Shown: positions 1-64,000 of the stretch, piece after piece
Position numbering within the stretch: the first letter of the stretch is position 1
Layout: every line of letters begins with the position of its first letter
Sequence record: PZ445489.1
DNA length: 64,000 nucleotides
Direction: 5' to 3' (one strand)
Origin: a phage
The notes under the pieces: generated by a model
Told to the model about the DNA's origin: nothing
The model's database searches: none
Seen by the model: only the letters and a program-made list of their open reading frames with translations
Program-made: the position numbers and the translations under genes

Positions 1-1784
1 GTGATTGCTTTAGCTGCTTGACGCAGAGCTGGGAATAACTTTTTAACATCACGAGGTTCGCATTGGAGCTTAAATACCATGTGTGCGATGTTAGAGTGGA
101 AGTCAGGGTATTTATCAGGTTCATTTCTCATGTTGATAAATACCTGTTGCATATTTCTATCACCAGATAGAACAGCAGCATAATAAACTTCCGCAGTTGT
201 TAAGTCCCATGCGATTACACGGTATCCAGGTGGTGCAACCACACAACCCTTGATAATAGATTCATCACGAGGTAACTGTTGCAGGTTCAGTTTACCAGAA
301 GAACTCAGACGACCAGAAGTAGTCATGTGTTCGTGGAAGCCAGTACGAATGCAACCATCAGCATCAATGCTCAGAAGAATCTTCTCAACGTAAGTAGAGA
401 TCAGCTTAGTCAGCTTACGAATCTCTAGTAGAGTCTTAGCAATTGGATGCTGCGTAGACAATTCGTTCAGAGCTTCTGCATCTGTAGAGTCTGCTCCAGT
501 ATCCGTCAATTTACCTGTTGGGGTTAAGCCAACATAATCAAACAGAAGAACACGTAGCTGCTTAACAGAGTTTGGGTTAAACGCTTCGTTCTGATCTTTC
601 TCTAGCTGAACGACTTCTGGATAAGTATACAGCTTCTCACGAGCTTTATTCAGATTATGAGTTAACTGGTACTGAGCTTCTTTTAAACGATCAATAGAAA
701 TAGGTACACCACGATCCTCAACACGCTGGAGAAATACACAACCAGGCATTAGAACATCATAATACAGACTGCAAAGTTTTTCATTCTTCTCAATTTTTGG
801 TAAGAAGAAGTTGTGCAAACGTATGGTAGCATCTGTATCTTTTGCAGCGTAAGGCCACATAATATCAAACGGAATTAAATCATATGTGAAATCTTCTTTC
901 TTGATTTTATGTGCTTTGCAGTAATCATCCTTGAACTTATCTAGTTCAAAGTCATAGTCGCCCATATCGGTATACTTCATTGCTAGAGATTTCAAGCCAT
1001 GAGTACCACGACGCTCATCTAGAACATAATGCTGCAACATAGTATCATGGAGCCTGCGTTCTTTATGTGCTTTATCAAAAGTAAGTCCCAGATGGTACTT
1101 ATAAAAGTGCATATCAAACTTCAAGTTGTGAAAAACAATAGTGTGGTTTTCACTATCCAGAATTTTCTGGAGATAATATACTGCAACCTCTGTGAGACAA
1201 TCAGAATCGATATATACACCCTGGTACTCTTGGTGAGATATAGAAACACCAAGCAGATAACCATCTCGACAGTATAGTGCTGAGGTTTCAGAGTCAAATG
1301 CGACAGGTCCGATAACCATATTATACACCATCTTGATATATTCTTCCGCCTCGTCAGGGTCAGTAATAGGACGGTAATCACCAGCTTTTGCAATCTTCTC
1401 ACGACCATTGATAATATCGTGGATATTCTCTACTGTTGCATCGAAAACTGGTTTCATTTCAGGCTTAAAGTGTAACTGGGCTGGGCTGATACTCGCAATC
1501 CAGTTAGCATATCCATTATACTCTACACGTTTACCAGTATAATCACCAATGCCTTTCTTACCTGCGAAATACAGGAAAGGTTCAGCACCTACTAGTATAA
1601 CAAAATCATAATCATTCGGATCAAATGGGTTTTCTGGTGTTCCAATAGTAATGTGCTTTTTAAGCAAACGACCAGATAACTTCTCGTTACACATATGGAA
1701 TACATCAACTTCCTCGCCGTATAGCTGGAAATGTTTATCATACCGAGTGTTATTTAGAGCTTTATCAACTACTGCGATTTTCAA
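1..1784 (-). CDS. DNA polymerase, family A (N-terminal part with 3'-5' exonuclease domain; partial, continues beyond window start)
   Basis: Own translation of minus strand from TTG at 1784-1782 (RBS GAGGAG upstream): MKIAVVDKALNN...; contains exonuclease-like FHNLKFDMHFY and Pol I-type motif TSGRLSSSGKLNLQQLPR; ORF open to position 1. Start codon uncertain (no in-frame stop upstream). Confidence 0.8.
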   Translation of the reverse strand, partial: MKIAVVDKALNNTRYDKHFQLYGEEVDVFHMCNEKLSGRLLKKHITIGTPENPFDPNDYDFVILVGAEPFLYFAGKKGIGDYTGKRVEYNGYANWIASISPAQLHFKPEMKPVFDATVENIHDIINGREKIAKAGDYRPITDPDEAEEYIKMVYNMVIGPVAFDSETSALYCRDGYLLGVSISHQEYQGVYIDSDCLTEVAVYYLQKILDSENHTIVFHNLKFDMHFYKYHLGLTFDKAHKERRLHDTMLQHYVLDERRGTHGLKSLAMKYTDMGDYDFELDKFKDDYCKAHKIKKEDFTYDLIPFDIMWPYAAKDTDATIRLHNFFLPKIEKNEKLCSLYYDVLMPGCVFLQRVEDRGVPISIDRLKEAQYQLTHNLNKAREKLYTYPEVVQLEKDQNEAFNPNSVKQLRVLLFDYVGLTPTGKLTDTGADSTDAEALNELSTQHPIAKTLLEIRKLTKLISTYVEKILLSIDADGCIRTGFHEHMTTSGRLSSSGKLNLQQLPRDESIIKGCVVAPPGYRVIAWDLTTAEVYYAAVLSGDRNMQQVFINMRNEPDKYPDFHSNIAHMVFKLQCEPRDVKKLFPALRQAAKAI

Positions 1785-1877
1785 ATTTAATCTCCTCTTG
1801 GTAAGTAAGTATAACTTCAGTGTTTCTTCTCTAACTTACCAATATATTATATCAAAATATTGGGATAATAGCAAATA

Positions 1878-2207
1878 CTATTTATAAGTATGAAGTAATT
1901 TACGCATTTCATTACGCTGCTTTTCTAGTACCCGAAATTCTTCATCTATACGCAGAAAAGCACCTAACACTTTCATAGATTGCTCAGTATTTTCTACAAC
2001 AGCCCAATCATAAGTTAGATACACCTCTTGACCTGTATCTTTTACTTTAAAGAAAATATAAGATGCAGGTAATTTAGGATCACCAAATAAATGAAAATCC
2101 TTCCGTTTATTAAGGGACTCTAGTACTGTAAACAGCTCTAGTTTAATCTCTTCGTGTGTTATACTATCGTATACTGGAACATCTTCATAAATATATACAT
2201 ATTCCAT
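1878..2207 (-). CDS. hypothetical protein (109 aa)
   Basis: ORF between primase and polymerase genes, same strand, tight spacing. Confidence 0.5.
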   Translation of the reverse strand: MEYVYIYEDVPVYDSITHEEIKLELFTVLESLNKRKDFHLFGDPKLPASYIFFKVKDTGQEVYLTYDWAVVENTEQSMKVLGAFLRIDEEFRVLEKQRNEMRKLLHTYK

Positions 2208-2233
2208 AGTAGCTCCTCAGTTATTTAGGACTA

Positions 2234-3124
2234 TTATACCAAATCTTTAAGCGATTCAGCAACTAAAATTTCAATACGTTTTGCCAACATATCGATCTCT
2301 TCTTTATTTAAATCACCTGGATCTTTGCCTTCAGGCAGGAGGAAGTTAGCAACTACAGGTGTTAAACGCGTTTTTGTACGAATTAGCTTAGCCAATGCTT
2401 GTGCAGCTTTATTACCAGAAGCATCATTATCTAGTAAGATAACAACAACTTTTACCCCAGCAATAATATAAGGACTGAACTTATCTGCAATGTTATCCGA
2501 AGTAAACTGATGTGTACCAAAGCAGCAAGAAGCATAGTCTATACCATTATCCTCTAGGTTCAGCATATCAAAGATACCTTCAACTAGAATAAGAACTGGA
2601 GTATTATATCGTACAGGGAAAATTGGTGGTGAAACTTGTTTTGGTTTTACTAAGTATTTAGGAGGGGCAGAACTGTTTATAGAACGACCCAAAAATAGGA
2701 TATTGCGTCCAACAGCATCTGTGATTGGGAATACAATTCTGCCTTCCCAGTCTGCTTGGTGTTGGAAAGCAAAATATTTCTTCAAGGTCTTAGAACTTAT
2801 ACCTCGGAAATCACCTTCGAAAAGGTAAGCAGATTCAGGAATTGCAAGATTCGTAGATCCATTCCTAATCTCTGAAATCTTTTTACGTACCTGTGATAGT
2901 CTTGGGGACTGCCGGTACTGAGTCTCATTAAAATAATGGTAAATGCTCGGTATACCTTTACCGAAGCCACAACTCAAGCAGTGCATAATACCTGTTTCAG
3001 GATCAATACGCAAACTTGGGTGTTTATCGTCATGATCTGGATTGAGACAACAGATGAGGATGTCCCCACCTGTGTCTTTATATTCAATGCCTTTCAGATC
3101 AAGTAGTTCTGTTATTCTACTCAT
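2234..3124 (-). CDS. DNA primase (DnaG-like, CHC2 zinc finger + Toprim)
   Basis: CCLNPDHDDKHPSLRIDPETGIMHCLSCGFGKG zinc-binding motif; Toprim motifs VLILVEG and VVVILLDNDASG. Confidence 0.85.
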   Translation of the reverse strand: MSRITELLDLKGIEYKDTGGDILICCLNPDHDDKHPSLRIDPETGIMHCLSCGFGKGIPSIYHYFNETQYRQSPRLSQVRKKISEIRNGSTNLAIPESAYLFEGDFRGISSKTLKKYFAFQHQADWEGRIVFPITDAVGRNILFLGRSINSSAPPKYLVKPKQVSPPIFPVRYNTPVLILVEGIFDMLNLEDNGIDYASCCFGTHQFTSDNIADKFSPYIIAGVKVVVILLDNDASGNKAAQALAKLIRTKTRLTPVVANFLLPEGKDPGDLNKEEIDMLAKRIEILVAESLKDLV

Positions 3125-4593
3125 ATATCGCTGGCCTGTTCACCTGTTGAATTTTCAGTTTTATCTTTCTTAGCACGTTTAGGTTGAGCCGACTTATCCT
3201 TCTCAATAGGGATAACGAACTCAGCTTCCATTTGAGATATGTCTTCCATTGCTAGGTTAGTTGTATTATCCATTCGCAGAGTTTCCCAGTTCATCTTAGG
3301 CATAAACTTCACGCTATCAGAAGAACGAGTCTTAACGAAGTCAAACATAATAGCACCTTGACCATTATCAGCTTTTGCAGCATTAAGATTAGCAGCCATG
3401 TCTGCGGAGTCAAGAATCCCCTTTGACATACGTGTTCTACCATCTTGATCGATCTGGTAAGGAGCTACACCAGCCACGTTATGTTTCTGGCAGATAGATT
3501 TGAAAGATGAGCTAACAACCATCTGTTCTTTCCAGTCATACATATCAATGGTTTTAGAGTCTGGAAGTCGGGTTTGGTTAATATAGTCCAGTAAAGCTAC
3601 TGTAACTTTATCACCATATCTAGCAACTAATTTATTTAATTCTACGTCAACTGTTGTAATGGACAGTTCGGGGTCATAAACAATAATCATAGGAGTATGT
3701 AGTTCATATCCCTCTATTAGCTTACTCTCCATATCGTAGAAATCACTCATCTTAGCCATTGTGTACTGTTTAACGAAGCTATCGAAAAGCTCTTCACCAC
3801 CATTAAACATTCTAGCTCTAGTTCTGGCTAATCTCAACAGAGCTGCACCTTCTAGAGTATTATTACGCATTGCTAATGCTGATACACCAGCTAACATGGC
3901 TAGATTACGTCTAAATACTTCATGTTCTTTCATCTCAATTGAGAAGTATGGAGCAATATCCCCATTCAAATATTGCTGAACCTGTATGTTTGAACAGATA
4001 ATGGATTTACCAGTACCACGCCAACCACCAAGCAGTAACGTTTCTGTGCGAGCTAAACCAATTTGAGCGTCGAACTCATTACAAATACCAAGAGCGATTA
4101 AGTTCAGTTTGGTATCTTCTTCTCTCTGGAAAATACGCATGTTATCTGCGTTGAATACTTTTCCAGTATTCGTTACTTTCTCTTCTAATTTTAAGTGAAG
4201 GGAGGCAACTCGGTTGAGAATTTCTCCCTGATCCAGCATTGTTAAATCTTGAAGCACGTCTGTTTCTAGAAGCTTCAGGAATAAATCCTGTGTATATTCG
4301 GCCTCTAGGACTTCAAGTGCCTGTTCCATGCTCACTTCTGGAATTTGAGTGTTAGCTAAGACGACTAGAGCTTGAGAAAGGCGGGCGTTCCTATTAGCTT
4401 CAAGCATAAGTGCGTCAATGGACGGCATTGTGTTATATTTTTTATAATAATTCTGGACGGCTTGGTAAATTGAGGAGAAAGCGTCATTAAAATGATCTTT
4501 ATGCAGTTTTGAGAATGTTTCCAATGCTATTTGCTTCTGTTCGGAAGCTAGAAGCATCTTCAACACTACAGCTTGCACGTTAAACAAGGTCAT
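3121..4593 (-). CDS. DnaB-like replicative DNA helicase
   Basis: Walker A-like GWRGTGKS, RecA-like C-terminal half; start taken at ATG 4593-4591 preceded by AAGGAG (ORF track extends to 4644). Confidence 0.6.
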   Translation of the reverse strand: MTLFNVQAVVLKMLLASEQKQIALETFSKLHKDHFNDAFSSIYQAVQNYYKKYNTMPSIDALMLEANRNARLSQALVVLANTQIPEVSMEQALEVLEAEYTQDLFLKLLETDVLQDLTMLDQGEILNRVASLHLKLEEKVTNTGKVFNADNMRIFQREEDTKLNLIALGICNEFDAQIGLARTETLLLGGWRGTGKSIICSNIQVQQYLNGDIAPYFSIEMKEHEVFRRNLAMLAGVSALAMRNNTLEGAALLRLARTRARMFNGGEELFDSFVKQYTMAKMSDFYDMESKLIEGYELHTPMIIVYDPELSITTVDVELNKLVARYGDKVTVALLDYINQTRLPDSKTIDMYDWKEQMVVSSSFKSICQKHNVAGVAPYQIDQDGRTRMSKGILDSADMAANLNAAKADNGQGAIMFDFVKTRSSDSVKFMPKMNWETLRMDNTTNLAMEDISQMEAEFVIPIEKDKSAQPKRAKKDKTENSTGEQASDI

Positions 4594-4621
4594 TCTCCTT
4601 TGCACGCTTTCGTGCCTTCTA

Positions 4622-4658
4622 AATGCAAAAAGGGGAAGGAGCATAGCCCCCTCCCCTT
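4622..4658 (-). terminator. hairpin + T-run (minus strand) downstream of 4676..5443 gene
   Basis: AAGGGGA/TCCCCTT stem with T-rich tail on minus strand. Confidence 0.4.
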
Positions 4659-4675
4659 AGGTTTAATTTACCAGA

Positions 4676-5443
4676 TTATTCAGCAGCCGCAGCTTTTGCA
4701 TCCAGTTTAGCACGCTTAGCGGCACCATCATAGTCCTTAGCAACCAGACCACGACGAGACAGCATAGATTTAACACCACGCTCAGACTTACCAGTTTTCT
4801 CAGCGATCTCAGCAACAGTCATGTTAACCAGATCCAGACCTTCTAGCAGATCTTCACGAGTTTTAGCACTTGAAGTTTCCTGTACCGGCATAGCAGCGAT
4901 ACGACCTTCACGAAGCAGGCTCAGAGCTTTACCACGGATCTGCTTGATATTACGACCGAAGTGAGCAGCGATAGCTTCAATAGTAGCACCAGCAACAACC
5001 TGATTAACAAAATCAGTTTCTTCATCCGGAGTGAAGGAACGAACAGCAGCAGCTTTTTCAGTTGGCTTAACAGAAGCGGTCATTTCTAGACTCAGGATCT
5101 TACCCTGTACCTGTTTAGCACCGAACTGACCACCAGCTACAGCAGCAGCGATTTCAGCATAGGTATACTGACCAGCATGAGCGTTCAGGAAATCAACCAG
5201 TTCAGCTTCCTGCTCAGGAGTCCACGGAGATTTCTGCACTTCGTTAGCTTTTTGTACTTCAAAACCTTCTTTACGCAGTTTAGAGCCAACAGAGCGAGCA
5301 GTAACATCTTTGCCAGTTTCAGCAGCCAGTTCAGCAGCGATAGCCGCTACTTGTTCTTGAGAGATTACAGCAACACCCAGAGCAGTGGCTTTTGCTTTCA
5401 GAGACTCGGTTACACCTTCTACGTTCCAGTTCAGTTTAGACAT
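4676..5443 (-). CDS. hypothetical Ala-rich protein with internal tandem repeat (possible DNA-binding protein)
   Basis: Two similar segments TPEQEAELVDFLNAHAG... and TPDEETDFVNQVVAGA...; position in replication module. Confidence 0.5.
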   Translation of the reverse strand: MSKLNWNVEGVTESLKAKATALGVAVISQEQVAAIAAELAAETGKDVTARSVGSKLRKEGFEVQKANEVQKSPWTPEQEAELVDFLNAHAGQYTYAEIAAAVAGGQFGAKQVQGKILSLEMTASVKPTEKAAAVRSFTPDEETDFVNQVVAGATIEAIAAHFGRNIKQIRGKALSLLREGRIAAMPVQETSSAKTREDLLEGLDLVNMTVAEIAEKTGKSERGVKSMLSRRGLVAKDYDGAAKRAKLDAKAAAAE

Positions 5444-6209
5444 TATTATTTTTCTCCAATAGTTCTTTAATCGACAGGATTTCTATCCCATTCGTTTCGG
5501 CTTTCTTATAAGATGAGGAAGAACGCTTCGATTCATCCTCACAGATTAGGTATTTGACGTCTTTGGTAACGGATTTCTTAACCGTATATCCTAGACCTTC
5601 TAAATAGTTTGTTGCATCCGTTCTATTTGCAAAATCTTGCAAAGATCCGGTAATACATACCGCGATTCCATTTGGCTGGGCAACTAATTCATCTGCAATG
5701 ACGGTTTTAGCTTTAGCACCAGTTGAGAATTTCCACGGTAGTTCGATAACATCCTTGCCTTGTGGGGAACTTAGCCAGGCTTTGTAGTTTTCTCCAGCCT
5801 TGCCGTCAGCCTTCACATCGTGGAAGCTAGTGCAATTTTGGGATAATTTCTTTGCTGCAACCTCTCCGATTAGGGGGATTCCTAAAGAACCGAGAACTGA
5901 ACCAAAGTCAATGTCTCCGCGAACTTTAGTGTTTAATTCGCTAATTAATTTAGCGGCAACCTTGCTACCCACTGCTCTAACCAAATCTTCTTCGGTTAGG
6001 TAAAATAGTTCTGAAATCTTCGTCAGCTCCAGCTTCTCAATAGTTTTTGGGCCAAAGCCCTTTAACTTCATTTTTGTACAAAAGTTCTCAATTAGCTTAC
6101 TTGATTGCGCTGGACAGTTGGACTTATTCCTACAGAATAATTGCCCGTTGACAAGATCTAGCTTAGAACCACAAGAGGGACATTGTGTTGGAATTTCGAT
6201 TTTCATCAA
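5436..6209 (-). CDS. ligB: NAD-dependent DNA ligase, C-terminal subunit (Zn finger, HhH, BRCT)
   Basis: CPSCGSKL...C..NKSNCP zinc ribbon, HhH-like GFGPKTIEKL, C-terminal BRCT-like segment GIAVCITGSL; separate ORF from the adenylation domain. Confidence 0.8.
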   Translation of the reverse strand: MMKIEIPTQCPSCGSKLDLVNGQLFCRNKSNCPAQSSKLIENFCTKMKLKGFGPKTIEKLELTKISELFYLTEEDLVRAVGSKVAAKLISELNTKVRGDIDFGSVLGSLGIPLIGEVAAKKLSQNCTSFHDVKADGKAGENYKAWLSSPQGKDVIELPWKFSTGAKAKTVIADELVAQPNGIAVCITGSLQDFANRTDATNYLEGLGYTVKKSVTKDVKYLICEDESKRSSSSYKKAETNGIEILSIKELLEKNNNV

Positions 6210-6236
6210 ATTTCTTCCTTATCAATTTATATAAAT

Positions 6237-6265
6237 ATTATAGCAAGTATTTAAGCATTTAGCAA
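6237..6265 (-). promoter_or_regulatory. early-type sigma70 promoter (minus strand) between ligase subunit genes
   Basis: minus strand TTGCTA-17 nt-TATAAT followed by conserved ATTTATATAAATTGAT leader. Confidence 0.6.
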
Positions 6266-6408
6266 CTACAATTTTAACTAACTTTGCTTACCCTCGCCAT
6301 AACTTTCTATCCCTCAACTGAATGATAATAGTATATACCTAAGCGGCGAAAATGTCAATAACCACTTTATAATTCCGATATGGTAGATGGGTAGCAAAGG
6401 GTTATGTA

Positions 6409-7383
6409 TTAATCGTATACTCGCTCTACTATGCACGGGATTACACCACCAGCACGAATTACTCGAATCTGGCAACCGATCTCTAGATCGAGAGAGTTAA
6501 TATAATCAACGTTATTAAGAGTCGCTTTAACAATTGTAGCGTCATCAATAATTACCGGTTCGAAATAACCAACAGGAGTTACTTTACCAGAAGCCCCTAC
6601 CTGCCATTCAACTTTAGTAAGAGTTGTAATCTCGCCTTCTTCATCCTCTTTAATAGCGAATGCCCCACGAGGGAATTTATTAGTCCAGCCTTCTCGGAAG
6701 AATTTGTTGTTGTCATTAATACGAACAACTTTACCGTCCGTCGGAATCCATTTAAAGAAGGAACGCACATTAACAACTGTTAAGAAATCTTCATTCTCTA
6801 GCCAGAGCATATCTTTTAAATATGCTTCTGTAATACCTACAGACTCAGCAGAACATTGGATACCATAAGCAACGAAGATTAAACCACCTTCCCCGATACG
6901 TTGTACGAAATCATCACTATCTTTGAGGTTAATAGCACCAGAGGCAAAGTTACGTTTATTTTCTACTTCTTTTGTAATTAGAACTTCACCAGTGATTTGA
7001 GTAGGTACTTTTTGGGAAATCTTTTTAGGGATGTTCAGCAATCTTACGTTGCTTGTGACATCATTCCCTAGAATACCATTACCACGAGTTAGTGCTTGAA
7101 CAAATTCTCCATTAATATATAACAGAGAAATTGCACAACCATCTAACTTATCAGTTTCTACTTGACCTAATGGGTTAAATGGGGGTTTATCTCCACGATT
7201 ATAATAAACTTTCTGTAAAGAATACATACGATACAGATGTGGAATATCACCCTTAGGCCCGATCTCTTCTTCTAGTGGGAAGCGTTTTACCAGGCAATCA
7301 TACTCCTCATCAGAGATTAAAGACATACCTTGATAATATGCTTCTTGACAGCGTTTAATAAATTCTTTTACATTATTCATCAT
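6409..7383 (-). CDS. ligA: NAD-dependent DNA ligase, N-terminal adenylation subunit
   Basis: KxDG adenylation motif (ETDKLDGCAIS), ligase-like downstream motifs. Confidence 0.8.
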   Translation of the reverse strand: MMNNVKEFIKRCQEAYYQGMSLISDEEYDCLVKRFPLEEEIGPKGDIPHLYRMYSLQKVYYNRGDKPPFNPLGQVETDKLDGCAISLLYINGEFVQALTRGNGILGNDVTSNVRLLNIPKKISQKVPTQITGEVLITKEVENKRNFASGAINLKDSDDFVQRIGEGGLIFVAYGIQCSAESVGITEAYLKDMLWLENEDFLTVVNVRSFFKWIPTDGKVVRINDNNKFFREGWTNKFPRGAFAIKEDEEGEITTLTKVEWQVGASGKVTPVGYFEPVIIDDATIVKATLNNVDYINSLDLEIGCQIRVIRAGGVIPCIVERVYD

Positions 7384-7582
7384 CGGCGATTTCCATCTTG
7401 AGTTCTTTATTATATTGTGTAACCATATCCATCAAATCAGCAGATTCTTTCAGAAACGCATCTTTGTACACCTTTTGATTTACTGTGCCTATGCTATCTT
7501 GATAATTAATGCGTGCTGTGGAAAGTAGATTAAGTTTTGCTTGAATCTTGGGAAGTGTTACTTTCATAATTGATCCTCTCAT
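7373..7582 (-). CDS. hypothetical protein (69 aa)
   Basis: ORF directly downstream of a conserved promoter (7597-7625, minus). Confidence 0.45.
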   Translation of the reverse strand: MRGSIMKVTLPKIQAKLNLLSTARINYQDSIGTVNQKVYKDAFLKESADLMDMVTQYNKELKMEIADDE

Positions 7583-7596
7583 TAATTTATATAAAT

Positions 7597-7625
7597 ATTA
7601 TATAACAAAACTGAGTTGAAAGCAA
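7597..7625 (-). promoter_or_regulatory. early-type sigma70 promoter (minus strand)
   Basis: minus strand TTGCTT-17-TATAAT. Confidence 0.55.
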
Positions 7626-7652
7626 ATACATTTATAAAGAAAAAGCCAAGAA

Positions 7653-7961
7653 CTAGGCATTCTTGGCTTTGAGTTCTTCAGCTCGTTTCTGTACTTCATG
7701 TAAAACCTCAGATTCGCTAAGAATCTGTGTAAACGCATAGAAAAGCTGTGATGTTGTTTCCAGGGTGTAAGGAAAAGAGAAGCCAGATTTCGTTGGAAAC
7801 CATTCATCATTAATATCAAGAAGCCAGTAACGAATACCCATGTATAGATTCCCACGAAATTCAGATACTGTTAATCTTACTTGTTCCCCCTCCTTCTCCC
7901 AAAGTATGATGGACTGGTCATCAACGTGTCCTTCATAGTTTTGATTTACCTGTTCGCTCAT
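7653..7961 (-). CDS. hypothetical protein (102 aa)
   Basis: ORF in minus-strand gene series. Confidence 0.5.
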   Translation of the reverse strand: MSEQVNQNYEGHVDDQSIILWEKEGEQVRLTVSEFRGNLYMGIRYWLLDINDEWFPTKSGFSFPYTLETTSQLFYAFTQILSESEVLHEVQKRAEELKAKNA

Positions 7962-8011
7962 TTACATATCCCAAATACACAAAAAGCCCCATATAGGGGC
8001 TAATTGGTTTC

Positions 8012-8308
8012 TTATCGGCCTACTGGAGAAGCACGATCTAACTCTGATTGGAGGCTAGTCACACGACGGACTTTCTCGACAGGAATAAAACGGAAACTAT
8101 CATTAGTACGAGAGAAGACAAGAATTTCATCATCTTTCGCTTTACGAATACGTTCACGTTTAATACGCTCAGCCAGATATTTATCTTGGGCTGGATCAAA
8201 TTCCATCGTACCCTGAAGGTACGTGGTTCCTTTCTGACGAAGTTTCTCGTAATGAAGATAAAACTCACCAAATTTTTCGCACTGTGCAATAATTTCAGCT
8301 TTAGTCAT
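8012..8308 (-). CDS. hypothetical protein (98 aa)
   Basis: ORF in minus-strand gene series. Confidence 0.5.
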   Translation of the reverse strand: MTKAEIIAQCEKFGEFYLHYEKLRQKGTTYLQGTMEFDPAQDKYLAERIKRERIRKAKDDEILVFSRTNDSFRFIPVEKVRRVTSLQSELDRASPVGR

Positions 8309-8345
8309 AGCTATAGTTCCTTTTGTTGGTGGATTTATCTAAAAA

Positions 8346-8756
8346 TTACTTAGTGATAGCTCGGATTGCTTCTGCCAGATGAGCGGCCGCTTTACCAGTC
8401 AGTTTGTCGATAATTGCATCATCCAGAAAATCTGGTGCTAAGCCAGCATCAGAGAATGCTGCGCGAAGGTCGGCATGGGCTTGAGCTTTGGAGGTACGAG
8501 AACCACCGGAAGCTTTTTCTCCAGTAGATGCGCTAGATTTAGAAGTAGAACCAGCAGCTTTCTTAATATACAAACCTGCTTTAGTCAGCTTCATACGAAA
8601 ACCGTTCGGAGTTACACCATTTTCCTGGGCAATTTCGCTAACAATTTCCATGCTAACACCCGGACGTTCATCCTCTGGGAATTGCTCCATACGAGCAACG
8701 TATTCGGAAGACATTTTTTCGAACAGTTCATCAGTCCACTGAGTTGGAGTAGTCAT
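8346..8756 (-). CDS. hypothetical protein (136 aa)
   Basis: ORF with conserved promoter upstream (minus strand, ~8790-8830). Confidence 0.55.
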   Translation of the reverse strand: MTTPTQWTDELFEKMSSEYVARMEQFPEDERPGVSMEIVSEIAQENGVTPNGFRMKLTKAGLYIKKAAGSTSKSSASTGEKASGGSRTSKAQAHADLRAAFSDAGLAPDFLDDAIIDKLTGKAAAHLAEAIRAITK

Positions 8757-8862
8757 ATTTTATATTTCCTTAATTAAGAATTAAACAGAATAGTTCTTTC
8801 AAACTATGAGAATATTATATCAAGAATTGTAGGATTAAGCAACTGAAATTTTTCGGTAATTG

Positions 8863-9132
8863 CTACACATCTAGCTCAACAATCTCCCAATCATCTGCTA
8901 GAATTTCTTCTAAAGTTAACTCTACATCTTGCTTATGTGATCGTTTAAAATTTTCAAAAATACCTGTGGGCAATGGTGCAAAACTTTTGATAGTATCATT
9001 GTCAACATTAAACTCAAAAAGAAGCATAAAGTTTTTATCGTTTTTCCAGCAATCTCGCTGAAGATATTTTATGTCTCCAGCTTTAAGCAAATCTGTTAGC
9101 TTACTCACGACGTTTTCCTTTTTCTTTATCAA
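8863..9132 (-). CDS. hypothetical protein (89 aa)
   Basis: ORF in minus-strand gene series. Confidence 0.5.
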   Translation of the reverse strand: MIKKKENVVSKLTDLLKAGDIKYLQRDCWKNDKNFMLLFEFNVDNDTIKSFAPLPTGIFENFKRSHKQDVELTLEEILADDWEIVELDV

Positions 9133-9805
9133 GTTTCAGGGCAGCCTTAACAGCCTCATTAATCAACGTAATAATTTCTTCACGAGTCCACTTATACCCT
9201 AGAGATTTTACGTCAACCCCTAACTTTTCCAGATGTTTAACAGAAGCCAGCTCGTAATTCATATAATGAACGTTCTGTTGTTTGCTTTCTGATAGAAGCC
9301 ATACACGGTAACAACCAACAGGATTATCCATTGCTTTTTTGATTTCACCAATACACTGGTATCCAGGAACCCAAACAAGTTCTCCAACCTCAAATTCTTC
9401 TGCCACAGCATCGTCAGGAATAATTGGAGGATTCAATGGATCTACAATATCGTTCAAACGAAGTAGAGCACCATATCGTTCCAGAACAGATTTAACCATT
9501 GCTACAGAGCGGTAATTACGATCGGCAATTTCTTCAAAAGAATCACCAGATAGGTACTGTTCAATAACGTTGGCCAACTCAATACCTTCAATGAGTGTAC
9601 CACGTTTCTTTTTCTTCATTTCGGCAACTTGAATCTGGCGGTCTTGCCACTCTTCAATCATCCTTTCCATAGTCGGATTGGAAGATACGCCGAGCATTTC
9701 ACAAGCTGCTTTCTTGGTACCACCGTTCTCCAGATGCTCTATAACCTTTTTAAAGACTTCATCAGGGATTTCATGGATATGTTTCTTTCTGCGAGAACCA
9801 GCCAT
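9101..9805 (-). CDS. helix-turn-helix DNA-binding protein
   Basis: N-terminal HTH-like GGTKKAACEMLGVS; conserved promoter upstream on minus strand (~9815-9860). Confidence 0.5.
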   Translation of the reverse strand: MAGSRRKKHIHEIPDEVFKKVIEHLENGGTKKAACEMLGVSSNPTMERMIEEWQDRQIQVAEMKKKKRGTLIEGIELANVIEQYLSGDSFEEIADRNYRSVAMVKSVLERYGALLRLNDIVDPLNPPIIPDDAVAEEFEVGELVWVPGYQCIGEIKKAMDNPVGCYRVWLLSESKQQNVHYMNYELASVKHLEKLGVDVKSLGYKWTREEIITLINEAVKAALKLDKEKGKRRE

Positions 9806-9874
9806 ATTTAAACTCCTCTCTCAAATTTATGAATCTATTATACAGAAAAATTTTCCTGAAAGCAAATAAAATTT

Positions 9875-10117
9875 TTACGATTCCTTGAGCAGAGAAGAAA
9901 GTTCAGCATATACTTTATCTAACTCAAACCCTATGCGAAGGGATACGTTAGTCCTCCGTTGTTTAAGTAACCATTCGGATATGTTAGGGATGCCAGCTAA
10001 TCTGTGTGGTACCACCCTACATAGCTTTTCCGAAGTATCATAAACAGGAACTTTACGTTCTTTTACTGGAAACTTCCTTGTTTCCCATTTTTTATTCTTC
10101 ACTGTCATTTCTAGCAC
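9875..10117 (-). CDS. hypothetical protein (80 aa)
   Basis: ORF overlapping end of upstream 955-aa gene. Confidence 0.4.
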   Translation of the reverse strand: MLEMTVKNKKWETRKFPVKERKVPVYDTSEKLCRVVPHRLAGIPNISEWLLKQRRTNVSLRIGFELDKVYAELSSLLKES

Positions 10118-12959
10118 CTAGCTCTGACATTGCTTCATCATGCATATGTTTTTCCTCGTCAGTCATGAACTTATAAGGAATTGGCATACACTCGATTTTA
10201 CAATAGGTTCTGTACCAGTCTACAATATTTTCAGTGTTCATATCCTTACCAATACCCATCATACCAAGATACATTCTTGCATATTTTGGGTTAGCACTCT
10301 GACCTGTTTTAAGGAAGAAATCTTTCTTCTTACCTTTCAGAGCTTCTATGAATGGTTTGATAGTGACATTTGAACACTTCTTAATATCTTCCCAGAACAT
10401 CTCGTGCATTTTATGGAAGAATGCCGCTCGATCATTCGGTTTATCCTTGATATACTGTTCAACATGCTCAACTGTTACATCTTTAATAGACTCAAGATGA
10501 TAATAGCGAACAAGAAGTAGTTTAGCTTCATACGCATCCGCATGACGTGGAGCACAATAATCCGGAGTTGAATGTAGAATAGCTTTGATTCGCTCTTCTG
10601 TGTATTCTTTACCAGCACCTTCAATAGTTCCCCAGCTTTCGCTGAAAATATCAATAGTTGCACCCTGATCAAGCAAGTAATAACGTAAAGTACTAGTATA
10701 GTTCCTAGATTCCAGCTCTCTGCGACGTGCGTATAATTGCTGTGCTAACTCCGGCCAACCTTCATCAATATTATATTGCTCAGAACCTGCAGAGAACCCA
10801 CTAGTGGATTTATCAATAAAATAATAGATATTCTGAGCACCACGGTCGCGCCTGATTGCTTGGAAACGCATGTTTGGCGCTTGGTTACTAGTTCTAGTGA
10901 TAACGAATACGTTATCAAAATAGTTGAAGTCAACACCACTCGTTACGGATGGACTACATAATAAGCAATCAATTTGTTGATCAATTAGCTCATTAGTTGT
11001 GTAATCCAGAATACGTCTAATATCTACATCAGATGTAGAGTTTGAGTGGATTTCCTTAACTAACGCACCCGTATTACGACGCAATGCCATGCCCTTCTCA
11101 TTCAGTTCATCTGGACCACAGTCAGATACTAGGATAGATTTCTCACCCATCTCTAGAGAAGTCTGAAGTGCAACCCAAATACTGGACTCATCAGGGAACT
11201 CATAAGCATGAGCTTTTGACAGCATTTTACGGTGATGATTGTAAAATGCAACCGGTTTATCAAACTCAATCAAAGAACCATATGCTTCAATTGTTTCTGC
11301 ACTAATATCCCCATCAGATAATATAATGATTTTTGCAGTTGCAAGAATGTCCCGAAGAACCTGAATACATTCACGACGTTGTTTAACAACCGGGGCGAAT
11401 AATAGGTCATTCATTACAGCGTCACATTCATCGATAAAGATTGCATCAATTTGACCAATAAAACTCTTGAACTTATGCAAAGAGTGAATAGTTGTGGACA
11501 TACGGTCAATAGCACCACGCTTAAAATTAAGCATATCTACAGACTTATCATATTGTCCTGCACTAAATTTCTTAGCATTTGAAGATACCAGTGCTCGAGT
11601 ATTGGTAATTGCTAAGAAATTACCTTTAATAACTCCTGAATCCAGCCAACGCACAACCGCTGTAGTTTTACCTGTACCTAGACTTGCTTTTACAAAAGTC
11701 ATATAACCTTCTGGTGGCACGGTATTTAATTTCAAGAAGTTATCAGTTTCTAGAGAATTAGTTTCTAGCTTTTTAAGTGGAATACCTTTTAAAACATCTG
11801 GTATATCACGTTTAGAATTATTAACAAACGCTTTCAGAGCCTGTTTACGACCGTTGTTAAAATAATCTTGAATATTACGACTATTATCTTTAGTTGCAAT
11901 ATACTCAGATAAAGCTGGGCGGATCTCCTTCTCTAGCCAGCCAAAATCTACACCATCCTCTAGTGCTCGGTGATAGAGTTTAGGAATAATACGTAGATAT
12001 ACACCATCCTCAGCTTCTTCTAATTCGCTGATAGTTTCCTCTACTTTATCAGAGGCAGCTTTTTTACCTTTAATTTGGTCGAGTAAAGAATAGAACTCCT
12101 CCTTAAACTCACCTCTAGTTGTTTCATAGTCAACTAGATTATTAGGTAAATTTACTTTTGAGCCTTTAACAAATACCAGACGTGAAGTACCCTCCGCTTT
12201 AAACGGATCTACTATACCATCAGTAAATAAAGGATCTGCAAAGTAATGGAGCTGTACGGAAGAGTAATAAGCTAAGTCGGCAATATCAAAGCCATACTTT
12301 TGTCTACTACTTTCGTTGATAGATGTAAATAAGAACTTGATTTGACCCTGAGTTACTTTAACATTAGATTCTAGTATTAAGTGCATTCGGATACCTGGTT
12401 TTAGCCCAGCCGAAGATGACGCATGAGCGATAAACCCTGCATCAAGAGGAAACATATCCTCACTAATACTATTTAACATCCTAATAATATGTCGAGCCAT
12501 GCCAACAAGATCAAACTTGTTACAACCTCCTGTATCTACAATACCATCCACATCCATTGCGATTATATGACTTGGATTAGATACATTAAAGTTGCCCTTC
12601 TTACGTCGCACATTATTTTTAGGTGCAAGACATCGACCTCGTACCGCAACGATATGAGGGTCAGACGTTAAACGTCTCATAAGAGGAAGCATTTCTACTA
12701 GGGTTTGAGGATCAACTTCATCAATTACATCAAACTTGAAGGGCATTGAAGCTGGTTTACCTTCAGGATGCTTTGAGGAAAATCTTTTAGCAAAAAGATA
12801 ATCTTCTGCTTTAACTTCTCGCCAATTGCCTGTGGCTAAATCGCGATGAAATCCTGCATGACCTTGTAGGATTGAAAACACAACAATACTCCTGTATTGG
12901 AAATGAAATAAGTTTTCTTTAGGACTATTCAGAAAGAATAGAACAACTGTTACTGTCAA
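10092..12959 (-). CDS. putative replication origin-binding / helicase-like P-loop NTPase (955 aa)
   Basis: Walker A LGTGKTTAV and Walker B-like IFIDECD in central region; large size; position in replication module. Confidence 0.55.
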   Translation of the reverse strand: MTVTVVLFFLNSPKENLFHFQYRSIVVFSILQGHAGFHRDLATGNWREVKAEDYLFAKRFSSKHPEGKPASMPFKFDVIDEVDPQTLVEMLPLMRRLTSDPHIVAVRGRCLAPKNNVRRKKGNFNVSNPSHIIAMDVDGIVDTGGCNKFDLVGMARHIIRMLNSISEDMFPLDAGFIAHASSSAGLKPGIRMHLILESNVKVTQGQIKFLFTSINESSRQKYGFDIADLAYYSSVQLHYFADPLFTDGIVDPFKAEGTSRLVFVKGSKVNLPNNLVDYETTRGEFKEEFYSLLDQIKGKKAASDKVEETISELEEAEDGVYLRIIPKLYHRALEDGVDFGWLEKEIRPALSEYIATKDNSRNIQDYFNNGRKQALKAFVNNSKRDIPDVLKGIPLKKLETNSLETDNFLKLNTVPPEGYMTFVKASLGTGKTTAVVRWLDSGVIKGNFLAITNTRALVSSNAKKFSAGQYDKSVDMLNFKRGAIDRMSTTIHSLHKFKSFIGQIDAIFIDECDAVMNDLLFAPVVKQRRECIQVLRDILATAKIIILSDGDISAETIEAYGSLIEFDKPVAFYNHHRKMLSKAHAYEFPDESSIWVALQTSLEMGEKSILVSDCGPDELNEKGMALRRNTGALVKEIHSNSTSDVDIRRILDYTTNELIDQQIDCLLCSPSVTSGVDFNYFDNVFVITRTSNQAPNMRFQAIRRDRGAQNIYYFIDKSTSGFSAGSEQYNIDEGWPELAQQLYARRRELESRNYTSTLRYYLLDQGATIDIFSESWGTIEGAGKEYTEERIKAILHSTPDYCAPRHADAYEAKLLLVRYYHLESIKDVTVEHVEQYIKDKPNDRAAFFHKMHEMFWEDIKKCSNVTIKPFIEALKGKKKDFFLKTGQSANPKYARMYLGMMGIGKDMNTENIVDWYRTYCKIECMPIPYKFMTDEEKHMHDEAMSELGARNDSEE

Positions 12960-13380
12960 TTTCTCAACAAATTAATCGCAAATACTGAAGGGGGGTGGCA
13001 ACTTCCCCTTTCACGCTACACTGCCGCTTCACTATACCGCACAAATCCTTGAGGATGGCCGCTAAGCCAGATTTGCTCACCTAATGCTTCATGTACTAGC
13101 TCATACTAGATGTAGTATACCTTACGTCATCACTTCTCAGAGTTTTTCACTCTTCCCGTCTCACTTCACAACCACCTCACACTAGGTTGCTTCGAGGCCT
13201 TACCAGGGTTCCTACGGGATGTAGATCGCTAAGTATTCTATTAACTATTTGTTTAAAAACTAACACGTAACAGTTAAAACAACCCTTAATGGGGCAGCCT
13301 AACTGTTCCGTATCGCGGATTGTAAACAAGAAAAATTAGCAAAATCAATTTTTACTAATGTCTCTCAATTCAATATAAAT

Positions 13381-13409
13381 ATTATATCAAGATTTTGGGC
13401 ATCATGCAA
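13381..13409 (-). promoter_or_regulatory. early-type sigma70 promoter (minus strand) upstream of long 5' leader of the 955-aa gene
   Basis: minus strand TTGCAT-17-TATAAT + ATTTATATTGAATTGAGAG leader. Confidence 0.55.
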
Positions 13410-13485
13410 GTAAAATTTTCCGGATGGTGCTATCATTGGTCTTGAGTACGGATAAAACCGAGCCAAAATGACTCGGTTATGTGGA

Positions 13486-13683
13486 TTAGACACTTAAAAT
13501 ACTTCTAATCTCTTCTATATACTTATCTACTTTTTTAGCATCTACTTTATTTAGTTTTCCTATATCAAAACTAGGATCAGTAAACATTCTAGCTATCTCT
13601 ATCTCTAGAGACTTACTAATTTTCCCTGTAGTATTCCACTTAGAAATCTTACCTTTTATTTTCCAAAATTCCTTATTCATCAT
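13486..13683 (-). CDS. hypothetical protein (65 aa)
   Basis: ORF only. Confidence 0.4.
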   Translation of the reverse strand: MMNKEFWKIKGKISKWNTTGKISKSLEIEIARMFTDPSFDIGKLNKVDAKKVDKYIEEIRSILSV

Positions 13684-14065
13684 TTAATCCCGGAACATAT
13701 ATCCCAACACGGTTTAATTGTTCTTTAGCTTCTTTGAGAATATCTGGAGTGTACTCCCAAATATCATCTTCCACCTGTAAAAGATGGGGCGAACAACCAT
13801 CATCAGGCACACGACATATGGCAAAACCACGTGGATGGAACAAAGAGAAATTTAGTGCAACAATTAAACCCATAGCAGACAATTCATTCCAATCCAATTC
13901 CCATTCCCCAGCGTAGCCTGATAGGCAAACACCAATACAGGGATCGTCTATTTGCTGCTCCGGAAAAGTGAAGGAGACTTGTCTTACTCCCAACCAACGT
14001 TGTAGCAGCTTCTCCGCACGTTTCACCAAACTAGGGTCAATCTGACGCCAATATACTTGTTCCAT
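13673..14065 (-). CDS. hypothetical protein, paralog of adjacent 14075..14503 product
   Basis: Shared motifs with neighbour: PCIG, W.EL.EMGL..ALN..LF.P, G(Y/I).PGL. Confidence 0.55.
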   Translation of the reverse strand: MEQVYWRQIDPSLVKRAEKLLQRWLGVRQVSFTFPEQQIDDPCIGVCLSGYAGEWELDWNELSAMGLIVALNFSLFHPRGFAICRVPDDGCSPHLLQVEDDIWEYTPDILKEAKEQLNRVGIYVPGLNDE

Positions 14066-14074
14066 TCTGCCTCC

Positions 14075-14503
14075 TTAAGCAGTTAAACCTGGGATCATAT
14101 ACCCGAAACGTCGAAGTTTCTGAATCCCCTCATTTACTTCTTCCGGTGAGTAAGACCAACCATAACGTTCATTAACCTGAAAACCAGGAGATTCACTAGT
14201 TTTATAGTTAACAACGAGGCGATGCTTAGCAGGCATAAACAGCTTATAGTTTAACGCAAAAACTAAGCCCATTTCATCTAACTCTTTCCAGCCAACAATT
14301 TCTTCAAGACCATCTTCTACCTGCACAATTAAACCAATACAGGGGGCCTCATCAATATCATCTTTAAAAGCAAAGGAGATTTCATTATTCTCACACCATA
14401 TTTTCAGAGCATTAATAGCCTCATTGTACAGGTTGGCTGGAAGAGTATGCCAAAAATTAACCAATATTGGGTTAGCTTCTTTAGAGAATACATTATTGAA
14501 CAT
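14075..14503 (-). CDS. hypothetical protein, paralog of adjacent 13673..14065 product
   Basis: Tandem duplicate, see above. Confidence 0.55.
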   Translation of the reverse strand: MFNNVFSKEANPILVNFWHTLPANLYNEAINALKIWCENNEISFAFKDDIDEAPCIGLIVQVEDGLEEIVGWKELDEMGLVFALNYKLFMPAKHRLVVNYKTSESPGFQVNERYGWSYSPEEVNEGIQKLRRFGYMIPGLTA

Positions 14504-14505
14504 AT

Positions 14506-15012
14506 TTACACCTTAAATTGTTGTAAGGATTTACACATTTCAAGATCTGGGCTAAATTCTAGCATATAGCTAACAGCTTTTAAATCTTGAAGATTTATTC
14601 CAGTTCTACCATTGACTATAACTGTTGGATACTGATACATCATAGCACCAGCGTCATCCAGTACACACCAATGTTTGAGCTTATGCTTTTCAACGAAGCG
14701 AAGAACAGAATTACCCCTAGATAGCCCACCACCAGTAAAATCCGTTGTACCAAGAAAACGATCGATAAGACCTAATCCGGTCATAATCTGAACGTTCTCC
14801 ATCTCATTCCTGACAGAGAACCATGAGGATACTCCAACAATCATTATCGGAGAAGGACGAATAAAGTCCTGAAAAGCCTTGAGAAGCGGTTTGAAAACCC
14901 AGTCACTTCCAAAGAAAATCTTTTCATCATCAGGTGCATGATGGTGGGAGATGCTCGAATTGAGCACCCCATCAATGTCTAGAAAAATAATTGGAGTATT
15001 ACTTATTTCCAT
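14506..15012 (-). CDS. HAD-superfamily phosphatase-like protein
   Basis: N-terminal FLDIDGVL (HAD motif I DxDG), C-terminal VLDDAG. Confidence 0.55.
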   Translation of the reverse strand: MEISNTPIIFLDIDGVLNSSISHHHAPDDEKIFFGSDWVFKPLLKAFQDFIRPSPIMIVGVSSWFSVRNEMENVQIMTGLGLIDRFLGTTDFTGGGLSRGNSVLRFVEKHKLKHWCVLDDAGAMMYQYPTVIVNGRTGINLQDLKAVSYMLEFSPDLEMCKSLQQFKV

Positions 15013-15181
15013 TTTTGTTCCTTTCTAAGAACGTATCATACTCAACCGTATTCACATATATAACACCATAGTCATCGGATTTATAGTCCATTTCCCACAA
15101 CTCACAGCGATAGTACCAACTACCGTCCGCCCATACAAATATATCATCAGGGTGTGTATACACAGATTTAATTATGGACAT
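14999..15181 (-). CDS. hypothetical protein (60 aa)
   Basis: ORF only. Confidence 0.4.
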   Translation of the reverse strand: MSIIKSVYTHPDDIFVWADGSWYYRCELWEMDYKSDDYGVIYVNTVEYDTFLERNKNGNK

Positions 15182-15996
15182 ATTTGTTTCCCTGGCATAT
15201 AAGGTCTACCCTCTAGATGAGCTTCTACACGAGCAATAAAATCAGGGTCACTAAAAGCATCTACCGCACCTTTACTCCAGTAAGGAATACCACGATCTTC
15301 CAACTGGTACATCTCACTACGAGTCATACCTTGATAGCCCGGTTCTGCCGCTAGGGCACTATCGTAGTAGTTAACTACCATTAATTTGGCAGCAGTCAAA
15401 TTAAGAACAGGAAATAATTCCCAGTAGAAGTTAATTACTTGGTTAGAACAACCAACCACAATGATCATATCTTGACTGGTAATATCATCAAAAACATTGT
15501 ACATTTCTGTATATGCTGGAGCATGCTCACCAAAGAAGATTACATTAGGTTTAACCCATTTATAATCATCTGGGTCAATAGAGCTATACCCAACATCAAT
15601 AATTCGTTTATTACTACTATTGTAGCTGTCAGCTACAACAACCTCTTTTAAATATCCGTGAATGTGCAGAATGTCACTATGTGGAACGCCAGCACGTTCA
15701 ATAAGGTCATCAACATTGGTAGTCAAGTTTACTACTTGACCTGGATATTGTTTATACCATTCACCAATACGCAAATGTGCAAGATTGGGTTCAACAGTTT
15801 TTAGCTCTTCACGACGCTTGTTGTAAAACATATGGGTTTTATGATAAAAATTACCACGAAAGGCATGAATATTACATACTTCTTCTAGATTATAATCATC
15901 CCACAATGCTTTACCACTAGCAGTATCAGTACGAAAAGCTCGTACACCACTTTCAACACTCAAACCCGCACCGCTAATAATAATTAATCTACGCAT
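15172..15996 (-). CDS. Sir2/CobB-family NAD-dependent deacylase-like protein
   Basis: ISGAGLSVESGVRAFR (GAGIS..SGIPxFR), NxAHxxI, NVDDLIERAG...HIHGYL (catalytic His), PNVIFFGE, IIVVGCS motifs line up with CobB as recalled. Confidence 0.7.
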   Translation of the reverse strand: MRRLIIISGAGLSVESGVRAFRTDTASGKALWDDYNLEEVCNIHAFRGNFYHKTHMFYNKRREELKTVEPNLAHLRIGEWYKQYPGQVVNLTTNVDDLIERAGVPHSDILHIHGYLKEVVVADSYNSSNKRIIDVGYSSIDPDDYKWVKPNVIFFGEHAPAYTEMYNVFDDITSQDMIIVVGCSNQVINFYWELFPVLNLTAAKLMVVNYYDSALAAEPGYQGMTRSEMYQLEDRGIPYWSKGAVDAFSDPDFIARVEAHLEGRPYMPGKQICP

Positions 15997-16210
15997 TTTT
16001 CACCTGTTCTCTGAAGTTTTGCCCAATACTGTCTAATAGCTCAGCTAATTCTTTATTGCCTTTCTCCATTAAGGTGTTAGCAATAACTTCTAGCATAGTA
16101 GCGCAGGATTCAACCCCATCCTTATAGCCAGTTTCCCAGTGCTGCATTAATGCGTTTTCCAAAGCGGCGTTTAAACCCTTATCTGGTAGCATCGGCTTCG
16201 AGAATGCCAT
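15989..16210 (-). CDS. hypothetical protein (73 aa)
   Basis: ORF only. Confidence 0.45.
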   Translation of the reverse strand: MAFSKPMLPDKGLNAALENALMQHWETGYKDGVESCATMLEVIANTLMEKGNKELAELLDSIGQNFREQVKNA

Positions 16211-16382
16211 AAAGTTTCTCCTCTAGTTCCATAACACGATTTTCATAAGAGGCACGCAACTTTTCAATTGCCAGTGCACGCACTGTAACCTCATTAGAAT
16301 TAATAGCTAACTGGGCCAGATCTTCTGTTTCCATACGTCCGTTGTAAATTAAGCGATATTTAAGATGTTTTACGTTTTTCAT
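16179..16382 (-). CDS. hypothetical protein (67 aa)
   Basis: ORF only. Confidence 0.45.
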   Translation of the reverse strand: MKNVKHLKYRLIYNGRMETEDLAQLAINSNEVTVRALAIEKLRASYENRVMELEEKLYGILEADATR

Positions 16383-16391
16383 TCTTGTTCC

Positions 16392-16673
16392 TTAGTTCTG
16401 TACTGTAAATTCATTCTTATCACAGTGAGCATAATAATACCCATACATACGATAAATTTTCACAGCCTTAGTAGACCCCTTCGATTCTTCATAATCAATC
16501 CAGAGCCACTTGTCTTTACCTACATAATGTACCCGAAACTTCTTAGCTTTCTTATCATTCCATGTTGCAACAACACGACGATAATCAAATCCGCCCAACC
16601 AATCTAGAGCCTTACGTTCTTCACTAGGCTCTCCAAGATGGGAGACATCTACTTTAGGAAGCAATTCGCTCAT
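16392..16673 (-). CDS. hypothetical protein (93 aa)
   Basis: ORF with conserved promoter upstream (minus, ~16690-16735). Confidence 0.5.
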   Translation of the reverse strand: MSELLPKVDVSHLGEPSEERKALDWLGGFDYRRVVATWNDKKAKKFRVHYVGKDKWLWIDYEESKGSTKAVKIYRMYGYYYAHCDKNEFTVQN

Positions 16674-16737
16674 AGCTTTCTCCTCTCAAATTTATAAATC
16701 TATTATATATAAATTTTTGGCTGAAAGCAAATAAAAT

Positions 16738-16770
16738 AAAAGCCAGGTCGACTAGCAACCCGGCTGATTA
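16738..16770 (-). terminator. hairpin + T-rich tail downstream of nrdD (minus strand)
   Basis: AGCCAGG...CCCGGCT stem followed on minus strand by TTTTATTTTATTT. Confidence 0.45.
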
Positions 16771-16772
16771 GC

Positions 16773-18647
16773 TTACTTAGCTCGAATATCCTGATGCTTC
16801 ACTCTACCCATCACCTCGTGCTGTTTGCCAGGGTTAAATGGACGAGCACCCGGATTTCCAAGATACCCACAAACTCGACGAGTTACTTCAAGAGTTTCGG
16901 GGTCATGATTACCACAGATAGGACACTTAAACCCATCTTCGGATGCTATTGTTTCACCTAAGAATCCGCATTTACCGCAAGAATCCACTGGAGTATTAAT
17001 ACCGAAGTAATGAACTTTACTAGCAGCATAATTAATAACCCATTCCAGTGCATCTGGGAATCGTTTCATATCCGGTAGTTCTACATAGGAAATGCACCCA
17101 CCAGAAGCAATAGGCGTAAAGTTAGATTCATAATCAAATTTCACGTTAGGAGCAACTTTACGCTCTACATCAAGGTGGTGCGAGTTAGTGTAGTATCCTT
17201 TAGACAGAATATCTTCATGCTCTGGGAAATATTCACGGTCTAAACGGCAAAACCTATCACATAGGGACTCTGACGGTGTAGCATACAGGCTATAACCTAA
17301 CTTAGTCTCTTCCTTCTTCTGATCGACTCTATCTCGCATGTACTGCAATACACGCTGAACAAACTTGATGCAGGTCTCTGACATTGTGTCTACATCTTTG
17401 CCAAACATGAACTGTAGCATTTCATGGCAACCAATATACCCTAGAGATACAGAAGCACGGTTATAGAAATGATCGAATACATATTCATCAGGCTCCAAGC
17501 GTAACCCAAAGGCTCCTGACATATAGAGGATGGGTGCAGCTTTAGCTTGGATGTATTTTAAGCGATCAACTCTCCACTCCAATGCTTTTAACGCTGTATC
17601 CACACGTAGCTCAAGCAAATCAAAGAATAGATCAATATTTCCTTCAGCTTCGATAGCAATTCTAGGCAAGTTTACAGAAACAACACCTAAGTTATTACGG
17701 CCAGCAGTTTCACCATCTTCTGCAGCAGCTAGGAATGAACGGCAGCCCATAGAAACTTTATAGTCTCCAGTAACTTCTACAACCTTGTCATAGCTGATAT
17801 AATCTGGATACATACGTTCAGCAGTACATTTCATAGCTAACTTCTTGATGTCATAATTAACATCTCCTGGTTTCATATTTACGCCATCGCGAAGTACAAA
17901 TACCAGTTTCGGGAAGATAGCTGTACGTTTATTGATACCTAAACCATCCATGCGTACTTTCAGTATTGCTTTCTGTACTAGACGTGCTTCCCAGGAAGTT
18001 CCTAGACCAAAACCAAAGGTAATAAATGGACTCTGACCATTAGAGTTGAACATGGTATTGATTTCATATTCTAAACCCTGACAAGCGTCATAGACTTCTT
18101 TTTCAGTCATCTCCGTAGCCATTACTGATGCTTTGGCTTCATCCTTAGTCCAACGTTTTGCAAACGCATGATTTTTGTCATAGGATTTACGAACATAAGG
18201 GGCTAATACTTCATCAAGGCGATCTACAGAAGTACCACCGTACTGATGGGAGCTAACCTGAGTGATAATCTGAGCAGTAATAGCCGCCGCAGTAGTGATA
18301 GAGTTTGGAGTGCTAATTTCAGCATTACCAACCTTCATACCATTCTTCAACATATCTTCCAAAGCTACCAGACAACAGTTAGTCATGCCTAATGCAGCAT
18401 AATCAGCATCGTGGAAATGAATATCCCCAATCATATGAGCATTTCGAATCTGAATAGGCATTTCTTCTAGAATTAGATACTTACTCAATTCACCTGCAAG
18501 CATATCCCTTTGTGTAGGGAAACGTTCTGAGGGTTTATTGGCATTATTAAACAGCAGCTCTTCATCTGCTGACCCTTCGATAATCTCTTTGCAGTTTCTA
18601 ATTAACGCCTGCATTTCTTTATACTTTAGTTCTTCATTACGATTCAT
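16773..18647 (-). CDS. nrdD: anaerobic ribonucleoside-triphosphate reductase (class III RNR)
   Basis: C-terminal glycyl radical motif TRRVCGYLG and zinc ribbon CGKCGF...CPICG. Confidence 0.85.
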   Translation of the reverse strand: MNRNEELKYKEMQALIRNCKEIIEGSADEELLFNNANKPSERFPTQRDMLAGELSKYLILEEMPIQIRNAHMIGDIHFHDADYAALGMTNCCLVALEDMLKNGMKVGNAEISTPNSITTAAAITAQIITQVSSHQYGGTSVDRLDEVLAPYVRKSYDKNHAFAKRWTKDEAKASVMATEMTEKEVYDACQGLEYEINTMFNSNGQSPFITFGFGLGTSWEARLVQKAILKVRMDGLGINKRTAIFPKLVFVLRDGVNMKPGDVNYDIKKLAMKCTAERMYPDYISYDKVVEVTGDYKVSMGCRSFLAAAEDGETAGRNNLGVVSVNLPRIAIEAEGNIDLFFDLLELRVDTALKALEWRVDRLKYIQAKAAPILYMSGAFGLRLEPDEYVFDHFYNRASVSLGYIGCHEMLQFMFGKDVDTMSETCIKFVQRVLQYMRDRVDQKKEETKLGYSLYATPSESLCDRFCRLDREYFPEHEDILSKGYYTNSHHLDVERKVAPNVKFDYESNFTPIASGGCISYVELPDMKRFPDALEWVINYAASKVHYFGINTPVDSCGKCGFLGETIASEDGFKCPICGNHDPETLEVTRRVCGYLGNPGARPFNPGKQHEVMGRVKHQDIRAK

Positions 18648-18756
18648 TATACTCTCCTTCTCTAACTAAGACTACTATTATAACTCATTCGAGGGCGGAT
18701 GTCAACAATATTTTACTATAAAGTTCTGTAACATGATCTGAGTCAAAAAATTTTAT

Positions 18757-18785
18757 TTGCCAATCTCTATTAAAAATTGTATAAT
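18757..18785 (+). promoter_or_regulatory. sigma70-type promoter (first of two tandem promoters upstream of phoH)
   Basis: TTGCCA-17-TATAAT. Confidence 0.55.
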
Positions 18786-18897
18786 CACGCACTCGTGCAC
18801 GCGATATAAAATGATTATCTAGTATCACACATCTCACGTTAAAAGCAAGCAAATTTTTTATTTAAATGCAATATCATAGGCTTATTTAAAATTGTAG

Positions 18898-18926
18898 TTG
18901 CTTTTTACTGTATATATTGGTATAAT
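18898..18926 (+). promoter_or_regulatory. sigma70-type promoter (second of tandem pair)
   Basis: TTGCTT-17-TATAAT. Confidence 0.55.
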
Positions 18927-18999
18927 ATATTTGTAAGTTGATAAACAAGATCTTTTTGTTGATCCTCTGTTAGCGAAGTACACTATAGGAGTGTTATTT

Positions 19000-19752
19000 A
19001 TGGGAAAAGCACGTCAAAAAAGAGAGAACCGCAATGGTTCAAGAAAGCGTGGCAACAAATATGAGAATAACGTAATTCAGGCTGATTTTTCTAATGATTA
19101 CGCTAACCCAGTTGCTAAATCCCTAGTAGGTAAAAACCGCGAGCAAAAATCATATATCAATATGATCAAGAACAACACAGTGACTGTGGGTATCGGTGAG
19201 CCAGGTACTGGTAAAACCTTTATTCCGTCCGTTCTTGCAGCTCAGGAACTAGTAGACATTCACTCAGATATTGAGCAAGTGATTCTCGTACGTCCTAATG
19301 AACCTCTAGGTAAGTCTCTTGGTATGCTTCCTGGTGATCTAGCGGAAAAGCTAGAGCCTTGGTTGGAGCCAATAGCTGATGGTATGAAATGGGCCATCGG
19401 CGATCATGCATATAAAGGATATGTCGAACGTCAGAAAATTAAATTTTTGGCTATCGAACATGCTCGTGGCAGAACTTTCAACAACTCCTATGTAATTGTC
19501 GACGAAGCTCAGAATATTTCCGTTGAGGCAATGATTTGTCTCCTAACTCGTGTAGGGCAAGACTGCCGTTTAATTATCTGCGGAGATATAGCTCAGAAAG
19601 ACATTAAAGGTGACTCAGGTCTAGCACTCCTTCTGGAAGTCTATGAGAAATATGAAAATGCCCCATTCTCAATGATCGAATTGATTGATAACGTTCGTTC
19701 TGTTGAGTCTAAAGCATTCTATGACATTTTTAAAGACATGGGGAAGGTGTAA
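19000..19752 (+). CDS. phoH: PhoH-like ATPase
   Basis: Walker A GIGEPGTGKTF, Walker B VIVDEAQN; ATG 19000 with AGGAG RBS (track start 18991 is GTG). Confidence 0.8.
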   Translation: MGKARQKRENRNGSRKRGNKYENNVIQADFSNDYANPVAKSLVGKNREQKSYINMIKNNTVTVGIGEPGTGKTFIPSVLAAQELVDIHSDIEQVILVRPNEPLGKSLGMLPGDLAEKLEPWLEPIADGMKWAIGDHAYKGYVERQKIKFLAIEHARGRTFNNSYVIVDEAQNISVEAMICLLTRVGQDCRLIICGDIAQKDIKGDSGLALLLEVYEKYENAPFSMIELIDNVRSVESKAFYDIFKDMGKV

Positions 19753-19753
19753 T

Positions 19754-19975
19754 ATGGGAAACGTCGTTCATCTGAGCCGTAAAACTAAAATACATCGTAC
19801 TTCACTGAGTGCTGCTAATATGATTACACGTAAGGAAGGGGAAGAAAGTCCTAAGACAACCCTAGCGTGGAAAATTGTAACCTCAAACCCAAATAAACCA
19901 TTCAATTATAACGAGCTGAGCACCTCCATAGATATTCTATTAAAAGAAGTAGCTAGAGCTAAAGTAATTGAATAA
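19754..19975 (+). CDS. hypothetical protein (73 aa)
   Basis: ATG 19754 after GGGGAAGG RBS; track ORF 19685 overlaps phoH. Confidence 0.45.
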   Translation: MGNVVHLSRKTKIHRTSLSAANMITRKEGEESPKTTLAWKIVTSNPNKPFNYNELSTSIDILLKEVARAKVIE

Positions 19976-20116
19976 GCTAAAAAGCTAGACTGGTAATATA
20001 CAGGCCTGGGTATGAAAATACTCGGGCCTTTTCTATCAGAAAATTTTATTTGCCTAATGACCAATAATAATGTAGAATATTCCTTAAATCCTGATAACTA
20101 TAAAAAGGAAAGCCAA

Positions 20117-22447
20117 ATGAGCCATCGCATTGAAAAAGTAATTAAACGTGACGGTACTGTAGAAGACTTTGCTCCTGAAAAACTCAATGGTTGGGCAGAG
20201 TATGGTTGCAAAACAGTTGATGTAAGTTGGTCAGCCATTACTATGGCTGCTCAAAAAACTCTACCTAAAGGGGTTGTAGATTCCGACACTCTGATGGACG
20301 CATTAATTAAAGCTGCTGAAAGTCTTATCAAAGATAATCCAGCATACGATGTGCCAGCAAAGGAATTACGTCTTGCGCAAATGCGTAAACGCCTTTATGA
20401 TTCTTTCGAACCACCCTCTCTACGCTTCTTCCATGACCATATGGTTAGCGTAGGTGCATGGGAAGACATGAGTGCATGGATTACCGATGAGCAATTTGAA
20501 GCTCTGAATCAGGTTATAGACCACGATCGTGACCGTCTTTTTACTAGTGGTGGACTGAAGCAGTTCTTTGATAAGTATTCCCGTCGTAACATAGCCACTG
20601 GTGAAATTTACGAAACCCCGCAGTTTGCCTACATGGGTATGGCAATGGCGATGTTATCTCAACCTAACTGGACAATTCTAGATGCAATCGACCTCTACAA
20701 CGCAATGTCACTCCACAAAATCAACGTTCCTACGCCGCCACTGGTTGGTCTGCGCTCTAGTGACCGTGGATTTGCTAGTTGCTGCCTCGTGGATTCCACT
20801 GACACGTTGGATTCAATCGACACCGCCGAGCACATCGTCTTCAAAATGGTCGCAGCCAGAGCGGGAATCGGGTATCATCTTGAAAGCCGATCAATTGCTG
20901 ATCCGGTGCGAAATGGGGCATTCCCACATTCCGGAAAACTGCCATATTATCGACACATTGACCGCTCAGTAAAGGCCAATACTCAGCAAACTCGTGGTGG
21001 TTCTGCCACAGTGTCTTATCCATACTTCGACCCTGAAATCATTCAATTGATGCAGGTTAAGCAACAACGTGCTACAGATGAGAATAAAATCGATAAGATG
21101 GATTATTCTCTGAGCTTTAACAATCTTTTGTTAAAACGTTATCTTAAAAACGAGGATATTACGCTAATGTCATACTTCTATGCTCCAGAAGTTCATGAAG
21201 CGTTTTATAGTGATGACGAGGCTAAATTTGAAGAAATCTACGTGGCAGCGGAGAAACGTGTGGCATCTCTTACAAAGATCGACCACGAAGGAAAAACAGT
21301 TCCTGCAGCTCCTAAAGTCTCTGCAAAAGAAATCCTAGATACTTGGCTACGTATCCGAATGGAAACAGGACGTATGTATGCTCATCACATCGGGGAATCT
21401 AATCGTCACGGTAACTTCCTTGATCCAATCCGTATGACAAACCTTTGTGTTGAAATTACTCAGCCTACGCGCCCGTTCCATCATATCACAGAACTGTATA
21501 AGACAAAAGAGCAGCTTGATCAAATGAAGCCGGAGGATATTGGTGAAGTATCTCTGTGTAACTTAGGTGGTGTTGTACTGGGGCGCATGGAATCTCTGGC
21601 TGAGTGGGAAAAAACTTGCTACATCCTCCTGAAATTCGTTGATACAATTATTGAAATTCAGGATTATCCGTTCCCAACTATGGAATATACGGCTAAGAAA
21701 CGTCGTAATGTTGGTATTGGCCTAATGAACGCAGCAGGTGCAATGGCAGCAGAAGGTCTGGCTTATGAAGGTATTGAAGCCCGTAACTGGATTCACCGTG
21801 AGGCTGAAAAACTGTCCTACTTCCTGCATAAAGCCTCTGTACGCCTAGCTAAAGAACAGGGTGCATGTGAGTGGTTTGATCGTACTAAACCATCTAAAGG
21901 AATTCTGGTAATCGACACGTACAAGAAAACTGTTGATGAACTGGTATCCGTAGGTCTAGAAATGGATTGGGAGTCTCTGCGTGCAGATATTCTGAAATAC
22001 GGTATGCGTAACTCTGTTCTGACTGCTCAGATGCCAGGAGAAAGTTCTTCTGTTCTGTTAGGTGTTACTAATTCTATTGAACCGCCTCGTAAGATTGTAT
22101 CTATCAAGGGTAGTGCAGTGAATAAAGTAATTGCAATTGCTCCGGGTGCAACCGATTGGGAAACGTTAATGAGCTATAAACTGGCTTATGATGTAGATCG
22201 TATCGAGTGGATCAAATGGGTAGCAACTATGCAGAAATTCTTCAGTCAGTCTATCAGTACGAATATGTACTATGACTACACCAAGTTTGAGAATGAAATC
22301 ATTCCTGGTCCAGTAGTAGTTCGTGATTTCATGACTGCTGTTAAGTATGGGTGGAAGACTTTCTACTACGCAAACTTCAACACCGCTAATGGTGGTGGTG
22401 CAGGGGAAGAATCCGCAGGCTGCGCTTCTGGTGGTTGTACCATCTAA
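20117..22447 (+). CDS. nrdA: ribonucleotide reductase large subunit (class Ia)
   Basis: ATP-cone VIKRDGTVEDFAPEKL at N-terminus, active-site NLCVEI, C-terminal Cys pair; ATG 20117 with RBS AAAGGAAAG. Confidence 0.9.
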   Translation: MSHRIEKVIKRDGTVEDFAPEKLNGWAEYGCKTVDVSWSAITMAAQKTLPKGVVDSDTLMDALIKAAESLIKDNPAYDVPAKELRLAQMRKRLYDSFEPPSLRFFHDHMVSVGAWEDMSAWITDEQFEALNQVIDHDRDRLFTSGGLKQFFDKYSRRNIATGEIYETPQFAYMGMAMAMLSQPNWTILDAIDLYNAMSLHKINVPTPPLVGLRSSDRGFASCCLVDSTDTLDSIDTAEHIVFKMVAARAGIGYHLESRSIADPVRNGAFPHSGKLPYYRHIDRSVKANTQQTRGGSATVSYPYFDPEIIQLMQVKQQRATDENKIDKMDYSLSFNNLLLKRYLKNEDITLMSYFYAPEVHEAFYSDDEAKFEEIYVAAEKRVASLTKIDHEGKTVPAAPKVSAKEILDTWLRIRMETGRMYAHHIGESNRHGNFLDPIRMTNLCVEITQPTRPFHHITELYKTKEQLDQMKPEDIGEVSLCNLGGVVLGRMESLAEWEKTCYILLKFVDTIIEIQDYPFPTMEYTAKKRRNVGIGLMNAAGAMAAEGLAYEGIEARNWIHREAEKLSYFLHKASVRLAKEQGACEWFDRTKPSKGILVIDTYKKTVDELVSVGLEMDWESLRADILKYGMRNSVLTAQMPGESSSVLLGVTNSIEPPRKIVSIKGSAVNKVIAIAPGATDWETLMSYKLAYDVDRIEWIKWVATMQKFFSQSISTNMYYDYTKFENEIIPGPVVVRDFMTAVKYGWKTFYYANFNTANGGGAGEESAGCASGGCTI

Positions 22448-22506
22448 TATTAACAAGGGGACATACGTCCCCTTTATTAGACCTTCTATGGCTGTAATTT
22501 TAAATT

Positions 22507-22989
22507 ATGGAAGAAAAATACAAAGAAATAGTGGGGTTATTTGATTATAATCCAGAAACAGGGATATTTACCCATAAAGCTAGAGAAGATAAATCCTTCA
22601 ATACTAGATTTGCTGGCAAAGAAGCTGGTTCTCTAGAAAAATGCTCTGGATATATTGTAATGCAAGTAAAAGGCACTAAGTATTACGCGCATATCCTAGC
22701 ATTCCTTATCGTTAATGGGTATATTCCAAAGGAAGTAGATCACGATAATAGAATACGGCACGATAACCGAGCTATTAATTTAAAGGCCTCTGACAGACAC
22801 AGTAATGGTAAAAATGTCGGGGCGCACAAAGATAATAAATTAGGTATTAAAAATATTCACCAAAAAGCGAGTGGATCTTACCAGGTACAGATAGCCCGTA
22901 AAGGTGTAAAATATACTAAAACATTCAAAGAACTTGAGGATGCTATAGAGTGGCGCGATATGAAACTATTGGAGCTTGATAGTTTATAA
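22507..22989 (+). CDS. HNH homing endonuclease
   Basis: VDHDNRIRHDNRAINL HNH motif; sits between nrdA and nrdB. Confidence 0.65.
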   Translation: MEEKYKEIVGLFDYNPETGIFTHKAREDKSFNTRFAGKEAGSLEKCSGYIVMQVKGTKYYAHILAFLIVNGYIPKEVDHDNRIRHDNRAINLKASDRHSNGKNVGAHKDNKLGIKNIHQKASGSYQVQIARKGVKYTKTFKELEDAIEWRDMKLLELDSL

Positions 22990-22995
22990 TTTTAC

Positions 22996-23024
22996 TTGCT
23001 AATCGCTACCAGATTTGCTATAAT
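22996..23024 (+). promoter_or_regulatory. early-type promoter upstream of nrdB
   Basis: TTGCTA-17-TATAAT. Confidence 0.55.
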
Positions 23025-23055
23025 ATTCCTGAAATAGTGAGAAAGAGGAAAATCA

Positions 23056-24201
23056 ATGACTACTTTACTAAACCTGAATTGGGATCATACTAATGCTGAC
23101 CTTTTCCTGGGAGATTCTCTCGGTATCGCAGATTATGTACGTGTAGCACATCCAGAACTAGAACGTCTGGCACTTCTGCAACGCTCTCAATTTTGGACTG
23201 AAACTGAGATCAGTCTGGAAGCAGATAAGAAACAATGGCCTAACCTCCCACGGGAAATTCAGGAAATTACACTCCTGAACTTAGCATGGCAGACTCAAAC
23301 AGACTCCTTTATCAGTCGTGCTCCTGAAGCAGCTATTATGCCACTTGTAAGTCGTCCAGAATTGGAAGGTATGCTCAAACAGTGGAGCTATTTTGAAGAC
23401 CTGCATAGTCGTGCTTATAGCAATATTATTCGTAATGTGCTGACTGACCCAGCAGAATTTATTGATTCTGTAACCAAAAACCAAGAAGCATTCGCACGCA
23501 TCGCTGATTCTGTTGAACTATTCGATGAACTGTACCTGTTAGGTCAGTATTTCATTGCAGTACGCGATCATCGTGGCGACAATACATACCCAGAAACTGA
23601 GTTCCCTGAAGTTAAACGTGAAACTCAGGCTAAACTATTAGACGCTTACTTTGCGATCTACGGTCTGGAAGCAATGCAGTTTTACGCATCCTTTGCATGT
23701 ACCTTTGCATTAGCAGAGAATGATATTCTGCAAGGTATTGCTAAAAATCTGCAATTAATCGCTAAAGATGAAGCTCTGCATACTCAGATGTCCAAAGCAA
23801 TCATCCAGATTATGTTTCAGCAATTTGACAAAGATCTGGTAGATGAAGCAGTGGCTAAAGCACCAGCACAGCTCCTGAAAACTCTGAAAACTGAAATTGA
23901 ATGGGGTCATTTCATTTTCAAAGGTCGTAGTCTGATTGGCTTGAACGCAGAACTTCTAGAAGAATATCTGTACTTTGTGGGGCGTAATGCATTTATGCAC
24001 ATTGGTGTAGAATGGCCTAGTCACTTACCAGTAATCACCAAAAACCCTATTCCGTGGATCATGAACTGGTTGGATACTACTTCTCTACAGCCTGCTCCAC
24101 AAGAAATTCAGATTGGTGCAGCTTACCGTGTAGGTCAGGTAACTGAGACATCTACTGATACTCTGAAAGATCTGGGTAATGAATTTGGAGATTTCTTATG
24201 A
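23056..24201 (+). CDS. nrdB: ribonucleotide reductase small subunit
   Basis: Size, adjacency to nrdA, ferritin-like helical pattern with E..H pairs. Confidence 0.8.
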   Translation: MTTLLNLNWDHTNADLFLGDSLGIADYVRVAHPELERLALLQRSQFWTETEISLEADKKQWPNLPREIQEITLLNLAWQTQTDSFISRAPEAAIMPLVSRPELEGMLKQWSYFEDLHSRAYSNIIRNVLTDPAEFIDSVTKNQEAFARIADSVELFDELYLLGQYFIAVRDHRGDNTYPETEFPEVKRETQAKLLDAYFAIYGLEAMQFYASFACTFALAENDILQGIAKNLQLIAKDEALHTQMSKAIIQIMFQQFDKDLVDEAVAKAPAQLLKTLKTEIEWGHFIFKGRSLIGLNAELLEEYLYFVGRNAFMHIGVEWPSHLPVITKNPIPWIMNWLDTTSLQPAPQEIQIGAAYRVGQVTETSTDTLKDLGNEFGDFL

Positions 24202-24731
24202 TTACAGCAATGTATGCAGTTGGGCCGAATGGGGAGTTCGGCCTCCGCGGTAAACTTCCATGGGGTTCCTTCAAAGAAGAACTAGATGCTTTCTATTCTC
24301 AACTGGACGTGTTGAATCCAGATAACATCATCATTGGTGCGGGTACTTATTTAGCTCTTCCATACGCCGTTAGAGAACGTATGATTGGAGCTTCTGACCT
24401 ATTTATTCGTGCTGATCGTCCACTGCCAGACGATATTACACATGATATTTACACTCCAATTTCTAAGATTGGGGATGCTTTACCTACATTTCTGAAAGAT
24501 CAGCAGACAGTAGTTCTAGGTGGGGCTAACCTTCTTCTAGAAATGTATATTCATGGACATATTGAAAGTGCTTTTGTATCCACAATCTTTAGTGATCAAA
24601 AACTAGAGGCAGATGTACATCTGGATAATACGATTCTAGATTACAACTACGAATCTACTCGTTTAGTTTACGCAACTGGCGCAAACAGTGATAACAGCCT
24701 GCGATTTGTACAGGAATTGGTTACTTATTAA
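24198..24731 (+). CDS. frd: dihydrofolate reductase
   Basis: N-terminal AVGPNGEFG..GKLPW resembles DHFR motif; located upstream of thyA. Confidence 0.6.
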   Translation: MITAMYAVGPNGEFGLRGKLPWGSFKEELDAFYSQLDVLNPDNIIIGAGTYLALPYAVRERMIGASDLFIRADRPLPDDITHDIYTPISKIGDALPTFLKDQQTVVLGGANLLLEMYIHGHIESAFVSTIFSDQKLEADVHLDNTILDYNYESTRLVYATGANSDNSLRFVQELVTY

Positions 24732-25570
24732 TGCAACAATACTTAAAAATTTTGACAGATGTAACTTTACTAGGTGAACCCCGTAATGACCGTACAGGAA
24801 CGGGCACAGTTTCAATTTTTGATTCCTATGCTAAGTTCGACCTACGTGAGGGATTCCCGGCTGTAACTACTAAACGCCTGGCCTGGAAATCAGTAGTAGG
24901 AGAACTCTTATGGTTCTTGTCTGGTTCCACAAATCTCCATGATCTACGTGTATTCACATTTGGTCGTGACGAAGGACAGTGGACCATCTGGACTCCAAAT
25001 TATGAAGACCAAGCTATAAGTATGGGGTATGATAAGGGTAATCTAGGACCAGTATATGGTAAACAGTGGCGCAACTTTGGTGGGCGAGATCAGATTCTAG
25101 AACTTATTGAAGGACTCAAGAATAATCCTCATGGCCGCAGACATCTAGTTTCTGCATGGAACGTAGCTGAACTTGATAAAATGGCATTACCACCCTGTCA
25201 CTACGGCTTCCAGTGCTATGTAAGCAACGATGGATACCTAGATCTTAAATGGACACAACGTTCTGTAGACTGTTTTCTAGGCCTACCTTTCAATATTGCT
25301 AGTTATGCTTTATTAACACATATCCTGGCAAAACTGACCGGGTTAAAACCTCGCTACCTTATCTTTAGTGGCGGTGATACTCATATCTATAATGACCATA
25401 TGGAACAGGTAGAAGAACAGGTAAAACGTAAACCTCGTTCTTTACCAACTCTAGTAATGCCAGAATTTGTAGATCTCTACGATTTACTGGAGAATAATAC
25501 TGCAGCTTGGTCATTCCATTTAGAGGGGTACGATCCTCACCCAGCTCTTAAAGCTAAGATGTCTTCTTAA
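24731..25570 (+). CDS. thyA: thymidylate synthase
   Basis: Active site PCHYGFQCYV, DRTGTGT, folate-binding region. Confidence 0.85.
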   Translation: MQQYLKILTDVTLLGEPRNDRTGTGTVSIFDSYAKFDLREGFPAVTTKRLAWKSVVGELLWFLSGSTNLHDLRVFTFGRDEGQWTIWTPNYEDQAISMGYDKGNLGPVYGKQWRNFGGRDQILELIEGLKNNPHGRRHLVSAWNVAELDKMALPPCHYGFQCYVSNDGYLDLKWTQRSVDCFLGLPFNIASYALLTHILAKLTGLKPRYLIFSGGDTHIYNDHMEQVEEQVKRKPRSLPTLVMPEFVDLYDLLENNTAAWSFHLEGYDPHPALKAKMSS

Positions 25571-25611
25571 CTCAAATAGCCCTTTCGGGGGCTATTATAT
25601 TTAAATTTCAT

Positions 25612-25640
25612 TTGCTTATTTAGTGAAATTTAAATATAAT
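25612..25640 (+). promoter_or_regulatory. early-type promoter
   Basis: AAATTTCATTTGCTT..17..TATAAT + ATATTTTATAAATTGGAGG. Confidence 0.55.
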
Positions 25641-25665
25641 ATATTTTATAAATTGGAGGTATACA

Positions 25666-25947
25666 ATGATTTCAGCCAAAGAAGCCCAAGAACTTGCAGG
25701 ATTAACAGAAGTACCCGCATTTCTAAAGTTTATAGAAGAAAAGATTGTAGAAGCTGCTAAGTCTGGAAATACAGAAGTAATTATTCGAGATAATCCTTAC
25801 GCTAGGTGGCTATATAATCCTAGAGAAATGCCAGGAGCAGCTAAATCGGTACTAAAAACCTTATCGGATAAGGGGTATCATCTCTCACAATACTACCGAG
25901 AAGCCGCCTTTGTAGACATGGGTCTTAAAATTAGTTGGGAGGTATAA
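25666..25947 (+). CDS. hypothetical protein (93 aa)
   Basis: ORF with promoter and RBS. Confidence 0.5.
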   Translation: MISAKEAQELAGLTEVPAFLKFIEEKIVEAAKSGNTEVIIRDNPYARWLYNPREMPGAAKSVLKTLSDKGYHLSQYYREAAFVDMGLKISWEV

Positions 25948-26423
25948 TGTCGGTTTTCCACATTTATACAGATGGTGCTTGTAAGTCTAACCCAGGTCCA
26001 GGTGCCTGGGGTTTTATTGTCTATGATGATAACGACGATCGTTTAGGTTCTAAATCTGGTTATAATCCTAAAACTACAAATAATGAGATGGAACTCACAG
26101 CTATCGTAGAAGCCCTACGTTGGTCTGTTAAAAAAGATAATAGACCAATTGCTATCTATACTGACTCTGCTTATTGCAAAAATGGTATGGAAAGTTGGAT
26201 GTTTTCTTGGCAAAGGAAAGGCTGGAAGAAAGCAGATGGTGAAGTTCCTCTTAATCTAGAACTTTGGCAGGAAGCATTTAAATTAACACAGCAGTATATC
26301 AACTTTCATAATACTAATCCTACCTTTATTAAGGTTAAAGGACATTCTGGTATTAGTGGTAATGAAGCTGTAGATGCATTGTGTAACACAGTTATTACTG
26401 AGCAAGAACTTGCCGAGATGTGA
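25935..26423 (+). CDS. rnh: ribonuclease H
   Basis: IYTDGACKSNPGPGAWGF classic RNase HI N-terminal motif. Confidence 0.8.
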   Translation: MGGIMSVFHIYTDGACKSNPGPGAWGFIVYDDNDDRLGSKSGYNPKTTNNEMELTAIVEALRWSVKKDNRPIAIYTDSAYCKNGMESWMFSWQRKGWKKADGEVPLNLELWQEAFKLTQQYINFHNTNPTFIKVKGHSGISGNEAVDALCNTVITEQELAEM

Positions 26424-26499
26424 TAAATAAATTAAAAATCTTCTTGCTTAAAGCCCTCTAATTTAGTATAATATTCGTATTGAAAGTGAGGAGGGCTTT

Positions 26500-26778
26500 A
26501 TGCGAATTTATAACTCAAATTCATTAGGATTTAAACCGTTGAGAAAACGTGCACAATCACCTCGTCAAATAAGAAAGGCTAATATTGGTGAGCCAGAGAC
26601 ACGTCTTCCGCCTCCTCCAGAACAACGTTTAGTTTATCTGGACGAAGAGTTAGCTGAACGCGAAAGAAAAGCTCAAGAAGAGATTGAGCGTAAGAAAATG
26701 TGTACTGCTCCAGCGTATAATAAAGGAGCGTATCAATATGTTTCCGACGCAGAACAAGCTAAGATGGTTGGTAGATAA
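26500..26778 (+). CDS. hypothetical protein (92 aa)
   Basis: ORF with RBS. Confidence 0.5.
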   Translation: MRIYNSNSLGFKPLRKRAQSPRQIRKANIGEPETRLPPPPEQRLVYLDEELAERERKAQEEIERKKMCTAPAYNKGAYQYVSDAEQAKMVGR

Positions 26779-26794
26779 TTTTTAAAAAATTCAT

Positions 26795-26823
26795 TTGCTA
26801 AACGCTTCAAATTCTTGTATAAT
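26795..26823 (+). promoter_or_regulatory. early-type promoter
   Basis: TTGCTA-17-TATAAT. Confidence 0.55.
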
Positions 26824-26861
26824 ATACTTCATAAATTGATAAACAAAAAGGAAAACAAATA

Positions 26862-27377
26862 ATGGCTAAGCAGAAAAACGCAAAAACTCAAGCAGCTACT
26901 ACAGTTAAAACTTTCCCGCAGACTGAGGCTAACCGCAAAGCTCGTCTGGAACGCCACCTGCGCAAGCACCCTACTGATGCTCAAGCTGCACAGGCACTGA
27001 ATCGTCCGGCTCCGATTCGTCAAAAGCCGAAGGCTAAGAACGCTACTCGTTCTGTAGCCCGCCTTGTGACCTATGTACAAGGTTATGGTCACAAATCTGT
27101 TCCAGTAACACTGAGTTTCAATGCTGGTGCAGAATTGTTCCCTCGTAATGGCATGGCCATGAAAGATTACGAGAAAGCAGTTAACCAGAAACGCAAACCA
27201 ACGGCAGATGTACTGCGTGATGCTCGTGGACAGTTTGGTTCTGTTAAGCCAAATATCTTCGGTGTAGAGTATAGCAAAGATAACGTTCGTGCTCTGTGTT
27301 ACGGTGTAGGCATTAAGTTCACGGGTGATTCTGCTCGTAAATCTGCTAAACCAGCTCGCAAGCGTAAAGCGAAGTAA
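26862..27377 (+). CDS. hypothetical basic protein (171 aa)
   Basis: ORF with promoter, Lys/Arg-rich. Confidence 0.5.
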   Translation: MAKQKNAKTQAATTVKTFPQTEANRKARLERHLRKHPTDAQAAQALNRPAPIRQKPKAKNATRSVARLVTYVQGYGHKSVPVTLSFNAGAELFPRNGMAMKDYEKAVNQKRKPTADVLRDARGQFGSVKPNIFGVEYSKDNVRALCYGVGIKFTGDSARKSAKPARKRKAK

Positions 27378-27384
27378 TAGATAA

Positions 27385-27404
27385 GTAGGGGCGAAAGCCC
27401 CTAC
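27385..27404 (+). terminator. GNRA-loop hairpin GTAGGGGC-GAAA-GCCCCTAC (terminator or processing site)
   Basis: 8-bp GC stem with GAAA tetraloop immediately after stop codon. Confidence 0.45.
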
Positions 27405-27441
27405 AATCTACTAATTCTCTAACTAATCAAGGATATTTTTT

Positions 27442-27657
27442 ATGTTCTCTAAGAAACCACGTTCTGTTACTGAAATCGTTGCTTCCTTTACCACTATCAC
27501 TGATGAGCTTCAAGCTCGTATTGAGGCTGATCAAAAAATCGCAGCTGATATTCAGAAACAGCAGGAAGAACTCGCTTTAAAGTTGGCTGAAACTAACAAG
27601 AGTGAAAAGTCTGCCCAAACTATTATGGAAAATATCCTTAAACTGCTGGGCAAGTGA
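27442..27657 (+). CDS. hypothetical protein (71 aa)
   Basis: ORF. Confidence 0.45.
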   Translation: MFSKKPRSVTEIVASFTTITDELQARIEADQKIAADIQKQQEELALKLAETNKSEKSAQTIMENILKLLGK

Positions 27658-27665
27658 TTTAAATC

Positions 27666-27684
27666 AGGGGGCGAAAGCCCCTCT
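27666..27684 (+). terminator. GNRA-loop hairpin GGGGGC-GAAA-GCCCCT (near-copy of 27385 hairpin)
   Basis: Same stem-loop sequence class as at 27385. Confidence 0.45.
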
Positions 27685-27698
27685 TATTTGGAGAAACT

Positions 27699-27935
27699 AT
27701 GCGTAATTTTGTAGCAAAGAATGATTTTAACCGTGCTAGCACCCATAAGTCCACTAGAGATTATACACGACTTTCTAGTCATGAGGTAATGGATACCTGT
27801 TATGAAGAGCTGGAAGGTAGCTGGAATGAATGGCCTGACTTTTCTATGGAAGAGAACTGGGATGTCAGTGAGGATATGCTTCCTGGTTTTAAAGACCCCA
27901 AGAAGTGGGAGTCTATTAAAGAGACAGCTCTTTAA
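27699..27935 (+). CDS. hypothetical protein (78 aa)
   Basis: ORF. Confidence 0.45.
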   Translation: MRNFVAKNDFNRASTHKSTRDYTRLSSHEVMDTCYEELEGSWNEWPDFSMEENWDVSEDMLPGFKDPKKWESIKETAL

Positions 27936-27963
27936 TAGTTTTCTACACAATAAAGGATAAGTT

Positions 27964-28665
27964 ATGAAAGTAAAACCATTTGGTATGCTAGATATTGAAT
28001 CTCTAGGAACTCCGGGAGATTGTGGTACTACTCATATTGTAATGCCTTCTTTCGCTTTTGTGGCTATGCATGGGATTGATAAAGACCCTGATCTAGTGTT
28101 TGTTACTTTAGATGTACAAGATCAGCTTAATTCTGGAGCTAAAGTTACGGCATCTACTCTAGCATTCTGGATGGATCAAGCTAAACATAGCCCGTCTGCT
28201 ATCCACATTATGGAAGCTATGAAGGAACGTAATCCAAAACTGATTGCCTTCCAAAATGGTAAACATCATTGCACTAATAAACTCGGCTCTAACTATGCTG
28301 CCTTCTCTATGGCTAAAAACATTATGGAATTGGCTCTAGGCGACAATGCTTTGTACTATGGCAATGGCCCAGAGTTTGATATGACTATCTACTCTGCAAA
28401 TACGTTCCATGCTGGAACCAATGAAGAGGTAGTTCCGTGGAAATTCTGGAATTTGGGCAATGTTCGATCTCTTCGTAATCTCTGGATGCAAGCTGGATAC
28501 AGTTATAAGGCTCTAGAGACCGAAGGTATTAGCTGGGCAATAGCTAAAATGGAGAAGATGGACACTATTCGTTATGGGATCTATCCGGTTAAGCATGATC
28601 CTGCATTTGATGCCTTAGTTGAAAGCTATTGTGTTGCAGCTATGATCGAAAAAATGAAAATTTGA
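27964..28665 (+). CDS. putative DEDD-type 3'-5' exonuclease
   Basis: N-terminal FGMLDIESLG (exo motif I D.E), C-terminal H..AFDA (motif III-like). Confidence 0.45.
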   Translation: MKVKPFGMLDIESLGTPGDCGTTHIVMPSFAFVAMHGIDKDPDLVFVTLDVQDQLNSGAKVTASTLAFWMDQAKHSPSAIHIMEAMKERNPKLIAFQNGKHHCTNKLGSNYAAFSMAKNIMELALGDNALYYGNGPEFDMTIYSANTFHAGTNEEVVPWKFWNLGNVRSLRNLWMQAGYSYKALETEGISWAIAKMEKMDTIRYGIYPVKHDPAFDALVESYCVAAMIEKMKI

Positions 28666-28666
28666 T

Positions 28667-28695
28667 TTGCTTCCGGCCCCAAAATTCTGTATAAT
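28667..28695 (+). promoter_or_regulatory. early-type promoter
   Basis: TTGCTT-17-TATAAT. Confidence 0.55.
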
Positions 28696-28735
28696 ATATT
28701 CATAAATTTGAGAAAACAATAAAAGGAAAACAAAT

Positions 28736-28918
28736 ATGCCAGTATCTAAAAATGTTCGTAAAAATGGTAAGAAAGCTACTCGTAATCTGGGTATCCGTCG
28801 TATGGCTGAACGTCAATCAGGTATCCAGAAAATCTTTGATCTGCTAAATCGTGCTAATCCTAAAATTGATAACAGTAACGATACTGTTCTGCGCACTCTG
28901 CTGGCAATTGGTCTGTAA
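28736..28918 (+). CDS. hypothetical protein (60 aa)
   Basis: ORF with promoter + RBS. Confidence 0.45.
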   Translation: MPVSKNVRKNGKKATRNLGIRRMAERQSGIQKIFDLLNRANPKIDNSNDTVLRTLLAIGL

Positions 28919-28971
28919 TAGACCAAATTTAAACAAATTCAAATCTCAAACTTCATATAAGGAAGCAAATA

Positions 28972-29610
28972 ATGACTACTCGTATCTCTAAAACTCGCGC
29001 TCTGGCAACTATCAAATCTCTGGAAGCTAAAATCCGTAAAGCTACTGAACAACAGCTTCTGATCGCTGTTGGTGAAGGTAAGGATAAAAATAAGGTTGTA
29101 GTTGGCGCTGCAATCGAAGTAGACGATCTATCTGCTCGTATTAAGGCAGATTTCCAGTCTCTGCTGGATATGATGTCCCAGCGTGATCGTATCAAAGCTG
29201 CTCTGATTAAGAGCAATGCGGAAACAATCGTTGAGATTGGCTCTCGTAAGATGACTGTTGCGGAAGCAATTGAAGCTAAGCGTTCTATGGAACTTAAAGC
29301 TCAACTGCTGGCTAACATGCGTAAGCAGTTCCATGCTGCTACGGTTAAGTTTAACACGCAGAAAGTACAGTTTGATGCTAAATATGAGCGTTTGCAGGAT
29401 AGCATGGCTACCCGCGATAAGAAAACTTCCGAAGATGAAGTTAAAATGCAGCTCAACCTGCTGGAACTCAAGAATACTCCATTCTTGATTGATCCGCTGG
29501 AACTGGAGAAGCTGATTAAGCAGCATGACGAGGAATATCAGGACTTTGCAACAAATGTTGACTTTGTTCTGTCCGAGTCTAACGCCTCTACCTTCATTGA
29601 AGTAGAGTAA
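28972..29610 (+). CDS. hypothetical protein (212 aa)
   Basis: ORF with RBS AAGGAAG. Confidence 0.5.
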   Translation: MTTRISKTRALATIKSLEAKIRKATEQQLLIAVGEGKDKNKVVVGAAIEVDDLSARIKADFQSLLDMMSQRDRIKAALIKSNAETIVEIGSRKMTVAEAIEAKRSMELKAQLLANMRKQFHAATVKFNTQKVQFDAKYERLQDSMATRDKKTSEDEVKMQLNLLELKNTPFLIDPLELEKLIKQHDEEYQDFATNVDFVLSESNASTFIEVE

Positions 29611-29993
29611 TAATTTAAAAGCTAGTAAATCGGTAGACGAAAGCCCAAGCATCTTACCTCGCAGCAGCGGTTGAAATACGAGGTTAAATAAGACCGCTGA
29701 CCATACTATAAGGTATAATCTATTGGAGATTATGTTTATTACATCAGACATTTAATCTGACACGTAAAAACAAAGCGTCGTTGATATTACCGACACAACT
29801 TCAAAGATCAACATTTAAGTATGAAAGCTGAAAAGTTTAAAGAACTCAAACTTCTAAACTTCTAAAGCTAAAAGATGCAAAGTATTCGTTGATGATTCAA
29901 ACCCTAGATCAAAGGTACATGGCTCATAAGATATGGCCTGTGGCGCCTCTAGGCTGTTTATCGGTTTACTAGTTTCACAATTTAAAAATGTAT

Positions 29994-30022
29994 TTGCTAA
30001 TTTACTAAATTATATGTATAAT
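29994..30022 (+). promoter_or_regulatory. early-type promoter
   Basis: TTGCTA-17-TATAAT. Confidence 0.55.
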
Positions 30023-30052
30023 ATATTTTTAAATTGATGAAACGAGGCTATT

Positions 30053-30370
30053 ATGACTTTTCATATTTTGATTGATGATGTGCGTAATCTTCACGGAATG
30101 GACATTATCATTCGAACCCCAGAAGCCGCTGTCGAGTTTCTGAATAAAACTGATACCACAGGCCACTTCGTTTATATGGATAATGACTTGGCTGTAGATG
30201 GTATGGAAGGTTATCAAATTCTTCGTTTACTCTTAGAATTTGGGCAGAGACCAAAGAAAGTGGTACTAGTAACCTCGAACCCAGTAGCTAAGCAACATAT
30301 GCGTAATGATTTGCTTGACTTAGGGTACAAAGAAAACCCCAATCGTGTTGAATATGATTGGCAGGAGTAA
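30053..30370 (+). CDS. small protein with CheY-like receiver (REC) domain features
   Basis: ILIDD acidic pair, FVYMDNDL..DGMEGYQIL (phospho-acceptor-like Asp), KVVLVTSNP (conserved Thr/Ser), downstream Lys. Confidence 0.45.
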   Translation: MTFHILIDDVRNLHGMDIIIRTPEAAVEFLNKTDTTGHFVYMDNDLAVDGMEGYQILRLLLEFGQRPKKVVLVTSNPVAKQHMRNDLLDLGYKENPNRVEYDWQE

Positions 30371-30375
30371 AAAGA

Positions 30376-30825
30376 ATGAAGGCAGCTTTGCTTTTAGTAG
30401 CTGCCCTTACCTTCAGCTTTAGTAGTCAGGCATCGCACGATGCAAAAGAAATAGATTGCATTGCTAAAAATATCTATTTCGAAAGTCGTGGTGAGGGCAT
30501 AAAGGGAATGACGGCGATTGCACACGTTACTAAAAACCGTGTAAACTCCGGTAAATTCCCAGATTCCTACTGTAAAGTAGTATATCAGTCTAACCAGTTC
30601 TCTTGGGTATCTAAGAGACCAAAAGTTGATAAAACTGATGAGGCTTGGCAAACCGCTAAGAATTTAGCTAGAGTGATATACTACGTTGATTTACCACAAG
30701 ATCCTACACATGGAGCACTATACTTCCATAGTGGTAAAGATAAACCTTACTGGACAAAGAAGTTTAAGAAAACAACTAAGATTAAGGGACATACGTTTTA
30801 TAAACCTGTTGTCACTAAAACTTAA
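30376..30825 (+). CDS. secreted SleB/CwlJ-family cell wall hydrolase-like protein
   Basis: Signal peptide MKAALLLVAALTFSFSSQA; NIYFESRGE...AIAHVTKNR characteristic of SleB-type hydrolase domain. Confidence 0.6.
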   Translation: MKAALLLVAALTFSFSSQASHDAKEIDCIAKNIYFESRGEGIKGMTAIAHVTKNRVNSGKFPDSYCKVVYQSNQFSWVSKRPKVDKTDEAWQTAKNLARVIYYVDLPQDPTHGALYFHSGKDKPYWTKKFKKTTKIKGHTFYKPVVTKT

Positions 30826-30833
30826 AAATTTAC

Positions 30834-30862
30834 TTGCTTAAATACTTAAATTTCCGTATAAT
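30834..30862 (+). promoter_or_regulatory. early-type promoter
   Basis: TTGCTT-17-TATAAT. Confidence 0.55.
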
Positions 30863-30893
30863 ACTTCCATAAATTAATGAGAGGAAGCGAAAT

Positions 30894-31064
30894 ATGAAAT
30901 CAGTTGTAATTATTGGTGTTAACACTCGCGGTATTCGTACTACGAAAATTGTTAAAACTTCTAACGTTGCTGAGATCACTACGAACCCTAAAAAGTTTGA
31001 TTTCGCCAAAGTCTCAGCAGTTATGACAGAACAATCTTTTAACCAAGCGTTAGGAATGAAATAA
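30894..31064 (+). CDS. small hypothetical protein (56 aa, not in ORF track)
   Basis: ATG with GAGAGGAAG RBS directly after promoter. Confidence 0.35.
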   Translation: MKSVVIIGVNTRGIRTTKIVKTSNVAEITTNPKKFDFAKVSAVMTEQSFNQALGMK

Positions 31065-31507
31065 TGGAAGAGAATATTTTAGATGTTTTGCGTAGAGCTT
31101 TGCAGGATTCTAAGTTTAATGGTTCTGATAAAGAAGTCGCTAAAAGCTATCAGACCATAATCGGGGATCTTCAGCGTATTAATAAAGATTTCATCACTTC
31201 TGAACAATTTGTGTCTTATCTCAAAGCTCAACTAAAAAGCATTAACCAGATGAAAGCTAAACTTCATGGTCAAGATCTTGATAGTTATAGCTTGCAGTCC
31301 GCTCAGTATGAGTACATTCTAAATAAGTGGTTGCAGGAGTATCTGCCCCCTCAGTTATCTGATACTGAGATTCGTAAATACTTTGCAGAATTAGTTAAGC
31401 TAAACCCTGGAATTACAAAAGGTATGCTGATGAAAGCGATTAAGGAAGAATTTCCTGGGCGTTATGATGGTGGTACTGCTGCTCAGATTGCTGGTGAATT
31501 TAATTAA
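31064..31507 (+). CDS. GatB/YqeY-domain-like protein
   Basis: C-terminal ...GMLMKAIKEEFPGRYDGGTAAQIAGE resembles YqeY domain. Confidence 0.45.
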   Translation: MEENILDVLRRALQDSKFNGSDKEVAKSYQTIIGDLQRINKDFITSEQFVSYLKAQLKSINQMKAKLHGQDLDSYSLQSAQYEYILNKWLQEYLPPQLSDTEIRKYFAELVKLNPGITKGMLMKAIKEEFPGRYDGGTAAQIAGEFN

Positions 31508-31515
31508 AAATTTAT

Positions 31516-31544
31516 TTGCTAAATGCTTATAAATTCTGTATAAT
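31516..31544 (+). promoter_or_regulatory. early-type promoter driving ORF-free region
   Basis: TTGCTA-17-TATAAT. Confidence 0.55.
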
Positions 31545-32356
31545 ATATTCATAAATTAGAGAACAGCGAGCCGATTACGCTGAACTTGTCTTAATGTAAG
31601 ATGCGTCGAGCACTAAGATTCGTTGAATAGAGTCGGTAGGTTAGTTGTAAAACTAGTACACAGGGGGCGGCAATCCCGGTTAGTGGCTAGAACGTGTAAA
31701 ATGAGGCGTCTGAAACCTCTCCCCTAAACTCTTCTCTAATTTATAAATAGTGGGGTGTGGAAATCACTTATGTAGTAACACTGCCGTCCTAGTATAATTG
31801 GTATTATCAAGCCGTAACTGGTGGAAGATATAGATTCGAATCCTACGGTCGGTAAGAACTGGATAACTGATGCTTTTAACGTAAAAGCTTCCGAGGTTAG
31901 TTGCGCACTGCCTAAACCACGCGGTAGTTGGTTCCAGGCTAACCAACCAGTCTGCTGAATAGTTTTATTACGATTTAACTATGTCCAGGCTAAAGAAGAA
32001 CTTTAGAAGGTATTCTAGGATAGTGAAGTTTTTTCTCCATATCGGAGTAGTTTTTCAAGCTATCCACAAAGTGGGAAATGCTGACATGAGAGATGTCACT
32101 AATGGTGCACAATAGCACAGGTAATTCGCGATAACTCCTGTTGAGTAGCAGCAAAAGGCGGGAAGTCATGACCCCAAGCCTAACCGAGTCCTCAATATAC
32201 CGCAGGACATAACCACTAAGTCACCCTGACTTAAACTGGAAAATAATAGACGTTACTGTATTTTGTCTTGAAATACTTAATGAGTGAGACTTATGACTCT
32301 CCCGGTATCGTCTGTATTTTTAAGAGTTTTTACGAGAGTTCTTAAAAATATTTAAA

Positions 32357-32431
32357 CGGGGTGTAGTCTAAGGGAGAGGCAGGAGTCTTCTAAATTCCTT
32401 TATGCAGGTTCGAATCCTGTCACCTCGGCCA
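32357..32431 (+). tRNA. tRNA-Arg (anticodon UCU)
   Basis: Acceptor CGGGGTG/CACCTCG, anticodon stem GGAGU/AUUCC loop CUUCUAA, T-arm GCAGG-TTCGAAT-CCTGT, encoded CCA. Confidence 0.7.
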
Positions 32432-32465
32432 ATTTTATTAACTGTAACTAAAACAAAGGAAATAT

Positions 32466-33413
32466 ATGTTTAATACTAAAAATATGAAAGAACTGACTTC
32501 TGAGCAGAAAGTAATTCGTACTATTAAACGTTGGGGTATTGGTGCTGTAGTTGGTTTAGCAGGCTTGATTCTAGCCTTTAATTCATATACTATTGTTTCT
32601 GATGGTACGGTTAAAACCCAAACATTTCTGGGTAAAGTAGATCCTAACCCAGTATTACCAGGTTTCCATCTTGTAAACCCATTTGCATCTTTCGACACTT
32701 TTAGTACAAAAGATATTGCTGTAAAATTAGATAAACTTCAGGTTCCTAGCCAGGATAAGTTTAAATCCACTGTTGACCTGACTGTTATGTTGCAGTTTGA
32801 TGGTTCTAAGGCACCAATTAACCGTATTAACGCAGGTACTCAGGATCAAGCGTTAGACAAATATGTAACTGAAAAATTACTGTCTACTATTCGTGAGTTT
32901 GGTAAGTCTGTACCTAAAGCACAAGATTTGTTTGATGCTAAAATTCAGGCTCAATTGCAAACTGCAATTCAACAGGAAGTTGAAGAGTATGCACGCCCAT
33001 ATGGTTACACAGTTAAGCAGGTATTCCTTCAGGATATTACTTTGCCACCGGTAATCATGGAACAGGTACAGAATACCAAAGTTCGTGAAGAACAGGTTAA
33101 TGCTGCTAAAGCTGAATTAGCTCGTGTTGAACAGGAAGCACAGCAAAAAGTTAAACAAGCAGAAGCAGATCGTGAAGCTCGCAACAACCAAGCTATCGCT
33201 AATGAACGTGACGCAGATGCTAAACTGTACGCAGCTAAGAAAGAAGCTGAAGCTAACGCCGCACTGCAACGTACCATTACTCCTGAGATGATTCGTTGGA
33301 AACAACTGGAAGTCGAAATGATTCGTGCTCAGAAATATCAAGGTGGTGTACCACAGACTGTGGTAGGTACTGGCTACGATGGTCAAATGATCATGGATAT
33401 GCGTAATAAATAA
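32466..33413 (+). CDS. SPFH/band-7 (prohibitin/HflK-like) membrane protein
   Basis: N-terminal TM segment, SPFH-like core, C-terminal Ala/Glu/Gln-rich coiled coil. Confidence 0.6.
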   Translation: MFNTKNMKELTSEQKVIRTIKRWGIGAVVGLAGLILAFNSYTIVSDGTVKTQTFLGKVDPNPVLPGFHLVNPFASFDTFSTKDIAVKLDKLQVPSQDKFKSTVDLTVMLQFDGSKAPINRINAGTQDQALDKYVTEKLLSTIREFGKSVPKAQDLFDAKIQAQLQTAIQQEVEEYARPYGYTVKQVFLQDITLPPVIMEQVQNTKVREEQVNAAKAELARVEQEAQQKVKQAEADREARNNQAIANERDADAKLYAAKKEAEANAALQRTITPEMIRWKQLEVEMIRAQKYQGGVPQTVVGTGYDGQMIMDMRNK

Positions 33414-33437
33414 TATCCGCATGTAACATCTGAAGTA

Positions 33438-33476
33438 AGCCCTGCGTTCCCTGGAGAGCGCAGGGCTTTTCTTTTA
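33438..33476 (+). terminator. rho-independent terminator
   Basis: AGCCCTGCG...CGCAGGGCT hairpin + TTTTCTTTT. Confidence 0.6.
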
Positions 33477-33486
33477 TCTTAAATAC

Positions 33487-33526
33487 AGAAAAGCCCCTAA
33501 GTCTTTCGACTAGGGGCTTTATTGTT
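33487..33526. terminator. bidirectional rho-independent terminator
   Basis: AAAAGCCCCTAAGTCTTTCGACTAGGGGCTTTATTGTTT: GC stem flanked by A-run and T-run. Confidence 0.6.
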
Positions 33527-33737
33527 TGGTTCTTCAGAACCACACTCTCGGTGTACAGCAACCACCCATACGGGAGGCCAATCTTGACTGAAAATCTACT
33601 CTAGGGGGCAGGATAAGAGTAGGCTTAAAGGCAAAGGGATTGAACGCCGGTATTTGTGTAAACATTGCTGGAGAGCAACAACGTGCTACAGGCATTGGGC
33701 AGCACGAAACAGGTTTTCTGCAACACATAATTTCTCC

Positions 33738-34154
33738 TTAGGAGTTATTACCACCATTTTGAGCTTTTGCAACTTGGCTTTGGCAGAAGCTATTAAACTT
33801 ACCCATAAGTGATACAAGCTGCTTCCCATCCTCTGTCTTTGCGAAGTCTTCGAAAAGGGCTAGTACTGCCTGTCCTTCCGCAGAAACCTGCGGTTGTTGG
33901 GTTTGCTGCTGAACTTGCTGCTGCGGCATCTGTTGTTGCATTTGTTGAGGCATTTGCGACTGCCCGCTCATTTGCTGCATCATTTGCATAGGACTCACAC
34001 TTCCAGGGTTTTGCTGGAGTTGTTGTTGCATCTGTTGCGCTTCTGCTAAACGCTGTTGCAATTGTTGTAAGTAGGGGTTATCCAGACCCGGAATGGGCTG
34101 CTGGGAGCCCATACTTTGATTAAGTCCGTTATTTACAAAACCATATTTACTCAT
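33738..34154 (-). CDS. glutamine-rich low-complexity protein (138 aa)
   Basis: ORF; long Q/M/P runs. Confidence 0.5.
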   Translation of the reverse strand: MSKYGFVNNGLNQSMGSQQPIPGLDNPYLQQLQQRLAEAQQMQQQLQQNPGSVSPMQMMQQMSGQSQMPQQMQQQMPQQQVQQQTQQPQVSAEGQAVLALFEDFAKTEDGKQLVSLMGKFNSFCQSQVAKAQNGGNNS

Positions 34155-34175
34155 AATGGGCTCCTCCCCTTAATA

Positions 34176-35158
34176 TTAAGCCGGCAGTTTAGCCTGCAGA
34201 CCAGCCAGAGTCTGAGTGATAGCACCAAGACTTACAGCGATTTGATTAATTACCTGACCGTTAGCACCGTTACCCGCAGCGATTGCTTCACGTAGGCGAC
34301 ATGCATCTAACTCATCCTGAATACGAGCAGTAGTTACACCAGCGATAGCAGTCTGAAGTTCACAGCAACATTCAGCGATCTGACGTTCCAGAGAGTTCTG
34401 GTTAGCACACATCTGAGCCTGAACAGCGGCAAACTGGTTATTAGTTTGTAAAGTCTGCTGGAAAGCGATCTGTGCAGAATCAAACTTATCTTGTGCACGA
34501 GCTATCTGATTAGCTGCGAAAGATTGATCAATCTGGCGAGAAAGATCGAACTGACCCTGAATAACGTTGCGAGTTTCCTGACAGATCTGATTAGACAGAT
34601 TAGCACCTGTACCATAGATCGTAGTTAGTACAGACTGAGTATCACGGCTCTGGTTTTGGGATGTCTGGCTAAACCCATTGTTAACTGCGCTTAAAACAGC
34701 TCCAGTACCCTGGTTAGCTTCTGTACGAGTAGTGTTAATAGCTGCTAGAATACTAGCGGTATCTTGGTTCTGAAGTACTGCATCAACTGCGGTACCATCA
34801 CCAACTACACCACGTCCACCGAATCCACCGAAACCACCGAATCCGCCTGTTAATAGAGCACCGATTAGGATAGCTCCGAATAGTCCCATACCTTCACCAC
34901 CGAAAGCACCTGCGTTTGCTGGGTAACCACCCAGTAGGCCAGGGAAGCCACTAGTAAATACGTTTACTGGTTCTTGCATTTTATGTTTTCCATATTTATG
35001 ACAATGTTCATCGTCATCTTCTTCATCATCGTGTTCACGATGTTTTTCTTCGTAGGCTCTGACCTTCTCCCACTTTTTCTTATCTGATTCCTCGTGACGG
35101 TGCAGTTCTGCTGCAACGCTAGCGACGGTCTCAGGACTCTTAGCTACTTCTTCTGTCA
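34176..35158 (-). CDS. glycine-zipper membrane protein with His/acidic N-terminus and Q/N/A-rich C-terminal region
   Basis: AGGAGGTG RBS then ATG at 35158-35156; GLFGAILIGALLTGGFGGFGGFGG segment. Confidence 0.5.
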
Positions 35159-35365
35159 TTTTTGACACCTCCTAGTATATAGAAAATGTGTGTCTCTTTG
35201 ATCACTCATCCATAACATATACTTTACACTACCCCAGCGAAAATGTCAAGGGGTCTTTAAAAATTGCCCCTGAATTTTTAGTGGGGTCACAAATTTTGGT
35301 CCTCACCACTTATCTGCTATCCTTAAGTGCCCTATGATTTTCCTCTAAAAAGTTAAAAAATTTGA

Positions 35366-35394
35366 TTGCTTGAATGCTAAATTCTCTGTATAAT
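35366..35394 (+). promoter_or_regulatory. early-type promoter
   Basis: AAAAATTTGATTGCTT-17-TATAAT + ATATCTATAAATTTGAAAGAGG. Confidence 0.55.
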
Positions 35395-35424
35395 ATATCT
35401 ATAAATTTGAAAGAGGAACCAAAT

Positions 35425-35943
35425 ATGAATGTTGATGAGCTAACACAGCACCTCTTATCTAGAGGATTTGATACAGATAAATATCATTGCTGGTTAAGTC
35501 CGGAAGGATGGCTAACAGTCCCGTTGTATGACTTCTCTGGGATGTTGAGGGGCTATCAAACTTATAATCCTTCTGCTCCAAAAGGTCATGGTAAGTGCCC
35601 CTTTGAAGCTAAATACTTTACTTATTCTACTACCCAGTGTGTATGGGGACTAGAAACTCTCAATGGAGATGAAAAAGTAGTATTGATTGCTGAATCTGTA
35701 TTTAAGGCAGTTGCGTTACATAATGCTGGTTATCCAGCCCTAGCAATGTTGGGTTCTTCTCCAGGAAAAGCGTTATTAAAGCAACTGAAATTACTACCTT
35801 TTAAATTGGTAGCTGTCGGAGATAATGATCCTGCGGGTGAAAAATTTGCTAGAAAATTAAACGGCTTTGTTTCTCCCGTAGATGTGGATGAGATGTCTAC
35901 CGAAAACTTGAAAAATTTTCTTGCTATGAAGCTAAATTTCTAA
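35425..35943 (+). CDS. standalone Toprim-domain protein
   Basis: VVLIAESVFKAV (Toprim Glu) and LVAVGDNDPAGEKFA (DxD) motifs; ATG 35425 with GAAAGAGGAA RBS. Confidence 0.55.
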   Translation: MNVDELTQHLLSRGFDTDKYHCWLSPEGWLTVPLYDFSGMLRGYQTYNPSAPKGHGKCPFEAKYFTYSTTQCVWGLETLNGDEKVVLIAESVFKAVALHNAGYPALAMLGSSPGKALLKQLKLLPFKLVAVGDNDPAGEKFARKLNGFVSPVDVDEMSTENLKNFLAMKLNF

Positions 35944-35964
35944 TATAATATATCTTATAAATTC

Positions 35965-36053
35965 GGAAGAATAGCATAACGGTATTGCAGCAGATTGCTA
36001 ATCTGTCGGTTTGAAATATAGCCTTGTGGGTTCGATTCCCGCTTCTTCCGCCA
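35965..36053 (+). tRNA. tRNA-Ser (GCU), type II
   Basis: Acceptor GGAAGAA/TTCTTCC, anticodon loop TTGCTAA, long variable arm, T-arm GTGGG-TTCGATT-CCCGC, CCA. Confidence 0.75.
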
Positions 36054-36059
36054 AATTCT

Positions 36060-36137
36060 GGTTCTCAAGCTCATATGGTATGAGCACCCGGCTCATAACC
36101 GGAAGGTACGTAGGTTCGAATCCTCGGGGAGCCACCA
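36060..36137 (+). tRNA. tRNA-like, anticodon CAU (Met/Ile2), imperfect T stem
   Basis: Acceptor GGTTCTC/GGGAGCC (2 GU), D stem GCTC/GAGC, anticodon loop CTCATAA, T loop TTCGAAT with 2 mismatches in stem. Confidence 0.45.
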
Positions 36138-36156
36138 AATTAAATAGAGGTCACAA

Positions 36157-36345
36157 ATGGATCTATATATAGTTTATGTTGTGTTTATCCAAGATAGAGA
36201 ATACCCGGATGAATATAAAAAAGGATATAGGTTAGCCAGAGCTACCTCTGAAGCCCAAGCTATGGATAAAGTGGCAGATTATATGATTACGGTAGAAAAC
36301 ATACACTATATCGACTACCTTGAAGCCTCAAAAGTAATTGACTAA
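36157..36345 (+). CDS. hypothetical protein (62 aa)
   Basis: ORF. Confidence 0.4.
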   Translation: MDLYIVYVVFIQDREYPDEYKKGYRLARATSEAQAMDKVADYMITVENIHYIDYLEASKVID

Positions 36346-36354
36346 GGAGACTAT

Positions 36355-36540
36355 ATGTCTAAGTTTCAAGAACTCAAGCAAGAGCTAGAAGAATGTGCCT
36401 GCCCTGAGTGTAGAGGAATTGGTGAAAGTTCTGATGCAGAAGCAGGAGATACTTTTTGCAATATCTGGGTTTGCCCAAATTGCAATGGTACAGGTATTAA
36501 TCCTAACTGTGGTATTTCCCTAGATATTGAACGAGGATAA
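36355..36540 (+). CDS. small zinc-ribbon protein (61 aa)
   Basis: CACPEC...CPNCNG. Confidence 0.45.
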   Translation: MSKFQELKQELEECACPECRGIGESSDAEAGDTFCNIWVCPNCNGTGINPNCGISLDIERG

Positions 36541-36641
36541 TACCTGTAAAACTAAAAGATTATTATATTGGTTGGTTTGTGGGACTAGTAGTAGGATTTT
36601 CACTAGGCTATAATATGTATCAACTAATAAACTGATTACAC

Positions 36642-36718
36642 GGGGGTGTAATCGAATTGGCATAGGTACTGGACTTAAAATTCAGGTTTTGTGGGTTCGA
36701 ATCCCACCACCCCTACCA
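36642..36718 (+). tRNA. tRNA-like, anticodon UAA (Leu-type anticodon on short-variable-arm scaffold), atypical D arm
   Basis: Acceptor GGGGGTG/CACCCCT, anticodon stem CTGGA/TTCAG loop CTTAAAA, T-arm GTGGG-TTCGAAT-CCCAC, disc A, CCA. Confidence 0.5.
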
Positions 36719-36893
36719 AACTAAGGAAATAAGATGTATAGACATCCACCTCCGCCAACACGTCGTTCTAGAGAAGTTATCCTCATGGAATTGACTAAAA
36801 ACTTCAAGGCAACTCTTGAAGATAGAGATCTAGGTACAGATGAAGACGTTGATTTCATTTGTAAACTATTAAAAATGAAGCTGGAGAAACATC

Positions 36894-37100
36894 ATGGCTA
36901 ACCGTGAAATTACTATGCAACGAATCATGACTAAAGGCATGATAGCCGAGGCAGGTATTGAACAAGAAGTAAAAGGCTATTACGAACAGATTAAGACTAT
37001 TATAGACTCTGCTAAAAACACCGGAGAAAAAGAACACGGTGCAGCAATTATGGCTATAACTCTTATTAGCCTAGACTTAGCTGAAGAATCTGGAGTTTAG
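36894..37100 (+). CDS. hypothetical protein (68 aa)
   Basis: ORF. Confidence 0.4.
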   Translation: MANREITMQRIMTKGMIAEAGIEQEVKGYYEQIKTIIDSAKNTGEKEHGAAIMAITLISLDLAEESGV

Positions 37101-37130
37101 CTCCTCCAAACAGAATTTTTAAAAATGTAC

Positions 37131-37160
37131 TTGCCTTTTGCTTTAAATTTCTGATATAAT
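37131..37160 (+). promoter_or_regulatory. early-type promoter
   Basis: TTGCCT-18-TATAAT. Confidence 0.5.
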
Positions 37161-37190
37161 AGTTGTATAAATTGATGAAGGAGTTAACGA

Positions 37191-37466
37191 ATGCAAAATC
37201 GTGTTGTAGCAACTGGTATTGAAAGTGCAATCTGCAAATCCTGGGAAGACTGGGAAGGTGAGATTGAGTGGCTCTATCTCTATAACGTAGATCTTCTACC
37301 GGAGGTTAAAGCTAAATGTATTGAAGCTGGCATGGCTCCAGATGCAAAAGCTGATATTGATATTTCAATGTCTGAACTTAAAGGTCGTGTAATTACTGTT
37401 AGTGATGAGGGCGAAGAAGTTTTCGAACTTCCGTTCTCCTTAACTGTCACTCCTAAGTTCGACTAA
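37191..37466 (+). CDS. hypothetical protein (91 aa)
   Basis: ORF with promoter and GAAGGAG RBS. Confidence 0.45.
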   Translation: MQNRVVATGIESAICKSWEDWEGEIEWLYLYNVDLLPEVKAKCIEAGMAPDAKADIDISMSELKGRVITVSDEGEEVFELPFSLTVTPKFD

Positions 37467-37503
37467 CTAATACAGCACTGAGCAAGTTCTTTAAAATTTG
37501 ACT

Positions 37504-37531
37504 TGCTCAGTGCCTTAAAACTTGGTATAAT
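37504..37531 (+). promoter_or_regulatory. early-type promoter driving tRNA sub-cluster
   Basis: TTGCTC-16-TATAAT. Confidence 0.5.
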
Positions 37532-37596
37532 ATTTACCTAATTTGGAAACATATTTAAAAGTGTTTAAATGAGAATTTTTGAATACTTCTAAATAT

Positions 37597-37687
37597 GTTG
37601 GATTAGTATCGTAGAGGTAGCGAAGCAGACTGTAAATCTGCCGACTCGGAAGGGTCTCGGGTGGTTCGACTCCATCATCCAACACCA
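37597..37687 (+). tRNA. tRNA-Tyr (GUA), type II
   Basis: Acceptor GTTGGAT/ATCCAAC, anticodon stem GCAGA/TCTGC loop CTGTAAA, long variable arm, T-arm GGTGG-TTCGACT-CCATC, CCA. Confidence 0.75.
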
Positions 37688-37694
37688 AATTTAA

Positions 37695-37771
37695 GTCCTG
37701 TTAGACAAACTGGTAAAGTCACTACCCTTTCAAGGTAGGATTTGCGGGTTCGATCCCCGCACAGGACGCCA
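37695..37771 (+). tRNA. tRNA-Glu (UUC)
   Basis: Acceptor GTCCTGT/ACAGGAC, anticodon stem CTACC/GGTAG loop CTTTCAA, T-arm GCGGG-TTCGATC-CCCGC, CCA. Confidence 0.75.
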
Positions 37772-37779
37772 ATTTCTGC

Positions 37780-37856
37780 ATTCCTAGAGTGTTACTGGAC
37801 AGCATGTCGGTCTCCAAAACCGTACGGTCTAGGTTCGAGTCCTAGTAGGTTTGCCA
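37780..37856 (+). tRNA. tRNA-like, anticodon CCA (Trp), acceptor stem with mismatches
   Basis: Anticodon loop CTCCAAA, T-arm CTAGG-TTCGAGT-CCTAG, 3' GCCA; acceptor pairing imperfect. Confidence 0.5.
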
Positions 37857-37862
37857 AAATTT

Positions 37863-37937
37863 GCACCTTTAGCTGAGATGGATTAGCGCTTGCCTGAAGA
37901 GCTTGAGAGGTTCGTTCGATACGAACAGGGTGCACCA
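37863..37937 (+). tRNA. tRNA-like, anticodon uncertain (possibly GAA, Phe)
   Basis: Acceptor GCACCTT/AGGGTGC, T-arm GTTCG-TTCGATA-CGAAC, CCA; anticodon stem poorly paired. Confidence 0.45.
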
Positions 37938-37954
37938 AATTGAAGGAGCTGCTG

Positions 37955-38227
37955 ATGCATCCTGAAAACTTCTTTATTTACTGCGCTGATAAGTCGCTAA
38001 AACGTAGAATTAACAAAGTCTACCATTATCGTGCTAGTCAACAGCCTTATGTATATGCTTTTGACGGTGATCACATTCCATTAGAACAATTATCTTGTGA
38101 TTACATGATATTAAAGAACTTTGACGAGACGAAGATCTCAAGCGTTCACAATCGGCAGAATCCATTAACGTGGAAATATAAGAAGAAAAAGAAAGGCATC
38201 AAATTCTTAAAAAATATAGTTGCTTAG
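37955..38227 (+). CDS. hypothetical protein (90 aa)
   Basis: ATG 37955 after AAGGAG. Confidence 0.45.
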   Translation: MHPENFFIYCADKSLKRRINKVYHYRASQQPYVYAFDGDHIPLEQLSCDYMILKNFDETKISSVHNRQNPLTWKYKKKKKGIKFLKNIVA

Positions 38228-38248
38228 TTTCCAAAAGTTCTGTATAAT
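38220..38248 (+). promoter_or_regulatory. early-type promoter
   Basis: TTGCTT-17-TATAAT. Confidence 0.55.
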
Positions 38249-38296
38249 AATTACATAAATTGAACTGGAGAAGCAACATGACAGAACAAGATAAAC

Positions 38297-38372
38297 CGAC
38301 CGTTGGCTGAATGGCTTAGGCGAAGGATTGCAAATCCTTTTTATGTGAGTTCAAATCTCATGCGGTCGTCCA
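38297..38372 (+). tRNA. tRNA-Cys (GCA)
   Basis: Acceptor CGACCGT/GCGGTCG, anticodon stem AAGGA/TCCTT loop TTGCAAA, T-arm GTGAG-TTCAAAT-CTCAT, CCA. Confidence 0.7.
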
Positions 38373-38379
38373 AATTTTA

Positions 38380-38462
38380 GGGTCGTTAGCCAAGCGGTTT
38401 GGCGGTGGACTGTTAATCCATGTCGAAAGACAACGTAGGTTCGAATCCTACACGGCCCGCCA
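38380..38462 (+). tRNA. tRNA-Asn (GUU) with extended variable region
   Basis: Acceptor GGGTCGT/ACGGCCC, anticodon loop CTGTTAA, T-arm GTAGG-TTCGAAT-CCTAC, CCA. Confidence 0.6.
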
Positions 38463-38564
38463 AATTCTGTGTAGAGTTAAGTAAACCGGTAGCCAACCAG
38501 CTATCATTGCTGACATCGAATTCAGCCACAGATACCATTTTCATTAATAACTGAGGAAACAAGC

Positions 38565-38750
38565 ATGTCCAAGAATGTAATTGCGCAGCTAGAAGTTCAT
38601 CGTGATAGCACTATCAACAATATTGAAGTTGAAAAGAAATACATCGAAGAACTTAAACATGATATACTAGTGAGTCTCAACCGTCTTAATGTACGAAAAG
38701 AGTTTCTTAAAGAACTTAATGCAGCTATTGAAAAACTCAAAGCTGAGTAA
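38565..38750 (+). CDS. hypothetical protein (61 aa)
   Basis: ORF with GAGGAAACAAGC RBS. Confidence 0.4.
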   Translation: MSKNVIAQLEVHRDSTINNIEVEKKYIEELKHDILVSLNRLNVRKEFLKELNAAIEKLKAE

Positions 38751-38759
38751 ATGAATTAT

Positions 38760-38836
38760 GCGACCGGGGCTGGCTTGGTAATGGTACTCCCCTGTCACGG
38801 GAGAGAATGTGGGTTCAAATCCCATCGGTCGCGCCA
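38760..38836 (+). tRNA. tRNA-Asp (GUC)
   Basis: Acceptor GCGACCG/CGGTCGC, anticodon stem CTCCC/GGGAG loop CTGTCAC, T-arm GTGGG-TTCAAAT-CCCAT, CCA. Confidence 0.8.
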
Positions 38837-38862
38837 AATTAATTTAGTATGAGAAATATGCT

Positions 38863-39210
38863 ATGATTAATGCTAAAGAAGAATTGTTACTTGCCCTAAA
38901 GAATACTAATTCTGAAGTTAAGTGTATTAAGATAGAATTCGGTTATTATGGAGACAAAGAAGTTTGGGTATTACCCGTAGGTTATACAGAAAAAGATATT
39001 GAAGATTTTCTAAATAATCTAGACTTTAAATATGATTCTGGTTTCGGTGGACAATTGCTTTATGGTAACGTATGGTTTACTGATGGAACTTGGTTAGAAC
39101 GTGGTGAATATGATGGTTCTGAATGGTGGGAATATAAGACTACACCAGCAATTCCAGAGGAATGCCGAACAATTAATGGTGAAGTAGATCGTACTTTACT
39201 ATTAAATTAA
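38863..39210 (+). CDS. hypothetical protein (115 aa)
   Basis: ORF. Confidence 0.5.
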   Translation: MINAKEELLLALKNTNSEVKCIKIEFGYYGDKEVWVLPVGYTEKDIEDFLNNLDFKYDSGFGGQLLYGNVWFTDGTWLERGEYDGSEWWEYKTTPAIPEECRTINGEVDRTLLLN

Positions 39211-39450
39211 CAAAATCTCAGTGCAGAACACGGAGCTAGCAATTCGGAAGTGCTGACTCATGATAAGCTGCCTATGTACTTGCGAAGCGGTCGTGTCCAA
39301 GACTCGGACTCTTGCACTGAAAACAATCAAACATTCTAGCGTGGTTGATGGGGAAACCAGCTTGGCTAGGGCAGAAGCTCGTTCGATTCGAGTGAAAGAA
39401 TGGTTCTCGTAAGTCCGCACAAGTGATAGCAGGTTCGAGTCCTGTCTAGA

Positions 39451-39642
39451 ATGACATATTCTGGAGGTTTTGTGAATTACAAAGAATTAGATCTTTTAGC
39501 AAATAAATTCACAGAGCTATCTGATAACGTTGTATCAAAGGACTCCAACATAGATAATTTTATTACTGAATATCGTGATGGTATAATCTCTAAACAAGAG
39601 TTGTTAGATAAAACGTATAAATATTTAAAGGGGTTCAGCTAA
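39451..39642 (+). CDS. hypothetical protein (63 aa)
   Basis: ORF. Confidence 0.4.
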   Translation: MTYSGGFVNYKELDLLANKFTELSDNVVSKDSNIDNFITEYRDGIISKQELLDKTYKYLKGFS

Positions 39643-39953
39643 ACGGTTAAGCACTGTCCTACTTCGGACAGAGGGAGTAACACGTAGTCTCCCAAACTCC
39701 CCCAAATTTAGATTTCTGCTTCCTAGAGAACGGACTTCTGAATAAACAAGGCGATGAAGTTTCCGGCCGGTTCTAGTCGCTAAAGTCCCTCTAACGGGGC
39801 GTAAGTAAATGAAAGTTTACTTATTATGTAGGTTCCGATAGATCGGCGGGTCTATTCTGGCATTTAAGAGAGGTCTCGCAAACTTCTTTGTCAGCCGTGG
39901 GGTTGGTAGCCTCCAGGTGGCCTACACAATAAGTAAATTTATTAAAAATTCAT

Positions 39954-39982
39954 TTGCTATTCTGCTATATTATCTGTATAAT
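39954..39982 (+). promoter_or_regulatory. early-type promoter
   Basis: TTGCTA-17-TATAAT. Confidence 0.55.
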
Positions 39983-40014
39983 ATATTTTATAAAGTGAAG
40001 AGAAGGAAAGCAAA

Positions 40015-40173
40015 ATGAAACACAAGATAGCTCAAGTTTTTATGACATTATGGTGTATGCCAATAGCTATAACAGCATTTAATCTAGATACTTTTACTAT
40101 AGAAGAAAAATGTATCGGATTAGTTAGCGGCTTTAGTATGCTGGGCTTATCTTTGTTGTGGTTGAAGAAATAA
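40015..40173 (+). CDS. small hydrophobic protein (52 aa, not in ORF track)
   Basis: ATG after GAGAAGGAAAG RBS and promoter; two hydrophobic segments. Confidence 0.35.
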   Translation: MKHKIAQVFMTLWCMPIAITAFNLDTFTIEEKCIGLVSGFSMLGLSLLWLKK

Positions 40174-40177
40174 TATT

Positions 40178-40255
40178 CTCCGTGTAGCTCAGTTTGGCCA
40201 GAGCGTTTCGTTTGGGGCGATAGGGTCGGGGGTTCAAATCCTCCCACGGAGACCA
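40178..40255 (+). tRNA. tRNA-Pro (UGG)
   Basis: Acceptor CTCCGTG/CACGGAG, D stem GCTC/GAGC, anticodon loop TTTGGGG, T-arm GGGGG-TTCAAAT-CCTCC, CCA. Confidence 0.7.
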
Positions 40256-40261
40256 AACAAT

Positions 40262-40339
40262 TGCGGGTTAGATCTCTGGTAGAGATCGCTAGTCTCATAA
40301 GCTAGAAAGAGGTAGGTTCGATTCCTGCACCCGCTTCCA
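40262..40339 (+). tRNA. tRNA with anticodon CAU (Met/fMet/Ile2)
   Basis: Anticodon stem CTAGT/GCTAG loop CTCATAA, T-arm GTAGG-TTCGATT-CCTGC, CCA. Confidence 0.6.
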
Positions 40340-40359
40340 CTTTAATAGAGGATTTCGAA

Positions 40360-40527
40360 ATGAAAGTATTTCGATTAGTAGTAAGTGACAAACGTTTAGG
40401 TAATAATACCTCAAGATCCTTACTTGCACATTATGGTAAAAATTGGGATGAAGTAATGGCAGAGTTTAATACTAATCACCCTTACTTGAAAGTTCACTCT
40501 ATTAAAGAGGTATATAATGGTTACTAA
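40360..40527 (+). CDS. small hypothetical protein (55 aa, not in ORF track)
   Basis: ATG 40360 between tRNAs. Confidence 0.3.
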   Translation: MKVFRLVVSDKRLGNNTSRSLLAHYGKNWDEVMAEFNTNHPYLKVHSIKEVYNGY

Positions 40528-40528
40528 T

Positions 40529-40606
40529 AGATCGCTAGCTCAACTGGATAAGAGTAGCGGACCTTTAATCCGTCAGTTCTGGGTTCGAATCCCAGGCGAT
40601 CTACCA
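40529..40606 (+). tRNA. tRNA-Lys (UUU), C at position 33
   Basis: Acceptor AGATCGC/GCGATCT, anticodon stem GCGGA/TCCGT loop CCTTTAA, T-arm CTGGG-TTCGAAT-CCCAG, CCA. Confidence 0.6.
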
Positions 40607-40610
40607 AATT

Positions 40611-40684
40611 GCTCGGTTAGTTTAATGGGAGAACCCCGTCTTTACACGGCGGTTGTGATAGTTCGATTCTATCACCGAGTACCA
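40611..40684 (+). tRNA. tRNA-like with non-canonical anticodon loop (identity unclear)
   Basis: Acceptor GCTCGGT/ACCGAGT, T-arm GATAG-TTCGATT-CTATC, CCA; anticodon region CCGT-CTTTAC-ACGG (6-nt loop). Confidence 0.45.
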
Positions 40685-40703
40685 ATTAACTCAAAATAAG
40701 GAA

Positions 40704-41072
40704 TTGCAAATGCAATTATCAAACAAGATTCAAGGTTATTTCGGTCATGTGACAATGGAGTTCGCATTGCAGCATGGCTGGGATATGGAAAAAGATCTAT
40801 CGGAATTTTATGAGTCTCATAAAGAGATTGATCTTAGTTCTGTCTATTTGGGATTATCTACTGGTCAAGAACTTACAGAATATGATGTATTCAAGGCAAG
40901 TCAAGGTGAGATAACACCTAGTTTTGCCGAGTTCTGGCTAGGAATTACCTTGAAGGATAATGCACCAGATGAAGGTGTGGTTATGCAAAGTATGCACTCT
41001 GGAAGCTCTGATTACCTTTACGTTCGTGATGTAAAGGAACTACAGGAAATCGCTAAAAATGTACTTGCTTAA
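40704..41072 (+). CDS. hypothetical protein (122 aa)
   Basis: ORF with RBS AAGGAATTG. Confidence 0.5.
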   Translation: MQMQLSNKIQGYFGHVTMEFALQHGWDMEKDLSEFYESHKEIDLSSVYLGLSTGQELTEYDVFKASQGEITPSFAEFWLGITLKDNAPDEGVVMQSMHSGSSDYLYVRDVKELQEIAKNVLA

Positions 41073-41093
41073 TGCTTAATTTCTTGTTATAAT
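41065..41093 (+). promoter_or_regulatory. early-type promoter
   Basis: TTGCTT-17-TATAAT. Confidence 0.55.
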
Positions 41094-41432
41094 ATTTATA
41101 TAAATTGATGCGAAAATAGCTGCCTAGATACCAGGTGTATGACGTCTACACTAGCAGAGCTACCGAAAAAGAGATCCTCAGGATAAACGTCGTAGCAAAA
41201 TTAGTCTGGTATCCATCAATTTAGTTCACTAAGGTATTAGCTCGACCTAGGACTGGCTGCCAAAAAGCACGATCCCTACAATTCGGGAGAAGTTCTAGAT
41301 TAGTCCACTAGATTCAGCGGCAACTGAATAGTGTATCGGGTTTGCGAGATGACGCAGTTCCTTCCGCTCGAAGCGAAGGTGCTGTAGTTACGCCGAGCTA
41401 ATAGCCTTAGTAAACTTACAGGGGTTAACGCA

Positions 41433-41819
41433 GTGTGTACAAAAACATGTAGAGCCTGTGGGAATGAATATCCGTTAACAACCGAATATTTTTATTCGAA
41501 TGGATTTACTCCTAATGGCACAAAGAAGTGGAAGCCAACATGTAAAGCATGTGAAAAAGCTGAACGAGTAGCTGGACATGAAGAATTAATTAAAGAAGTA
41601 TTTCCTGTATTAGAATGTAGTATTTGTGGATATAATAGGTGTAAACAAGCCCTAGATTTCCACCGTACTAATCCAGAAGAAAAGGAATACTCCATTGCAA
41701 GGTTTAGAACTTCTCGTAGAAACAGAGAAGTAGTAATAGCAGAACTTAAAAAGTGCGTACTATTATGCTCTAACTGCCATAGAGAAGTACATGCTGGATT
41801 AATAAATTTGGGCGAATAG
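41433..41819 (+). CDS. HNH endonuclease
   Basis: C-terminal CVLLCSNCHREVHAG HNH motif plus CxxC pairs; GTG start per ORF track; 3' end overlaps tRNA-Ala. Confidence 0.65.
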   Translation: MCTKTCRACGNEYPLTTEYFYSNGFTPNGTKKWKPTCKACEKAERVAGHEELIKEVFPVLECSICGYNRCKQALDFHRTNPEEKEYSIARFRTSRRNREVVIAELKKCVLLCSNCHREVHAGLINLGE

Positions 41820-41884
41820 TGTCAGCGGGAGCACACCAGACTTGCAATCTGGTAGGGAGGGTTCGAGTCCCTCTTTGTCCACCA
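41810..41884 (+). tRNA. tRNA-Ala (UGC)
   Basis: Acceptor GGGCGAA/TTTGTCC (2 GU), D stem GTGT/ACAC, anticodon stem CCAGA/TCTGG loop CTTGCAA, T-arm GAGGG-TTCGAGT-CCCTC, CCA. Confidence 0.65.
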
Positions 41885-41889
41885 AATAC

Positions 41890-41966
41890 GCGTGATTGAT
41901 GGAATTGGCATACATACCGTCCTTAGAAGTCGGGTTTTGAGGGTTCGAATCCCTTGTCACGCACCA
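41890..41966 (+). tRNA. tRNA-like, anticodon UAG (Leu-type) on short-variable-arm scaffold; paralog of 36642 element
   Basis: Acceptor GCGTGAT/GTCACGC, loop CTTAGAA, T-arm GAGGG-TTCGAAT-CCCTT, CCA; shares GAATTGGCATA D-region with 36642 tRNA. Confidence 0.5.
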
Positions 41967-42078
41967 AATTTGATGGTCAGAGTAAATTAAACCTACTATC
42001 TCGGTTGAGCTGTTTTAATGGGTTCGAATCCCAGCGAGGCGTAACTGCCTGGTGTGATAGAGGCATCATCTTATTATT

Positions 42079-42169
42079 GGAAGAGCAAATCGAATTGGCG
42101 ACGAAAACCGCTTGGAAAGTGGCTGACTGGTAAAACGGCTTGAGAGTTCAAATCTCTCCTCTTCCGCCA
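42079..42169 (+). tRNA. type II tRNA, probably Ser (GGA)
   Basis: Acceptor GGAAGAG/CTCTTCC, T-arm GAGAG-TTCAAAT-CTCTC, CCA, 91 nt; anticodon loop assignment TTGGAAA tentative. Confidence 0.55.
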
Positions 42170-42175
42170 AATAAT

Positions 42176-42265
42176 AGAAGATAGGACGTAGTGGTACGTA
42201 ACTGGTCTTGAAAACCAGCCCGCTGTAGCGATACGGTGATGGTTCGACTCCATTATCTTCTGCCA
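42176..42265 (+). tRNA. tRNA-Ser (UGA), type II
   Basis: Acceptor AGAAGAT/ATCTTCT, anticodon stem CTGGT/ACCAG loop CTTGAAA, long variable arm, T-arm GATGG-TTCGACT-CCATT, CCA. Confidence 0.75.
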
Positions 42266-42285
42266 ATTAGCTATAAGGAAACCTT

Positions 42286-42459
42286 ATGAGCAAAACAGTT
42301 ACTGTAACAATGAAGGATGGCAAAAAATTTAAAGCATGTCTTCATGAAACAGATAAGGGATGGATGGCTTACTTGCCACACCTAGATTCCACCGGGTATG
42401 GAATGACCCAACGTGAAGCTATTGTTGATGCTTTAAATGAGGCTTCTGCTGGTTTATAA
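42286..42459 (+). CDS. small hypothetical protein (57 aa, not in ORF track)
   Basis: ATG after AAGGAAACC RBS. Confidence 0.35.
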   Translation: MSKTVTVTMKDGKKFKACLHETDKGWMAYLPHLDSTGYGMTQREAIVDALNEASAGL

Positions 42460-42828
42460 AAAATTCTTGAAGTATGCCGGAATCGGTAGACGGGGCTGCC
42501 TAAAAGGTTTATAGGGAACATCCACTCCCTGCAACATACCTCATAAAGCGGCTGAGATAAATGGTCTATCTCGTGAAGGTTCAAGTCCTTCTGCTTCTTG
42601 ATACATCTATGGCTCAAAGTGTAACGGTGCTATTTGATGCTCTTGGTAAGACTTCCCCGACATGCGTTCGGGAGTAAGCTGCTAAGACTAGAGTAGAAGA
42701 GTTTCTGAGAGCCGCCACAATTGAAAATTCGTACTCGTCTTGAGCTGCGTGCAATAGGAGATAACTTGATTAGTATTCTAGAACATGCTAATTGAGGAAG
42801 GTTTCGCTAACCCTGCGAGTTTTCAATT

Positions 42829-42905
42829 GTGGCTATATCATAATTGGTTAATGATCCTGATTGTGAATCAGGCCTATGTGGATTCGAATTCCACTAGCCA
42901 CCCCA
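42829..42905 (+). tRNA. tRNA-His (GUG)
   Basis: Acceptor GTGGCTA/TAGCCAC, anticodon stem CCTGA/TCAGG loop TTGTGAA, T-arm GTGGA-TTCGAAT-TCCAC, CCA. Confidence 0.75.
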
Positions 42906-42930
42906 AATTAACTTAAATAGGAAATAAAAT

Positions 42931-43137
42931 ATGGCTGATTTCTGCAAACAATGCTCCATTGATATGTGGGGCAGAGATACTGGTGATCTTTCTGGTTTGA
43001 TTACAGAAGCTGAGGTCAAAGAAGGTTATGGTGTAGTTGTGGTTTGCGAAGGGTGCGGAGTTATTCGAGTAGATCATGAAGGCAAACGTTTAGAAGATCC
43101 AAAAAGTATTAAGAAGAAGGTTAGCCAAGTCGGTTAA
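42931..43137 (+). CDS. hypothetical Cys-rich protein (68 aa); 3' end overlaps tRNA-Gln
   Basis: CKQC...CEGCG; RBS AGGAAATAAAAT. Confidence 0.4.
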   Translation: MADFCKQCSIDMWGRDTGDLSGLITEAEVKEGYGVVVVCEGCGVIRVDHEGKRLEDPKSIKKKVSQVG

Positions 43138-43190
43138 GGCTGGGGTCTCTGAAACCCCGATCAGTGGTTCGAACCCACTACCTTCTGCCA
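43115..43190 (+). tRNA. tRNA-Gln (CUG)
   Basis: Acceptor AGAAGGT/ACCTTCT, anticodon stem GGGGT/ACCCC loop CTCTGAA, T-arm AGTGG-TTCGAAC-CCACT, CCA. Confidence 0.7.
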
Positions 43191-43196
43191 AACAGT

Positions 43197-43274
43197 TGGG
43201 GATTAGCTTAGCCTGGTCTAAAGCTTCGGCCTTTGAAGTCGAGATCATTGGTTCAAATCCAATATCCCCTGCCA
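43197..43274 (+). tRNA. tRNA-Gln (UUG)
   Basis: D stem GCTT/AAGC, anticodon stem TCGGC/GTCGA loop CTTTGAA, T-arm ATTGG-TTCAAAT-CCAAT, CCA. Confidence 0.65.
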
Positions 43275-43282
43275 AACAATAA

Positions 43283-43357
43283 GCGGTTAAGCACACGGGT
43301 TGTGTCGCAGGCCTTCCAAGCCTCGCTGAGTAGGGTTCGATTCCCTCTAGCCGCTCC
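43283..43357 (+). tRNA. tRNA-Gly (UCC)
   Basis: Acceptor GCGGTTA/TAGCCGC, anticodon loop CTTCCAA, T-arm TAGGG-TTCGATT-CCCTC, CCA. Confidence 0.6.
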
Positions 43358-43374
43358 AACTTTAAGGGAACATT

Positions 43375-43596
43375 ATGCACGTTTTTGAGTTTCGTAATAA
43401 AAGTACTGATAAACGAGTTATTGTTATTGGGGAAACATACCGAGCATACGAACAAACTGACGGTTCTGTTATCCTGAATGATGAGAAAGGAGGTTTTAGC
43501 TTTTATCCCAAAGAAACTTACGAAGAATTTCGTACAAAGTTTCTTCTACCAGACTGGCTAGAAGTAGCGCAGCAACGAGAACCCGAAGATGGCTGA
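43375..43596 (+). CDS. hypothetical protein (73 aa)
   Basis: ORF. Confidence 0.45.
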   Translation: MHVFEFRNKSTDKRVIVIGETYRAYEQTDGSVILNDEKGGFSFYPKETYEEFRTKFLLPDWLEVAQQREPEDG

Positions 43597-43753
43597 CAAC
43601 CTAAAAGTCAAGATCGATAAACAAAAGAAACGTGTAGAAGTAGAGATTGGTGAAGAACGTGTAGCCTTCACCTTTGAATTTCTACAACAAATGGCAATGA
43701 CAGTTATGACTGATAAGTCTCCTGTTATTGAAAAAGAAATCCCGTTGAAATAA
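43589..43753 (+). CDS. small hypothetical protein (54 aa, not in ORF track)
   Basis: ATG overlapping upstream stop. Confidence 0.3.
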   Translation: MADNLKVKIDKQKKRVEVEIGEERVAFTFEFLQQMAMTVMTDKSPVIEKEIPLK

Positions 43754-43763
43754 CGGGATCATC

Positions 43764-43838
43764 GCTCCTAAAGCATTGCTGGCGATGCAGTTGCCTTGTA
43801 AGCATCTGAACCGGGTTCGATTCCTGGTGGGAGCACCA
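43764..43838 (+). tRNA. tRNA-Thr (UGU)
   Basis: Acceptor GCTCCTA/TGGGAGC, D stem GCAT/ATGC, anticodon loop CTTGTAA, T-arm CCGGG-TTCGATT-CCTGG, CCA. Confidence 0.65.
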
Positions 43839-43863
43839 AATTTAAAAATTCATTTGCCTTCTC

Positions 43864-43892
43864 TCTTATTTCTTGTTATAATATCTATATAA
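43864..43892 (+). promoter_or_regulatory. early-type promoter
   Basis: TTGCCT-17-TATAAT. Confidence 0.55.
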
Positions 43893-43912
43893 ATTAATGA
43901 GAGGGAAACCAA

Positions 43913-44203
43913 ATGAAACGTTATCTTTCTGTAGTATTCCAAACTGGTGGTCAAAGATATACCTATGAATTTCCATCTTCTTGGAAAATCAAAGAAGGTG
44001 ATCAAGTAGTAGTGTTAACACCGCGTGAAGGATATAAAGTAGTAACGGTTAAACAAGTATTCCCAAAAGATCATGAACCAGCTAAAGGCATTCGCTATAA
44101 GATGATTCATGGTGTGGTTCGTCAAGTACCACGAACTGAGGTAGAAGTAGATAAGACTGGAGAAGCTAAATTCCATTATACTTCTTACTTAGACAGTGTA
44201 TGA
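43913..44203 (+). CDS. hypothetical protein (96 aa)
   Basis: ORF with GAGAGGGAAACC RBS. Confidence 0.5.
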   Translation: MKRYLSVVFQTGGQRYTYEFPSSWKIKEGDQVVVLTPREGYKVVTVKQVFPKDHEPAKGIRYKMIHGVVRQVPRTEVEVDKTGEAKFHYTSYLDSV

Positions 44204-44218
44204 TGTAAATATTCTAAT

Positions 44219-44295
44219 ACTTCGGTAGCTTAGCGATCTAAAGCACTCGGCTGATAACCGAGAGATCGGGGGTTTAAATCCCTCCCGGAGTACCA
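44219..44295 (+). tRNA. tRNA-Ile (GAU) with variant T loop TTTAAAT
   Basis: Acceptor ACTTCGG/CCGGAGT, anticodon stem CTCGG/CCGAG loop CTGATAA, T-arm GGGGG-TTTAAAT-CCCTC, CCA. Confidence 0.65.
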
Positions 44296-44391
44296 AATCT
44301 AGGAATTAAGACTATGCGTCCAGGAAAGTTTAAAAAAGCTAATTGGTCTAAAGAGTATAAAGAATACTTACTTAGTCTAGTAAAACATAAC

Positions 44392-44467
44392 AGTTAGTTG
44401 GCAGAGTGGTTATGCACCTCCTTCATACGGAGCGACTACAGTGGTTCAAATCCACTACTAACTACCA
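44392..44467 (+). tRNA. tRNA with anticodon CAU (Met/fMet/Ile2), third CAU species
   Basis: Acceptor AGTTAGT/ACTAACT, anticodon loop TTCATAC, T-arm AGTGG-TTCAAAT-CCACT, CCA. Confidence 0.65.
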
Positions 44468-44504
44468 TTAAAAGAGCTAGAGATAGCTAAATATAGGAGC
44501 AATT

Positions 44505-44699
44505 ATGTTAACAGTTAAAATAATGTCCACTGATGGTGGTGAGCAGATTCATGTTGGTAAAAGCGTAGGGTTTAATCCCAGAAATAAAAGCATAGCTATT
44601 TCTGGAATAGATCAAGCAATCTTCTTAAAAGAAGATGAAGTAGCATACGTTATGAACCAAACTGGTAAGACAGTTTCTGTATATCGTGGTAAACTATAG
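44505..44699 (+). CDS. hypothetical protein (64 aa)
   Basis: ORF with RBS AGGAG. Confidence 0.4.
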   Translation: MLTVKIMSTDGGEQIHVGKSVGFNPRNKSIAISGIDQAIFLKEDEVAYVMNQTGKTVSVYRGKL

Positions 44700-44741
44700 A
44701 CAATAAAGAGCTGAGCCAAATTCTAACATCAGGGAGATCTA

Positions 44742-45110
44742 ATGAAAGCATATCAAAATCTTAAGTCTGGCGTAATTAACCTTGTTCATGAAAATCAGAT
44801 TATTCAGCTATACTCCGACAATGGTGAACTTAAACAGAAAGTTCTAGTTGAAGATCTAGAAGGTATCACACCACAATTCGATCCCGAAGCCTTCCGTGAA
44901 GTTAAGGTGGAAGTCGCCCCTCAAATCGAAGGTGGTCAGCACCTAAATGTCAATGTGTTAAGCCGTGATCAGCTTTTGGATGCGCAGAAACATCCTGAAA
45001 AATATCCTCAGTTGACCATCCGTGTCTCTGGCTACGCTGTTCGATTTAATGCACTGACTCGTGAACAACAGAACGACGTTATTAGTCGTACATTTACTCA
45101 GGCGATGTAA
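44742..45110 (+). CDS. grcA: autonomous glycyl radical cofactor (GrcA/YfiD-like)
   Basis: C-terminal ...[45 protein letters not shown] matches the PFL/GrcA glycyl radical domain (RVSGY) as recalled. Confidence 0.75.
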
Positions 45111-45191
45111 TGGGGTTTGGATACGATTTCTCCCAGCTACGCAAGGTAGTCGAGCAAACTCCGTTTATCTCCCAAGTTTTAGGAGAAATGT

Positions 45192-45506
45192 GTGGATCGA
45201 GCATTAAGACGCCATCACCGGCAACGTGTGAAGAACAACCGCAAGAAGTATTGGACAGTCTTCCCACATGAAGAAAGCCCTAAGCGGTTAGGTATTATCA
45301 CTACTACTCCTTGCATCTGTTCTTGTTGGATGTGCGGGAACCCTCGCAAATATTATAAGAATAGTAAAGCAGGCATGAAAATTTCGGAGATTAGGAAAAT
45401 GGAAGCAATGATTATGGGCATCTCAAATGATGAATTTGATGGCTTTGTAGGATTCGGAGAAGGAATTAGCTCAGGCTGTTTCGAAGATGAACGCCCCGAT
45501 CTGTAA
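45192..45506 (+). CDS. hypothetical Cys-containing protein (104 aa)
   Basis: ORF. Confidence 0.4.
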   Translation: MDRALRRHHRQRVKNNRKKYWTVFPHEESPKRLGIITTTPCICSCWMCGNPRKYYKNSKAGMKISEIRKMEAMIMGISNDEFDGFVGFGEGISSGCFEDERPDL

Positions 45507-45515
45507 TTAATAACA

Positions 45516-45551
45516 AACCCCAGCTATTGAATAAGTAGTCTGGGGTTTTTC
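45516..45551 (+). terminator. rho-independent terminator
   Basis: AACCCCAG...CTGGGGTTTTT. Confidence 0.6.
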
Positions 45552-45627
45552 TGTATAAAGGTACATAATATATGTATAACAAAATTCATCCACATTAGGT
45601 TAATTTAAAAGACTTAATGGAGGTAAT

Positions 45628-45975
45628 ATGAGCCGTACTTATCGTAAACAATCTGGTGATCAGTGGTGGAAGTCTAAAGAACAATTCTCTCAAGAATATT
45701 CTTTCATCAAAGAAAATGGCTACTGGATTCGTGTTATTTATGCTAAATCCTGGGATGATGTAGAACAGGAAATGAAGGAAGCAACCATTCGTAATGAGAA
45801 AAAGGATGGTTATAACTGGAATTCTATTAGTAAGAATGTTAAGTGGCATTCTAATAAAATGGTTCGTCAAGGGAATCGTCAAGAACTCCACCGCGTGATG
45901 AAAGATCCAGAAAATTATGATTATAATCGCGATCATGACATGCGTAAGCGTGGATTATGGTGGTGCTATGACTAA
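45628..45975 (+). CDS. hypothetical protein (115 aa)
   Basis: ORF with GGAGGT RBS. Confidence 0.5.
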   Translation: MSRTYRKQSGDQWWKSKEQFSQEYSFIKENGYWIRVIYAKSWDDVEQEMKEATIRNEKKDGYNWNSISKNVKWHSNKMVRQGNRQELHRVMKDPENYDYNRDHDMRKRGLWWCYD

Positions 45976-45992
45976 ATTCTGAAATAATTCAT

Positions 45993-46021
45993 TTGCTAAA
46001 CCTCTCTTTTCTTGCTATAAT
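45993..46021 (+). promoter_or_regulatory. early-type promoter
   Basis: TTGCTA-17-TATAAT. Confidence 0.55.
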
Positions 46022-46051
46022 ATATTTATAAATTGATGAGAGAGGTTTGAA

Positions 46052-46333
46052 ATGAAAACTCGTCTAGACTGTGCTGTTCATGTTCTTGAACATGATGTTG
46101 TGGGAACCTGTATGTCTTATCACGAAGCAGGTCGTTTAATTAAAGAACGTGTGGCAGATGTGTGCGGATTGAAGATTACTGCTGAGGAAGCTGATGATCT
46201 TTTAGGTCAAGCACTAGAGAAAACCGAAATGTTTCTCTGCGATTCTTGTTCTTGGTGGTGTGAAGCTCACGAACGTTCTTTCAACGATTATGATGTATGT
46301 CGTGATTGTAGTGGGGAGGATGAAGATGAATAA
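46052..46333 (+). CDS. hypothetical Cys-rich protein (93 aa)
   Basis: CDSCSWWC...CRDCSG. Confidence 0.45.
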   Translation: MKTRLDCAVHVLEHDVVGTCMSYHEAGRLIKERVADVCGLKITAEEADDLLGQALEKTEMFLCDSCSWWCEAHERSFNDYDVCRDCSGEDEDE

Positions 46334-46625
46334 GTTTATTATTGCACTGATGATCTCCACAGTTAGTTTCGGTTCTCTGGCATCTATCAAAGTTTCTATG
46401 AAAAATGGTAATGTTAAAGTCCAACAGAACGGCATTATTACCGAGTATGGTAAAGTTCGTGATGTTAAGGAACGTAATGGTAAAGTAGAAATATATACTA
46501 ATAAAAACTTCTCTACTCCAGCCGTTACTATTAGCAAACGCGGTGAAATAACCACTCAACGTACTAATAGCTCCAGTTCTTTTACTTGTCGTTATGATTG
46601 CGACTTTGAAGGTGAAGATGAATAA
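46324..46625 (+). CDS. hypothetical secreted protein (signal peptide)
   Basis: ATG 46324 MNKFIIALMISTVSFGSLAS; track ORF 46260 overlaps upstream gene. Confidence 0.45.
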
Positions 46626-47037
46626 TTTAGACCCTAGAATTAAATTTGCAATTACAGAAATCCAAGATCAAATTGATGAGGATTTCACTGTTTGGTCAAG
46701 ATCTGGTAATGGAGAATATTGCCAGCTTTATAGCATGAAAATGGGTATCTCAATTGATCTTAATATCAACTCTGAAGGTAGAGTGGAAGCCCAACCCATG
46801 TTCAGTGTTCCAGGCTTCTCTGGATTTGTTGCAGGTATAAAATTGTGTCTACCAAATAACCATCTTCATCGAGTTATTTGTCAGCTAGAGACTATTAAGC
46901 ATTTCTTGCCAGAAGGTAACATTAATGACTACTACCATGAAGTTGTAGCAGCTCATATGATGAAAGAATGCAAACGTAGGAGAGAAGAACGTGAAAAAGC
47001 TAAACATCAACAGCACGGTGCAGATTCCAGCAACTAA
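46618..47037 (+). CDS. hypothetical protein
   Basis: ATG 46618 (track ORF 46594..47037). Confidence 0.45.
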   Translation: MNNLDPRIKFAITEIQDQIDEDFTVWSRSGNGEYCQLYSMKMGISIDLNINSEGRVEAQPMFSVPGFSGFVAGIKLCLPNNHLHRVICQLETIKHFLPEGNINDYYHEVVAAHMMKECKRRREEREKAKHQQHGADSSN

Positions 47038-47287
47038 GGATGTTTTAACATTCCTACGTAGTGAGAATACCCAGTTTTGGCATGACTATATTCAGGAAAA
47101 TAAAAATAATCCAGATGTAGTTGCCTTTGCCAAAAAACGTATCGAAGAATATAAAGATCCAGAGATTAAAGATGGGATGATCACTATGCAGCTGTGGGTA
47201 GCTATGAATACGTTTGGACCTGCTATGAGTCTAGGGGTTATTCCACTGTTTACTAATATTCTAATTAATGAAAAGGATCTGAAATGA
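46991..47287 (+). CDS. hypothetical protein (98 aa)
   Basis: ORF; start uncertain. Confidence 0.4.
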   Translation: MKKLNINSTVQIPATKDVLTFLRSENTQFWHDYIQENKNNPDVVAFAKKRIEEYKDPEIKDGMITMQLWVAMNTFGPAMSLGVIPLFTNILINEKDLK

Positions 47288-47568
47288 TTATCTCTCCATT
47301 TGCTCTTTGGTTCGTCATTGGATCTATAGTAGCTATTTACAGCTTGGTTGATGATCTGTATATTTCTAAGAATAAAGATGTAATATTATACGTTATACAT
47401 AAAACTCGACCGTTAGATCTGCCTCCTCTTGATGATAAAACATTACTCAGATGTGCTAGATCTATGATATTTATTGTGGATATTCTTCTAGGCCCAACAT
47501 CTGTGTTTTTCTTTTATAGAAAGACTCGTAATATGAAAAAATTTAAAGCTGAAATGCAGAATACCTAA
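47284..47568 (+). CDS. hypothetical membrane protein (94 aa)
   Basis: ORF; hydrophobic segments. Confidence 0.4.
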   Translation: MIISPFALWFVIGSIVAIYSLVDDLYISKNKDVILYVIHKTRPLDLPPLDDKTLLRCARSMIFIVDILLGPTSVFFFYRKTRNMKKFKAEMQNT

Positions 47569-47678
47569 AGAACTCGCGTAGGACCGAGTTGCGTCACCTG
47601 CAACTGTTACGGATAAGGGAGTCGTGCCCCTTAGTGCGGTAAGTGGTGAGTTGGTCGCTGACCTTAACTGGAGATTAT

Positions 47679-48023
47679 ATGACTATAATACTAATTCTTG
47701 TTACCACTTGGTTTTTAATTGGCGCTGGGTATGCAGTAGCTATACTTAGACACTTAGATGAATATTCTGCTGAATGGTTCATTAAACACCTTCGTATAGA
47801 CAACAAGGAGCACGAGTTTGAAAACGAAAAACAAAGAAAAGCAGTTGAAGAAATGACAGGCGAAGAATGCTTGTTCTATATGCGTGCAATAGGATTCTTA
47901 GGGTTATTTAGTGCTGGCCCACTAGGTTTTACCATAGCTCCTTATAAAGAAACAGTAGACGATATTAAGTTATGGAGAAATGCAGGGGTACTACGCAAAG
48001 CTAGAGAAACTAATATTACATAA
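47679..48023 (+). CDS. hypothetical membrane protein
   Basis: ATG 47679 MTIILILVTTWFLIGAG (track start 47643). Confidence 0.45.
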   Translation: MTIILILVTTWFLIGAGYAVAILRHLDEYSAEWFIKHLRIDNKEHEFENEKQRKAVEEMTGEECLFYMRAIGFLGLFSAGPLGFTIAPYKETVDDIKLWRNAGVLRKARETNIT

Positions 48024-48065
48024 GATTGACACTAAGTCAACTTACTAGCAAAAGCAAATAATGAC

Positions 48066-48104
48066 AAAGCCCAGCACGCACTTTTGCGACTGGGCTATTT
48101 TTAT
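48066..48104 (+). terminator. rho-independent terminator
   Basis: AGCCCAG...CTGGGCT hairpin + ATTTTTA. Confidence 0.55.
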
Positions 48105-48117
48105 AATAAAATTTTAG

Positions 48118-48146
48118 TTGCTTAGATGCCCAAACTTTTGTATAAT
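48118..48146 (+). promoter_or_regulatory. early-type promoter
   Basis: TTGCTT-17-TATAAT. Confidence 0.55.
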
Positions 48147-48177
48147 ATGTTTATAGATTGAGGCAAGAGGATTAAAT

Positions 48178-48876
48178 ATGAGGATTATTTCTAAGTTCGC
48201 CGATGTGTATGATTTGCAGAACAGTTTGTTCGACCCCGATCGTGTTTGGGAGCGTAAAACTGAAGAGCTACTGGTTAAGGTAACTGATGATGCAGAAAAG
48301 AACATTGTGCATACTCGCCAAGTATTTCGGGATGGTTCACTATCTTTCCGTGGCGACTTCGAATACTTTGTAAACCCACTGTTTGTTGCAGGTGAAGTTT
48401 ACTGGTTACACGAGCTGTACTGCTGGCATCCAGCATTTAGCTTCAAAACGTTTAATCTCGACACTATGTTTGATAAAATGGAAGAGATGGGATTACATGC
48501 TCGCTCTTACTTAATGGATAAGAGTCGTGGAGATGTTCGTGAAACAATGCGTGATCTGCTCGCTGAAGCAAAACCTAAAGCAGAACGTATCTTATCCGAA
48601 CTGCGTGTACCAATTGCATATGTGAAAGGTATTAAAAAGAACGATAACGATGATGTTCGTAACTTCGTAATTCAGACTAACATTCGTTTCCATCAGTCCG
48701 GTATTCCGTGGCAGGAAATTGAAAGTAACTTATACCGTTTACACCAAGTTCTCGAACAGTATATCTTCGGTGTACTAGGAACTGGTGAGCCTGATATGAT
48801 TAAAGTATCAGATAAAGACAGGTTAGCAGCGCATGGATTTGATACAAAAACTTCTTTCAGGAATATGGCACGGTAA
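48178..48876 (+). CDS. hypothetical protein (232 aa)
   Basis: ORF with promoter + RBS. Confidence 0.5.
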   Translation: MRIISKFADVYDLQNSLFDPDRVWERKTEELLVKVTDDAEKNIVHTRQVFRDGSLSFRGDFEYFVNPLFVAGEVYWLHELYCWHPAFSFKTFNLDTMFDKMEEMGLHARSYLMDKSRGDVRETMRDLLAEAKPKAERILSELRVPIAYVKGIKKNDNDDVRNFVIQTNIRFHQSGIPWQEIESNLYRLHQVLEQYIFGVLGTGEPDMIKVSDKDRLAAHGFDTKTSFRNMAR

Positions 48877-49282
48877 GTGGTGTATCCTGGGAGCAGGTCT
48901 AGCGATAGGCATCGGGTTCGGTGCTTATCACTTAGTAGATAAAGTGGAGACTTTAGCGGGTGATCTTGCGGTAGCTACTAAAAAGATCTCTTCTCTAGAA
49001 ACTTCCTTGAATAATGTAAAAGTTGAGAGTGAACGTCGTGAGACACGCATGAATCAATATTTTACACTGAATAATGTATCTCAAGCAGATCTAGACAAAA
49101 AGATTAAGCAGCTAGATAAAGCTCTTAGTCGCCAAGATGTTATCGCTGCAAAGCCTGGATTGGTAACATTAATTGCTAAAAAGCAGAATAAAGAGTTCGA
49201 GGAAAGATTAGCGTGTTTAACTGGAAACTTGGAGTACTGCTCGCAGCCACAATCACAATCACAGGCTGTGCAGAAGAAATAA
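48833..49282 (+). CDS. hypothetical membrane-anchored coiled-coil protein
   Basis: ORF; N-terminal hydrophobic segment. Confidence 0.45.
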   Translation: MDLIQKLLSGIWHGKWCILGAGLAIGIGFGAYHLVDKVETLAGDLAVATKKISSLETSLNNVKVESERRETRMNQYFTLNNVSQADLDKKIKQLDKALSRQDVIAAKPGLVTLIAKKQNKEFEERLACLTGNLEYCSQPQSQSQAVQKK

Positions 49283-49566
49283 AACCAGAGCCATCTCATG
49301 AGTTAAAGCAAGCTCATGTAGACTGGCCTAAAGGACTTCAACCTTGTAGCTTTGACTTTAAGTTTGAAAAGAAATTAGCTACAAATGGAGAAGATGGCGT
49401 AGTAGTTGTTGTACCGTATAAAGATTGGAATGCAAAAGCAAAATGTGAGGAAGCAGTTTACTCTTACATTTCACGACTGACTGGTATGGTTTGCTTCTAT
49501 CGCCAAGATTTACAAGAAAAACGTTGCTTAGTTTACTATCCACCAATTAACAATAGGAAAGATTAA
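49213..49566 (+). CDS. putative lipoprotein
   Basis: N-terminal LLAATITITGC lipobox-like signal; GTG start per track. Confidence 0.45.
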   Translation: MFNWKLGVLLAATITITGCAEEIKPEPSHELKQAHVDWPKGLQPCSFDFKFEKKLATNGEDGVVVVVPYKDWNAKAKCEEAVYSYISRLTGMVCFYRQDLQEKRCLVYYPPINNRKD

Positions 49567-50318
49567 TGTCAGTATTAGTCGGTTTACATGGTGAAGCTGG
49601 TTCGGGAAAAGATACCGTTGCAAAATTAATTATCGATTGGTGTAATGACACGTATCCAACGTGTTTATCCCGTCGTTATAGTTTTGCTAAGCCCGTTTAT
49701 GAACTTGCATCCGTAATCCTCGGTGTAACTCCAGAGTTTTTAGGAGAGCGCAGGGGAAAAGAGATTGACCAATGGTTTACGGTCACACAATCTCAATTGG
49801 AGCGAGCCAGAGATGTGTGGTTTAAGTACGGTATCGATAAGTTTGAAGACTTCTCGTACGTTTGGCCTATTTTTGAGGAAAAATATCTTAATCCTCAACA
49901 ACTTATCTCAGAGAATAAAGAAGACGGACTTTATAGTTTATTTAGTTCTCCGAGAAAAATGTTACAGCTCATAGGGACAGAGCTAGGAAGGCAGCTGGTG
50001 CATGAACGCATTTGGCTCATAATTCTGGAGCAATCCATCGCTAAAGACGACCCAGACGTCGCCGTAATAACAGATGTTAGATTCCCCAATGAAGGAGAGT
50101 TACTCAGAGAAACAAACCATTTAGATATGGATTCTTTGATAGTAAATGTAGTACCCGCTGAGCAGAAGTTCACTATTAAATCAGATCATCCATCTGAAAG
50201 TGGTATTCCTGCAAAATATATTACTCACGAATTAGTTAATAAATTCGATGGTATCAATAACCTTAAACTAGAAGTTTATAACTTCTGTGACTTAGAGCTA
50301 GAACCACTAGTTGGATAA
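49566..50318 (+). CDS. dnk: P-loop nucleotide kinase, probably deoxynucleoside monophosphate kinase
   Basis: N-terminal LVGLHGEAGSGKDT P-loop typical of phage dNMP kinases. Confidence 0.55.
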   Translation: MSVLVGLHGEAGSGKDTVAKLIIDWCNDTYPTCLSRRYSFAKPVYELASVILGVTPEFLGERRGKEIDQWFTVTQSQLERARDVWFKYGIDKFEDFSYVWPIFEEKYLNPQQLISENKEDGLYSLFSSPRKMLQLIGTELGRQLVHERIWLIILEQSIAKDDPDVAVITDVRFPNEGELLRETNHLDMDSLIVNVVPAEQKFTIKSDHPSESGIPAKYITHELVNKFDGINNLKLEVYNFCDLELEPLVG

Positions 50319-50330
50319 TCAAGGATCGCT

Positions 50331-50930
50331 ATGACTAATAAAAAAGAAGAAAAGACTAACCTGTTTCACTCCATTCGCCAATCTAATGAGTATACCTTTT
50401 TCTTTGATGAAGAATTAGGCCCGCCGGATGAATACCGTGATTTATCAATGGTACTTATGCAAGCAAATGAGGACGACGAAATTAATCTGATGATTAATGG
50501 CCCGGGTGGTTATGTTGATACTGCTGCACAGTTATCTAACTTAATTGCTAATTGCCGTGGAACAGTTATAGGGCATCTGATTGGTCCTAGTGCTTCTGCT
50601 TACTGCACAATTTTCCTATCTTGCCATGGATGGGTAGTACATCCACATGCTACGCTAATGGGACACACGTTCTCTGGCGGGTTCTGTGAGAAAGGTCAAG
50701 AAATCAAGAAAGCCTATGAATCTTACAACAAGTTTGTAGAAGATATGATGCTAGATGTCTACTATCCGTTCTTCTCAATAGATGAAATCGACGAGATGGT
50801 AAAAGACAACAAAAATATCTATCTAGATAGCAAGGAAATCCGTAAGCGTATTGAAATCTTGGCAAAATATCGATCTGAGCAATATAATAAAGCCCAGTTA
50901 CCTCAATCAGAGGAGCATAACGAAGAGTAA
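50331..50930 (+). CDS. ClpP-like serine peptidase (S14 family)
   Basis: LMINGPGGYV (ClpP INSPGG-like), GPSASAY (Ser nucleophile region), downstream His. Confidence 0.55.
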   Translation: MTNKKEEKTNLFHSIRQSNEYTFFFDEELGPPDEYRDLSMVLMQANEDDEINLMINGPGGYVDTAAQLSNLIANCRGTVIGHLIGPSASAYCTIFLSCHGWVVHPHATLMGHTFSGGFCEKGQEIKKAYESYNKFVEDMMLDVYYPFFSIDEIDEMVKDNKNIYLDSKEIRKRIEILAKYRSEQYNKAQLPQSEEHNEE

Positions 50931-50940
50931 GTAATTTTAA

Positions 50941-50971
50941 GCCAGGGTTTAACGACCCTGGCTTTTCTTTT
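50941..50971 (+). terminator. rho-independent terminator
   Basis: GCCAGGGTTTAACGACCCTGGC + TTTTCTTTT. Confidence 0.6.
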
Positions 50972-51086
50972 ATCTAAAATTCTTCTTGACAACGACAAAA
51001 TTTTATGCTCCAGAAGTGATCTTTAAAAACACATTGTAATTTTCCTCCAAAATTAGTATAATGGTATTGGTTAGAGGAGGTTACAA

Positions 51087-51743
51087 TTGGAAAAGTTCTT
51101 ACAATTATTAACGGTACTGCTCCAAGAAGCGAAAGATCCAGCATCGCTTCTTAAACGTCTGCTAACTATCTTAGTTGCTGTCATTATTTTCTTATTTGTT
51201 AGTAATACTAGCGAGGTGATGTCATTCTTAAAGACTTTCTCCACGTCTGCGGTTCTACAGGATGTTCAAACTCAAAGGATAGATAACTTTCCTAATGTAG
51301 CTAGAGAAAAGAGCATGGTACTCTTTTCTCAAACGGGTGCGGATGCTGTTTTTGTCGTCAAGTATAAACCCGATGCCATTAATGATTATTCTAACATTAT
51401 TGCATGGGAAAGCAATGCGCAATTAGATAGGGCTGACTTGGCCGATAAAGCGGTAAATAAAACGTCTGAGCTATATAGACGTCACTTGGAAGGCTTTAAC
51501 TACGCATCGGATTTAAGTGTAAAAGTAAATAAATACATGGGGTTAAATATACCTGCGTTTAAGAACGTTACTTTTAATTACATATACACTTGTCCGTATT
51601 TCAATCTAAACAATATCTATGCTGGATATATTGGTATTGCTTGGAAAGATAACCCTGTAGATGCAGCCGATTCTGAGAAATTTAAGGAATATTTAACAAA
51701 GCTCTGTTCACCACAACAGAGATCTTTAGGTAGATCAATATGA
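51087..51743 (+). CDS. putative holin / membrane protein immediately upstream of endolysin
   Basis: TTG start 8 nt after GAGGAGG RBS; N-terminal TM segment; position before endolysin. Confidence 0.45.
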   Translation: MEKFLQLLTVLLQEAKDPASLLKRLLTILVAVIIFLFVSNTSEVMSFLKTFSTSAVLQDVQTQRIDNFPNVAREKSMVLFSQTGADAVFVVKYKPDAINDYSNIIAWESNAQLDRADLADKAVNKTSELYRRHLEGFNYASDLSVKVNKYMGLNIPAFKNVTFNYIYTCPYFNLNNIYAGYIGIAWKDNPVDAADSEKFKEYLTKLCSPQQRSLGRSI

Positions 51744-52153
51744 GTTTTAAATTTGGTAAAAATAGCGAAAAACAATTAGCTACCGTCAAGCCAGAGCTAC
51801 AAAAAGTAGCTCGTAGAGCTTTAGAATTATCTCCATATGATTTTACGATCGTACAGGGTATTCGTACAGTAGCACAAAGTGCCCAGAATATTGCTAATGG
51901 TACTTCATTTTTAAAAGATCCTAGTAAAAGTAAGCATATTACTGGGGATGCTCTTGATTTTGCTCCATACATTAATGGCAAAATTGATTGGAATGATTTA
52001 GAAGCATTTTGGGCAGTTAAGAAGGCTTTTGAACAAGCTGGTAAAGAGCTAGGCATTAAACTTCGTTTTGGTGCTGATTGGAATGCTTCGGGAGACTATC
52101 ACGATGAAATAAAACGTGGTACCTATGATGGCGGTCATGTCGAACTAGTTTAA
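51740..52153 (+). CDS. lys: endolysin, L-alanyl-D-glutamate peptidase (M15 family)
   Basis: H..GDALDF...DWNASGD..H..GGHVEL zinc-peptidase motifs; 137 aa. Confidence 0.7.
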   Translation: MSFKFGKNSEKQLATVKPELQKVARRALELSPYDFTIVQGIRTVAQSAQNIANGTSFLKDPSKSKHITGDALDFAPYINGKIDWNDLEAFWAVKKAFEQAGKELGIKLRFGADWNASGDYHDEIKRGTYDGGHVELV

Positions 52154-52163
52154 TTAATAACTT

Positions 52164-52188
52164 AGGCGGGAGTATTCCCGCCTTTTTA
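52164..52188 (+). terminator. rho-independent terminator
   Basis: GGCGGGAGTATTCCCGCC + TTTTT. Confidence 0.6.
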
Positions 52189-52231
52189 GGCAAAGGGGGC
52201 TTTAATAATTTTTTGAAGATAGGAGAAAGCC

Positions 52232-52648
52232 ATGTTTGCAGAACTATTCACTATGATGCTGCTAGGTATCTGGAAAATAAGTCTAGTAGTATTCGTTTTA
52301 ATGATAGTCTTTACTATCATTGCATTAACTACCCGAAATAGCTTATTAATAAAGGTTATTCACGGACTAGAGTATATAATTATGGGTTCATTCGGCGTTT
52401 GTAAATGCAATTGCCATAGAGATACGAAATATTGTTGGTTATGGATGGAACTAGAGAATCCTATATCCATAGCTTTGGCTGTTTCATTCGGCATGATTCT
52501 TATGGCCCTTACTCTAGCATTAATACCTTTGATGTTAGCTGGGGGAGTTACAGCGTATTTCACCCTTTTCTCCCCGATACTTATGTACTCAATTTACCCA
52601 ATAACTATGTATCTAGTTAGGAAAAGATTTATACATGCAGTAGATTAA
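52232..52648 (+). CDS. hypothetical integral membrane protein (138 aa)
   Basis: Multiple hydrophobic segments. Confidence 0.45.
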   Translation: MFAELFTMMLLGIWKISLVVFVLMIVFTIIALTTRNSLLIKVIHGLEYIIMGSFGVCKCNCHRDTKYCWLWMELENPISIALAVSFGMILMALTLALIPLMLAGGVTAYFTLFSPILMYSIYPITMYLVRKRFIHAVD

Positions 52649-52661
52649 GATAAAAAAGTAG

Positions 52662-52690
52662 TTGACTTTTAGCCCTAGTTATTATATAAT
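52662..52690 (+). promoter_or_regulatory. sigma70-type promoter
   Basis: TTGACT-17-TATAAT. Confidence 0.55.
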
Positions 52691-52723
52691 ATATACATAA
52701 ATTAGTTAAGAGAGGTATATAAT

Positions 52724-53155
52724 ATGTCTGATCGTTTCTACACTCAAATGGCGGAACATTTTCGTATACCACATTACGAGCTAAACATTGCACTCCGCGA
52801 TCATGACTCTCCTGAGTACAAAAAGCTCGAAAAGAAAGCGGAAAAATCTATTGATACAAAGGTAGGTGCATCTATGTCTAAGGGCAAAAAGTTAACTCGT
52901 CTTGATCTTAATAAAATTTTAACTGAACTTTTGGGTACTGATATTGAGGGTGCTAAATTACCGCTTCTTGTACTAGAGACTATGATTAAAAAGGTCAAAA
53001 ATAAAGAATATAAGAAGGTAGAAGTCCCAGAAGGCAGATTAAAGGCTCCTTATCAGGAAGCATTAACCGAGTGTTTGGGTGTAAATCTTGATCTGAGCAC
53101 CGCAACCGTAAAAACTATGAAAAACTTCTTAGAGGCCATTAATAACTATGAGTAA
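52724..53155 (+). CDS. hypothetical protein (143 aa)
   Basis: ORF with promoter + RBS. Confidence 0.5.
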   Translation: MSDRFYTQMAEHFRIPHYELNIALRDHDSPEYKKLEKKAEKSIDTKVGASMSKGKKLTRLDLNKILTELLGTDIEGAKLPLLVLETMIKKVKNKEYKKVEVPEGRLKAPYQEALTECLGVNLDLSTATVKTMKNFLEAINNYE

Positions 53156-53438
53156 ATTAGTATATCTATTGAAAGGTTCTACTTGCAATCCTTGCAAAAT
53201 GTTTGAGCCAGTATTTGATAAAGTAGTCAATGACTATAATTTGGAAGTCCATAAAGAGACTGATAATACAGAATTAATGCAGAAATTTGGTGTACGCCAA
53301 GTTCCTGTAGTAGTTCTAGCGGATCGCTTACCTAATGGTCGAGTAGAAGCTAATCATATTTTGATTGGACGCCAGCTTCGTAAAGAAACTATGCACGAAG
53401 CTATTAAAAATTTCCTGGATGATAATCCAGAGGATTAA
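53148..53438 (+). CDS. thioredoxin/glutaredoxin-like protein
   Basis: CNPC redox motif near N-terminus, VPVVV beta strand. Confidence 0.5.
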   Translation: MSKLVYLLKGSTCNPCKMFEPVFDKVVNDYNLEVHKETDNTELMQKFGVRQVPVVVLADRLPNGRVEANHILIGRQLRKETMHEAIKNFLDDNPED

Positions 53439-53442
53439 TAAA

Positions 53443-53477
53443 CCAAGCCTGATCTTAGCGGATCAGGCTTTTATTTT
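53443..53477 (+). terminator. rho-independent terminator
   Basis: AAGCCTGATC...GATCAGGCTT + TTATTTT. Confidence 0.6.
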
Positions 53478-53479
53478 AC

Positions 53480-53508
53480 TTGCTTTTTGCTAAAAATTTT
53501 GGTATAAT
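53480..53508 (+). promoter_or_regulatory. early-type promoter
   Basis: TTGCTT-17-TATAAT. Confidence 0.55.
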
Positions 53509-53565
53509 AATTATATAAATTGATAAGAAGGCTATCTACACACTACAAGAAATAGGGGTATTCCA

Positions 53566-53943
53566 ATGAACTATGCATATCTAATTATTAATAATAACGT
53601 AGTTTGTGGTACTCGCGCTGTTGAGATGGGTATTACAGAAGAAAAGTATAAGTCACTTCCAGAAAAGGAACAACAATATTATGTTGAAGAAGCTGCTTGG
53701 GAGTATGCTGAGGTTTATCCCGAAGAACGTGAAGATTGTCTTACTCTTGTTGTGTCTCTGGGTTTGGTTGGCTGTGATACCGAAGTTGATACAGACCTAG
53801 AGACTTTAGAGGAGTGGGAAGAGTTAGATATTTCAGCTAAAAACTCCTTAATCCGTGAAGCCTTTTGGGAAGCTGTAGATTGCCACGTAGTATTTGAACC
53901 TAATGATGAAGAGGCTGAAAAACATACTAACCATTGGGGATAA
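53566..53943 (+). CDS. hypothetical acidic protein (125 aa)
   Basis: ORF. Confidence 0.45.
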   Translation: MNYAYLIINNNVVCGTRAVEMGITEEKYKSLPEKEQQYYVEEAAWEYAEVYPEEREDCLTLVVSLGLVGCDTEVDTDLETLEEWEELDISAKNSLIREAFWEAVDCHVVFEPNDEEAEKHTNHWG

Positions 53944-53947
53944 TTAA

Positions 53948-54193
53948 ATGTTAGCAGAACAAGCAAAACGTTTAGCTAGAATAAATAGAGCTGCACTCCT
54001 TAAGAGCCGAAAGAAGCCGTATAGATACGTTAAAAGACGGATTCTAGCTTCTGTAGAGGCTGGGGGTTCTTTTATACAATTTAATCGTGATGAAATTAGT
54101 TATGAAGCTATAAAAGCCCTCTATAAAGATGGTTATACTCTAAAACTATCAAATAATTATGGTACAACTATTTTAAATGTTATTTGGGAATAA
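53948..54193 (+). CDS. hypothetical protein (81 aa)
   Basis: ORF. Confidence 0.45.
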   Translation: MLAEQAKRLARINRAALLKSRKKPYRYVKRRILASVEAGGSFIQFNRDEISYEAIKALYKDGYTLKLSNNYGTTILNVIWE

Positions 54194-55059
54194 TTATGAA
54201 AAAAGAATTTAATGTGCATAAAACACTAGTAGTACCTGATGACGTTAATTTATTCTTTGTTGGTGATATTCATGGATGCAACGATTTACTAGAAGATGCA
54301 CTACAATTAGCTGGCTATAACGGCAAGAAAGACTGCGTTGTATGCGTGGGGGATTTAATTGATCGAGGCACGCAGAACCTACAAGTTTTAGCCAAATTCC
54401 TGTATAATCCACGCTTTATCAGTGTCCGTGGTAATCATGACCAATTTATGATTGTGGGAGATTGGGCTAACTGGATGTATAACGGTGGTATGTGGGCCAT
54501 GAATGAACTAGATGCAGATACCATTAAAAATATTGCTGAAGACATGGCTGAAAAAATGCCAGTATTTCTGACTGTATTGCATCGTGGTAAAAAGTATGGT
54601 GTTGTTCATGGTGGTGTACCTTTTACGTACAAAGAATGCGGTAACGAAGTAGAAACCCCAGTATGGGATAGTCTTATTGCACAAGTAGAAGCAGCTAAGG
54701 AAGACCCCCATGACCATCCTGGATACCATGTTGAGCCATACTTATGGGATCGAGATGTAATCCAAGAAATAGGTTTTCACTTAGCTAAAAATGGTGAAGA
54801 ACACTCATATTTCCAGCGTTATGCAGGGTTTAAAGAGAAATACATGGTAGAAGTACCTCCAGTTAAAGGTGTAGATTTCGTGTTTCACGGACATACTGGA
54901 GTTCCTTACCCACTTCTTTATAAGAACCGTGTTTATCTTGATACTGGCGGTGTTTTCAACGGGCAGTTGACGGTTGCGCAGGTTAACGATGAAACTGGCA
55001 AAATCACCACATTTACCACAGACAAAAATGATAGCTGCGGTGTACAGAGGATCCTTTAA
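54184..55059 (+). CDS. Ser/Thr protein phosphatase (PPP-family metallophosphoesterase)
   Basis: GDIHGC, GDLIDRG, RGNHD motifs. Confidence 0.8.
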   Translation: MGIIMKKEFNVHKTLVVPDDVNLFFVGDIHGCNDLLEDALQLAGYNGKKDCVVCVGDLIDRGTQNLQVLAKFLYNPRFISVRGNHDQFMIVGDWANWMYNGGMWAMNELDADTIKNIAEDMAEKMPVFLTVLHRGKKYGVVHGGVPFTYKECGNEVETPVWDSLIAQVEAAKEDPHDHPGYHVEPYLWDRDVIQEIGFHLAKNGEEHSYFQRYAGFKEKYMVEVPPVKGVDFVFHGHTGVPYPLLYKNRVYLDTGGVFNGQLTVAQVNDETGKITTFTTDKNDSCGVQRIL

Positions 55060-55358
55060 TGAATGATAGAATGAAAGAAGTACAAGAAGAATTACGAGCA
55101 ATGCGTATTGATGCCCTTCGTTGGAGGGCATTAGTTAATGCTTTCGTCAAAGGAGACACCGGAGTAATATATTCTGGAATAGCAGTCAATTTTTGTTTTA
55201 ATTCTCCTGCTGAAATAGAGATAGAAACAAGGCTTACTACCTACCTTAATGAGGTAGATCTTAAGGAAGGAGAGACTCCCGAGGAGTTTAAAACCAAAGT
55301 GTTAACCTCTTGGGTTGATAGTTTAATACAGAATAAGGAAAAGAGTAATGAAAGTTAA
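55059..55358 (+). CDS. hypothetical protein (99 aa)
   Basis: ORF. Confidence 0.45.
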   Translation: MNDRMKEVQEELRAMRIDALRWRALVNAFVKGDTGVIYSGIAVNFCFNSPAEIEIETRLTTYLNEVDLKEGETPEEFKTKVLTSWVDSLIQNKEKSNES

Positions 55359-55938
55359 ATTCTGGTCAGACTTGCATCTAGACCACCCTGGAGCGTTACG
55401 TTTCCGTCCGTGGTTTAAGAACATGAAAGAGCACGATGAGTATATTCTAGATACTTTGTCTAAGCATATTGGTAAACGAACAAAACTTATTTTGCTAGGA
55501 GATATTGCAGTAGGTCGTGAAGGTCTAACCAAATTAAAGTCGGTTATCCACAATGTCCCTAATCAACTTATTATGGGTAATCATGATGCGGAACGTCAAG
55601 GACTGAGCATCAGGGATTTAGCGGAAGTTTATGACGATATCCAGGCTCTAGGTAAACAGACTGGAGGCGGCAAAAAGTTTTGGCTATCTCACTGCCCTTT
55701 GCACCCTAATGAACTTCGTGGCAAACTAAATATTCACGGACATGTACATACTACTTCTCTACGTGATCCACGTTATATTAATGTCTCATTTGAAATGAGT
55801 AAAACTCCAATCCCACTGGAGGATATTGTATCTGGTAAGTTTACTAGCTATGATAGAGTAGTTAATTGTACTACCGGCGAAGTATTACAAATAGGGGAAG
55901 ATGTAGCTGCCGTATTGCGTGGAGATATAAATGTCTAA
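55348..55938 (+). CDS. calcineurin-like metallophosphoesterase
   Basis: SDLHLD, LGDIAVG, MGNHDAE motifs. Confidence 0.65.
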   Translation: MKVKFWSDLHLDHPGALRFRPWFKNMKEHDEYILDTLSKHIGKRTKLILLGDIAVGREGLTKLKSVIHNVPNQLIMGNHDAERQGLSIRDLAEVYDDIQALGKQTGGGKKFWLSHCPLHPNELRGKLNIHGHVHTTSLRDPRYINVSFEMSKTPIPLEDIVSGKFTSYDRVVNCTTGEVLQIGEDVAAVLRGDINV

Positions 55939-56046
55939 GTATATAGCTGAGGCTATTATTAAACGAATCATACAAACAGTAGCAATACTTATAATCATTT
56001 GTATTGCTATTGGCACAGGATTAGGCATTTTAACTAAAAGTTTTAT

Positions 56047-56075
56047 TTGCTAAAATGCTTAAGTTTCTGTATAAT
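56047..56075 (+). promoter_or_regulatory. early-type promoter
   Basis: TTGCTA-17-TATAAT. Confidence 0.55.
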
Positions 56076-56105
56076 TACTTTATAAATTGATGAGAAGGAA
56101 TCAAA

Positions 56106-56537
56106 ATGAACAAAGTTGATAAAGCTCTAGTTTTCGCAGCAGCAGATAAGTTTGAACAAGTTAAGGCAACTTTCCGAACCCTGTTTCAGTCTTACGTTCA
56201 GGATAAGTCTAATCCTATTTCTGAACGCTTGATGGTTTGGGAGTGTCATGCTTGCAATGCCCTATTAATTGCGGATTATCGTAGCGATATAGATAAAGAT
56301 CTTTGTGAAATCCTTATCCCCGAGGAAGCAGAACGTTATCAGCTAATCTCTTTCCAAGATTTGGCGGAGCACATCATCCCCGATGATCTTTGGGATAAAT
56401 ACTATGGTGATCCTGAAGATGAAGGAATGACTCCAGAAGCATGCATTGAGCTGATCTGCAAAGATCATCCTGAAATTACAGAGAAATTTGAAAAAGTTTT
56501 TGCTTCTGAGTTCTCCGGCGTTGTTAATGATTGGTAA
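56106..56537 (+). CDS. hypothetical protein (143 aa)
   Basis: ORF with promoter + RBS. Confidence 0.5.
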   Translation: MNKVDKALVFAAADKFEQVKATFRTLFQSYVQDKSNPISERLMVWECHACNALLIADYRSDIDKDLCEILIPEEAERYQLISFQDLAEHIIPDDLWDKYYGDPEDEGMTPEACIELICKDHPEITEKFEKVFASEFSGVVNDW

Positions 56538-56554
56538 GTAATTAAAAAATTCAG

Positions 56555-56583
56555 TTGCTTTAAGCCTTAAAATTCTGTATAAT
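56555..56583 (+). promoter_or_regulatory. early-type promoter
   Basis: TTGCTT-17-TATAAT. Confidence 0.55.
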
Positions 56584-56615
56584 AAGTTCATAAATTAATG
56601 AGAGAGGAAATTCTA

Positions 56616-56867
56616 ATGGAAAACATGACTAAAAATGAAATGGCTAACGTTCTGGCAATTCTCCTCGACATGCAGGGTTTTGAGGGTCAGCTCATGAAGA
56701 TGTCTATTCCGGCAATGAAAAAGATGTATGATTCTCTGAATAAGAATGCTATGGCATTCAACCTTGCAAAACAGGAAGCACGTTTTGCTAAAGAGCATCA
56801 AGCGACTGCCGAACGTCGTGCAGCATCTTTTGAGCGTGAAGTTAAGCAACTGAAAGGTAAGAAATAA
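56616..56867 (+). CDS. hypothetical protein (83 aa)
   Basis: ATG 56616 after GAGAGAGGAAA. Confidence 0.45.
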   Translation: MENMTKNEMANVLAILLDMQGFEGQLMKMSIPAMKKMYDSLNKNAMAFNLAKQEARFAKEHQATAERRAASFEREVKQLKGKK

Positions 56868-57031
56868 TGGAAAGAGTATCAATTTCAATACTGTCATTCC
56901 TTATAGGAATACTAATATATAATATGGTTTCTCTTAACATACGCTTAACTGAAGTAGACAAGTCTCTTCATGAGCTAAACGTAGAGATTTGCAAAGTAAC
57001 GCCAAATAACGAAAAATGTAGGGGCATTTAA
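56867..57031 (+). CDS. small hydrophobic protein (54 aa, not in ORF track)
   Basis: ATG overlapping upstream stop; hydrophobic N-terminus. Confidence 0.3.
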   Translation: MERVSISILSFLIGILIYNMVSLNIRLTEVDKSLHELNVEICKVTPNNEKCRGI

Positions 57032-57312
57032 TGTTAACTGAAATTCTCATTGGATTGCTAGTGCTTATGACACTAGTAGCGATTGGCGGGATTATTGGTA
57101 TTGTAAGCATGCGAAAAAATATAGAGAGTATGCTTACTACTAATAGTGGACTTCACTGCCGCTTAATAGAACAAGAACAAGATATTGAACTAGCACAGAG
57201 ACGCTCAGATATTCTAAAAGAAAAACTAAATAATATTGAAGCAATAGCTGGGAATACAAAATTACCTAATAAAGTAATGCGTGCACAGATAATTACGGAG
57301 ATTAAAAAATGA
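57031..57312 (+). CDS. hypothetical membrane protein (93 aa)
   Basis: ORF. Confidence 0.45.
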   Translation: MLTEILIGLLVLMTLVAIGGIIGIVSMRKNIESMLTTNSGLHCRLIEQEQDIELAQRRSDILKEKLNNIEAIAGNTKLPNKVMRAQIITEIKK

Positions 57313-57554
57313 TGATGTTTATTCTAGCGTTTTATCTAATTGTGGTTGGTGTACTGGTTACCAAGTACCACACATGGACGCCAAAGAATGTTGTTAAGGT
57401 AGCTTTATTTGTTATTCCAGTCCCACTTATTATATTTTCTATGTTACTGGTGATGTTAATCGGTAGAGTGACGAAGACCGATATTAAGCGCATTGCTGAC
57501 GAATTGCAACAGTCCTGTGATATGGTTGAGGATATTCTTAAAGATGAAGCTTAA
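57309..57554 (+). CDS. hypothetical membrane protein (81 aa)
   Basis: ORF. Confidence 0.45.
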   Translation: MMMFILAFYLIVVGVLVTKYHTWTPKNVVKVALFVIPVPLIIFSMLLVMLIGRVTKTDIKRIADELQQSCDMVEDILKDEA

Positions 57555-57870
57555 TTTTAATGAATTAAATACCTTACATGAGATATTACAGTTTGTGAAT
57601 AATAATATTAGTATTCCAGATGATACACTAGAAGTCCTCATGGTAATCGAGAAAAAGGTAGGAATTGAGATTGAGGACTTCTGGAAACCGCTTTCTGTAT
57701 TAACACCTCTTAATATGAAAGTGATAGTTAAAAATATCGATACTGGTGAAGAATGTAAGATGATTCGTAAAGAGCTAGCTGATAGCTATTCACCAAAGTC
57801 TGTAGTAATGTATCATGATGACACACCTAAGGTTCTACAGACAGCTAATTACGTATGGCGTCTCCCATGA
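57544..57870 (+). CDS. hypothetical protein
   Basis: ATG 57544 (track start 57493). Confidence 0.45.
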   Translation: MKLNFNELNTLHEILQFVNNNISIPDDTLEVLMVIEKKVGIEIEDFWKPLSVLTPLNMKVIVKNIDTGEECKMIRKELADSYSPKSVVMYHDDTPKVLQTANYVWRLP

Positions 57871-57969
57871 TTGATTTAGTACCAATTACTGCGGGGCTAA
57901 TAGCACTATTAGTGCTCGCAGTTTTCATTATTGTGGAGCAGGCCAAAGTAATAAGGAGACTTAAAAACA

Positions 57970-58170
57970 ATGATAAAACGTCTTGTTTATCGGGCACCAA
58001 AGATTGTAACTGAGTATTTTGTATTACTGCCCCAGATTGTATTTCTAACAGCATTATTTAATATACTTTTTCGACATCTAGGAATAACGGAAAATATCTT
58101 CTACACTTCTGAACTACTTCCTTTTATGTATGAAGGCATCATCGTGGCAATTAACGGAGTTCGTAAATGA
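57970..58170 (+). CDS. hypothetical protein (66 aa)
   Basis: ORF; an alternative 50-aa ORF from 57867 in another frame also possible. Confidence 0.35.
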   Translation: MIKRLVYRAPKIVTEYFVLLPQIVFLTALFNILFRHLGITENIFYTSELLPFMYEGIIVAINGVRK

Positions 58171-58628
58171 CAGCACTACAACAACTACAGAATTACTGGT
58201 TTGATAACCAATTTAACGATCTTTTCATCCAGTTGTTTGTCGAAACGAACGGACGCTTCAACTACCGATTCTTTAATAAGTTTCACGAAACAAAATTCTC
58301 GCATACAGAAATTAATGCAGCGATCCAAGACCTAACTGGTTCTAAAGTAGTTCAATATCGTGAAGTAGACTTTACACCAGATTGTTTTGGGTTTGAATTG
58401 TTTAAGAAAGCATATAAATTTGGTAAGTTTGAGGATGCTCGTCAATGGGTTCATGATTTCTGGTACAACACTGATATTGTTCCTAGTCGTGTACTGATTC
58501 TTAGCTGGATTGCTAAACAACATCCGCCTAAAGCTCAATCATCCTTCTTACCGACTGACACAGGAAACCTCTACCATGACAGAAAAGAAAAATCCATTAT
58601 TGGAGCAGATGAAGGAGTGGGAGAGTAA
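58167..58628 (+). CDS. hypothetical protein (153 aa)
   Basis: ORF. Confidence 0.45.
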   Translation: MTALQQLQNYWFDNQFNDLFIQLFVETNGRFNYRFFNKFHETKFSHTEINAAIQDLTGSKVVQYREVDFTPDCFGFELFKKAYKFGKFEDARQWVHDFWYNTDIVPSRVLILSWIAKQHPPKAQSSFLPTDTGNLYHDRKEKSIIGADEGVGE

Positions 58629-58947
58629 TATTGAATCTGGTCTAATAGATGGTGAAGATATTGTTAACTCCATGCTAGAAGTAACAGTAGATAATATTAA
58701 TCCTATTCTGGCTGGAGAAACCTCAGATCTTATAGGACTCTCTAGCACATTTGATTCTTTGGCTAAATTAGCCTTAGACGATGAAGAGATAACCAAAGAA
58801 GATCTCGCTACAGCTATGAATATGGCTATTAACGCTTACATTGGTAAACGTACCGATGAACTCGGTAAACAGATCAATAAGCGTGATACTACGCTAGGTC
58901 TTATGGAAACGGCCACTATGTTAAGAAGTGGTAAACAACTTCATTAA
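58576..58947 (+). CDS. hypothetical protein
   Basis: ATG 58576 (track start 58510). Confidence 0.4.
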   Translation: MTEKKNPLLEQMKEWESNIESGLIDGEDIVNSMLEVTVDNINPILAGETSDLIGLSSTFDSLAKLALDDEEITKEDLATAMNMAINAYIGKRTDELGKQINKRDTTLGLMETATMLRSGKQLH

Positions 58948-58954
58948 TTTTAAG

Positions 58955-58986
58955 GGGCCAGGACTTAGTTGTTCTGGCCTTTTGTG
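58955..58986 (+). terminator. rho-independent terminator
   Basis: GGCCAGGACTTAGTTGTTCTGGCC + TTTT. Confidence 0.6.
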
Positions 58987-59002
58987 CTTCAAGGAACTTC
59001 AA

Positions 59003-59206
59003 ATGCAAGTATATGTCCTTACTAGAGATATAAATGAGTATAATCAGGATGGTGAGTATTTTGTAAAAGTATTCGCTGAAAAGCCAAGTAAACAACAATT
59101 ATTAGATGCTGGAGTACCGGAAGACCAAGCTAAGTGTTTACTGCAGGATAAAGAGTTTACTGGGGATGCTTACGAATGTTTCTACCTTAACTGTGAGACT
59201 ATTTAA
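59003..59206 (+). CDS. hypothetical protein (67 aa)
   Basis: ATG 59003. Confidence 0.4.
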   Translation: MQVYVLTRDINEYNQDGEYFVKVFAEKPSKQQLLDAGVPEDQAKCLLQDKEFTGDAYECFYLNCETI

Positions 59207-59207
59207 T

Positions 59208-59654
59208 ATGAGAGAGAAAGTAAATGAATTATTAATCGAGGAAGCTAACAACTTTCCAATAAATAGGTTCATTAAATCGGATGGATCTATTAATAGAACT
59301 AAGATTAAGCAGCTACACCCCGACTTTCAACAAGAAGCACTAAACCTTATATTTATCAAGAAAGCCGTTGCAGCTCACGGGGCTTTCTTCGGATATGAGC
59401 GTGTAAATTATAAAACAATGCAGCAGCAAGTCGAGATTTATTGTCCAGATCATGATGGTTATTACTGGCAGACTGCTAGATCTCATTTAGAAGGGCATGG
59501 TTGTCGACTGTGTGCACACAAGGTTGTGCAGCGCGTCACGGATTATGGAACTTATACCGTACCAGCATGTTACCATAAATTTGTGATTGACGATAATCAT
59601 ATAGTTTGGTATAATAAGTTTTCAAAGCTAAGAATGGAGATAAATAGTGAGTAG
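59208..59654 (+). CDS. hypothetical Cys/His-containing protein
   Basis: ATG 59208; CPDHDG...HGCRLCAHK. Confidence 0.45.
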   Translation: MREKVNELLIEEANNFPINRFIKSDGSINRTKIKQLHPDFQQEALNLIFIKKAVAAHGAFFGYERVNYKTMQQQVEIYCPDHDGYYWQTARSHLEGHGCRLCAHKVVQRVTDYGTYTVPACYHKFVIDDNHIVWYNKFSKLRMEINSE

Positions 59655-59937
59655 CTATATTGTATGGTCAAACCCACTAGCAGCACTTAGTAACAAACTA
59701 TTTAAAACAACGTGGGGATATAATGAGATAGACTTAGGTAGTCGCCCAATACCAAACAAACACCCCTTAGTTCCAGAGCTGTATAGGGTAGTAATAAATG
59801 GCGCAGAGTATTTGGTTGATAAATTTGACAGAAAACGTTTACTAGAGGGTATCTACGATAATTCTACATCAATAAATGAATTAGTAGAACATGCTCAAAT
59901 ATATGATAAAAGCTGGATGTTAATATGGAGATCATAG
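59647..59937 (+). CDS. hypothetical protein (96 aa)
   Basis: ORF, GTG start. Confidence 0.4.
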   Translation: MSSYIVWSNPLAALSNKLFKTTWGYNEIDLGSRPIPNKHPLVPELYRVVINGAEYLVDKFDRKRLLEGIYDNSTSINELVEHAQIYDKSWMLIWRS

Positions 59938-60158
59938 TAATTATTTTAGCAGTTATGTTATTTATTGTAACATTTGTATCATTTGCTATTATGCGCAGAG
60001 CTAGAGAACTAGCGGAAGATATAACAAAATTACGTGGTGAGTTAGCTGCTCTTAAATTACAGCGTGAGGCTTTAAAGTTGTTTGTGGTTCAGGGTAGCGT
60101 AGAACATACAACAGAAGACTTCATCACGTATCTCAAACGTTACATGGGAATTAAATAA
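59925..60158 (+). CDS. hypothetical membrane protein (77 aa)
   Basis: ORF. Confidence 0.4.
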   Translation: MEIIVIILAVMLFIVTFVSFAIMRRARELAEDITKLRGELAALKLQREALKLFVVQGSVEHTTEDFITYLKRYMGIK

Positions 60159-60343
60159 TGGAAACTCTTTTTCTTTTAATGCTCGTAGGTTCCCTGCTAG
60201 TTATACTAGCACTTCTACTAATCTGTAATATTCTTAATAATAAGAATTTAGAGTTAAAGTGTGAGAACCAAATCCTTAACCGTGAACTTAAACAATATAA
60301 CCTAGCAGCTCATAAGCTGTTAGACAAACTGGAGAATAAATAA
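60158..60343 (+). CDS. hypothetical membrane protein (61 aa)
   Basis: ORF. Confidence 0.4.
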   Translation: METLFLLMLVGSLLVILALLLICNILNNKNLELKCENQILNRELKQYNLAAHKLLDKLENK

Positions 60344-60963
60344 TGACTTTATATGCACAACAATCTATTCAAGTAGTACCAGAGCATGAACTGAATACAT
60401 GGGATTATAGCTTTAAAGATTTAACTGCTACTGTACAATTCAAATCTATGAAGCTAACCTTTGCACACACTAGTATTAAAGCATGTAAAGATCTTGAAGG
60501 TAAGCTCGAAGATGCTCGCAAGATTTTTGGTACGGCTCGCATCCCGGCGGATAACCTGATTAATGCACTGATCGATGCAGGGTACAAACTTGTGAAGACT
60601 GAGGTGAACCGCCCCAGTACTCCAGTGACTATTAGAGATCCGTGGCAGTCAGGGACAATCTCAATGCTGAATAACTCCGATAAAAGATTAATGTCGGATA
60701 TGCACAATGTTCCTTGTGGGGGTGTGGTAAGTAGTACGAAGTCATATAAGTTTGGGGAAGATTACGGCCCTTCTGTACAGTTGAAACATACCCAAGAAGC
60801 TTTTGAATCTGATATGCGAAGCGTAGCACCTGTGGATGCTGGAGTTTCTAGGAGTTCTGTTTGTACTATTCATTTTAATAATCCTAGTAAACATGGAAGT
60901 CTAGAAGATGCAATTATGGAAGCACTGGGAGCTGTTATTAATGAAGATAAGAGGGGTAATTAA
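60343..60963 (+). CDS. hypothetical protein (206 aa)
   Basis: ORF. Confidence 0.5.
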   Translation: MTLYAQQSIQVVPEHELNTWDYSFKDLTATVQFKSMKLTFAHTSIKACKDLEGKLEDARKIFGTARIPADNLINALIDAGYKLVKTEVNRPSTPVTIRDPWQSGTISMLNNSDKRLMSDMHNVPCGGVVSSTKSYKFGEDYGPSVQLKHTQEAFESDMRSVAPVDAGVSRSSVCTIHFNNPSKHGSLEDAIMEALGAVINEDKRGN

Positions 60964-61694
60964 TGAAAGATTTGGCAGTAAAATTTAAGAATATTCTAGC
61001 CCTCGCTAAGGGGGCTGATCATCGCTGTTTCTCTGATCTAACTGCTCAAGAGAAACATGCAGTAATGTTTGTTTGTGAGATGTTCCCAGCTAGGTGGGAA
61101 GGTGGTAAGATTAAGTATGATAACAAAGCTGCAAAAGCTGACCTTGCTTACTCTTATGTTGATATGAATAAACTTCTCAAGTCTTTAGATCCAACTGCTA
61201 AAGGTCACATGGGAAACTATATTCATGTTATTATTGATGAACCTCTCCCAGCGTATAGAGAAACATCCGCTAGAGAAGCGTTAGAAGCGTATCCTGAGCA
61301 ACTTCTTATCCCACCTAAGAAATGTAAGTTCGATCATCTTCCAGCATTAGCTTTTGAAACTAGCATTACGTTTGAAGATATTTATAGAACGATTGGAGCT
61401 GTAGTAGCACGGATTGCAGTGGCACATCATCGTGATATAGAACTAACTACAGCGGAAGATTACATTCTATATGCTATCCACGATGAAAAGGACTCCTTCA
61501 AACGTTTAATGGATGCGCTAGGATTAGGTAGTCTCACTGCACTTGTGCTTAACCAGGCTCCTAGAACTAAGCGTTATGCAAAAGGATCTATTACTCTTGA
61601 AGAAACAGGATCTACATCTTCATTCCTTGCTACGTATATTTATCTAGCATCTAAAGGAATCTATCTAAAGGCTAGAAAGAATGTCACTATATAA
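60963..61694 (+). CDS. hypothetical protein (243 aa)
   Basis: ORF. Confidence 0.5.
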   Translation: MKDLAVKFKNILALAKGADHRCFSDLTAQEKHAVMFVCEMFPARWEGGKIKYDNKAAKADLAYSYVDMNKLLKSLDPTAKGHMGNYIHVIIDEPLPAYRETSAREALEAYPEQLLIPPKKCKFDHLPALAFETSITFEDIYRTIGAVVARIAVAHHRDIELTTAEDYILYAIHDEKDSFKRLMDALGLGSLTALVLNQAPRTKRYAKGSITLEETGSTSSFLATYIYLASKGIYLKARKNVTI

Positions 61695-62037
61695 AGTATA
61701 TATTCTTGCAAATAGGGATCTGACGAAGATCCCTAAGAGAACAAAGATCGGTATTAGTATGAATCCACATAATAGGATTCAAACACTAAACTTAGATAAG
61801 ATAGTTTATCGTGGTTTTGACGATTTATACGTGTATGGGATCTATGAAACCCATAATCCTAGAGATCTAGAAGCCGCTGCACATATCTACTTTAAGAAAT
61901 ACCGCTGTAATTTAAAGGGATTCGAAGGATGCACAGAGTTCTTTGATATTCACCCACAACTTGCAGAACGATTCCTATTAAATACAGGAGCCAAGAAGAT
62001 TTACGACCCCAATATCAATCTCGAAGGAGATGTATAA
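61681..62037 (+). CDS. hypothetical protein (118 aa)
   Basis: ORF. Confidence 0.5.
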   Translation: MSLYKVYILANRDLTKIPKRTKIGISMNPHNRIQTLNLDKIVYRGFDDLYVYGIYETHNPRDLEAAAHIYFKKYRCNLKGFEGCTEFFDIHPQLAERFLLNTGAKKIYDPNINLEGDV

Positions 62038-62054
62038 ACGTTAACAAAATCTTC

Positions 62055-62084
62055 TTGACAACTCATTGCGGAACATGTTATAAT
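62055..62084 (+). promoter_or_regulatory. strong sigma70-type promoter reading into ORF-free repeat region
   Basis: TTGACA-18-TATAAT. Confidence 0.55.
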
Positions 62085-62359
62085 AATCTCATAGATTAAA
62101 AACAACTCTTGTTTTGAACTCTAGGGGCGATGATTATTACACTTAGTATTACGTCTATACGTTGCGACAGCACGAGTATAGATCTAATTACTAAGTCTTC
62201 CGTAATACTCACGCGCCCCACGAGGAATCTCACATGAAATGGGGGTATATTTACTTTTAAATAACTAAAAATATTTAAAGGCAATATCTGTGTTCAAGAT
62301 GATACACCTGTTGCCGCTCATCTGCTAGGATGGCACAACACTTTCTAGTAGACTCCTAA

Positions 62360-62563
62360 GTTTCTAGGAATAGTTGAGCACTAACTCTAGAGTTTACATT
62401 AAACTTTAAATCTGTTTCTCTAGCCAACTCAGGCGGTTTTCATTGTTCCTAGAAACTCTAGCAATAGGCGGTTATAGGGAGGGCGGTTATTTCTAGAAGA
62501 CATTTTTTGAAAACACATTTCCAGAAATTACTGTCGGATTTGCACACTGCATTTCTAGAAATT
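62360..62563. repeat. cluster of palindromic (A)TTTCTAGAAA-like sites (~5 copies)
   Basis: TTTCTAGGAA 62361, TTCCTAGAAA ~62446, TTTCTAGAA 62489, ATTTCCAGAAAT ~62517, ATTTCTAGAAAT ~62551. Confidence 0.6.
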
Positions 62564-63133
62564 TATGGTCGGATTTGCACAAACGCCTAAGTTTTTAGGG
62601 ACACATAATCTCCTGAAAATAGCAGCATTATTTCGGGCCGAAGGCCCATGATTGCCTGAGTTTTTAGAGCCACAGAAATTTTCACTTGTCAAGCTATTTT
62701 GCCCCGTTTAGCTAATAAAATTTTACTTTTTCTGCACCTATCTCAAATTAACCCAAATTATCTCACATCTTCCCCAAAATCCCCGCAAATCAGGTGCTCC
62801 GCACCAAACATGCGCCCCATCCTTCTAGCCTCCCAAATTTCTCTCACTCTCTCATCTTCTCCTCAAACCCACACAATCACACACCCTCCAATCGAAGTCA
62901 CAAAAATCTTGTCGGATTCGCACAAATAAACCCATGTCGGATTTGCACATATTCTAGCTAATTCCACAGGATTGATGCGCAGCATCGGATTGCTGGAGTT
63001 TTTGGGAAAATTCATTGTCGGATTTGCACACTATAAAAATTTTTCGGGTCGGATTTGCACACTACCAAAAATTGTCGGATTCGCACATACATGCCCGCAC
63101 GTAACACCCGTGGAGCAATGTCGGATTTGCACA
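62533..63133 (+). repeat. 8 direct copies of 14-bp motif GTCGGATT(T/C)GCACA
   Basis: Copies start at 62533, 62568, 62911, 62936, 63017, 63048, 63074, 63120, all in same orientation, variable spacing. Confidence 0.8.
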
Positions 63134-63138
63134 AAAGC

Positions 63139-63156
63139 GCAGGGCAATTGCCCTGC
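63139..63156. repeat. 18-bp perfect palindrome GCAGGGCAATTGCCCTGC
   Basis: Self-complementary. Confidence 0.75.
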
Positions 63157-63164
63157 TAGCCTGA

Positions 63165-63300
63165 ATGCGAATGATAATAAGAATCATTATCATTTAAAAA
63201 GCGAAATGAGAACTATTCAAAAAGTGAAATGATTCTCATTTAGGAAAGGAAATGATTATCGGTTAGAAAGTGAAATGCGAATGAGAATAATTCTCATTTA
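63165..63300. repeat. series of inverted repeats built on GAAATGA / TCATTTC and AATGAGAAT / ATTCTCATT half-sites
   Basis: ATGATAATAAGAATCATTATCAT, GAAATGATTCTCATTT, AATGAGAATAATTCTCATT. Confidence 0.65.
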
Positions 63301-63331
63301 AGAATGGAAGTGAGAAACACTGTTATTTAAG

Positions 63332-63340
63332 TTATCCACA
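63332..63340 (+). promoter_or_regulatory. DnaA box (TTATCCACA)
   Basis: Exact 9-mer match to consensus. Confidence 0.5.
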
Positions 63341-63404
63341 GACTTATTAACAGCACGATTTGACTTGACAGAATCCTAGCCATTTTGAGGCGTTATTAAC
63401 AGAC

Positions 63405-63413
63405 TTATCCACA
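63405..63413 (+). promoter_or_regulatory. DnaA box (TTATCCACA)
   Basis: Exact 9-mer match; flanked by repeated GACTTAT / TTATTAACAG motifs. Confidence 0.5.
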
Positions 63414-63421
63414 GCTTATCC

Positions 63422-63441
63422 TACTGTATAAATATACAGTA
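63422..63441. promoter_or_regulatory. LexA-box-like palindrome TACTGTATAAATATACAGTA
   Basis: CTG-N10-CAG with AT-rich spacer, 9-bp arms perfectly self-complementary. Confidence 0.55.
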
Positions 63442-63644
63442 TTCCTACGTAGTGAATAATTCTAATATACCGCTAAAACGTCCTAGATCGCATTCTAACG
63501 CGTTTAATTTTGGTGGGGATACTAAAACAAGGGCAAAATTGGAGGAGGCTTAAAAATTAGTTAGCCCGCTAACGATCACACAAGTCGACACGTAACACCC
63601 TAATCATTAGCAGGCTAACCATCGCGGGCGCGCTCAAATGAGAA

Positions 63645-63669
63645 TGATTCTCATTTGAGAATTGGGGGC
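63645..63669. repeat. 25-bp near-perfect palindrome TCAAATGAGAATGATTCTCATTTGA
   Basis: Same half-site family as 63165-63300 repeats. Confidence 0.65.
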
Positions 63670-63697
63670 ACTCCCTGGTAGTTGCGCCCCGTTATTA

Positions 63698-63892
63698 TTA
63701 ATCCGGTAATTGATGCGTGATCTTCTCCTCTTCCCCATAGGAATCGACCAAATGCTGATAATAACCATCGGCATCATAAATAACGCTATCATATTCCCCC
63801 CGCTCGACCGCTTGCCGGTTTTCCGGCGTATCGGGCACGTAAAAAACATCAACCATTGTACTGATTTTGGTTACAACAATTTTATTGCTCAT
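63698..63892 (-). CDS. hypothetical protein (64 aa)
   Basis: ORF only; beyond the repeat region, opposite strand. Confidence 0.3.
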   Translation of the reverse strand: MSNKIVVTKISTMVDVFYVPDTPENRQAVERGEYDSVIYDADGYYQHLVDSYGEEEKITHQLPD

Positions 63893-64000
63893 TGCGCCAC
63901 CTTTCGAAACGCTGTTTCAATACTATCCGCAGTGGATTGAATATACGCGCCTTTCATTACTAGGCGCTCGGTGCATACCTTGCGGAAAATATTAATAAAA

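What the first reader, a model, noticed from the sequence alone, without database searches (positions are those of the whole stretch)
63332..63413. Two exact DnaA boxes flanked by short repeated words
TTATCCACA occurs twice in direct orientation, 73 bp apart, embedded in repeated GACTTAT / TTATTAACAG words and next to the LexA-like palindrome. The 8 copies of GTCGGATTTGCACA upstream also partly resemble the TTWTNCACA consensus (ATTTGCACA). This could mark host DnaA recruitment for replication initiation or DNA-transfer pausing.
Basis: partly seen in the sequence, partly recalled or inferred. Interest (0 to 1): 0.55.

Follow-up and report, generated by a model that had tools for sequence, protein, structure and literature searches.

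The report
T5 injection-stop region DnaA boxes
The two DnaA boxes are real, but they belong to an already described, strongly conserved non-coding module at the inner end of the terminal repeat of T5-like phages, where the host protein DnaA probably docks and may help pause DNA injection (never tested); it is not a replication origin.

Summary
TTATCCACA occurs at 63332 and 63405 on the + strand. Each copy is paired, across a 3-bp GAC, with TTATTAACA at 63344 and 63393. The window is a T5-like phage, and this stretch is the homologue of T5's IRD'-spacer-IRC' element in Repeat Region 3, the putative injection stop signal. Its DnaA boxes were reported in 1987 and compared across 25 phages by Davison in 2020, so the feature is already known.

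I aligned 60 distinct copies from phages of six host genera. The gap between the pairs is 40 bp in 59 of 60. Each pair keeps a box within one mismatch of consensus (60/60 and 59/60 copies). Variation follows T-T-W-T-N-[C/A]-A-C-A.

The pairs match the "double DnaA box" grammar that E. coli DnaA needs in vivo (ChIP-seq, 2024). DnaA binding is therefore well supported in silico. A role in pausing DNA transfer is a published but untested hypothesis. The origin reading is not supported: there is no unwinding element, IHF site or GATC cluster, and T5 origins are reported near the genome centre.

The GTCGGATTTGCACA repeats are T5's DRD repeats and are not DnaA-like. A conserved LexA-type operator and Fur-like boxes lie beside the module.

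The parts
63309..63331 (+). Conserved flank block (A)AGTGAGAAACACTGTTATTTAAG. It is the outer part of T5 inverted repeat C'.
   Evidence: It aligns to T5 IRC' 9424-9462. Most columns are conserved in 54-60 of 60 unique copies.
63332..63340 (+). Box 1, TTATCCACA: an exact DnaA R1/R4-type box and the strong half of pair 1.
   Evidence: Exact in 39 of 60 unique copies. The commonest variants are TTATCCCCA (7) and TTATTCACA (5); five distant RR2-type copies carry more divergent 9-mers.
63344..63352 (+). Box 2, TTATTAACA (7 of 9 matches): the weak partner, 3 bp (GAC) after box 1.
   Evidence: TTAT and A7 are invariant in 58-60 of 60 copies, positions 5 and 6 vary.
63353..63392 (.). 40-bp gap between the two pairs. 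Its length is fixed and its sequence is variable, except for an invariant TTGACA at 63365-63370.
   Evidence: The gap is 40 bp in 59 of 60 copies. TTGACA columns are conserved in 51-60 of 60 copies while the flanks vary. No usable -10 hexamer follows it (and reading of the sequence).
63393..63401 (+). Box 3, TTATTAACA (7 of 9 matches): the weak half of pair 2.
   Evidence: Position 3 is A or T, position 5 is any base and position 6 is C or A across copies.
63405..63413 (+). Box 4, TTATCCACA: exact, the strong half of pair 2, followed by a conserved G.
   Evidence: Exact in 42 of 60 copies. T5 itself has TTATCCCCA here.
63416..63424 (+). Fifth TTATCC word (TTATCCTAC), 2 bp after box 4. It overlaps the LexA-type palindrome.
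   Evidence: TTAT is invariant in 59-60 of 60 copies. It has 3 mismatches to the DnaA consensus.
63422..63441 (.). LexA-type operator TACTGTATAAATATACAGTA, equivalent to T5 palindrome D.
   Evidence: 19 of 20 matches to the SOS-box consensus. It maps to T5 palD 9330-9349. The CTGT-N8-ACAG core is conserved in 57-60 of 60 copies.
63165..63320 (.). AT-rich array of AATGAGAAT/ATTCTCATT repeats and palindromes (T5 direct repeats C/E, palindromes E-I). It includes a 17/19 Fur-box match at 63173-63191. The T5 7.9% shear point maps to about 63188.
63137..63158 (.). Homologue of the T5 annotated major nick 1 site (GCGC), together with palindrome GCAGGGCAATTGCCCTGC (T5 palindrome J).
62533..63133 (+). 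Eight GTCGGATTYGCACA repeats (T5 direct repeat D). This is a separate conserved motif, not DnaA boxes. By homology to T5, the inner boundary of the terminal repeat falls at about 62667, inside this array.

Best explanation
This is the IRC'-spacer-IRD' module of the injection-stop region of a T5-like phage (Tequintavirus). It lies in the long non-coding stretch at the inner end of the terminal repeat. That is the last DNA to enter the cell in first-step transfer, about 145-255 bp before the point where T5 DNA is sheared off.

The module consists of two 'double DnaA boxes', each an exact box plus a 7/9 box in direct orientation and 3 bp apart. They are held exactly 40 bp apart and are followed by a fifth TTATCC word and a LexA-type operator.

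The most likely mechanism is as follows. As soon as this stretch reaches the cytoplasm, pre-existing host DnaA binds each pair cooperatively as a dimer or short oligomer. This needs no phage protein synthesis, as the pause requires. The resulting nucleoprotein complex tethers the distal end of the first-step DNA at or near the inner membrane and contributes to halting transfer, until the phage A1/A2 proteins release it.

Confidence differs by step:
- Identity with the T5 element, conservation and DnaA-type grammar are shown directly (about 0.95).
- DnaA occupancy is inferred (about 0.75).
- The link to pausing is the published, untested hypothesis (about 0.35).

It is not a replication origin.
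For: Identity and position:
- The window is T5-like: 456 phage records match, the best at 94% identity.
- The element is 92% identical to T5 9332-9462 and aligns box for box.
- T5 annotates inverted repeats D'/C', palindrome D, nick 1 and the terminal-repeat end around it, and these map onto the window.

Conservation, from 60 unique copies in phages of Escherichia, Salmonella, Klebsiella, Serratia, Pantoea and Vibrio:
- The same four box positions are kept, and the gap is 40 bp in 59 of 60.
- The best box of pair 1 is exact in 49 of 60 copies and within one mismatch in 60 of 60. For pair 2 the figures are 50 of 60 and 59 of 60.
- The strong box switches position within a pair between lineages.
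- Column variation is T-T-W-T-N-[C/A]-A-C-A-G. This reproduces the W and N positions of the DnaA consensus, while the gap sequence drifts.

Match to known DnaA binding:
- E. coli DnaA in vivo binds mostly pairs of direct boxes 2-3 bp apart. Mutating either box or adding 1 bp abolishes binding.
- Bound sites include purH TTACGCACAgagTTATCCACA and datA TTGTAAACAgagTTATCCACAg, the latter with A at position 6 as here.
- The window's pairs (0+2 mismatches) are as good as or better than most of those sites.
- Such a pair appeared in 0 of 300 simulated windows.

Fit with the pause: Davison 2020 describes the same arrangement in 25 phages and proposes the membrane-DnaA stop. The pause needs no phage protein synthesis, which fits a pre-existing host factor.
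Against: - No DnaA binding or phenotype has ever been measured for these sites.
- Position 6 toggles between C and A, which breaks the strict consensus TTWTNCACA.
- T5 itself has only one strict-consensus box among the four in this copy.
- DnaA does not explain the other conserved blocks: GTGAGAAACACT, TTGACA, the LexA-type palindrome and the Fur-like repeats.
- Protein bound to DNA that is already inside the cell does not obviously stop pressure-driven ejection. This holds unless the complex is fixed at the mouth of the channel.
- The inverted second copy is missing in some T5-like phages. It probably lies within the hegG-017 deletion of a viable T5 mutant (inferred, end points not checked), so not all boxes are needed.
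Confidence: 0.6

Rival explanations
1. The TTATNNACAG words are operators for a phage protein, most plausibly the DNA-binding dimer A2 or the A1/A2 complex, which are needed to restart transfer. On this reading the likeness to DnaA boxes is incidental, or it serves competition with DnaA.
For: A2 is a DNA-binding dimer that is essential for second-step transfer and has no known target. The conserved motif is wider than the 9-mer: a trailing G is kept, positions 5-6 are free, and a fifth TTATCC word is present. T5's own copy carries mostly non-consensus boxes.
Against: The exact E. coli consensus is maintained in at least one box of nearly every pair across six host genera. The W and N positions of the DnaA consensus are reproduced. 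The 3-bp direct-pair grammar is that of in vivo DnaA sites. A phage protein cannot cause the arrest itself, because arrest occurs without phage protein synthesis.
Confidence: 0.12
2. The module is a transcriptional roadblock or operator cluster. Host DnaA, and LexA at the adjacent operator, bind downstream of the rightward pre-early operon. There they stop RNA polymerase from reading, and possibly pulling DNA, into the not-yet-transferred genome, or they regulate pre-early promoters. On this reading the module protects or times the pause rather than causing it.
For: In the T5 annotation the element lies downstream of the last pre-early ORFs and of two putative terminators. The inverted copy lies between divergent pre-early promoters P3 and P4. 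DnaA acts as a transcription factor at double boxes, and DnaA and LexA co-regulate uvrB. A near-perfect LexA operator is conserved next to box 4.
Against: No promoter is predicted inside the module. No transcript data are available. The rigid 40-bp gap and the two-pair architecture are not needed for a simple roadblock.
Confidence: 0.15
3. The module is a DnaA-dependent origin of phage replication.
For: It is a cluster of four DnaA-type boxes beside a moderately AT-rich repeat array (66-72% AT).
Against: There is no 13-mer unwinding element and no IHF site, and GATC is under-represented (2 found, 5 expected). No similar sequence exists in 72,556 plasmids or 5,426 E. coli genomes. It lies in the terminal repeat, with a second inverted copy in relatives. 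T5 origins were mapped near the genome centre, and the replication genes are not expressed during first-step transfer.
Confidence: 0.04
4. The module is a DnaA sink or datA-like element. It would titrate or inactivate host DnaA early in infection to block new rounds of host replication.
For: Two high-quality double boxes per copy, up to four per terminal repeat, entering with the first DNA. datA uses a weak-gag-TTATCCACA pair of the same form.
Against: There is no IHF site between the pairs, which datA function requires. A handful of sites per infecting genome is small beside about 200 DnaA monomers per origin. T5 degrades host DNA within minutes, which makes initiation control redundant.
Confidence: 0.05

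Closest known systems
IRD'-spacer-IRC' element of phage T5 Repeat Region 3 (putative injection stop signal; AY587007 9332-9462; Heusterspreute 1987 as cited by Davison, Wang 2005 annotation, Davison 2020)
   Same: About 92% identical and aligned box for box. It has the same flanks (palindrome D, C/E repeats, nick 1, D repeats, terminal-repeat end), the same 3-bp intra-pair spacing and the same fixed inter-pair distance.
   Different: Here both outer boxes are exact TTATCCACA and the inner ones are TTATTAACA. T5 has TTATCCCCA at box 4 and TTATCAACA at the inner positions, so this phage carries a cleaner version. The inverted partner copy (IRC-spacer-IRD) would lie beyond the end of the window.
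E. coli 'double DnaA boxes' bound in vivo (purH, polA, nrdA, datA box 7/2, oriC; Stringer, Fitzgerald and Wade 2024)
   Same: Two 9-mers in direct orientation, 2-3 bp apart, one at or near consensus and one weaker, often followed by G. Weak partners with A at position 6 occur at datA and nrdD.
   Different: The phage has two such pairs locked 40 bp apart, in a non-coding region with no promoter or origin. Binding here is predicted, not measured.
datA locus (DnaA titration and DnaA-ATP hydrolysis site)
   Same: A cluster of a consensus box with an adjacent weak box, plus a further box at a distance, acting away from the origin.
   Different: datA needs an IHF site between its boxes. None is present here, and there is no sequence homology.
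oriC and DnaA-dependent plasmid origins
   Same: Several DnaA boxes in ordered phasing, which Davison described as reminiscent of oriC.
   Different: No unwinding element, IHF site, GATC cluster or iterons, and no similarity to any plasmid. The position and timing in the phage cycle argue against origin function.
uvrB promoter / DARS1 region of E. coli
   Same: DnaA boxes and a LexA operator lie side by side (abstract of PMC6015884).
   Different: DARS activity depends on a defined relative orientation of its boxes. Whether the all-direct arrangement here would satisfy it was not established. There is no sequence homology.

Membership tests
T5-type IRD'-spacer-IRC' module (Repeat Region 3, putative injection stop signal) | Sequence homology to T5 9332-9462 | tested here: met
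   91.7% identity over 180 bp to the T5 locus L001. The alignment A1 shows box-for-box correspondence.
T5-type IRD'-spacer-IRC' module (Repeat Region 3, putative injection stop signal) | Location in the long non-coding region between the last pre-early ORFs and the D-repeat array, at the inner end of the terminal repeat | tested here: met
   The flanking order is ORFs on the - strand from 63698, then palindrome D, the boxes, the C/E repeats, the nick-1 homologue and the D repeats, with + strand ORFs ending at 62037.
T5-type IRD'-spacer-IRC' module (Repeat Region 3, putative injection stop signal) | Four box positions in two pairs, 3 bp apart within a pair, with a fixed spacer between pairs | tested here: met
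   Boxes at 63332, 63344, 63393 and 63405. The gap is 40 bp, as in 59 of 60 copies.
T5-type IRD'-spacer-IRC' module (Repeat Region 3, putative injection stop signal) | Inverted partner copy (IRC-spacer-IRD) 2-4 kb further into the repeat | not testable with these tools
   The window ends about 590 bp beyond the module. The partner is present in closely related contigs (second hits in L154, L129, L149 and L059).
T5-type IRD'-spacer-IRC' module (Repeat Region 3, putative injection stop signal) | Causes arrest of DNA transfer at about 8% of the genome | not testable with these tools
   This needs a blender or Southern assay. It has not been shown for any T5-like phage at the level of this element.
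Double DnaA box (in vivo DnaA binding site of E. coli) | Two 9-mers in the same orientation, 2 or 3 bp apart, each contributing matches to TTATCCACA | tested here: met
   9/9 + 7/9 and 7/9 + 9/9 at 3-bp spacing. Compare the bound sites.
Double DnaA box (in vivo DnaA binding site of E. coli) | Occupied by DnaA | not testable with these tools
   This requires a footprint, EMSA or ChIP experiment.
DnaA-dependent replication origin | AT-rich unwinding element (13-mers) next to the boxes | tested here: not met
   No match to GATCTNTTNTTTT with up to 2 mismatches in 62250-63700. AT content is only 60-72%.
DnaA-dependent replication origin | IHF site and GATC cluster | tested here: not met
   No WATCAANNNNTTR match. 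GATC occurs 2 times against 5 expected.
DnaA-dependent replication origin | Replication starts there | not testable with these tools
   The literature cited places T5 origins near the genome centre.
datA-type DnaA control site | IHF binding site between essential boxes | tested here: not met
   The requirement is described.
LexA operator (SOS box) | CTGT-N8-ACAG within TACTG(TA)5CAGTA | tested here: met
   19 of 20 matches at 63422-63441. The core is conserved in 57-60 of 60 copies. Binding itself is not testable here.

The most novel reading that the evidence does not exclude
The injection-stop region is a composite docking platform for several abundant host regulators: two double DnaA boxes, a near-perfect LexA operator abutting box 4, and Fur-like palindromes at the mapped shear point. 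On this reading, occupancy by host proteins rather than DNA secondary structure sets the pause. LexA loss after A1-driven host DNA breakdown, or DnaA displacement by A1/A2, would then couple restart of transfer to successful host takeover. The LexA-type and Fur-type sites are not mentioned in the Davison 2020 analysis (0 occurrences of LexA or SOS). I found no paper linking them to T5.
Probability: 0.12. Interest if true: 0.7.

Novelty: already known. Interest (0 to 1): 0.3.

Why it matters
How T5 stops after injecting 8% of its genome has been open for roughly 60 years. This module is the leading candidate for the cis-acting stop signal, and host DnaA is the only concrete trans-acting candidate proposed so far. 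The finding itself rediscovers published facts.

The comparison made here sharpens the hypothesis into something testable. It shows a fixed 40-bp gap, a near-consensus (within one mismatch) box kept in almost every pair, and an exact match to the double-box grammar defined by ChIP-seq in 2024. Together these identify which bases to mutate: either half of a pair, or +1 bp in the 3-bp spacer. They also identify which host factors to deplete.

Tried and rejected
- **Chance occurrence.** Rejected. Exact boxes number 3 against 0.64 expected, paired boxes appeared in 0 of 300 simulations, and the module is conserved across six host genera.
- **Replication origin.** Rejected for lack of origin features, and on position and literature.
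- **D repeats as degenerate DnaA boxes.** Rejected. They have 3-4 mismatches and no partner box. The commonest variant changes box position 4 (T to C), while the 'N' position is invariant G. This is the opposite of the DnaA pattern. A conserved 5' GTCGG extension is also present.
- **Borrowed host or plasmid DNA.** No match in E. coli genomes or plasmids.
- **The conserved TTGACA in the gap as a promoter -35.** No acceptable -10 hexamer at 16-18 bp in either copy type (and reading of the sequence). It stays unexplained.
- **IHF site in the gap (datA-like).** None found.
- **Retrieving relatives through the flanking 243-aa protein.** This gave only 4 loci.
- **Retrieving relatives through the LexA-type palindrome.** This mostly retrieved unrelated prophage SOS boxes. 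A flank-anchored DNA pattern worked instead.
- **Davison 2015 review.** It could not be read because it is not held in the library.
- **Rfam.** No family matched in 61800-64000.

Full report
**What is there**

Window 63332-63413 holds two exact DnaA boxes, TTATCCACA, at 63332 and 63405 on the + strand. Each belongs to a pair. The pairs are TTATCCACA-GAC-TTATTAACA (63332-63352) and TTATTAACA-GAC-TTATCCACA (63393-63413).

The window has 3 exact boxes against 0.64 expected. The relaxed consensus is not enriched window-wide. A pair of this quality occurs only here, and in none of 300 simulated windows. The third exact box, at 55544, is single and lies inside a 196-aa ORF.

**Where it is**

The window is a T5-like phage. 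456 phage records match the surrounding 1.3 kb, mostly Salmonella and Escherichia Tequintavirus, with the best at 94% identity. The + strand of the window runs opposite to the standard T5 orientation.

The element aligns box for box with T5 AY587007 9332-9462. T5 annotates this stretch as inverted repeat D', direct repeats B and inverted repeat C', next to palindrome D.

Mapping T5 landmarks by alignment gives these window positions:

| T5 landmark | Window position |
|---|---|
| Palindrome D | 63422-63441 |
| 7.9% shear point | about 63188 |
| Annotated nick 1 | 63137-63144 |
| D repeats | 62533-63133 |
| Inner end of the terminal repeat | about 62667 |

T5 DNA enters left end first, which means from the right of the window towards the left. 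The boxes therefore enter just before the point at which transfer stops.

**Prior knowledge**

Davison's 2020 preprint (10.1101/866236) states that one consensus box and three variant boxes were noted in this element in 1987. It reports that 25 T5-like phages carry boxes in pairs separated by 3 bp with a constant 52-bp spacer, in this element and in an inverted copy (IRC-spacer-IRD). It also proposes that membrane-bound DnaA arrests injection.

Later papers say the role of these sites has not been tested (PMC10644984) and that the mechanism remains poorly understood (PMC13250531). The feature and the pausing idea are therefore already published.

**Independent check of conservation**

I collected loci with a flank-anchored pattern and from annotated records. 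I then aligned 60 distinct copies, covering both the Repeat Region 3 copy and the inverted copy. They come from phages of Escherichia, Salmonella, Klebsiella, Serratia, Pantoea and Vibrio.

- The gap between box 2 and box 3 is 40 bp in 59 of 60 copies, although its sequence drifts.
- The best box of pair 1 is exact consensus in 49 of 60 copies and within one mismatch in all 60.
- For pair 2 the figures are 50 of 60 and 59 of 60.
- The strong box can sit in either half of a pair, depending on lineage.
- Per-column variation is T-T-(A/T at box 3)-T-N-(C/A)-A-C-A, followed by a conserved G.

This reproduces the W and N positions of TTWTNCACA. It departs from that consensus only at position 6.

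**Fit to how DnaA binds in vivo**

ChIP-seq in E. coli shows that DnaA occupies almost only pairs of direct boxes 2-3 bp apart (PMC11317965). Mutating either half, or adding 1 bp between the halves, abolishes binding. Only 13 of the 32 lone consensus boxes in the genome are bound.

Bound pairs include purH TTACGCACAgagTTATCCACA and datA TTGTAAACAgagTTATCCACAg. nrdD TTAAGAACAggTTATCCACAg is also bound, so A at position 6 occurs in genuine weak partners. The window's pairs have 0+2 mismatches and equal or exceed most of these sites.

I found no paper connecting this grammar with T5. On this basis DnaA occupancy is likely. That is an inference, not a measurement.

**What it does**

The arrest needs no phage protein synthesis, which fits a pre-existing host factor. 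The module lies about 145-255 bp on the entered side of the mapped shear point.

The cell envelope spans on the order of 100 bp of DNA (my own estimate). That would place the module just inside the inner membrane during the pause. This is compatible with the tether model but does not demonstrate it.

Several points weigh against a simple DnaA story:
- T5's own copy has only one strict-consensus box.
- Other blocks are equally conserved and unexplained by DnaA: GTGAGAAACACT, an invariant TTGACA in the gap, the LexA-type palindrome and the Fur-like repeats.
- The inverted copy is missing in some phages.
- That copy probably lies within the hegG-017 deletion of a viable, small-plaque T5 mutant. 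This is inferred, because I did not check the end points.

**Origin reading**

This reading is not supported:
- There is no 13-mer unwinding element and no IHF site.
- GATC occurs 2 times against 5 expected, and AT content is only moderately raised.
- E. coli genomes and plasmids hold no homologue.
- The element sits in a terminal repeat with an inverted duplicate.
- T5 origins are reported near the genome centre.

**The upstream repeats**

The eight GTCGGATTYGCACA copies are T5's direct repeat D. They are conserved, in one orientation, in Tequintavirus, Epseptimavirus, Klebsiella and Pantoea phages.

Their 9-mers have 3-4 mismatches to the DnaA box and no partner at 2-3 bp. Their commonest variant changes box position 4, while the 'N' position never varies. 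They form a different motif, with an unknown binding partner.

**Verdict**

The feature is already known.

What this analysis adds is the quantitative conservation pattern, the link to the double-box rule, and the note that LexA-type and Fur-type sites flank the boxes.

Noticed in passing
window 63422-63441: A near-perfect LexA operator (TACTGTATAAATATACAGTA, 19 of 20 matches to consensus) abuts box 4. Its CTGT-N8-ACAG core is conserved in 57-60 of 60 copies across six host genera. Only the centre flips between AA and TT, which is consistent with exchange between the two inverted copies. It is T5's 'palindrome D'. Davison 2020 never mentions LexA or SOS, and I found no paper linking LexA to the T5 repeat.
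   Followed up: partly
window 63165-63320 and 63633-63659: An array of AATGAGAAT/ATTCTCATT palindromes resembles Fur boxes. One matches 17 of 19 positions of the Fur consensus (63173-63191; 0.02 expected per window) and lies at the mapped T5 shear point. Similar sites with 2-4 mismatches occur in the same region of Klebsiella, Pantoea and Vibrio T5-like phages.
   Followed up: partly
window 63365-63370: TTGACA is nearly invariant (51-60 of 60 copies per column) inside the otherwise variable 40-bp gap between the two box pairs. No usable -10 hexamer follows it. It is unexplained.
   Followed up: no
window 62533-63133 (also 60693): The GTCGGATTYGCACA repeats (T5 direct repeat D) are conserved in sequence and orientation across genera. 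The T5 terminal-repeat boundary maps inside the array, at about 62667, so they may relate to end formation or packaging. One further copy (GTCGGATATGCACA) sits inside ORF 60343-60963 and recurs with the same flanks in relatives.
   Followed up: partly
window 62055-62226: A perfect sigma-70 promoter (TTGACA, 18 nt with TG, TATAAT) is followed by a long hairpin of about 100 nt (GGGGCG...CGCCCC). RNA folding of 62090-62240 gives -47.5 kcal/mol, z = -6.6. Eight pairs show compensatory changes, all from one divergent relative. There is no Rfam match. It was found in only a handful of the fetched T5-like loci and not in the fetched T5 stretch. It may be an unannotated small RNA.
   Followed up: partly
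window 55544-55552: The third exact TTATCCACA in the window is single, has no partner box, and lies inside a 196-aa ORF (55348-55938). By the double-box rule it is unlikely to be bound.
   Followed up: yes

What the first reader, a model, noticed from the sequence alone, without database searches (positions are those of the whole stretch)
63422..63441. Near-consensus LexA (SOS) box in a virulent-phage intergenic region
TACTGTATAAATATACAGTA has the CTG-N10-CAG architecture with an AT-rich spacer and perfectly complementary arms, close to the E. coli SOS box consensus. A virulent T5-like phage has no obvious need for SOS regulation, so it may couple an adjacent function to host DNA damage or titrate LexA.
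Basis: partly seen in the sequence, partly recalled or inferred. Interest (0 to 1): 0.6.

Follow-up and report, generated by a model that had tools for sequence, protein, structure and literature searches.

The report
LexA box in T5 injection-stop region
A near-perfect binding site for the bacterial DNA-damage repressor LexA sits at a fixed distance from paired DnaA boxes inside the "injection stop" region of T5-like phages, is conserved across the whole phage family, seems not to have been recognised before, and gives a testable handle on how these phages pause and resume DNA delivery.

Summary
TACTGTATAAATATACAGTA lies at 63422-63441. It scores as well as the best E. coli SOS operators (heterology index about 1, 25 bits). 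The next best site in the 64 kb window scores 8.2, which is chance level.

The window is a T5-like phage read in reverse. The box lies in the non-coding Repeat Region 3, the "injection stop signal", of the terminal repeat. It sits 8 nt from a pair of DnaA boxes and about 200 bp inside the DNA that has entered the cell when transfer pauses. T5 itself carries the identical 20-mer at 9409-9428 and a weaker inverted copy at 6211-6230.

The DnaA-pair plus LexA-box module occurs in every Demerecviridae genus sampled, including Klebsiella, Pantoea, Yersinia, Proteus and four Vibrio phage lineages. The box is more conserved than its flanks, and its substitutions follow LexA's tolerance. The same 20-mer sits upstream of umuD-like, dinI and SRAP genes in unrelated prophage-like contigs.

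The box overlaps no convincing promoter and lies downstream of an operon terminator. The likeliest reading is a selected LexA docking site in a host-protein complex on first-step-transfer DNA. What it controls is untested. No paper I could search mentions LexA here.

The parts
63422..63441 (.). LexA-type (SOS) box TACTGTATAAATATACAGTA. It corresponds by position to T5 9409-9428, probably the palindrome called palD in T5 nomenclature.
   Evidence: HI about 1, 25 bits; identical in T5; family-wide conservation; same 20-mer upstream of SOS genes elsewhere.
63414..63421 (+). Conserved 8-nt linker GCTTATCC between the DnaA 9-mer and the LexA 20-mer. It reads G(G/C)TTATCC in enterobacterial relatives and resembles the start of a third, truncated DnaA repeat.
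   Evidence: cross-genus alignment; per-column conservation.
63393..63413 (+). IRD' DnaA-box pair: TTATTAACA (63393-63401), 3 nt, TTATCCACA (63405-63413).
   Evidence: (D9). Davison 2020 (10.1101/866236) describes paired DnaA boxes 3 nt apart in IRD'.
63353..63392 (+). Stretch between the IRC' and IRD' DnaA-box pairs, containing the conserved TTGACTTGACAGAAT (63360-63374). A weak promoter-like match, TTAACA-16-CAGAAT with TG, at 63347-63374 points through the DnaA pair and the LexA box.
   Evidence: promoter-like count is not above shuffles; the motif recurs in relatives (flank sequences).
63332..63352 (+). IRC' DnaA-box pair: TTATCCACA (63332-63340), 3 nt, TTATTAACA (63344-63352). No LexA box is attached to it.
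   Evidence: (D9).
63170..63316 (.). DRC/DRE-type repeat zone with Fur-box-like palindromes. The best is GATAATAAGAATCATTATC at 63173-63191. The first-step-transfer shear point of T5 (about 9618) maps near 63230.
   Evidence: D2, D5-D7; 2 mismatches to the Fur consensus, expected 0.02.
62533..63138 (+). Eight DRD direct repeats GTCGGATT(T/C)GCACA. The 3' part, ATTTGCACA, matches 8 of 9 positions of the relaxed DnaA box. The terminal-repeat end maps near 62630 and the T5 major nick near 63100.
   Evidence: (D1).
63442..63549 (.). Conserved non-coding flank on the operon side of the box. It carries motifs related to CTAAAACGCTCT and AACGCATTCTAACGCG. No conserved ORF or RNA structure was found.
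63550..63573 (-). Terminator-like hairpin plus T-run of the rightward pre-early operon. It is weak in this phage, stronger GC hairpins occupy the same place in relatives, and T5 has an annotated terminator at 9275-9296.
63633..63659 (.). 27-bp palindrome CTCAAATGAGAATGATTCTCATTTGAG, probably palC. Its core resembles the Fur-like repeats.
   Evidence: I8.

Best explanation
The palindrome is a genuine operator for host LexA, kept by selection at maximal affinity. It is one fixed part of a composite host-protein docking module: DnaA box, 3 nt, DnaA box, 8 nt, LexA box. The module occurs twice in inverted orientation in the terminal repeat of all T5-like phages. One copy is at the injection-stop region (Repeat Region 3, this site). 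The other is in Repeat Region 2, 3-4 kb away, and the two bracket the rightward pre-early gene block.

Inferred mechanism: when the first 8% of the genome enters, LexA binds within seconds, next to DnaA. The centre-to-centre distance is about 22 bp, roughly two helical turns. Together they form a nucleoprotein complex about 200 bp inside the stalled DNA entry point. Pre-early proteins then destroy the host chromosome, so the LexA pool should be cleaved via RecA and not replenished. LexA occupancy would then be confined to the first-step pause. The box would act as a releasable clamp or roadblock, switching whatever the module holds in check once host takeover has succeeded. Candidates are resumption of DNA transfer, transcription running toward the not-yet-injected DNA, or DnaA-complex remodelling.

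Shown here: the sequence identity, the conservation, the fixed architecture and the location. Inferred: LexA binding in vivo, co-occupancy with DnaA, SOS-driven release and the controlled output.

My sub-estimates are about 0.85 that LexA binds the site, about 0.35 that the output is control of the transfer pause or resumption, and about 0.25 that it is transcriptional insulation.
For: The site scores like the best SOS operators and is a strong outlier in the window.

In about 440 kb of T5-like loci, every site with HI<7 lies at one of two positions, each next to a DnaA-box pair. T5 itself has the identical 20-mer inside its annotated iss, plus an RR2 copy.

The module is present in Yersinia, Pantoea, Klebsiella (Sugarlandvirus), Proteus (Novosibvirus) and Vibrio (Pogseptimavirus, Jesfedecavirus, Thalassavirus, D25) phages, down to about 31% A1 identity. 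An A1-encoding phage outside the family lacks it.

The box is the most conserved element: 1.68 bits per column, against 1.36 for the DnaA pair and 0.71-0.79 for the flanks. Among 38 half-sites the CTG positions carry 1, 0 and 0 substitutions, and the variability profile correlates with the LexA motif (rho 0.84, p 0.002). The centre flips AA<->TT between phages, as expected for a symmetric dimer site and not for a directional promoter element.

The identical 20-mer precedes UmuD-like, DinI and SRAP genes in unrelated contigs that have no T5 proteins, and only 1 of 104 of those has a DnaA box nearby.

The box lies downstream of the operon terminator. It overlaps no promoter above chance, and no ORF or structured RNA is conserved next to it.

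LexA binds targets extremely rapidly, and bound LexA is protected from cleavage (PMC3159453). The iss mechanism is still described as unresolved, with only DnaA proposed as a host factor.
Against: There is no binding or functional data of any kind; everything rests on sequence.

LexA sites normally act at promoters, and this one does not. The non-promoter role is therefore argued from absence, using a weak promoter scanner and no transcription-start data.

Both copies are already inside the cell during the pause, and LexA is cytoplasmic, so it is unclear how it could physically stop transfer.

Second-step transfer needs A1 and A2 proteins, so LexA loss alone cannot be sufficient.

From memory and unverified: classical work does not report that recA or lexA hosts block T5, which argues against an essential role.

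A third class of the palindrome, with an ATG half-site (HI 8-10), is conserved from Yersinia to Vibrio phages. This hints at selection on the TGTATA..TATACA core that does not require LexA's CTG.

Inner positions 6-9 are more conserved than in chromosomal SOS boxes. That could mean selection for maximal affinity, or a second reader.

The instances used for the conservation statistics were chosen by HI<7, which inflates the apparent CTG invariance somewhat. My LexA matrix is from memory.
Confidence: 0.6

Rival explanations
1. It is a classical SOS operator. The box represses a local sigma-70 promoter, either the weak extended -10 type element between the two DnaA-box pairs that reads through the DnaA pair and the box, or a promoter using the box's own TATACA / TATATT hexamers. 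A short transcript or read-through and antisense transcription of the rightward pre-early block would then be SOS-inducible.
For: LexA boxes almost always work this way. Weak promoter-like matches overlap or precede the box: TATACA-16-AATAAT at 63433-63460 and TTAACA-16-CAGAAT with TG at 63347-63374. In RR2 of a close relative a 10/12 promoter lies upstream and would read through the module. In an unrelated phage, a DnaA-box array plus LexA boxes sit just upstream of a TTGACA early promoter. In Vibrio and Proteus relatives the third-class boxes abut promoter-like elements that face A2/A1.
Against: The promoter-like count in the region is no higher than in shuffles (6 against 5.7). The candidate hexamers are weak and not conserved across genera. 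The centre of the palindrome flips orientation between phages. The box lies after an operon terminator. No conserved ORF, Rfam family or conserved RNA structure lies downstream. The T5 record annotates experimentally mapped promoters elsewhere, none at the box.
Confidence: 0.2
2. The palindrome is read mainly by a phage protein, for example the essential DNA-binding protein A2 or the A1/A2 complex as a cleavage or loading site, as in Davison's restriction-site model. Alternatively it matters as DNA structure. Its likeness to a LexA box would then be incidental, or would serve competition with LexA.
For: A2 is a conserved DNA-binding protein found across the family next to A1. Davison proposed that A1/A2 cut a palindrome in this tract. 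Third-class copies keep TGTATATTTATACA while one CTG is replaced by ATG in several lineages. Inner positions are more conserved than LexA alone requires.
Against: A 19/20 match to the host consensus, including the outer TAC/GTA, is improbable for an unrelated specificity. The site stays constant while A1, and presumably A2, diverge to 31-42% identity. That fits a conserved host reader, as it does for the adjacent DnaA boxes. The identical 20-mer functions upstream of SOS genes in contigs lacking A2. A2 shows no detectable similarity to any Pfam family or solved structure, so nothing links it to this motif.
Confidence: 0.13
3. It is a LexA decoy. The phage sites titrate LexA to induce or modulate the host SOS response.
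For: The sites have very high predicted affinity and each genome carries several copies.
Against: There are two to three sites per terminal repeat against about 1,300 LexA molecules per cell (PMC2994835). The host chromosome is destroyed within minutes, so host SOS gene expression is moot (10.64898/2026.04.02.716235). The fixed spacing to the DnaA boxes would also be unexplained.
Confidence: 0.03
4. It is a chance or neutral palindrome with no function, carried along in a conserved repeat region.
For: The tract is full of repeats and palindromes.
Against: The site is an extreme score outlier. It is retained at a fixed offset across genera whose flanks are unalignable. It is the most conserved block of the module.
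Confidence: 0.02

Closest known systems
High-affinity chromosomal SOS operators of E. coli (umuDC, sulA, recA type)
   Same: It is a 20-bp TACTG-N10-CAGTA palindrome with an AT-rich centre. Its predicted affinity is at the top of the scale (PMC2994835).
   Different: It does not overlap a recognisable promoter, lies after a terminator, and has no downstream gene. It sits in a virulent phage and is fused to DnaA boxes.
LexA operators of temperate phages and mobile elements (for example GIL01 P1, colicin operons, and the prophage umuD/dinI/SRAP genes seen here)
   Same: A mobile element uses host LexA as a sensor. The identical 20-mer is found upstream of Peptidase_S24, DinI and SRAP genes in prophage-like contigs.
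   Different: Those sites control promoters in elements that have a dormant state to leave. T5-likes are strictly lytic, and this site is architectural in position. Only 1 of 104 of the other sites has a DnaA box nearby.
T5 injection stop signal / Repeat Region 3, with the DnaA-box model (Davison 2020, bioRxiv 10.1101/866236)
   Same: It is the same locus with the same order of elements: palindromes, then IRD', a spacer, IRC', the DRE/DRC repeats and the DRD repeats. The palindrome is very probably the one listed there as palD. The DnaA boxes come in pairs 3 nt apart.
   Different: That work names DnaA, and speculatively IHF and FIS, as host partners, and treats the palindromes as possible A1/A2 cleavage sites. 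LexA, SOS and Fur are not mentioned. The fixed LexA-box-to-DnaA-pair unit and its presence in Vibrio and Proteus genera are shown here.
Regulatory regions that combine DnaA and LexA sites (the E. coli uvrB promoter region, from memory; the early-control region of unrelated phage contig L074)
   Same: DnaA boxes and LexA boxes lie close together.
   Different: There the boxes flank clear promoters, and the spacing is not the fixed 8-nt fusion seen in T5-likes.

Membership tests
Gammaproteobacterial LexA operator (SOS box) | A 16-20 bp palindrome CTGT-N8-ACAG with a low heterology index or high PWM score. | tested here: met
   HI 0.93-1.05 and 25 bits, at least as good as all 27 reference sites and far outside the null. 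The matrix was recalled from memory. The scale is anchored by PMC2994835.
Gammaproteobacterial LexA operator (SOS box) | The sequence evolves under LexA-type constraints: CTG/CAG invariant, outer and central positions free. | tested here: met
   Among 38 half-sites the CTG positions carry 1, 0 and 0 substitutions and positions 1-2 carry 13 and 7. Spearman rho is 0.84, p 0.002. Caveat: the instances were selected by HI<7.
Gammaproteobacterial LexA operator (SOS box) | The same sequence is used as an operator of known SOS genes. | tested here: met
   The exact 20-mer lies directly upstream of Peptidase_S24, DinI and SRAP genes in unrelated viral contigs.
Gammaproteobacterial LexA operator (SOS box) | The site overlaps or abuts a promoter so that LexA represses transcription. 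| tested here: inconclusive
   Only weak 9/12 promoter-like matches occur, at chance frequency. The box lies after a terminator. No transcription-start data are available.
Gammaproteobacterial LexA operator (SOS box) | LexA binds the site specifically in vitro or in vivo. | not testable with these tools
   This needs EMSA, SPR, footprinting or ChIP.
T5 injection stop signal / Repeat Region 3 | A non-coding, repeat-rich tract at the inner end of the terminal repeat, between the last pre-early ORF and the first early genes. | tested here: met
   Window 63533-62293 aligns to T5 9317-10608 at 87% identity. The T5 record annotates iss at 9140-10149 and the LTR end at 10219. The tract has no long ORFs.
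T5 injection stop signal / Repeat Region 3 | The characteristic order of elements: palindromes, IRD', spacer, IRC', DRE/DRC, about 9 DRD repeats, with paired DnaA boxes. | tested here: met
T5 injection stop signal / Repeat Region 3 | It acts in cis to halt DNA transfer at about 8% of the genome. | not testable with these tools
   Only T5 and BF23 have been tested experimentally, according to Davison 2020.
Fur box (for the neighbouring palindromes) | A match to the 19-bp consensus GATAATGATAATCATTATC. | tested here: met
   63173-63191 has 2 mismatches against 0.02 expected. Fur-like boxes recur in enterobacterial relatives and PG07 but not in three Vibrio lineages. Binding was not tested.

The most novel reading that the evidence does not exclude
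Host LexA, docked next to DnaA at this box, is a working component of the T5 injection-stop checkpoint. It helps hold the genome at the 8% pause. Its RecA-triggered destruction, caused by the phage's own A1-dependent demolition of the host chromosome, is the signal that host takeover has succeeded and licenses second-step transfer together with A1/A2. A strictly lytic phage family would then use the SOS repressor as a timer for DNA delivery and not for prophage induction.
Probability: 0.15. Interest if true: 0.9.

Novelty: new variant of a known kind. Interest (0 to 1): 0.7.

Why it matters
How T5 stops DNA entry at 8% and restarts it minutes later has been an open question for more than fifty years. 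Papers from 2020 to 2026 still call the mechanism unresolved and name only DnaA as a candidate host factor.

A family-wide, maximal-affinity LexA site fused to the DnaA boxes adds a second, well-understood and experimentally tractable host protein to the problem. LexA can be removed (lexA(Def)), frozen (lexA(Ind-), recA) or mutated at the operator, so the idea can be tested with standard strains and the classical blender or qPCR entry assays.

It would also be an unusual case of an obligately lytic phage family conserving an SOS box in a non-promoter position. That would extend the list of ways mobile elements exploit LexA. Even if the output turns out to be ordinary local repression, the site is a useful annotation for more than 500 sequenced T5-like genomes, many of them considered for phage therapy.

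Tried and rejected
- Rfam scan of 61900-64000 at E<=1 gave no hit.
- The small ORF after the box (63452-63553, 33 aa, GTG start) was rejected. The start codon is not conserved (GTG here, a different ATG in Klebsiella phages, none in L038), and the apparent peptide similarity follows nucleotide motifs.
- RNAalifold on 15 diverse 140-nt flanks predicted zero pairs. Only lineage-specific terminator hairpins recur.
- A host origin for the module was rejected: there is no match in 5,426 complete E. coli genomes.
- A promoter over the box was not supported. The matches are weak, at chance frequency, and not conserved.
- A2 as a LexA-like protein could not be assessed. It has no Pfam family and no solved homologue by sequence. 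I ran no further search on it, because a fold would not reveal DNA specificity.
- The Davison 2015 review could not be retrieved. Heusterspreute 1987 and Wang 2005 are not in the library either, so the claim of no prior LexA annotation rests on Davison 2020, the BF23 2023 paper, two 2026 T5 papers and full-text searches.
- One paper search was poorly specified and returned nothing useful.
- Locus L160 looked like an exception lacking the box. The whole module there, DnaA boxes included, is garbled, which is consistent with poor sequence quality.

Full report
**Observation.** The sequence TACTGTATAAATATACAGTA is at window 63422-63441 as reported. It is a perfect 9+2+9 palindrome with the CTGT-N8-ACAG core of gammaproteobacterial LexA operators.

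I built a heterology-index (HI) and weight matrix from 27 E. coli SOS boxes recalled from memory, so the numbers are approximate. On that matrix the site scores HI 0.93-1.05 and about 25 bits, equal to or better than every reference operator. The next best 20-mer in the 64 kb window is HI 8.17. The best HI in 100 Markov-1 random sequences of the same size averaged 9.77 (sd 1.43, minimum 3.91). The bare core occurs 4 times against about 1 expected, so the outlier is the full 20-mer and not the core. [quoted passage not shown] Window 63533-62293 aligns to T5 9317-10608.

- The box lies in a tract of about 1.5 kb without long ORFs. [quoted passage not shown]
- Mapped landmarks: terminal-repeat end near 62630, T5 major nick near 63100, first-step-transfer shear point (about 9618 in T5) near 63230.
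- The box therefore sits about 200 bp inside the DNA that has entered the cell when transfer pauses.
- Following the rightward pre-early operon (window minus strand), the order is: last ORF (63892-63698, the T5.017 homologue; phrog_6973), a 27-bp palindrome (63659-63633), a terminator-like hairpin with T-run (about 63573-63550; annotated terminator in T5 at 9275-9296), a conserved non-coding flank, the LexA box, an 8-nt linker, the IRD' DnaA-box pair (63413-63393), the stretch between the two pairs, the IRC' DnaA-box pair (63352-63332), Fur-like repeats, eight DRD repeats, and the end of the terminal repeat.

**Conservation.** To avoid circularity I fished relatives with the DnaA-box pair and, separately, with the DRD repeat, not with the LexA box.

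- Most contigs that merely carry tandem DnaA boxes have no LexA-like site nearby (HI above 13). Every locus homologous to this region has one, 7 nt after the conserved ...ACAG, which is 8 nt after the 9-mer.
- In about 440 kb of T5-like loci, all sites with HI<7 fall at just two positions. One is next to IRD' in Repeat Region 3 (HI 0.9-2.4). The other is next to IRD in Repeat Region 2, in inverted orientation 2-4 kb away (HI 0.9-5.2).
- T5 itself has the identical 20-mer at 9409-9428 and CACTGTATAAATATACAGGG at 6211-6230.
- The module persists in Yersinia phiR2-01 (three copies), Pantoea AAS21, two Klebsiella Sugarlandvirus phages, Vibrio PG07, Proteus phage 2, and Vibrio D25, JSF10 and Quinn. 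A1 protein identity to T5 falls to about 31% and the outer flanks no longer align.
- Shewanella phage 1/4, which encodes an A1-like protein but is outside the family, has no such site.
- The one apparent exception, L160, has the whole module garbled, DnaA boxes included, and looks like poor sequence.

**Conservation statistics.** Across 58 distinct module instances the box is the most conserved block: 1.68 bits per column, against 1.36 for the DnaA pair plus linker and 0.71-0.79 for the flanks. Among 38 half-sites the CTG positions carry 1, 0 and 0 substitutions, while positions 1-2 carry 13 and 7. The positional conservation profile correlates with that of the E. coli LexA motif (Spearman 0.84, p 0.002). 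The caveat is that instances were collected with an HI<7 filter. The central dinucleotide flips AA<->TT between phages in the same orientation. That fits a symmetric dimer site and not a directional element.

**Is it really a LexA site?** An argument independent of my matrix is that the exact 20-mer (with a WW centre) occurs in at least 104 other viral loci, 70 of them intergenic. Most come from contigs of roughly 30-50 kb. There it lies directly upstream of genes for Peptidase_S24 (UmuD-like), DinI and SRAP proteins, which are classic SOS-regulon members. Only one of the 104 has a DnaA box within 150 nt. So the sequence is used as an SOS operator in contexts with no T5 proteins, while the DnaA+LexA fusion is specific to T5-likes.

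The background rate of comparably strong sites in 1.05 Mb of unrelated viral DNA is 3 with HI<3 and 8 with HI<5, and several of those are evidently real operators. There is no counterpart of the module in complete E. coli genomes.

**What it does not look like.**
- The box does not overlap a convincing promoter. The scanner finds only 9/12 matches (TATACA-16-AATAAT at 63433-63460; TTAACA-16-CAGAAT with TG at 63347-63374), at a frequency no higher than in shuffles. These hexamers are not conserved across genera.
- The box lies after the operon's terminator.
- The 33-codon ORF downstream is not conserved as an ORF. No Rfam family matches, and 15 diverse flanks share no RNA structure.
- In Repeat Region 2 of a close relative, a 10/12 promoter upstream would read through the module toward a strong terminator. 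A transcriptional role therefore cannot be excluded.

**Neighbouring host-factor sites.** The tract also has a Fur-consensus match with 2 mismatches (63173-63191, expected 0.02). Related Fur-like palindromes recur in enterobacterial relatives and PG07 but not in three Vibrio lineages. The 3' part of each of the eight DRD repeats is an 8/9 match to the relaxed DnaA box. The region thus looks like a landing pad for abundant host DNA-binding proteins, and the LexA box is its most universally conserved element.

**Mechanism (inference).** LexA binds targets extremely rapidly, and bound LexA is protected from RecA-stimulated cleavage (PMC3159453). There are about 1,300 LexA molecules per cell (PMC2994835). 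A consensus operator on first-step-transfer DNA should therefore be occupied within seconds, next to DnaA at the adjacent pair. The centre-to-centre distance is about 22 bp.

T5 pre-early functions digest half the host chromosome within four minutes (10.64898/2026.04.02.716235). That should activate RecA and eliminate the free LexA pool, with no resynthesis. LexA occupancy would then be confined to the first-step pause.

I therefore favour a releasable architectural or roadblock role in the iss nucleoprotein complex. The controlled output could be the transfer pause and its release, insulation of transcription running toward un-injected DNA, or remodelling of the DnaA complex.

**Points against.**
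- There are no experimental data.
- It is physically unclear how a cytoplasmic protein bound to DNA already inside the cell could halt entry.
- I recall no report that recA or lexA hosts block T5 (memory only).
- A third, weaker class of the palindrome has an ATG half-site (HI 8-10). It is preceded by GCTTAGAATCG...AGAGCGTTTTAG and followed by promoter-like elements facing A2/A1. It is conserved from Yersinia to Vibrio phages, which leaves room for a second reader of the TGTATA..TATACA core.

**Rivals.**
- Classical operator of a weak local promoter: 0.2.
- Site for a phage protein such as A2, or an A1/A2 cleavage site as Davison proposed: 0.13. A2 has no Pfam or PDB relatives.
- LexA decoy: 0.03.
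- Chance: 0.02.

**Novelty.** The palindrome and the tract are known descriptively. It is probably palD of Wang 2005 and Davison, and the DnaA boxes were noted in 1987 according to Davison 2020. In Davison 2020, the 2023 BF23 paper, a 2026 T5 preprint and a 2026 PNAS paper, the words LexA and SOS do not occur. Full-text searches pairing T5, T5-like or Tequintavirus with LexA or SOS-box terms found nothing relevant. Three older subscription papers could not be checked.

I rate it a new variant of a known kind. It is an SOS box, but in a strictly lytic phage family, in a non-promoter position, and fused to DnaA boxes at the injection-stop region. Interest is 0.7, because it makes a long-standing question directly testable with standard lexA and recA strains.

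Noticed in passing
window 63173-63191; also 63280-63302 and 63633-63659: GATAATAAGAATCATTATC matches the 19-bp Fur-box consensus with 2 mismatches (expected 0.02 per window). Related palindromes AATGAGAAT(A/G)ATTCTCATT repeat nearby. Fur-like boxes recur in the same zone of enterobacterial T5-likes and Vibrio PG07, but not in Vibrio D25, JSF10 or Quinn. This is intriguing because the T5 receptor FhuA is Fur-regulated (the FhuA point is from memory).
   Followed up: partly
window 62533-63138: Eight DRD direct repeats GTCGGATT(T/C)GCACA. The 3' part, ATTTGCACA, matches 8 of 9 positions of the relaxed DnaA box TTWTNCACA. Eight of the window's 37 NTWTNCACA sites lie in 62100-63700. They could be an array of low-affinity DnaA sites extending past the terminal-repeat end.
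   Followed up: partly
window 62055-62084 (+): A perfect sigma-70 promoter, TTGACA-18-TATAAT with an upstream TG, lies just after a homing-endonuclease-like ORF (61681-62037, phrog_18411). It points from the unique region into the repeat tract, toward the LexA box 1.3 kb away.
   Followed up: no
L176 (T5) 6211-6230; L021 7381-7400; other loci holding both copies: A second, weaker LexA-type box is attached to the IRD DnaA pair of Repeat Region 2, inverted relative to this one. The two modules bracket the variable rightward pre-early gene block. This copy lies outside the window.
   Followed up: yes
L181:9898, L177:5438, L184:10574, L185:3788, L183:10939, L182:9911: A third class of the palindrome is preceded by GCTTAGAATCG...AGAGCGTTTTAG. 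In several lineages one half-site reads ATG in place of CTG (HI 8-10). It is followed by promoter-like elements facing the A2/A1 operon. T5 itself lacks it.
   Followed up: partly
L183 about 10968; L185 about 205 and about 3817; L184 about 7655; L177 about 5467: Vibrio T5-like phages carry sigma-54-type promoter motifs (TGGCAC-N5-TTGCW) right next to the LexA-type boxes in the pre-early region. That would imply dependence on RpoN and an enhancer-binding protein.
   Followed up: no
L181:6167, 6268, 9513, 9884; L179:5856, 6131; L184:7712, 7812, 10560; L185:262, 3774; L177:5424; weaker relatives in window 63470-63507: The 12-mer CTAAAACGCTCT / AGAGCGTTTTAG recurs near the modules from Yersinia to Vibrio phages. 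It is a candidate binding site for a conserved phage protein.
   Followed up: partly
window 63430-63433 and the equivalent positions in relatives: The central dinucleotide of the palindrome is AA in some phages and TT in others in the same orientation relative to the DnaA pair. This is consistent with inversion or gene conversion between the inverted RR2 and RR3 copies, or with a functionally symmetric site.
   Followed up: partly
L074 5140-5400 (also L100, L095, L101): Unrelated metagenomic phage contigs have five consensus DnaA boxes followed by two or three strong LexA boxes, just upstream of a TTGACA promoter for early genes. This is an independent pairing of DnaA and LexA sites, here in a classical promoter context.
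   Followed up: partly
L179:188 and L166:4427 (Klebsiella-type phages); T5 228-252: Fur-consensus matches with 1-3 mismatches lie near the dmp gene at the extreme left end of the genome.
   Followed up: no
L160 100-420: One IMG/VR genome (2974662754, 104 kb) has a garbled version of the whole DnaA/LexA module with many extra bases. It is probably a low-quality assembly and not a natural loss.
   Followed up: partly
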